Shown here: one piece after another, positions 1 to 64,000 of the stretch
How the letters are laid out: the number at the start of each line of letters is the position of its first letter
How positions within the stretch are numbered: position 1 is the first letter of the stretch
Source: Eledone cirrhosa
Taxonomy: Eukaryota
DNA length: 64,000 bases
Direction: 5' to 3'
Assembly: GCA_964016885.1 (NCBI GenBank)
Contig: OZ024755.1
Coordinates: 11,408,001 to 11,472,000, forward strand
Position numbers and translations under genes: made by a program
Notes under the pieces: model-generated
What the model was told of the DNA's origin: nothing
Seen by the model: only the letters and a program-made list of their open reading frames with translations
The model's database searches: none

Positions 1-330
1 TGCCAAAACTAGAGACAATTATTTCATTATTAGAAATTATTTCTGTATAAAAGAGTTTAAATGACATTCATCACTATTTTCCAATAGTTTCAGACAATGC
101 AAAGTGGAACCAAGGAGAATGCCTGATAGAGATAGCGTGGTCGTTGCAAAATCTGTAATATAACAGCGATATTTTCTTAATATTGATTTCATATAATTCT
201 GGTCGCATTATATTATTATATAGGTTTCCTAAAAGAAATTAGTTTAATTCACAGAACACCTTCATATTCCATAGAGCATCCCTTAATTCCACACGATGCA
301 GGTAATACATCACACACACACACACACATT

Positions 331-3478
<3,148 letters not shown>

Positions 3479-3594
3479 ATGTGTGAATAAATGCTTTGAT
3501 ATTTTACTCATATTTTCTCTAAAAAAAAAAATACACGAATAATAACAAAGGAATAATAAAGAAAGTTTCGCACGATTCAACTTCAAAAGAAATG

Positions 3595-3648
<54 letters not shown>

Positions 3649-4393
3649 TAATACATATGCGTAGCACATACATACACACGATTTGATGTGAGCTGGCAAA
3701 GATAAAAATTCCCCCATGTACTTTCTTTCTTTCTCCATGCTGAGTTCAAATCCAGCTGGATTTCACCTTCCCTTTCATCCACCCAGTGATTGCTGAATAA
3801 ATGAAAGCCTTTAATATACAGGGGAATATATCCAATCTTCAGTACAGCTGTTATTCTAAACCTTTAGTTACTTACCACGTATAAAACTTCAATTTGTTTA
3901 ACACACACTCATGTAAATACACAGCTATGCACAAATACACATACACACACAAAAAAAAAAAATCAGTTATATTTCAATGAAGGTATTTTAACCTAATTCT
4001 TGCGCATCAATCTAACTATTTGAGTTGATTGAAAAATAATTGATCATGTAGAAAAGAAAAACATCTCATAAAACGACTTTAATCATGATTCTGTGGCCGA
4101 CGACACTACCATGAAAAAAACATTTAGCGACATTTGGGCAACAATAACGAAGATAGCAGCACATTCACATCTTTTTTGGTAACAGAAATTATTGATGATT
4201 CTGTAAATATTGTTAATAACAATAGAAATATATATGTCTTCACTCTTACCCACGTATTTTTTATATAACTTTCTTTAATCCACTTCACACGTTTTACAAT
4301 TGTTGTGTAAACGTTGTTGTATAAAAGTGGTTTGGTGACAACAATGAAGATATTTTCATAATTATTAACTAAATATCTAATATAAATATATAT

Positions 4394-4530
4394 ATATAGA
4401 TGAGATTCTAAAGAATGAAACAGTTCTAGTCCTGTAGAATCTCATCTATATTAAAACTTTTATACTCTGCAATGTATTGAGTACCTTACTTACTGTGGTT
4501 ACCTCCGATTCAACTCGGAATAACGTACCT
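4394..4530 (+). mobile_element. Truncated PLE-like terminal fragment with 3' half of a hammerhead (family B)
   Basis: GAAACAGTTCTAGTCCTGTAGAA is identical to the HHR at 47291-47313. The tail GTATTGAGTACCTTAC..TGTGG matches the reverse complement of 47141-47220. Short fold-back ATAGATGAGATTCT/AGAATCTCATCTAT; flanked by TA tracts. Confidence 0.65.
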
Positions 4531-4586
4531 ATATAAATATATATATAAATATATATATATATAAATAAATATATATATATATAAAT

Positions 4587-4639
<53 letters not shown>

Positions 4640-4817
4640 TATATATATATAAATATAAATATATAAATATATATATATATATAAATATATAAATATATAT
4701 ATAAATATATAAATATATATATAAATATATAAATATATATATATATAAATATATAAATATATATATATATAAATATAAATATATAAATATATATAAATAT
4801 ATATAAATATATAAATT

Positions 4818-4850
<33 letters not shown>

Positions 4851-4880
4851 AAATAAATATATATATAAATATATATATAA

Positions 4881-4911
<31 letters not shown>

Positions 4912-5126
4912 AATATAAATATATATATATAAATATAAATATATATATATAAATATATATAATATTAAGGATACTATTTATGGTTATGCATATACTAAAA
5001 CTTTTTATAGTTATATATATTTTAAACCCTAAACAGTGAAGGTCAGTAATTTATTACTACCTTATTACCAGTAAGATAAATAGCTCAATGTAATAACATC
5101 AGTTGTTTTACTGAGCAGTTATATAG

Positions 5127-5792
5127 AATTCACAAGAATCAAAGCTATGTTCAAAGCATTTATTCACTTACAATTGTTTCATCCAAACCTACGCTTGGTG
5201 TCTTCGGAGCATTTTTCAATGTTTGTACACATAATTGACCTCCTTTCCAACGCAAGAGACATTATTTTTATTTTTATTTTTTATATTTATTTTTACTATT
5301 TTTCTTTTTCTTTTTCTGCACACACGCTTTTTTTTTTATTATATACAAAAAATACCTTGCCACGACAACCTCCATAATACTCTTACTTACCCGCTTAAAG
5401 TGCTTGTATTACATGTAACACCCTGCCACAATAATCATATATAAATGAGACACACGTGCATGCCCCACGTGTAACTAACGCATACACTACTACATCTGAC
5501 TAACAAACTATCCTCTTGCATTATCTATGTTAACTGCCATATATTTTAATTTTGTTTTAATTTTAATTTTGATTTTGAATTTGAATTGCTATACAGAAAT
5601 AATATAATATAATATATGTCACTCCACTGTACATCAATATATACATATGTATCTGTATGTCTCTTGCGTTGGAAAGGAGGTCAATTATGTGTACAAACAT
5701 TGAAAAATGCTCCGAAGACTCCAAGCCTAGGTTTGGATGAAACAATTGTAAGTGAATAAATGCTTTGAAAATAGCTTTGATTCTTGTGAATT
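5127..5792. mobile_element. Inverted-repeat element (arms 5127-5262 and 5657-5792), each arm with a minimal HHR; PLE pLTR-like
   Basis: ~136-bp arms that are near-perfect reverse complements, followed directly by a TA/TAAA tract. HHR-like motif in each arm. Confidence 0.75.
5708..5754 (+). ncRNA. Minimal type I hammerhead-like motif (U4C core variant); mirror copy at 5165-5211 on - strand
   Basis: TGCT-CCGAAGA-c-TCCAAGC(ctag)GTTTGGA-t-GAAA-CAATTG-TA-AGTG. 7-bp stem II, palindromic ACAATTGT stem III, GUA cleavage triplet, weak stem I. Core reads CCGAAGA rather than CUGAAGA. Confidence 0.55.
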
Positions 5793-5952
5793 ATATATAT
5801 ATATAAATATATATAAATATATATAAATATAAATAAATATATATAAATATATATAAATATAAATAAATATATATATATATATATAAATATAAATATATAT
5901 ATAAATATATATATAAATAAATATATATATAAATAAATATATATATAAATAA

Positions 5953-6027
<75 letters not shown>

Positions 6028-6048
6028 TATATATATATATATAAATAA

Positions 6049-6079
<31 letters not shown>

Positions 6080-6108
6080 AATAAATATATATATATATAT
6101 ATAAATAA

Positions 6109-6155
<47 letters not shown>

Positions 6156-6163
6156 TCCAAATG

Positions 6164-6213
<50 letters not shown>

Positions 6214-6984
6214 TTTATATAAATATACACACGCACACATCCAAATATCTAATATATATATAAAGGCAAACACAGAGATACAAATAAATTAATGTTATCA
6301 GGTTCACGCTTAGATGAAAGGTAGATAAAATAGACCAACGCATCGGGTGTTAGCCCTTCGGCAGGATATATAGTTTAAAGATGGAGAAAAAAATATTGCT
6401 AAAACAGCATGCAACTTAGGTAGACAAGCTAATTTTGAGATGGAAGAAAGTCAGTTACAGTCGTCATGGCAACAAAACAAAACGCGTATATGTGCTGATG
6501 TTTGTGTGTTGGAGTAAAAGCGGCTAAGAAGAATTTTCACGCTCCAAATAGGAAGAATTGCAAATATAGAAATGACTACTACCCCACCAGGGATCGAACA
6601 CCCTAACGGCTAAGCTGTTTCCATAGACACAAAGGACACACATATTCGTGTAAAATGGGTTAAAAAGAAGAATCTTCACGCTCCATATAAGATGTAGAGC
6701 TAAGACGAGTATGAGTGAAAGTCGGCGCCGTTCCTTGCCTTGTCTTCACATCATCCGTAAAGATGAGAGTGTGAAAATATATGAAGAATTACAATATATG
6801 ACGTCCCTATTGTTGGAGTGAAAGAGGGGGTGGGGTGGAAGTCGGTGAGAGTGAAAGAAGAGAAAAGGGAAAAGGATTCGGTAAGCGCGAGAGAGGGGGT
6901 AGTGAGAGTGGGGGAAGAGTGGAAGAAATAGAGATGAGAGAAACAAATGGTGGTGGTGAAGGAGGTCAAACAACGAATGAAGAT

Positions 6985-7002
<18 letters not shown>

Positions 7003-7054
<52 letters not shown>

Positions 7055-7333
7055 GCGAGAGAGAGAGAGAGAGAGAGAGAGAAGAAAAAGAGAGAGAGAT
7101 AGGGAGAGAAGAAAGAGGGAGAGAGATAGGGAGAGAAGAAAGAGAGAGAGAGAGATAGGGAGAGAAGAAAGAGAGAGAGAGAGAGATAGGCAGAGAAGAA
7201 AGAGAGAGAGATAGGGAGAGAAGAAAGAGAGAGATAGGGAGAGAAGAGAGAGAGAGAGAAGAAAAAGAGAGATAGGGAGAGAAAAAGAGAGATAGGGAGA
7301 GAGAGATAGGGAGAGCGAGAGAGAGAGAGAGAG
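7003..7333. repeat. (GA)n purine tract with GATAGGGAGAGAAGAAA subunits
   Basis: Direct reading. Confidence 0.9.
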
Positions 7334-7662
7334 TAAAAAGAATACTCTGCTACTCAAATGTGTTTGTGTTAGTGTATATATATATATATATGTCATTACA
7401 TATCTGTATGTCATTACATATGTACGCGTGTCTACCCACTGGAACATTCCGCTCTGAATATGACTTCTTCGTACTTTTTATATTCTACTTGGTGATTTAA
7501 TGTCTTGTTTCAATGACTAACTAGAGCATTGTTGATTTATATATACTTTCATATAACATTTAGTAAAGTAGAAGCAATGAATGTATGTGTGCATACTCTC
7601 TCTGTGTATACATACATACATACATAGATACATACATACACATATTATATATATATATATAT

Positions 7663-7893
<231 letters not shown>

Positions 7894-7910
7894 TATATAT
7901 ATATATATAT

Positions 7911-7987
<77 letters not shown>

Positions 7988-8006
7988 TATATATACACAC
8001 ACAAAC

Positions 8007-8037
<31 letters not shown>

Positions 8038-8892
8038 AAAACACACACATATATATATATACACACACAAACACATATATATATATATACACACACACAC
8101 ACCACACACATATATATATATATATAAATCTCTCTCTATATATATTTCTATCTGTATGGCTAGCTGTCTATATTTGTCTATGTTTCTCTGTATAGTGGCT
8201 AACAAAAAGAGCAAAGATCAATCAACGAAAGTTGTTCACGTTCTTTCGTCGCTCAGACTGACTCTCTGAAGTGTGGAATCACAGATGAATGCCACCTCAT
8301 GGTCCTAGTGGCACAACATTGAATAGGCGTCACCCCAGAGGTTAGAGAGGAAGATATACTGAAAGAGCTAATCCACCTTAGGGGAATCGTTCTTCCGGTT
8401 GGCCAACTCCCTTCCGGTCTCAGTAAGTAGAGAGGTGGTTCAGGTGCACTTTGCATAGATGTACGTCTTTGGAAGGACGGTGGAGAGTGCAAGAAGAGAC
8501 AACCTTAGATCAGTATCACATTCTCACAGTCTTAGTTATAGCGAAAACTTAAGAACTTATCTATATCCTCCATCTCGGGTCGGTACCTGGGTGTATTGCA
8601 CATACCTTAATTAGGTACAAGTGCCTATGAAATGTTCAGCGACTTTCAAGTGTTCCGTTGATCAAACAACTGGATGATTCGTTTACGGAACCGAGGAGAT
8701 CCAACAACGGCAATACTAGTACAAATTACCAGTCAAGTACTGGGGAAGATATAATCGACTCTACCCTCCACCCTCGAGCCACGTGTTTAGGTTAAAAATT
8801 GTTTATTGTTATTGTTTCTCGAGTTGTGAAAATATCACTTGATGTGTTAAATAATTTTTTCCACATGATTAATTACGACAATGAATCCACTC

Positions 8893-8980
8893 ATAAGAGG
8901 GAGTGAAAGGGCAATAAGAGGGAGTGAAAGGGCAATAAGAGGGAGTGAAAGGGTAATAAGAGGGAGTGAGAGGGTAATAA
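8893..8980. repeat. 21-bp minisatellite x4 (AATAAGAGGGAGTGAAAGGGC) grading into a G/A tract to ~9290
   Basis: Direct reading. Confidence 0.85.
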
Positions 8981-9346
8981 GAAAGAAATAGAAAGGGGGA
9001 AAGAGAAAAGGGAGAAAGAGAAAGGGGGAAAGAGAAAAGGGGGAAAGAGAAAAGTGGGAAAGAGAAAAAGGGGGAAGTGAAAGGGGGAAAGAGAAAAAGG
9101 AGGGAAAGAGAAAAAGGAGGGAAAGAGAAAAAGGAGGGAAAGAGGGGAAAGGAGGGGAAAGGAGGGGAAAGGGGAGAAAGGGGGGAAAGGGGGAGAAAGA
9201 AGGGGGAAAGGGGGATGGGGGAGGATGGGGCAGAAGGGGGGTGGGGGGAGAAAGTGTGAAAAAGAAAGAATGAGAAAGAAAGAGTGAGGGATATACCAAA
9301 TTGTATTTATAAAAAAAAAAAAAAACGCTTTCATAACCTATACACA

Positions 9347-9408
<62 letters not shown>

Positions 9409-9675
9409 ACACATACACACCTGCGTGATGATAGACAACTCCGTCGGTTTCGACAATGAGCATTTTGTCGATCGATCAATCGATCGTATAATTTATAAAT
9501 TAGCGTGTAACTGGTTGAATATATTGGAAATGTCTCAAATGGTTACATAATGTAGTGTATATAAACTTGTAGATAAGTCATTGGATTACGGACGGAATAA
9601 GTAATATTACTGAACTATATTTGTATTATACAAAGCTATATTTGTGAAATATACAAAATGGTAGATTATATATAC

Positions 9676-9681
<6 letters not shown>

Positions 9682-9713
<32 letters not shown>

Positions 9714-9946
9714 TGGAGAAGCCGAGAGAGAGAGAGATATGGAGAAGCCGAGAGAGAGATATGGAGAAGCCGAGAGTGAGAGAGATATGGAGAAGCCGAG
9801 AGAGAGAGAGATATGGAGAAGCCGAGAGTGAGAGAGAGAGATATGGAGTAGCCGAGAGACATATGGAGAAGCCGAGAGTGAGAGAGAGAGATATGGAGAA
9901 GCCGAGAGTGAGAGAGAAAGATATGGAGAAGCAGAGGGAGAGAGAG
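9682..9946. repeat. Minisatellite (GA)n-TATGGAGAAGCC, ~8 variable-length units
   Basis: Direct reading. Confidence 0.88.
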
Positions 9947-10209
9947 CTAATTCCTTGTATGAAAGCATTTTAGAACATTCAGAAGATTACCACTTTGCCT
10001 CCCCACCTTACAATTGTCTGATAATTGTGATCCATGGATTTTGAATAAACATTTTTGAACGTTTTTTCGTGTTGTGTTCTTGAGCATAAATATGTTAAAT
10101 TATCACAAACACATATATAAATATAATAGGTTTCTACTTGTCTTCGCCCTAGTCAAACTTAAATTAACAGCAATCCCGGGCAAGGTTTTTAAGTCATACA
10201 TACACTGTT

Positions 10210-10250
<41 letters not shown>

Positions 10251-10289
10251 ATCACTTTACGGAACGTTGTTATACAAACACACACACAC

Positions 10290-10315
<26 letters not shown>

Positions 10316-10321
<6 letters not shown>

Positions 10322-10618
10322 AAATTGAGGTTGGTAATGGCACAGTCAATGAGCTGCTACCAAGATGAAAACTACTGTGAAATCCCACAATGAATTTTAT
10401 ACTTGAATTTTCAAATCTCAAATTTTAACTCTTCTTATTATTAATTTTTCTTAATATTAATCAACATTTGAAAAGATGGCTTTTGCAGACCCACCGAAAC
10501 CGGTCATTTTTTATACCCTTTATTATTTCCTTACCTTATAAAATTATATGTTTTTTCACAAAAAAGTATTCTGTCTCTTATATATTCCATGTGCCATTAC
10601 CAACCTCAATTTTCTCTA
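10316..10618. mobile_element. Probable PLE remnant with ~27-bp inverted repeat and degenerate HHR (GAAACCGGTC at ~10496-10505)
   Basis: AGAGAAAATTGAGGTTGGTAATGGCAC near 10317-10343 is the reverse complement of 10591-10617. No intact CTGANGA. Confidence 0.45.
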
Positions 10619-10648
10619 TAACCTTCGTTTTGTGTAGTAAATTACACT

Positions 10649-10710
<62 letters not shown>

Positions 10711-10714
<4 letters not shown>

Positions 10715-10880
10715 GTTTCTACTTTAGGCACAAGGCTAGCAATTACCCAGTGCATTACTGGTACTTTATTTTATCGACCCCGTAAGGATGAAAGGCAAAG
10801 TCAACCTCGGCGGGGTTTGAACTCAGATCGTAAAGGGACGTAACTATGGTGGAAAGCATGGCGTCCGACCCTCTACCGAT
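10711..10880 (-). mobile_element. Young tRNA-derived SINE (family S1)
   Basis: Reverse complement of GAGTTCAAATCCCGCCGAGGTTAACTTTGCCTTTCATCCTTACGGGGTCGATAAAATAAAGTACCAG..AGAAACAATT. B-box-like GAGTTCAAATCC; many near-identical copies in the window. Confidence 0.88.
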
Positions 10881-10998
10881 AATACGGAGCATTGAGCAAG
10901 CAAATTTGAATTTTGAAAGTATGTCAGATCGTGGTTCATAAATGTCTAACCTGTTCGATTATTTAATAGTAAACATGTTAACTATATACATACACATA

Positions 10999-11049
<51 letters not shown>

Positions 11050-11464
11050 TAGACCTACATACATATATCTATATGTACATACATATATGTATGTATATAT
11101 ATGAGTGTGTGAGTGTGTGTATGTTTGAGACAAATGCGTATATAGTGATATATATATATATATGTATCTGTATGTATGAAGGTAAATGTATGTATACTTC
11201 ACACAGAAAATAATGTATACAATGGGCAATACAGAGAGACAGACACACACATGAAATAAAATAGCAAACTAAGCTATGGCTTCAAAGTTTCTGCCAAACA
11301 GGAATGTGGCATAGTTAAGTGCAAAGACGAATATAATTAATTTTTGCGTTACCGGGATTTTCTGTTAAACGGTCATAGCTCTACGTTAAGGTTGTTGTCA
11401 CATCATGGATAAGAACCATAATGTATTGAGGCATTCGTATTTGTAAAAGCAGCGGGGGTATATA

Positions 11465-11565
11465 CAGGCTGTCCGGCAAAAATGTATACACACTCTGATT
11501 ACCTGCACAGACAATATTTATTAAAATGCTGTTGATGTGTGCATACATTTTGGGGGGACATCCTG
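11465..11565. mobile_element. Tc1/mariner-type MITE (~100 bp)
   Basis: TA-CAGGCTGTCCGGCAAAAATGTATACACAC ... GTGTGCATACATTTTGGGGGGACATCCTG: imperfect ~30-bp TIRs with a CAGG terminus. The right TA is mutated. Confidence 0.65.
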
Positions 11566-11879
11566 TTTATTAAGAAAATGGTAGACAGAGATAAAGGAGC
11601 GCGAGAAAGACCCAGAAGGAATGTGAAAGAGAAAGTATGTGATTGCAATCTTACTGGGGTATTTGGTTTTGGCTACATCTCTTCTGAAATAGAATTTTTC
11701 GAGAGACGCCGTATGAAAGCAAACACACATCTGTTTAGTAAATTGTCATTGATCTATAATCTTTAGTGAAGACCTACCATGACCTAACGGTGGTTAAGAT
11801 GCTCACCTCACAACCACGAGGTTCCGAGTTCGATGTTACTGGGTAGCATCTTGAACAAGTGTCTTCATCAATATATATA

Positions 11880-12307
11880 TGTATACGCTAGTAGAATGGC
11901 CCGGCGTTGCTCGGGATTCTAAACATAGATTGGTATGTTTATCCCTCCTTTCTGAAACACTTTCGTCGTTCACCAATCGATGCAGAAGACCTAATAAAAA
12001 GTGAAGTCGCCTTAGATGAATTCGCAAATAATTTTCCATTAAGATTTTTCAAAAGCATGTAATTGCGTTCCCTCCCTTTTTTTGTCGTTGTTTTTGCTGC
12101 TGTCGAGCAAATAAATAGGTTTGTTTATATTTTTTATTGTGTATGCAAAAATATCTGTACACGAATTTATAATTATATATATATATTAAAATAACAGATT
12201 AAAGTTTAAGCGAAGAATCGCTGCTTTCACCCTTAACGGGATCTTCTGAAACAAAAAAAAAAACAATCTGTGAACGCAGAAGTAAATATTTCGAAAAACG
12301 TTACACA

Positions 12308-12364
<57 letters not shown>

Positions 12365-12688
12365 CACATACACTATATATACATATATATATACACACAC
12401 ACAGATAGTGTCATAATGTCGTAATGCAGACAGCCATATATTATAAGGGCGCGATATTGTAGCTATGTATCTATCTAAAAAGACAGACTAAGAAAGACAG
12501 AGAGAGAGAGATCGTTAAACGGTGCCTAATGCGGTCCCTAGGGCATTGAAAATTTGAAATATCTTTTGCTCAAAACACTCACACGACCATAGGTATTACA
12601 TGTGTAAAGTTTGAAAAAATTCGGTTGGGTGGTTCTCGAGTTTTAGAGAGACAGATAGACGGACATTCTCTGTTTTAGATATATAGAT
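11880..12688 (+). mobile_element. Probable non-autonomous Helitron/Helentron-type element
   Basis: One end has CTAGTAGAATGGCCCGGCGTTGCTCGGG (hairpin). The other has AAAGTTTGAA..TTCGGTTGGGTGGTTCTCGAGTT..ACAGATAGAC..TATAGAT. This resembles Lep1/HINE-like rolling-circle elements (recall). Interior and boundaries are uncertain. Confidence 0.5.
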
Positions 12689-12840
12689 ATATATATATAA
12701 ACGTTGATCTATAATGTTTAGTGAGAATCTAACATTGTCGAACGTTAGTTAAGCCGTCCGCTTCAAATTGCGAGGTTGCAGTGTTCGGTATTACTGAGTG
12801 GCATGTTAGGTAAATGTGTTCAATTATATATATATATATA

Positions 12841-13069
12841 TGAGAGAGAGTGAGAGAGAAAGAGAGAGAGTGAGAGTGAGAGAGAAAGAGAGAGAGAGAG
12901 TGAGAGAGAGTGAGAGTGAGAGAGAGAGAGAAAAAGAGAGAGTGAGAGTGAGAGAGAAAAAGAGAGAGTGAGAGTGAGAGAGAAAAAGAGAGAGTGAGAG
13001 AGAGAAAAAGAGAGAGTGAGAGAGAAAAAGAGAGTGAGAGTGAGAGAGAAAGAGAGAGAGAGAAAGAGA

Positions 13070-13103
<34 letters not shown>

Positions 13104-13165
13104 AAGAGAGAAAGAGAGAGAGTGAGTGAGAGAGAGTGAGTGAGAGAGAGTGAGTGAGAGAGAGG
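12841..13165. repeat. (GA)n/(GAGT)n tract
   Basis: Direct reading. Confidence 0.9.
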
Positions 13166-14850
13166 AGTGTGTGTTGGTATTATTGTTAGATCGTGTTGTG
13201 ATGAAACACCTCGGTTAGATTTGAACTCAGAACGCAGTGTCAGAGAAAATAAATGTCGCAATGCATTTATCAGCCTTTCTAAAAAGTGATACAGAGACAG
13301 ACAGGGTTACAGAAAGAGATGAGTCGAATCTAGTACTTAACTAGTACTTTATTTATCGAGCCTGTGAGTATGAAAAGACAAACGTTTCCTCGGTTATATT
13401 GGAACTCATAGCGTAGCGAGTCAGAAGAGATGTCGCAATGCAGTCCATCAGACATAAATGCAGCTTAGAGCGCTGATCTGCAATAAATGTATAATTAATG
13501 CAGGTCCGTGATGAAAGTATTCTATTGTTTTCCTGTTACCAGCTGATCCTGTATTAATATATACATGAGGCGTCATAACACCTGTATTAATTGTTACTAA
13601 GGTACCTGGCAACATGACTGGATAGCTAAGAACATCGCTTGGCAATATAGAAGTTCCCGAGTTCTTCTTTAGTCAGGGTTTTATCAATAATTTGTGAATT
13701 ACATAAATTCAAAGAGATGGACCTTTAAATTTATAGGCACACCGGATTTTTCCCAGGTGAGTGGACTGGAGCAACGTGAAATCAATTTTTTTGCTCAAGG
13801 ACACTACGCTTCGAGGTTAATTGAACTCACGTCCGTACGAATATGAGCCGAACATCATGATCTTTAAGCCATGTACCTTCACACAAACGAAGGATGAAAG
13901 CCGATCGTAAAATAATTCCAAGGAAACAATGTTTCCATTGGTCTCTCCACACCTGATACTACCTGTGGGTCGCATCTCCCTGAAGGAGAAGGTGGGATTT
14001 GAACTCGGAATGCATAAAGCCGAATCAGATATCGCAAAGAAGAAAGCATCCCGTCCAAGCCTATATCAAATCCACCAATCCACTGGACATTCTAGACTGC
14101 TAGTTAATTTATCACCGAAAGATGAAGAGCAAATGTGACTTGAGCGAGATTTGAAAACAGTGCAGCGTGCCAGAACAAATACCAAGGCGTCCAAGACGAC
14201 GTTTGTTAGGTTAGATATTAAACAAGGCAGATGAGGTGCTTTTAAGTAAGTTCACCAATCAACTGAAATCCTGGACTGTGGTTTTATTTATCAACCTCGA
14301 AAGAAAGAATGTCAACGTTGATCCCGGCTGTATTTGAACATAGAGTACAAAGAGTCGGATTAAATACCGAGGCTTTTAATCCGGCACTCTAACGTCCCAT
14401 TTAACTAATACTAACACAAATACACACACAGGCACACACATATATATATACATATAAATGAGACTCCAAACCGGTACGCAGACCCAGTTATACAAATACA
14501 AATATCGTACATTGAAATTCGGGTATATTTATACACCCTGCTTTAATTTTCTGCATATGTTGGATGAACGTTCTAATTAAAATCTGTCTAATTTGGGAAG
14601 TAATTGTTTTCTCATCTAAATTACAGTCATTAATTAATTGCTTGCTTAAGTTTCACAAACAATGTCGTATTTGCTGTATTTCTCCACTAGAAACTGTTCG
14701 TTTCGATAACGGCAATCACTGGAATATTTTCAAAGTTGCATTTTAATGTAACGGATGCAATATGTACAACTATATAAATAGAACAAACTGTGAGTACGTG
14801 TGTGTGTGTAAACTATGTCAATAAAGTAGTCTATGCATGTGTGTATGTAT

Positions 14851-14883
<33 letters not shown>

Positions 14884-14913
14884 TATATATATATATATAT
14901 ATTATATATATAC

Positions 14914-14960
<47 letters not shown>

Positions 14961-15093
14961 CATATATTATATATATATATATATATATACATATATTATA
15001 TATACATATATTATATATACATATATTATATATACATATATTATATATATATATACATATATATATATATACATATATTATATATACATATAT

Positions 15094-15125
<32 letters not shown>

Positions 15126-15198
15126 CACATATATTATATACAGAGTAAAAGAGAAGGAAGGCGTGTGTATGTATATATGTATATATATATATATATAT

Positions 15199-15379
15199 AA
15201 CGAAGGAATTGTGGTAAGGAACCAGATGGACCATAACGCACCAGAGTACTCAATACTTAGGGTAGTAGAGTGGGTAATAGGAACAAGTATGATCCCGAAG
15301 GCAGAGCTCAAGCCGTTTCGACGGCTATTTCTGCACTCATCGAAGCGGCTTGAGCTCTGCCGCCGGGGTCATACTTGTT

Positions 15380-15382
<3 letters not shown>
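15199..15382 (-). mobile_element. Family A PLE-like element, copy 2, with fold-back head
   Basis: Minus strand reads ..ATGAGTGCAGAAATAGCCGTCGAAACGGCTTGAGCTCTGCCTTCGGGATC.. followed by the tail. Inverted duplicate of the HHR 3' half at 15341-15382; TA on both sides. Confidence 0.75.
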
Positions 15383-15430
<48 letters not shown>

Positions 15431-16169
15431 ATATCAAAGTATATTGAAGTCTGTAGAATAAAATGTTTATAAATGTTTCTGTTAACCAGTCATAACTTCA
15501 GTTTCGAAACCTTTCCATGCCGGGCCAACAAAAACTATACAATTGGTTCGTTCTGTTACTGTTGGCCACTATGAACACAAGAGACTCCTAAGATAAAGTT
15601 TCCACCCAGAAAATGGTTCAGAAAACGAATAATTTTGTGGTTTTATTTCCATCTGACGATTGGAATAGAACTATTAAAGCGCTTTGCATGCCTCACATAT
15701 CATGAAGCGCGCGCACAGAGAGAGAGAAAGATGTTTGCTGTTATTTCAAACAGGCTATCAAAACGGCACCAGTACTACCGGAAATATTGTGGCATTGATA
15801 AGGCGTTTTATTCTCTTTTGCTTTTGGTTGTTTTTAAGTAAGAAGAAAGTAGTTGAGAAACGGTATCTCTTATCTAATCTCTCTCTCTCTCTCTCTCTAT
15901 TTGTCCGTCTGTCTATCTGTTAGGGGTGAAGGTGAATTATTACAAAGTTAATGTAAAGTTATCTATTCAAACCATTTTATTACAAGTAGAATATAGAATG
16001 TGATCCAAATTCTATATATGTCACTATCATTTCCTTCTCGCAAAGAAAATGAGAGGCTGTTATGTTCGTGTTTTTCTCAGCCGTATTTAGAACGTTACGT
16101 CAAATATTATATATAAACCTTCATCATAATCTAATATAAGAACCTTTGTTAAGTTCTAAACTCCATCTT

Positions 16170-16365
16170 AATAATGGTTTCTGAATTAGACACAAGGTCA
16201 ATAATTTATGGGGAAGGGGATATCGAATAAATCGATCCCAGTGTGTTATTGGTACTTTATTTTGTCGACCTCTTAAGGATAAAAGGCAAAGCTAACTTCG
16301 TTGGGATTTGAACTCAGAACGTAAACGGCCATAATTATGCTGCAAAGCATGCTATCCCTAACCCT
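16170..16365 (-). mobile_element. Diverged S1-related SINE
   Basis: GGTACTTTATTTTGTCGACC..AAGGATAAAAGGCAAAG..GGATTTGAACTCAG. Confidence 0.75.
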
Positions 16366-16863
16366 AATTATTAATTACTTAAAACATTGATATTGGCTTT
16401 CTTTAGAAATATGGTAACGAAAGGGTTAATATATTTCTACAACATTCTCGTCATATAACCAAAGAAACTGAAACCTGTGTAGTCTCGGAACAGAAGTGCA
16501 GCTAATGACACTATATTTGGGGAACTTAAAAACGCCTACTAATTAATTAATTCTGTAATTGAAATAAGAAAATATTTACCATTCCCCATCCCTCAAAAAT
16601 AAAATTAGAAATATTTTAATTACAATTTTCACATAGCGAATAGAAAAGCGCTGTTTAGAAATGTACCCAAATTACAGGAGGTGACCTTGAACTAAACAAT
16701 AACGACTTATTTGTTTTTTGAGCTGCTGAAACCATAAATCAAACTTAGAGGATTTCGAACTGCGCCCACAGAAACTAAAATGATAAACCATTTAATACAA
16801 TAATCAATGTATTTTCGACAACTAACCCATGTTGGCCATAGTGCAATATCATATAATTATGTA

Positions 16864-17048
16864 CGAGAGTCGGCTGAGAAATTCATAGGCTGACAATGAA
16901 GTATTGATGCTAGAACTGTGAAATCTTGCATGCATTAATTTCAACTCTTCTTATTAATAACTGCATTGTATTTTTTTTCCAGGGACTATGTTGAAAAATA
17001 AACCTCAATTGGTCATTCCATGAGAGTATCGTGTTCAGCCGACCCTCG
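16864..17048. mobile_element. Mariner-type MITE with TA target duplication
   Basis: TA|CGAGAGTCGGCTGA ... TCAGCCGACCCTCG|TA: terminal inverted repeats with 1 mismatch in 14, no ORF. Confidence 0.85.

Positions 17049-33582: not shown

Positions 33583-33584
<2 letters not shown>
33388..33584 (+). mobile_element. Family A PLE-like element, copy 3, with palindromic head
   Basis: ..CCGTTTCGACGGCTATTTCTGGACTAAATT agaattt AAATTTAGTCCAGAAATAGCCGTCGAAACGG.. followed by the shared tail ending in (TA)n. Confidence 0.78.
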
Positions 33585-33637
<53 letters not shown>

Positions 33638-33752
33638 AAAATACACAGTAAATTGTGTGTTTAGAATTACAAGGGTAGTAAGACCACGATGGTCTGAATC
33701 AAACGGAAAATACAAGATAAATTAAAATGCACTGACCGTTTCAGTAACTATT

Positions 33753-33841
33753 ATCTCCCGGACAGATTAGGGATTAATCTGTTTCGCCCTGAAAAGTTGT
33801 GTTTGTAACAGATAATCCGGAGGCGGTCCTCAGCGGGAGAT
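33753..33841 (-). ncRNA. Type I hammerhead ribozyme candidate with long stem II loop
   Basis: Minus strand: ATCTCCCG-CTGAGGA-ccGCCT..(~31 nt)..GGGC-GAAA-CAGATTA(atccc)TAATCTG-TC-CGGGAGAT. Perfect 8-bp stem I and 7-bp stem III, GUC site; 2-nt insertion before stem II. Confidence 0.7.
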
Positions 33842-34434
33842 GAGATTATATGTAACAAACACCAATGAGAGTAGGTAAACTAAATAAATAAGAGAGAAAG
33901 AGAGAGTGATAAGTTAGGTGTGTAAAAACAGTTACAGGCGGCGCGCCCTACGAAGCACTCAACGCTGTTACGAGGCAGTTTAGATGTGTCTTTGCACGTC
34001 TGGCGAGATGTCGAAAAGCGTTGTGCCTCATCACCTTCATTCTACCCTGAGCTGATCGACATAGAAACAATTGTAATATGCAACTAAAGTTTGTACATAT
34101 GCTGCAACTCTGACTTCATGTACTCTCAGTCGCTTAACACCAATGCGACTGAAGTGATCACTGTCCTGATGAAGCCCTGGGCTTGAGACATACTTTGACC
34201 TTTAACAATGATTTACGTTGGGAGATATCCTCCAAATATTTGGGCCTCTCTAGTGTAGACAGATATAAATATGTTGCTCAAGATACACCAATGTATTATA
34301 TCCAAGAGTACAAAATATTCTTGTTATAATACTGTTGCCACATTACACATATGCCCCACTTAACACTACACTAAGCTAAACTACTTCGAACCTCTACAAG
34401 ATAAACTAAATATTCTTACCCTAACAATACGCTT

Positions 34435-34479
<45 letters not shown>

Positions 34480-34598
34480 AGTTGAAAAAAATGAAAACGA
34501 AAAACGAAATTTCATTTCTCACTCTTAGTATGGCACTTACTTAAATGTAAGTATGTATGTATACGTACATACATATATGTATACAGACGTACAGTAGC

Positions 34599-34653
<55 letters not shown>

Positions 34654-34807
34654 CATGCAGGTACACATACATATATGCACGCATCAGTTTAGCAGACGCT
34701 TATTATAGCGCTCGCTTTGTTCGTTTGTCAACAAACTGAACAGCCTGAATTTATGCCATACGGTGTTAAGGCAACCACGTCACCTTTTTGTTCAACACTG
34801 ACACAGG

Positions 34808-34852
34808 AACGATGTACTAGTTTCAAGCTTGTTAGCTATCATCAGCACCGTT
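34808..34852 (-). ncRNA. Minimal type I hammerhead ribozyme (unit 1)
   Basis: Minus strand: AACGGTG-CTGATGA-t-AGCT(aaca)AGCT-t-GAAA-CTAG-TA-CATCGTT. 7-bp stem I, intact core, 4-bp stem II, palindromic ACTAGT stem III, GUA site. Confidence 0.85.
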
Positions 34853-35092
34853 TACCCATCTGCCAGATAGTTGAACGTTCGAAAGTATATACTTTCCTTA
34901 TGAAAATTAACGGCTGAGCAGCCTAATTTGCATATTGAGTGAGTTAAATCGGTCAGGCATACCGAAAACGATAAGTTGAAAAAAATGAAAACGAAAAACG
35001 AAATTTCATTTCTCACTCTTAGTATGGCACTTACTTAAATGTAAGTATGTATGTATACGTACATACATATATGTATACAGACGTACAGTAGC

Positions 35093-35145
<53 letters not shown>

Positions 35146-35299
35146 CATGCAGGTACACATACATATATGCACGCATCAGTTTAGCAGACGCTTATTATAG
35201 CGCTCGCTTTGTTCGTTTGTCAACAAACTGAACAGCCTGAATTTATGCCATACGGTGTTAAGGCAACCACGTCACCTTTTTGTTCAACACTGACACAGG

Positions 35300-35344
35300 A
35301 ACGATGTACTAGTTTCAAGCTTGTTAGCTATCATCAGCACCGTT
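35300..35344 (-). ncRNA. Minimal type I hammerhead ribozyme (unit 2)
   Basis: Identical to 34808-34852, offset by 492 bp. Confidence 0.85.
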
Positions 35345-35546
35345 TACCCATCTGCCAGATAGTTGAACGTTCGAAAGTATATACTTTCCTTATGAAAATT
35401 AACGGCTGAGCAGCCTAATTTGCATATTGAGTGAGTTAAATCGGTCAGGCATACCGAAAACGATAAGTTGAAAAAACGAACAAAGCGAGCGCTATAATAA
35501 GCGTCTGCTAAACTGATGCGTGCATATATGTATGTGTACCTGCATG

Positions 35547-35599
<53 letters not shown>

Positions 35600-35648
35600 G
35601 CTACTGTACGTCTGTATACATATATGTATGTACGTATACATACATACT

Positions 35649-35701
<53 letters not shown>

Positions 35702-36514
35702 TATAATGACCACACATACATATAATGTACCATACACACGATATATATGCATACATACAACATCCGTTATAGTGTATATAAAGTTAATTCATGGGTGAAA
35801 TTAACTGAAAGAAACATTTAGAATATACACCTCTCTCCTCTCAGTACTATGGAACTTTGTATATTCCTCTCTTTTTGTTTATATTACTAGGATTACGATC
35901 ACTATTATTACTATTATTATTAATGTTACTACTACTACTACTACCAGTAGTAGTAGTACTATTCATTTGAGGAATCTTTTAAATTTATTTGAATTTTCAT
36001 TTTTGTATTCGTTGAGCTCTTTAAAAATAACTTTGCTTACAAAGGAGAAAACAAATTTTAAGAGGTGGTTTCGGTTTCAAATCTAACTACACTACATGTG
36101 TTAAATCTGTGCAAGGAAATGGGGAGTACAAAATGACGAGAATGGAAAATTAAGAGGGTAATAATGGAAGAAATCAGAAAAAACACGGAGAAAAAGCAAA
36201 TGAAAAAATATAAAATAAAATATAAGTAAAGGAGGGATATAAGTAAAGGAGGGATACAAGAAGGGGTAAAACTAAAACCACATGGGGCCGAGTTTCAGTA
36301 AATATCTTATCAACAGACATGATTTATCGAGTTGGCAACATCACCAGACAATCCCCAAGTAAGTTTGTTTATTTATTTCTGAGATATTTAAGATATAAAA
36401 GCTTTGTTTATATCCCCAGACAAATTAGGTAGTTTAAAATGAAATAAAATATAAGCCCCTTTTTTTTCTTTTTTGGTAACAATATATGTAGTGATCCTAC
36501 AAACATTATATATG

Positions 36515-36883
36515 AGGGCGGTGGATTGGCAGTATCGGTAGAGGGTCGGACGCCATGCTTTGACGCAAAGAGTTACGGCCCTGACCATTCTGAGTTCAAA
36601 TCCCGCCGAGGTTAACTTTGCCTTTCATCCTTACGGGCTCGATAAAATAAAGTACCAGTAATACACTGGGTAATTTGCTGGCCTTGTGCCAAAAGTAGAA
36701 ACAATTATATATATACACAGAGGATTGGACGCCATGCTTTCTAGCAGTTACGTCCCTTTACGGTCTGAGTTCAAATCCCGTCGAGGTTAACTTTGCCTTT
36801 CATCCTTACGGGGGTCGATAAAATAAAGTACCAGTAATGCACTGGGTACTTGCTGGCCTTGTGCCAAAAAGTAGAAACAATTA
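36515..36883 (+). mobile_element. Two tandem S1 SINEs (36515-36707 full length; ~36720-36883 5'-truncated)
   Basis: Near-consensus S1; each is preceded or followed by ATTATATAT. Confidence 0.88.
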
Positions 36884-37432
36884 TATATATATATAGATAT
36901 ACATACACCTACATACATATAGACAAACACAAATATATAAAAGTGTGTGTGTTGTGACTCCGTCGGTTGCGACGACGGGTGTTCCTTCGAACAACAATAC
37001 AATCCTGCTCATAGAATTTATATGCAAGTGGCTCAGCATCTTACTGACACATATGTCCGTAGCACAGCGTGCTATATGAAATACAGGTACAACACATATA
37101 TATATACACATTCTTGTCACTGCCTTTTCAGCCCCATAGATTATATTCCTTTGTTAAATTTCAAATACCTGATGATGTCACCGGATTCATACTGAACCCG
37201 GTCAATGAAAAATTCATATTATAATAAATCTTTAAGGAATTACACCAGTCCAGCCTCCTGTTATTTTATAATAATTAACTCCGTACTCGCACCACCAGCA
37301 ACACAAACGAAGACGGGTGAGTTGCATTATGTCGAGTGCTCTCCATAATATTACATCGAGGTTGACTATACGGAATGACCAGTTCTATCCAGTGGTGAAC
37401 CAACAAACCTAAATGAATGTATATATAGATAC

Positions 37433-37462
<30 letters not shown>

Positions 37463-37463
<1 letters not shown>

Positions 37464-37603
37464 ACGAGGGAAGTGTGGTAAGGAACCAGGTGGACCATAA
37501 CGCACAAGAGTACTCGATACTTTGGGTAGTAGAGTGGGTAATAGTAAAAGCGTCAGGACCCCGAGGGCAGAGCTCTGCCATCGGGGTTCCTGACTATTTT
37601 CCT
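37463..37603 (-). mobile_element. Family A PLE-like element, copy 4
   Basis: Shared tail plus fold-back GGACCCCGAGGGCAGAGCTCTGCCATCGGGG centred on GAGCTC; TA flanks. Confidence 0.72.
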
Positions 37604-37682
37604 ATATATATATATATATATATATGACAAGTATGTTTCGCAACAGCAAGCAAGTTTGAAGTTTGAAAATTAGAAATAGAAG

Positions 37683-37718
<36 letters not shown>

Positions 37719-38011
37719 GGTGTTGGATGCTTAAAGCGTCCGTATGCGGTAGGCCGTATGAGCACTCGATGCCCTCGTACAGCAGAGTCTGATCTCACAG
37801 AAACAAGAGAATCAGTGTTGCGACGAAAGGAATTTATTAGACATATTACAATTGTTTCTCGGGCGACCAGCTCGAGGCACGATATGGTGATCAAACCTGA
37901 CTTTGAAATCGCGAGGTCCTCGGATACGTCTCGATTCTATGAAGCAGATTTTCCTATTGTCCTTTAACATCGAATTCCTTCGTTTGTTGATTTAGACCCT
38001 GTTGTTGTCAT

Positions 38012-38075
38012 TCCATGAGTGGTCAAAAATTGTACACGTCACCGGTGACGTGTACAATTCTTGAGCACTCATGGA
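38012..38075. repeat. 64-bp spacerless palindrome centred on ACCGGT
   Basis: TCCATGAGTGGTCAAAAATTGTACACGTCACC|GGTGACGTGTACAATTCTTGAGCACTCATGGA, 2 mismatches. Confidence 0.9.
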
Positions 38076-38669
38076 GATATATATATATATATAAGTACAC
38101 ACACATAGTGTGTGTATTTTAAGCTTATATGGGTTGGGCAGGAACTAGTTGTACCGAAGAGAATTGACATTCGTTAAATTTGAATACGTTTCTATTTTTG
38201 TGTGGGTTAATATTGAACGCCTGGTTAACTCTGACATGTAAAGCAAGTACATCTAATTAACTAAGGTAAATACCTCCACAACTTGAAACTTTACAGACGA
38301 AAATAATAATAGAATATATATAAAACTTGAAATAATTTTATTTCAGTTAAAAATTAAAAATAGTATTTGAAAAAGTTAAAAAACAGAACAAAAACTGAAA
38401 ATAAATAAGCAAAACACAAAAATCACTTAAGAAGGCGATGTGTGAGGTGCATACATATGTGCACCTGTCATTATGCTGCTGCTGTTGCTGCTTCTGATGC
38501 CTGCAGAGGAAAGAGCACCTGTTGTATGACTTCAAGCTTCTGTCATCAAGAAATAATAGAGTCGGGTGTCTAGACAAAGGTCAGGTGACAGAGCGTTCGG
38601 GATCACATGACAGCAGAGCATGTTAGGGAATTATTGTAAATGAGTGTGTGTGCGTGTCCGCGTGTGTGT

Positions 38670-39442
<773 letters not shown>

Positions 39443-40274
39443 AGATTCATTCTTACATCATGTATACATATGCACATATATATAAATAAATGTGTGTGTG
39501 TTTGTGTGTGTGTGCGCGTTTAAGCATTTATGAAGTCATCTTTTGGCCCTGGTCGACTTCCCCCAACTTGGATCCATGAACAGTAATATTGGGTTCAGTA
39601 TATAGTTCTCCAGGAACAGGGGTAAACATTGCGCTGGTTTTTGTAAGGCTGATTGTAAACCGAAACCCCGTACACGAAGTTGAGAACATTCTAGAACAGA
39701 GAGGGGTACAAGCGCCCTTCTATGCCACTCTTTGTGGCCTTTTGAAGGAAGCAAATCTTTGAAATAAATCTTCAATTTTTATTAAAACGTTTTTGTCTAT
39801 CTCTTATTATTTTAATGTAAACCATAAAATGAACGTATTCTAAATACCAGAGTAAACGAAAATACACTGAAATAATCCACACAGACAGACAGCCAGCCAG
39901 AATTTGAAAAAAATAGTCGATCATTTCAGCACTTTCTACGTTCGTGTTTTAGATCTAATGTGATTCTAGAATATACATTAAATTCCCGCTTGACTGGAGA
40001 CACTATCGCCTAAGGCTGGTTGGTGAGAACCTTCGGGGATTTAGTACGCCAGTGTTTATCAAGTTTGACAATTATGTATGTGGATTTCCGTTTGAAGTAG
40101 AATTTTAAAAACGACTGCATATTCGAATTTGTTTTATTTGAATGATTTTTTTTTTTTTATGTTGTAACGTTTTTTTTTTAGATATTTGGTACATAGTAAT
40201 TAGATTTTTTACAAAATAATGTAGATTTCTGAAATATATAATTATGGTTTCTTGAATGCAACCTTATTATATTA

Positions 40275-41285
40275 AAAGTAAGTTAATGCGGCCTTTCAAC
40301 ATGAAAAGGTTCCTCACCTCTGGTCTAGAAGGTGCTGTATGTTAGTTTCTGTGTGTTAAGAAGTCAGCATCGTCTGCGTAAGGAAGTTCTCTTACTAAAG
40401 CTCGAACACTTTTTGGTTTAAGCATTAAACATTTTCAAATTGAAAATCCTTTCCAGTGGTTCTGAACTGAAAGAGGATGCCATTGTCACATTCATAGAAA
40501 GAGTGTGTAAGCAAGGCAACAAAGAAGATAGAGAAAAGCGTGGGAGTAGGAATATCACCTTGCTTTACCCCATTGTCAATCATTATTTCCTTTACGGCCC
40601 TTGCCATTCTGAGTTCAAATCCCGTCGAGGTTAACTTTGCCTTTCATCCTTACGGGGTCGATAAAATAAAGTACCAGTAATGTACTGGGTAATTTGCTCG
40701 CCTTGTGCCAATAGTAGAAACAATTATTTCCTCTAGCAGTATCGGTAGAGAGTCGGACGCCATGCTTTCCAGCATAGTTACGTCCCTTTACGGTCTGAGT
40801 TCAAATCCCGTCGAGGTTAACTTTGCCTTTCATCCTTACGGGGTCGATAAAATAAAGTACCAGTAATGTTCTGGTTAATTGCTGGCCTTGTGCCAAAAGT
40901 AGAAACAATTATTTCCTCAGACAGTTAACCATTGAAGATAACTTAAGATTTCATATCCCTGTTCAGCTGTTTTACTATGCTCAAAAACTACTTTTCCAAG
41001 TATTATCGAGAGTCCCTTTCGATTTACTGTGTCGAAAGCTGTTGTTAGATAGTCAAAGAATTGATATTGAGTCGGTACACTACTCGATGCAATTTTTTCT
41101 TGTATCTGTCTTGCAGTAAAGATTATATCAACATCCCCTCTAAAACCACTCTGTGACTCTGGTATAACAACAGGAGAGATATCTTTCTATAGCCTGTTGA
41201 GCAAATGTCTTGCGAGTTCATTGCCAACAGCTTCTAATAGAGTGATACCGCGTTAGTTACCACATATAGGTTTTTATCTTTGCAA
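40275..41285 (-). pseudogene. Decayed RTE-clade LINE reverse transcriptase fragment, interrupted by two SINEs
   Basis: Minus-strand pieces: CGN*RGITLLEAVG..LLNRL..IPESQSGFRG..DIIFTARQIQEK..AFDTVNR, then NG*LSEEIMIDNGVKQGDIPTPTLFSIFF..FRTTGK, then VRELPYADDADFL. These are RT motifs including QG..P and YADD. Stops and frameshifts present. Confidence 0.9.
40592..40912 (+). mobile_element. Two 5'-truncated S1 SINEs inserted in the RTE RT, with triplicated TSD ATTATTTCCT
   Basis: TSD at 40582-40591, 40723-40732 and 40908-40917. Removing the inserts restores the RT frame (LSEEIMIDNGVKQG). Confidence 0.92.
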
Positions 41286-42373
41286 AAGGATTGCACACAC
41301 ACACACACATACACAGATCCACATTTCCATAAAGAAAAAATAATTAAGACAAACACATAAAAAGTAAAATAACTGGGATTTTTTAGATGGTGGAAGAAAC
41401 CGCCGTTGTGTGGTTGTACTTGTGAGTGTGTATGGGTGTGCATAATTATATATATATATGTGTGTGTGTGGGGGGGGGGGGGTCGAACCAAATTTACACA
41501 GTTTTAGATTTTAGATTTCTTTTCTTCTCTCTTTCTGTCTTGTAAACCTTACGCAAGAATACTTGAAAATTCTTGAACGGAACAATATTCTCATTCATCC
41601 CTGCACCCAGTCATTTATCCAATGTCTTAAAGCCTTTGAGAAACGTATTGTCCAAACCACTCGAAGTCGGGATGTAATAAAACATTTCAAAGAGAAAAGT
41701 TGAAAAACAAACAGAAGAAAAGCAGGAACTAAAGAATTAGTTGGCGTGAAACAAAGAACTGTTAGAACAAAGAAGAAGAAATAATAGTAGAAGATTGAGG
41801 GAAGACTTGTCAGTTTTAATTTTACTTACAAGCTAACGGCTACTGTAGTTATACGGCTAAACATTTCAAAGATGTGACAAGCAATGCTTATATAGGTTTT
41901 TTGTTATGTATCAAGTTTTATGGTTTTCGGTCTTATATTTTTATTCTATTTTTTCTTCTTCCTCCATGGAAGGAAATCTTAGGAGAACGAAGAAGATAAA
42001 TACGAAAATAGATATTCTTTTAAAACAAAAACAAAGTATCGAATGGATGTGAAAGAGAAGGAAAACACAAAAAACTGTGTATATGTGTTCTGTAAAATGT
42101 CCAACATTTCACCAAAATTAGTTTAAGTCAAACGGTAGATCGTCCCCTTACGTTCCAAAGAAGAAGGTCGTGTGAAGATTGACACACTATACAAAAACAT
42201 ATGTGCTCTAATCACATTCACTAAAGAACTGTTGTTCAGTCACCTTTTTCATTCTTTGATGGATAATCCTTTCACCACTGGTTGTTTGAATCCCACTTTG
42301 ACTTCAAACGTAGAACGAAGTTATTATTTCCGAACCCACGTTACTGTATATATATATATGGATACATACATCT

Positions 42374-42507
42374 AGAAATAGCCGTCGAAATGGCTTGAGC
42401 TCTGCCGTCGGGGTCATACTTTTTCCTATTTCCCACTCTACTACCCTCAGTATTGAGTACTCTGGTGCGTTATGGTCCATATGGTTCCTTACCACAATTC
42501 CTTTGTT
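42374..42507 (+). mobile_element. Family A PLE-like element, copy 5 (no fold-back)
   Basis: AGAAATAGCCGTCGAAATGGCTTGAGCTCTGCCGTCGGGGTC plus tail, ending in (TA)n. Confidence 0.75.
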
Positions 42508-42544
42508 ATATATATATATATATATAGTTACATACATACGCACA

Positions 42545-42592
<48 letters not shown>

Positions 42593-42619
42593 ATACATTC
42601 ATATGCACGTGTCTCTGTT

Positions 42620-42662
<43 letters not shown>

Positions 42663-42879
42663 TATACATATATATAGGTGTATATATATAACATTTTGTT
42701 TCATCTCTTTTCGATTTCAATTAGAAGTACCCTAGGTTGTATGTACACCTTTTTGTCTTGTGTGTGTATTTAATCGAAAAGACTTTTTCTGTCTTATCGT
42801 AATACAAACGAAGAAACCGAACATTACTTATTCCGTCTATAAAACAAAGTCTTATGTTCTCGTCAATACCATGATGTTT

Positions 42880-43462
42880 GTCTGTTGGTACAGCACAGCA
42901 CTGGTTGCCTGTTGGTACAACACAGCACTGGTTGCCTGTTGGTACAACACAGCACTGGTTGCCTGTTGGTACAACACAGCACTGGTTGCCTGTTGGTACA
43001 ACACAGCACTGGTTGCCTGTTGGTACAACACAGCACTGGTTGCCTGTTGGTACAACACAGCATTGGTTGCCTGTTGGTACAAAACAGCATTGGTTGCCTG
43101 TTGTTACAACACAGCACTGGTGGCCTGTTGGTACAACACAGCACCGGTTGCCTGTTGTTACAACACAGCACCGGTTGCCTGTTGTTACAACACAGCACCG
43201 GTTGCCTGTTGTTACAACACAGCACCGGTTGCCTGTTGTTACAACACAGCACTGGTTGCCTGTTGTTACAACACAGCACTGGTTGCCTGTTGGTACAACA
43301 CAGCATTGGTTGCCTGTTGGTACAACACAGCATTGGTTGCCTGTTGGTACAAAACAGCACTGGTTGCCTGTTGGTACAACACAGCACTGGTTGCCTGTTG
43401 GTACAACACAGCATTGGTTGCCTGTTGGTACAAAACAGCATTGGTTGCTTGTTGGTACAACA
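42880..43462. repeat. 27-bp minisatellite, ~21.5 copies (GCCTGTTGGTACAACACAGCACTGGTT)
   Basis: Contiguous units with no spacers; few variant positions, arranged in blocks. Confidence 0.97.
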
Positions 43463-43714
43463 TTAGTTGTCTGAATGTCAGACAAAAGTTACAATCAGAG
43501 ATGATTCTACTAAGAGAGAGAATTAGTTTCGTCCAATGTATATAATCAACACTTGATTCTCGACCCATGTTATACAAATAGGAATTCAACACATTTGACC
43601 AGATGAGCTGTACATCGGTTGTTGACATTATTTAATAAAATGTATGACTTGGCCCAACATACAAACAGTTTATTCTCCCTCCAAACATAAACAGAGGCAC
43701 AGAAACACACACGC

Positions 43715-43791
<77 letters not shown>

Positions 43792-44259
43792 CGTATCTAT
43801 GTATATGTATATATGTGTGTATATATATAGATACATATTTGTTTGTATATATATATATATATATATATATGCGTGCACAAAGATGAAAGTTTGAAACATT
43901 TTAAGATTCTTACACATTATAGCTAGTAGTTTGGTTTGTCTTTTTTTAATGGCCACATGTAAAAATAAACGCACACAAACATACATACATATATACACAT
44001 ATATCTATATACACATATATCTATATATACATAAACACATACATATATGTGTAAACTGACACCCACATGCGAACTACCCAAATCACACATTTGCTAGCAT
44101 ATCTCATACATCAAAAATGCCTAAATGCATTGTGGGTTTAACATAGCAGTGCAAATAAATCATATTATTGTTGCATTACAGAGAACTACACACGCACTAT
44201 CTCACTAACAAACTCGCGCGCGCGCACACGCGCACACGCACACACACACACACACACGC

Positions 44260-44296
<37 letters not shown>

Positions 44297-44603
44297 TCTG
44301 AACGCCATATCATACCATACACATCTCATAAACGAGAGACAAACTGCAGTATCGCAAAATGTATAAGTGCAGATATTTATGCAATTTGGAAACGTCCGCC
44401 CATTCCTACAACCATAAGAAACACACACACATATATATATATATATATAGAGAGAGAGATAGATAGATATACATATATAGATATACAGATATATATATAT
44501 ATACACACACACATTATAAATATATATATATACAGACATATATATACATAGACATATATATATATATATATATATACAGACATATATATACATATACATA
44601 TAA

Positions 44604-44640
<37 letters not shown>

Positions 44641-44813
44641 TATATACAGAGAGAGAGGGAGAGCGAGAGAGGGAGAGAGAGAGGGAGATCGAGAGAGAGA
44701 GAGGGAGAGAGAGAGGGAGAGCGAGAGAGCGAGTGAGTGAGAGAGAGCGAGTGAGTGAGTGAGAGCGCAAAACATTGATTGACATCCCCTTACTAATAAA
44801 AACCCATATTTAC

Positions 44814-44878
<65 letters not shown>

Positions 44879-45010
44879 TTATGAGCCCAACAAACATATA
44901 CAAACCACAAATACTCGCATTTCATCCAAACTGCAAAAGTTTATATTTTGTTGCATCAAAAGCAAGACCAGCAGGTTCTGTTGCGTAATTTTATAGGGTC
45001 TTATATATAT

Positions 45011-45179
45011 AAGGAGCATGTTAGACTCCCACGGCAGAGCTCAAGCCCTTTCGACGGCTATTGCTGGGAAACGGTTTGAGCTCTGCCGTCGGGGTCTAAC
45101 ATTTTCCTTTTACCCACTCTACCTAAGTATTGAGTACTCTGGTGCGTTATGGTCCATCTGGTTCCTTATCACACCTCCG

Positions 45180-45181
<2 letters not shown>
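45011..45181 (+). mobile_element. Family A PLE-like element, copy 6, with fold-back head
   Basis: Inverted HHR 3' half, then GAAACGGTTTGAGCTCTGCCGTCGGGGTC and the tail into (TA)n. Confidence 0.72.
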
Positions 45182-45221
<40 letters not shown>

Positions 45222-45629
45222 TATATATGTGTGTGTGTGGTGTGTGTACATATATATGTATGTGCGTATATATATATTTGAGCGTGTGTATGTGAAGGCG
45301 TGTGGCCTCGTGGTTTGTGTACTGGGCTCATTATCGTAAGGTTGTGAGTTCAATTAATGGCCAGGCCGGCGTGTTTTGTCATTAAGGAAGACATTCTATT
45401 TCACTCAGTTTGACAACGATGAGTTATAACAGTAATTCACAGGGTCAGTCATAGCACACATAGGTGGCAGTACATGTACTGCGGGATTCTCCGGCATTTA
45501 CATATATAATTACACGTACCTGCTGTTCCCTTGAACAAACAACGGTATCACTCACCATTGGAACTGACAACGTTTCAATAACATATATGCGTACAATATA
45601 TATAAGCCTGTGTAGCTATATGATGATGA

Positions 45630-45686
<57 letters not shown>

Positions 45687-45859
45687 ATGCACATGTTTTT
45701 TTTGGGGGGGGCGGTAATTTACTTCCTCATTTTTGAATCAGTTTGAGCATTTCTTTAGAAGTGCTGGACTAGCAACCTGACAGATACCTCAGGCACTGAT
45801 GATGATTATCGCTAAATACTGATGTTGATTAGATTATCAATATTAGTAATATTGGGGCA

Positions 45860-45986
45860 CCCACTGATGAATTATAGGAGCCCACTTGAATATATATCTA
45901 TTGATGGTATACAAGCTCCTACATAAATTGGTATAATTTCACCCAAATTGTAGGAATCCTATAATGAAACGAGACGTCCGTCTGGG
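45860..45986 (+). ncRNA. Type I hammerhead ribozyme candidate with large branched insertion in stem II
   Basis: CCCA-CTGATGA-ATTATAGGA-(77 nt)-TCCTATAAT-GAAA-CG(agacgtc)CG-TC-TGGG. Perfect 9-bp stem II, 4-bp stem I, GUC site. Confidence 0.75.
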
Positions 45987-46157
45987 AAGAGATATATTCG
46001 ATATGTCTCATATGAAATAATACGGCCAATTTTCCACGCAATACTTTTAGTTAGCACCCCGAACGCTTAATTAGGAATATAATCACTTATTTCCTAATGT
46101 TTGTTGAGTGAGTTGGAATTTGGCCGGAGTATCGCTAAAAAGCTTTCTCCGATATTG

Positions 46158-46203
<46 letters not shown>

Positions 46204-61570: not shown

Positions 61571-63379
61571 GTACACACACAAAATATCCATATGTACATA
61601 ACGTATACAATACAAACACATACTCGCATATATACACACACCGTTACAATGCAAGATCTAAGCAAATTGCATCGCAGCTGCACACATAAACTGCAAGACC
61701 AATGTGCAGTAATTCATCCCCTCCCCCACCTGCCAGTGATGACAGAGACACCGCCCCTCCACCCACGTTCAGCAAATACTCCCCCACTCTAACTACTCCT
61801 CACATTATTCAAGTAATGTTTCTATCTCACTTTTCTCACTGCCTTTCTTCTCTCCCTCTGCAGCCTCTCTCCCTCTCTATACCCGCTCCCCCTCTCTCAT
61901 TGGACGATCCACCCTTTCTCTCTCTCTTGGTGTCTCTCTCTCTCTCTTATTGATAGATCTTCCAGCCTTTCTCTCTTTCGTTAATAGTTTCCCCCACTTT
62001 TACTCTTCCTCTCACCCCCCCACCTAAATTCTTCATCCACCCCCACCCCTTTATTTTCTGTTCATATTATGTGTTTCTACCTCCTCCTCTAGTCACATAC
62101 GCCCCTAACACTGCCGCAACCGTCTCTCTGCCGCCACCATCCCTCTAACCACAACAGTAACTAAATAAAAAGCACAACGACCACCAAAATAACAACCACC
62201 CACACAACTAACACAACCACCAACAAAACAACCACAACCACTACCCCCCCCCCCTCCCCCCCAAAAAACAACCAACAACTACCAACACACTAACCACCAC
62301 AACAAGCACCATCAACAGCCCACAGCCACCACCAACACCACCACCACCACCACAACCTCAACTATCACAAAAGAAAAAAAGAATCTACAATCATTAATAT
62401 TACAACACTACCACCAATACATTAACTCGCACTATCCATTACCGCCTTTTTGAAAACTACTACCTATACACCACTTACAATCACTGTTTATCACTATCAC
62501 TAGGTACAGAGCTGTATATAGAACCATTTATATGTTATGTATAATAAATGTACACAGTCACCAGTTTTAGAACCACCACTACGACCAGCTTGAGTACTTC
62601 TTATACAAGTGATGCTCCAATCTTAAAACCTTAAACAGTGTAAGTGGCGAATTGTCAGAGTCATTAGAGCGTTAGATAGAATGTCCTATCTTCATTTTGG
62701 CTCACTGTGTGCGAAGTTCAAGTCTCACAGAGGCCAACTTTGTCTTTCATCGATAAAAAAAAGTAGCAGTCAAGTACCGGAGTCGATTCTTCCTCTATCT
62801 CTTCCTCACTTCCAAGCTCTCACCCTCTATCATTATCTGGAAGAAATCTGCTGTATTCAGACCTGAGAGATGGGTTTCTGCTAGATTTAAAAAGTGCCCT
62901 AGAAACGCCGTACGTCAATATGGTCTCCCTACGATTCCCACGGGTGTTACGGGGCCATGCATGAAAGCATTCCACATCATGTGAACATTATTCTATCATA
63001 AATCAAAGTGGATGCAGACATGGCTGCGTGGTTAAGGCTGTTAAATTCGTAATCAGAAGACTTGGGATTTGATCCCATTGCGTGGAATCTTGATGAAGTG
63101 TCTTTACCATAAGCCTCAGGTCAACCAAAGCTGAGGACCAAAGCTTTGAGTGAAATTGAATAGACGGAAACTAAAGAGAAACTCGTCTTTCATTCTTTCA
63201 AGTTCGATAAATGAAGTATCAGTCAAGCACTAGGGTTGAGCCTACACACCACCTATCCCCTCTCTCTCTTCTACTCCCTCTCATACCTACACACTCTCCT
63301 CCTCCTGAATCGCAAACGAAAAAGGGGTAAAAAAAGGAAGGGTCGCATAACGACACCAACAACCCTTTCATCCCTTCAA

Positions 63380-63820
63380 AGAGGGGGGGGGGGATAAGGG
63401 AGGCAATGGGAAAAGAGGGAGATGGAGAGAGGGAGGGTGAGAGAGTGAGAGGGAGATGGAGAGAGGGAGGGTGAGAGAGTGAGAGTGAGAGTGAGAGGGA
63501 GAGAGAGGGGGGGGAGAGAGGGAGGGCGAGGGAGGGGGAGAGAGGAGGGGAGGGGAGGGGGAGATAGGGGGAGGGGGGGAGATAGGGAGGGGGGGTGGGG
63601 AGAGATGGAGGGAGAGAGGGAAGAGAGGGAGGGAGAGGGAGGGAGAGAGAGGGAAGAGAGGGAGGGAGGGAGAGGGAGGGAGACGGGGAGAGAGAGATAC
63701 GGGGAGAGAGAGAGATACGTGGAGAGAGAGAGACGGGGAGAGAGAGAGAGAGACGGGGAATGAGAGACAGGGAGAGAGAGAGAGAGAGAGACGGGGAGAG
63801 AGAGAGACAGGGAGAGAGAT
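63380..63820. repeat. G/A-rich purine tract
   Basis: Direct reading. Confidence 0.9.
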
Positions 63821-64000
63821 TTGTCCGCCCCCAAATACTCCCCCTCATCCTTTCACTCATTCTCTCACTAACTCGAGTGAGATAGGTGGGCATAATCCGC
63901 ACATTTTTACAGAAGATCCAAGTGCAAAATATGGCGAGGGAGGGGGGGTATAGTGAACGAAAGTGTGCGGGGGTGGGGAAAAAAGGGTTAAGACAGGAAA

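Follow-up and report, generated by a model that had tools for sequence, protein, structure and literature searches.

A young, protein-free hammerhead-bearing element in TA runs of Eledone cirrhosa with two-armed, PLE-like insertions

The window analyzed here is a stretch of 64,000 nucleotides of the Eledone cirrhosa genome (contig OZ024755.1, positions 11,408,001 to 11,472,000). Between two TA runs it holds two head-to-tail units, the first 14 bp of a third and a 180-bp inverted partial copy, an anatomy that agrees exactly with the preliminary description. The two units agree at all 492 aligned bases, the sole difference being one TA dinucleotide, and the inverted segment (35474-35653) corresponds to unit positions 69-248 without a mismatch in 180 bases. 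Each unit carries a hammerhead motif on the minus strand and, as had been proposed, the predicted cuts bound a monomer of 492 nt (GC content 34%). The longest stop-free frame in the unit has 80 codons, and no match of the unit to a PLE protein was found at E < 0.8. The features are listed below; the concept of the "tail" is that of the accessible parts of PMC8557442 and PMC11167929.

34435..34479, no strand: target microsatellite (CA)n(TA)n, left, read from the sequence
34477..34970, minus: unit 1, 494 nt; arm 1 begins at its outer end (unit position 1), which bears the tail
34477..34544, minus: 68-nt tail between two fixed start points, at one insertion end only
34971..35462, minus: unit 2, 492 nt, with an internal (TA)n at 35096-35145
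34805..34857, minus: type I hammerhead motif, copy 1; predicted cut between 34815 and 34814, core start 34845
35297..35349, minus: type I hammerhead motif, copy 2; predicted cut between 35307 and 35306, core start 35337, U-U at the base of stem II
34815..35306, minus: predicted 492-nt monomer, the putative product of the two cuts
35371..35425, minus: candidate internal promoter block, suggested by a between-subfamily conservation of 93-94% versus 71% elsewhere
35463..35476, minus: start of a third unit, 14 nt; inner end of arm 1, overlapping arm 2 by 3 nt
35474..35653, plus: arm 2, inverted, unit positions 248 to 69; outer end tail-less
35654..35699, no strand: target microsatellite (TA)n, right, read from the sequence

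Within the candidate promoter block, just upstream of the ribozyme, we take positions 35418-35425 to be an octamer-like motif and 35374-35387 to be a 14-nt TATA-like palindrome.

The motif runs on the minus strand in the order stem I, CUGAUGA, 4-bp stem II, GAAA, the palindrome ACUAGU and the GUA cut. Helix I has seven pairs and a three-pair outer stem, helix II has four pairs closed by U-U, and helix III is the palindrome. The core boxes and the type I layout bear out the assignment as a hammerhead, but "canonical" was too strong a word for it: stem II has at its base U-U, or C-A in an older subfamily, in place of the conserved G10.1-C11.1, and the best Rfam match, HH9, reached 18.5 bits against a gathering threshold of 52 (E 1.4). 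Examination of the loop 1-loop 2 contact likewise found the core boxes intact, stem I bulged and G10.1-C11.1 absent. The description of the motif as a "minimal" PLE-type hammerhead is not upheld by the definition in the available text of PMC4209133, the helix sizes being nearer to those of canonical metazoan type I. The motif shares with the minimal PLE hammerheads of that paper the type I topology, a short palindromic helix III and the expected need for a dimer; unlike the 2014 minimal consensus, it is without a long helix II, the extra unpaired base and G10.1-C11.1, and its helix I is of 7 bp with the 3-bp outer stem. A dimeric helix III formed by the two ACUAGU palindromes, proposed earlier, finds no favor in the equilibrium model, in which the duplex is worth -4.8 kcal/mol and has an ensemble pairing probability of about zero. 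The local fold has a z score of only -1.05, with a competing register. Two further results were set aside: the z score of -8.5 for the circular fold, which is inflated by the TA run, and the Rfam miRNA matches, which are microsatellite noise.

Within the ribozyme, the subfamilies differ at N7, H17, loop II, the 10.1-11.1 position and one compensated pair of stem I. Across 10 hand-picked variants, 97% of the cells were paired versus 29-49% in slid controls. Compared with 30 older copies, the ribozyme region is 88% kept and the block upstream 93-94%, other parts of the unit falling to 71%. The conservation of the hammerhead across subfamilies is supported. The covariation itself is weak: two-sided change is confined to a single pair, and 18 of 500 shuffles do as well; of the dispersed multimers with hammerhead covariation that had been anticipated, the multimers (up to 13 units and beyond) and the conserved fold were found. 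Elsewhere in the window, weak hammerhead-core matches with no convincing stems occur at 37169 (plus) and 18119 (minus).

The 39-nt ribozyme motif has 10,185 exact matches in the 3.0-Gb genome assembly and a neighboring 27-nt pattern, which ends at the cut, has 14,890, against none for the reversed control of either. The first 100 ribozyme places were grouped by the analyst into 50 loci, which extrapolates to about 5,000 loci. Unit length is about 460-500 bp across the family. The best 40 of 1,376 candidates are about 100% identical over 356 nt, and near-identical copies lie on 10 large contigs, other or the same; a positional sample of copies is mostly 91-98% identical, and the older subfamily about 77%. 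The copies are dispersed and range from monomer to multimer, with arrays of 9, 13 and 16 near-identical units, and no LTR layout was seen among the inspected loci. By our estimate, ribozyme-bearing parasites of TA runs make up several megabases of the genome. In a sequence index the stretch returned 20 rows (16 organism labels, 15 studies, shares of 0.36-0.86), none of them an RNA data set. Of four indexed runs checked, it was present in X1 (4,852 contigs), with zeros, possibly false, for X4, X20 and X23; we make no claim of horizontal transfer or of independent support, because X1 may be the source sample.

The element is young, very abundant and protein-free, ordinary in kind and useful in mechanism. 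Its kind has already been described, since retrozymes, their link to PLEs and circular templates are covered, in the parts available to us, by PMC7229834, a 2026 preprint (bioRxiv 10.64898/2026.07.22.740005) and PMC4209133. What stands of the earlier suggestion of an undescribed family is narrower: the literature searched gave no account of this family, or of heterotypic arm pairing and a one-tail rule, while Repbase, Dfam, subscription papers and supplements lay outside that scope and may catalogue it. The accessible portion of PMC7229834 defines the animal retrozymes, shows circles in coral, mussel and axolotl, and names PLEs as the likely mobilizers. Like the metazoan non-LTR retrozymes described there, the present element consists of tandem non-coding units of low GC content with one type I hammerhead each, in dimers to multimers and thousands of copies. 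Unlike them, it has a unit slightly above the 150-450 bp range, an internal microsatellite and U-U or C-A at the base of helix II; and cleavage and circles, demonstrated for those retrozymes, are predictions here. The words "octopus" and "cephalopod" do not occur in the main text of PMC7229834 as available, nor does that text report fixed two-point ends or inverted second arms. The designation as a retrozyme-like candidate therefore holds as regards the hammerhead in each unit, the dispersed multimers, the low-GC non-coding unit and the PLE-type insertion, with the inverted piece reinterpreted as follows.

A positional sample of 50 loci gave 79 called outer ends, of which 73 fall at unit positions 1-6 (37 ends) or 65-75 (36 ends); the other six lie elsewhere, mostly in disrupted or older copies. 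Nearly all outer ends of this sample are in TA-rich context. In a set of 100 loci (14 top hits, the 50 positional loci and a further 36 positional loci), a tail-plus arm faces a tail-minus arm in 53 of the 54 two-armed insertions that could be paired; another 47 ends were single. The lone tail-plus/tail-plus case, L041, is a composite of a young (100%) and an old (90%) copy. Arrays start at fixed points and their inner ends are scattered; tandem copies accompanied by inverted truncated ones recur at the sampled loci, and the insertion in the window is a typical case of this two-armed geometry. The inverted piece had been read as a 5' inversion; it is instead a second arm, whose start is likewise fixed and lies one tail length away from that of the first. 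Fixed ends at two unit positions are the signature of the PLE tail; these ends and the rule for their pairing are new here, together with the locus-private variants common to both arms and the lack of stops at the cut described below.

The accessible text of PMC11167929 reports nicking of both strands of AT-rich targets by a PLE protein in vitro, with reverse transcription starting at two internal sites bounding the genomic tail; that of PMC8557442 describes the PLE tail, inverted copies, a microsatellite bias and non-autonomous head-to-tail PLEs (MRC1). The insertions described here resemble these PLEs in their two start sites bounding a tail, their AT-rich or microsatellite targets and their combination of tandem and inverted copies. 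The tail is of 62-68 nt here versus 30-40 nt there. In addition, the in vitro work, so far as available, saw no strand difference in the start site, whereas the opposite ends here use different sites in all but one of the two-armed insertions. This end rule is a sharp prediction for work in vitro, and the family is a natural test bed for PLE integration.

Some junctions at the sampled loci involve other elements. At L161 (about 4449) and L182 (about 4120), a tail-bearing arm of the present family abuts, with no TA between them, a short tail-less arm of another small family; these are apparent two-template chimeras that follow the same one-tail rule. At L162, L177, L158 and L200, the inner junctions of the arms run into a Neptune-type 3' end, a SINE-like repeat or a third small family, and may reflect chimera formation or nested insertion. 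L042 (2680-3570) is a one-armed insertion flanked by a direct duplication of about 70 nt that resembles a long target-site duplication.

The arms and units of a locus are closely related. With pieces below 88% identity or 60 nt left out, divergence was 0.83% between opposite arms (101 pairs), 0.76% between units within an arm (142 pairs) and 5.7% between loci (8,267 pairs). In 15 of 24 loci no other piece was closer than the opposite arm of the same locus, and microsatellite signatures are private to a locus and common to both its arms. Because arms and units share locus-private variants at low within-locus divergence, one haplotype was evidently copied repeatedly, and we infer repeated copying from a single molecule. 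The 27-mer ending at the cut was followed at its first 100 places, and none of them stops there: 98 continue for at least 11 nt, and the other two pass it on inspection by eye. Since the copies run past the cut site, cut linear monomers are not the template. A count of inner ends near the cut (1 of 79 versus 2.25 expected) was discarded as biased, since its loci had been selected for the ribozyme; the 27-mer test is fairer. In 34 loci with at least three units, 311 of 339 variable sites within a locus were singletons and 28 were shared, with at least one shared site in 7 of 16 loci that hold at least four units. L232 accounts for 18 of the 28, units of its opposite arms sharing phased runs, and L085 alternates with a period of two. 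These shared variants indicate that some templates were heterogeneous multimers, or that rearrangement or conversion came later. L037, L038 and L198 are multi-unit and two-armed without phased variants, as are most such loci.

Taken together, the fixed ends, the heterotypic arms, the shared variants and the lack of stops at the cut make it likely that the arrays were written at insertion by a PLE reverse transcriptase that was primed at two points of a single repeating template. We hold PLE-type pasting at two sites to be very likely. The element as a whole is probably a non-autonomous PLE (a non-LTR retrozyme) that borrows a Neptune-type RT/GIY-YIG protein for its insertion. The template would be a repeating RNA, most plausibly a circle made by the ribozyme, and we lean, with the same reserve, toward such a circle in most insertions. 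The bulk of the loci, the 13- and 16-unit arrays included, are explained by a monomer circle, with a heterogeneous multimer or later conversion needed for some. The available text of PMC4209133 already proposed circles as templates for copies longer than a unit. Under this scheme, the minus strand of an array would be transcribed from the conserved block upstream of the ribozyme, and two hammerheads are predicted to release a unit-length RNA that would then be ligated into a circle. The PLE protein, acting in trans, would nick both strands of a TA run, as the ends mapped genome-wide and the accessible part of PMC11167929 suggest, and cDNA would be primed at two internal sites 62-68 nt apart, one for each strand. 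Each cDNA would then pass the cut site and continue for 0.1 to 13 units, a pattern that is seen in the insertions, and the joining of the two cDNAs within the insertion would leave a tail-plus arm facing a tail-minus arm. More tentatively, there may be a division of labor in which two PLE subunits prime the two strands at different fixed sites on the ribozyme-made circle, roll independently and join head to head, the arrays being made in one event and the rule extending to the two-family arms of L161 and L182. If true, this reading ties retrozyme circles to PLE enzymes and supplies the missing second-strand step.

The serious rival shares the PLE-type pasting and takes as template a linear transcript that reads through an existing array and stays uncut, with a hammerhead that is slow, protein-gated or later-acting; we consider it unlikely, though well short of negligible. 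It likewise predicts no stops at the cut, the phased variants of L232 and L085 favor an uncut multimer, and the weak, non-canonical U-U fits a template that stays whole. According to the accessible text of PMC11167929, moreover, hammerhead cleavage is dispensable for PLE insertion in vitro: ribozyme mutants insert normally and uncut RNA is the dominant substrate. Yet arrays can only lose length when copying begins at an internal site, and near-identical insertions of 9, 13 and 16 units occur; phased variants are absent at most multi-unit two-armed loci (L037, L038 and L198 among them), and the ribozyme has been conserved while flanking unit sequence drifted to 71%.

Improbable, in our judgment, is the model of the 2026 preprint, in which solo PLE terminal repeats are later expanded into satellites by unequal crossover. 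The homogeneity of tandem units within a locus could reflect concerted evolution, and the period-two pattern of L085 is in keeping with it, but the arrays have starts at fixed priming points, scattered ends and an inverted arm of the same haplotype, they occur at thousands of dispersed loci, and no autonomous parent was found among the sampled PLE loci. As available to us, that preprint derives retrozymes from PLE terminal repeats and reports 8 of 9 Xenopus retrozyme dimers as uncleaved. We reach the same overall conclusion, and Neptune, found here, is with Poseidon one of its usual co-occurring clades. Its link rests on pLTR homology and co-occurrence in vertebrates, with later satellite growth favored, whereas in the present family the connection comes from insertion geometry, no pLTR homology having been found, and the arrays look born at insertion. 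Assembly duplication or a chance hammerhead-like sequence has a negligible probability and is effectively refuted for the family. The Rfam match is below threshold and the units are almost identical, as either would have it, but the copies are dispersed, number in the thousands and carry locus-private variants, and the fold persists in diverged subfamilies; with 10,185 exact matches against none for the reversed control, the motif is neither chance nor an assembly slip.

The genome also holds candidate autonomous PLEs, with frames of up to 938 and 1,096 aa that join a Neptune-type RT to a C-terminal GIY-YIG domain and have a CX4CX2C linker. The family of L075 has the 938-aa frame and a 61-nt tail; the 40 of its 1,720 candidates that were scored lie at 96-100%. 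Two Neptune-type insertions (L080 and L089) are themselves two-armed and heterotypic, with one tail each, and the hammerhead of another PLE family carries the same U-U. The preliminary description had named a PLE reverse transcriptase as a possible copier. The insertion geometry is of PLE type, as that would have it, but no partner was identified by sequence in the sampled PLEs. No sequence link was found between the unit and a PLE 3' end or protein at 50 GIY-YIG loci (from 150 scored of 10,595 candidates), the best end similarity to an autonomous PLE had p 0.05 among 10 end comparisons, and a comparison of PLE proteins with 93 + 36 element loci found no PLE frame attached to an arm. In the GIY-YIG search and at twenty long-frame loci, every unit copy was a separate insertion next to a PLE (L069, L085 and L086), and these loci were rejected as the source of a partner. 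The 3' regions of L075, L076, L080, L083, L084 and L086 represent a young Neptune-type family whose hammerhead has a U3-A8 core covariation, mentioned in the accessible text of PMC4209133.

In the literature as available to us, who mobilizes animal retrozymes and how PLEs finish their insertion are open questions. Both become testable in a family that offers young loci by the thousand and a 492-nt template on which two start points are mapped, together with young candidate proteins of Neptune type.

Other features of the window are of note. An inverted pair of another hammerhead-bearing small element lies at 47215-47325, joined at a break within the ribozyme (cores at 47265, minus, and 47272, plus). 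Three adjacent small elements lie between TA runs at 59700-60300; two belong to one family, which has a tailed layout with two ends of its own, and the third has a hammerhead motif at 59937. Several such small families seem to be present in the genome. A frame of 131 aa at 28249-28644 (plus) presumably resembles the endonuclease end of a non-LTR retrotransposon. Tandem SINE-like repeats, which we assume to be of octopus type, occupy 30822-31231 and 36505-36897, and a 27-bp minisatellite (21.7 copies, 96% matches) occupies 42878-43462.
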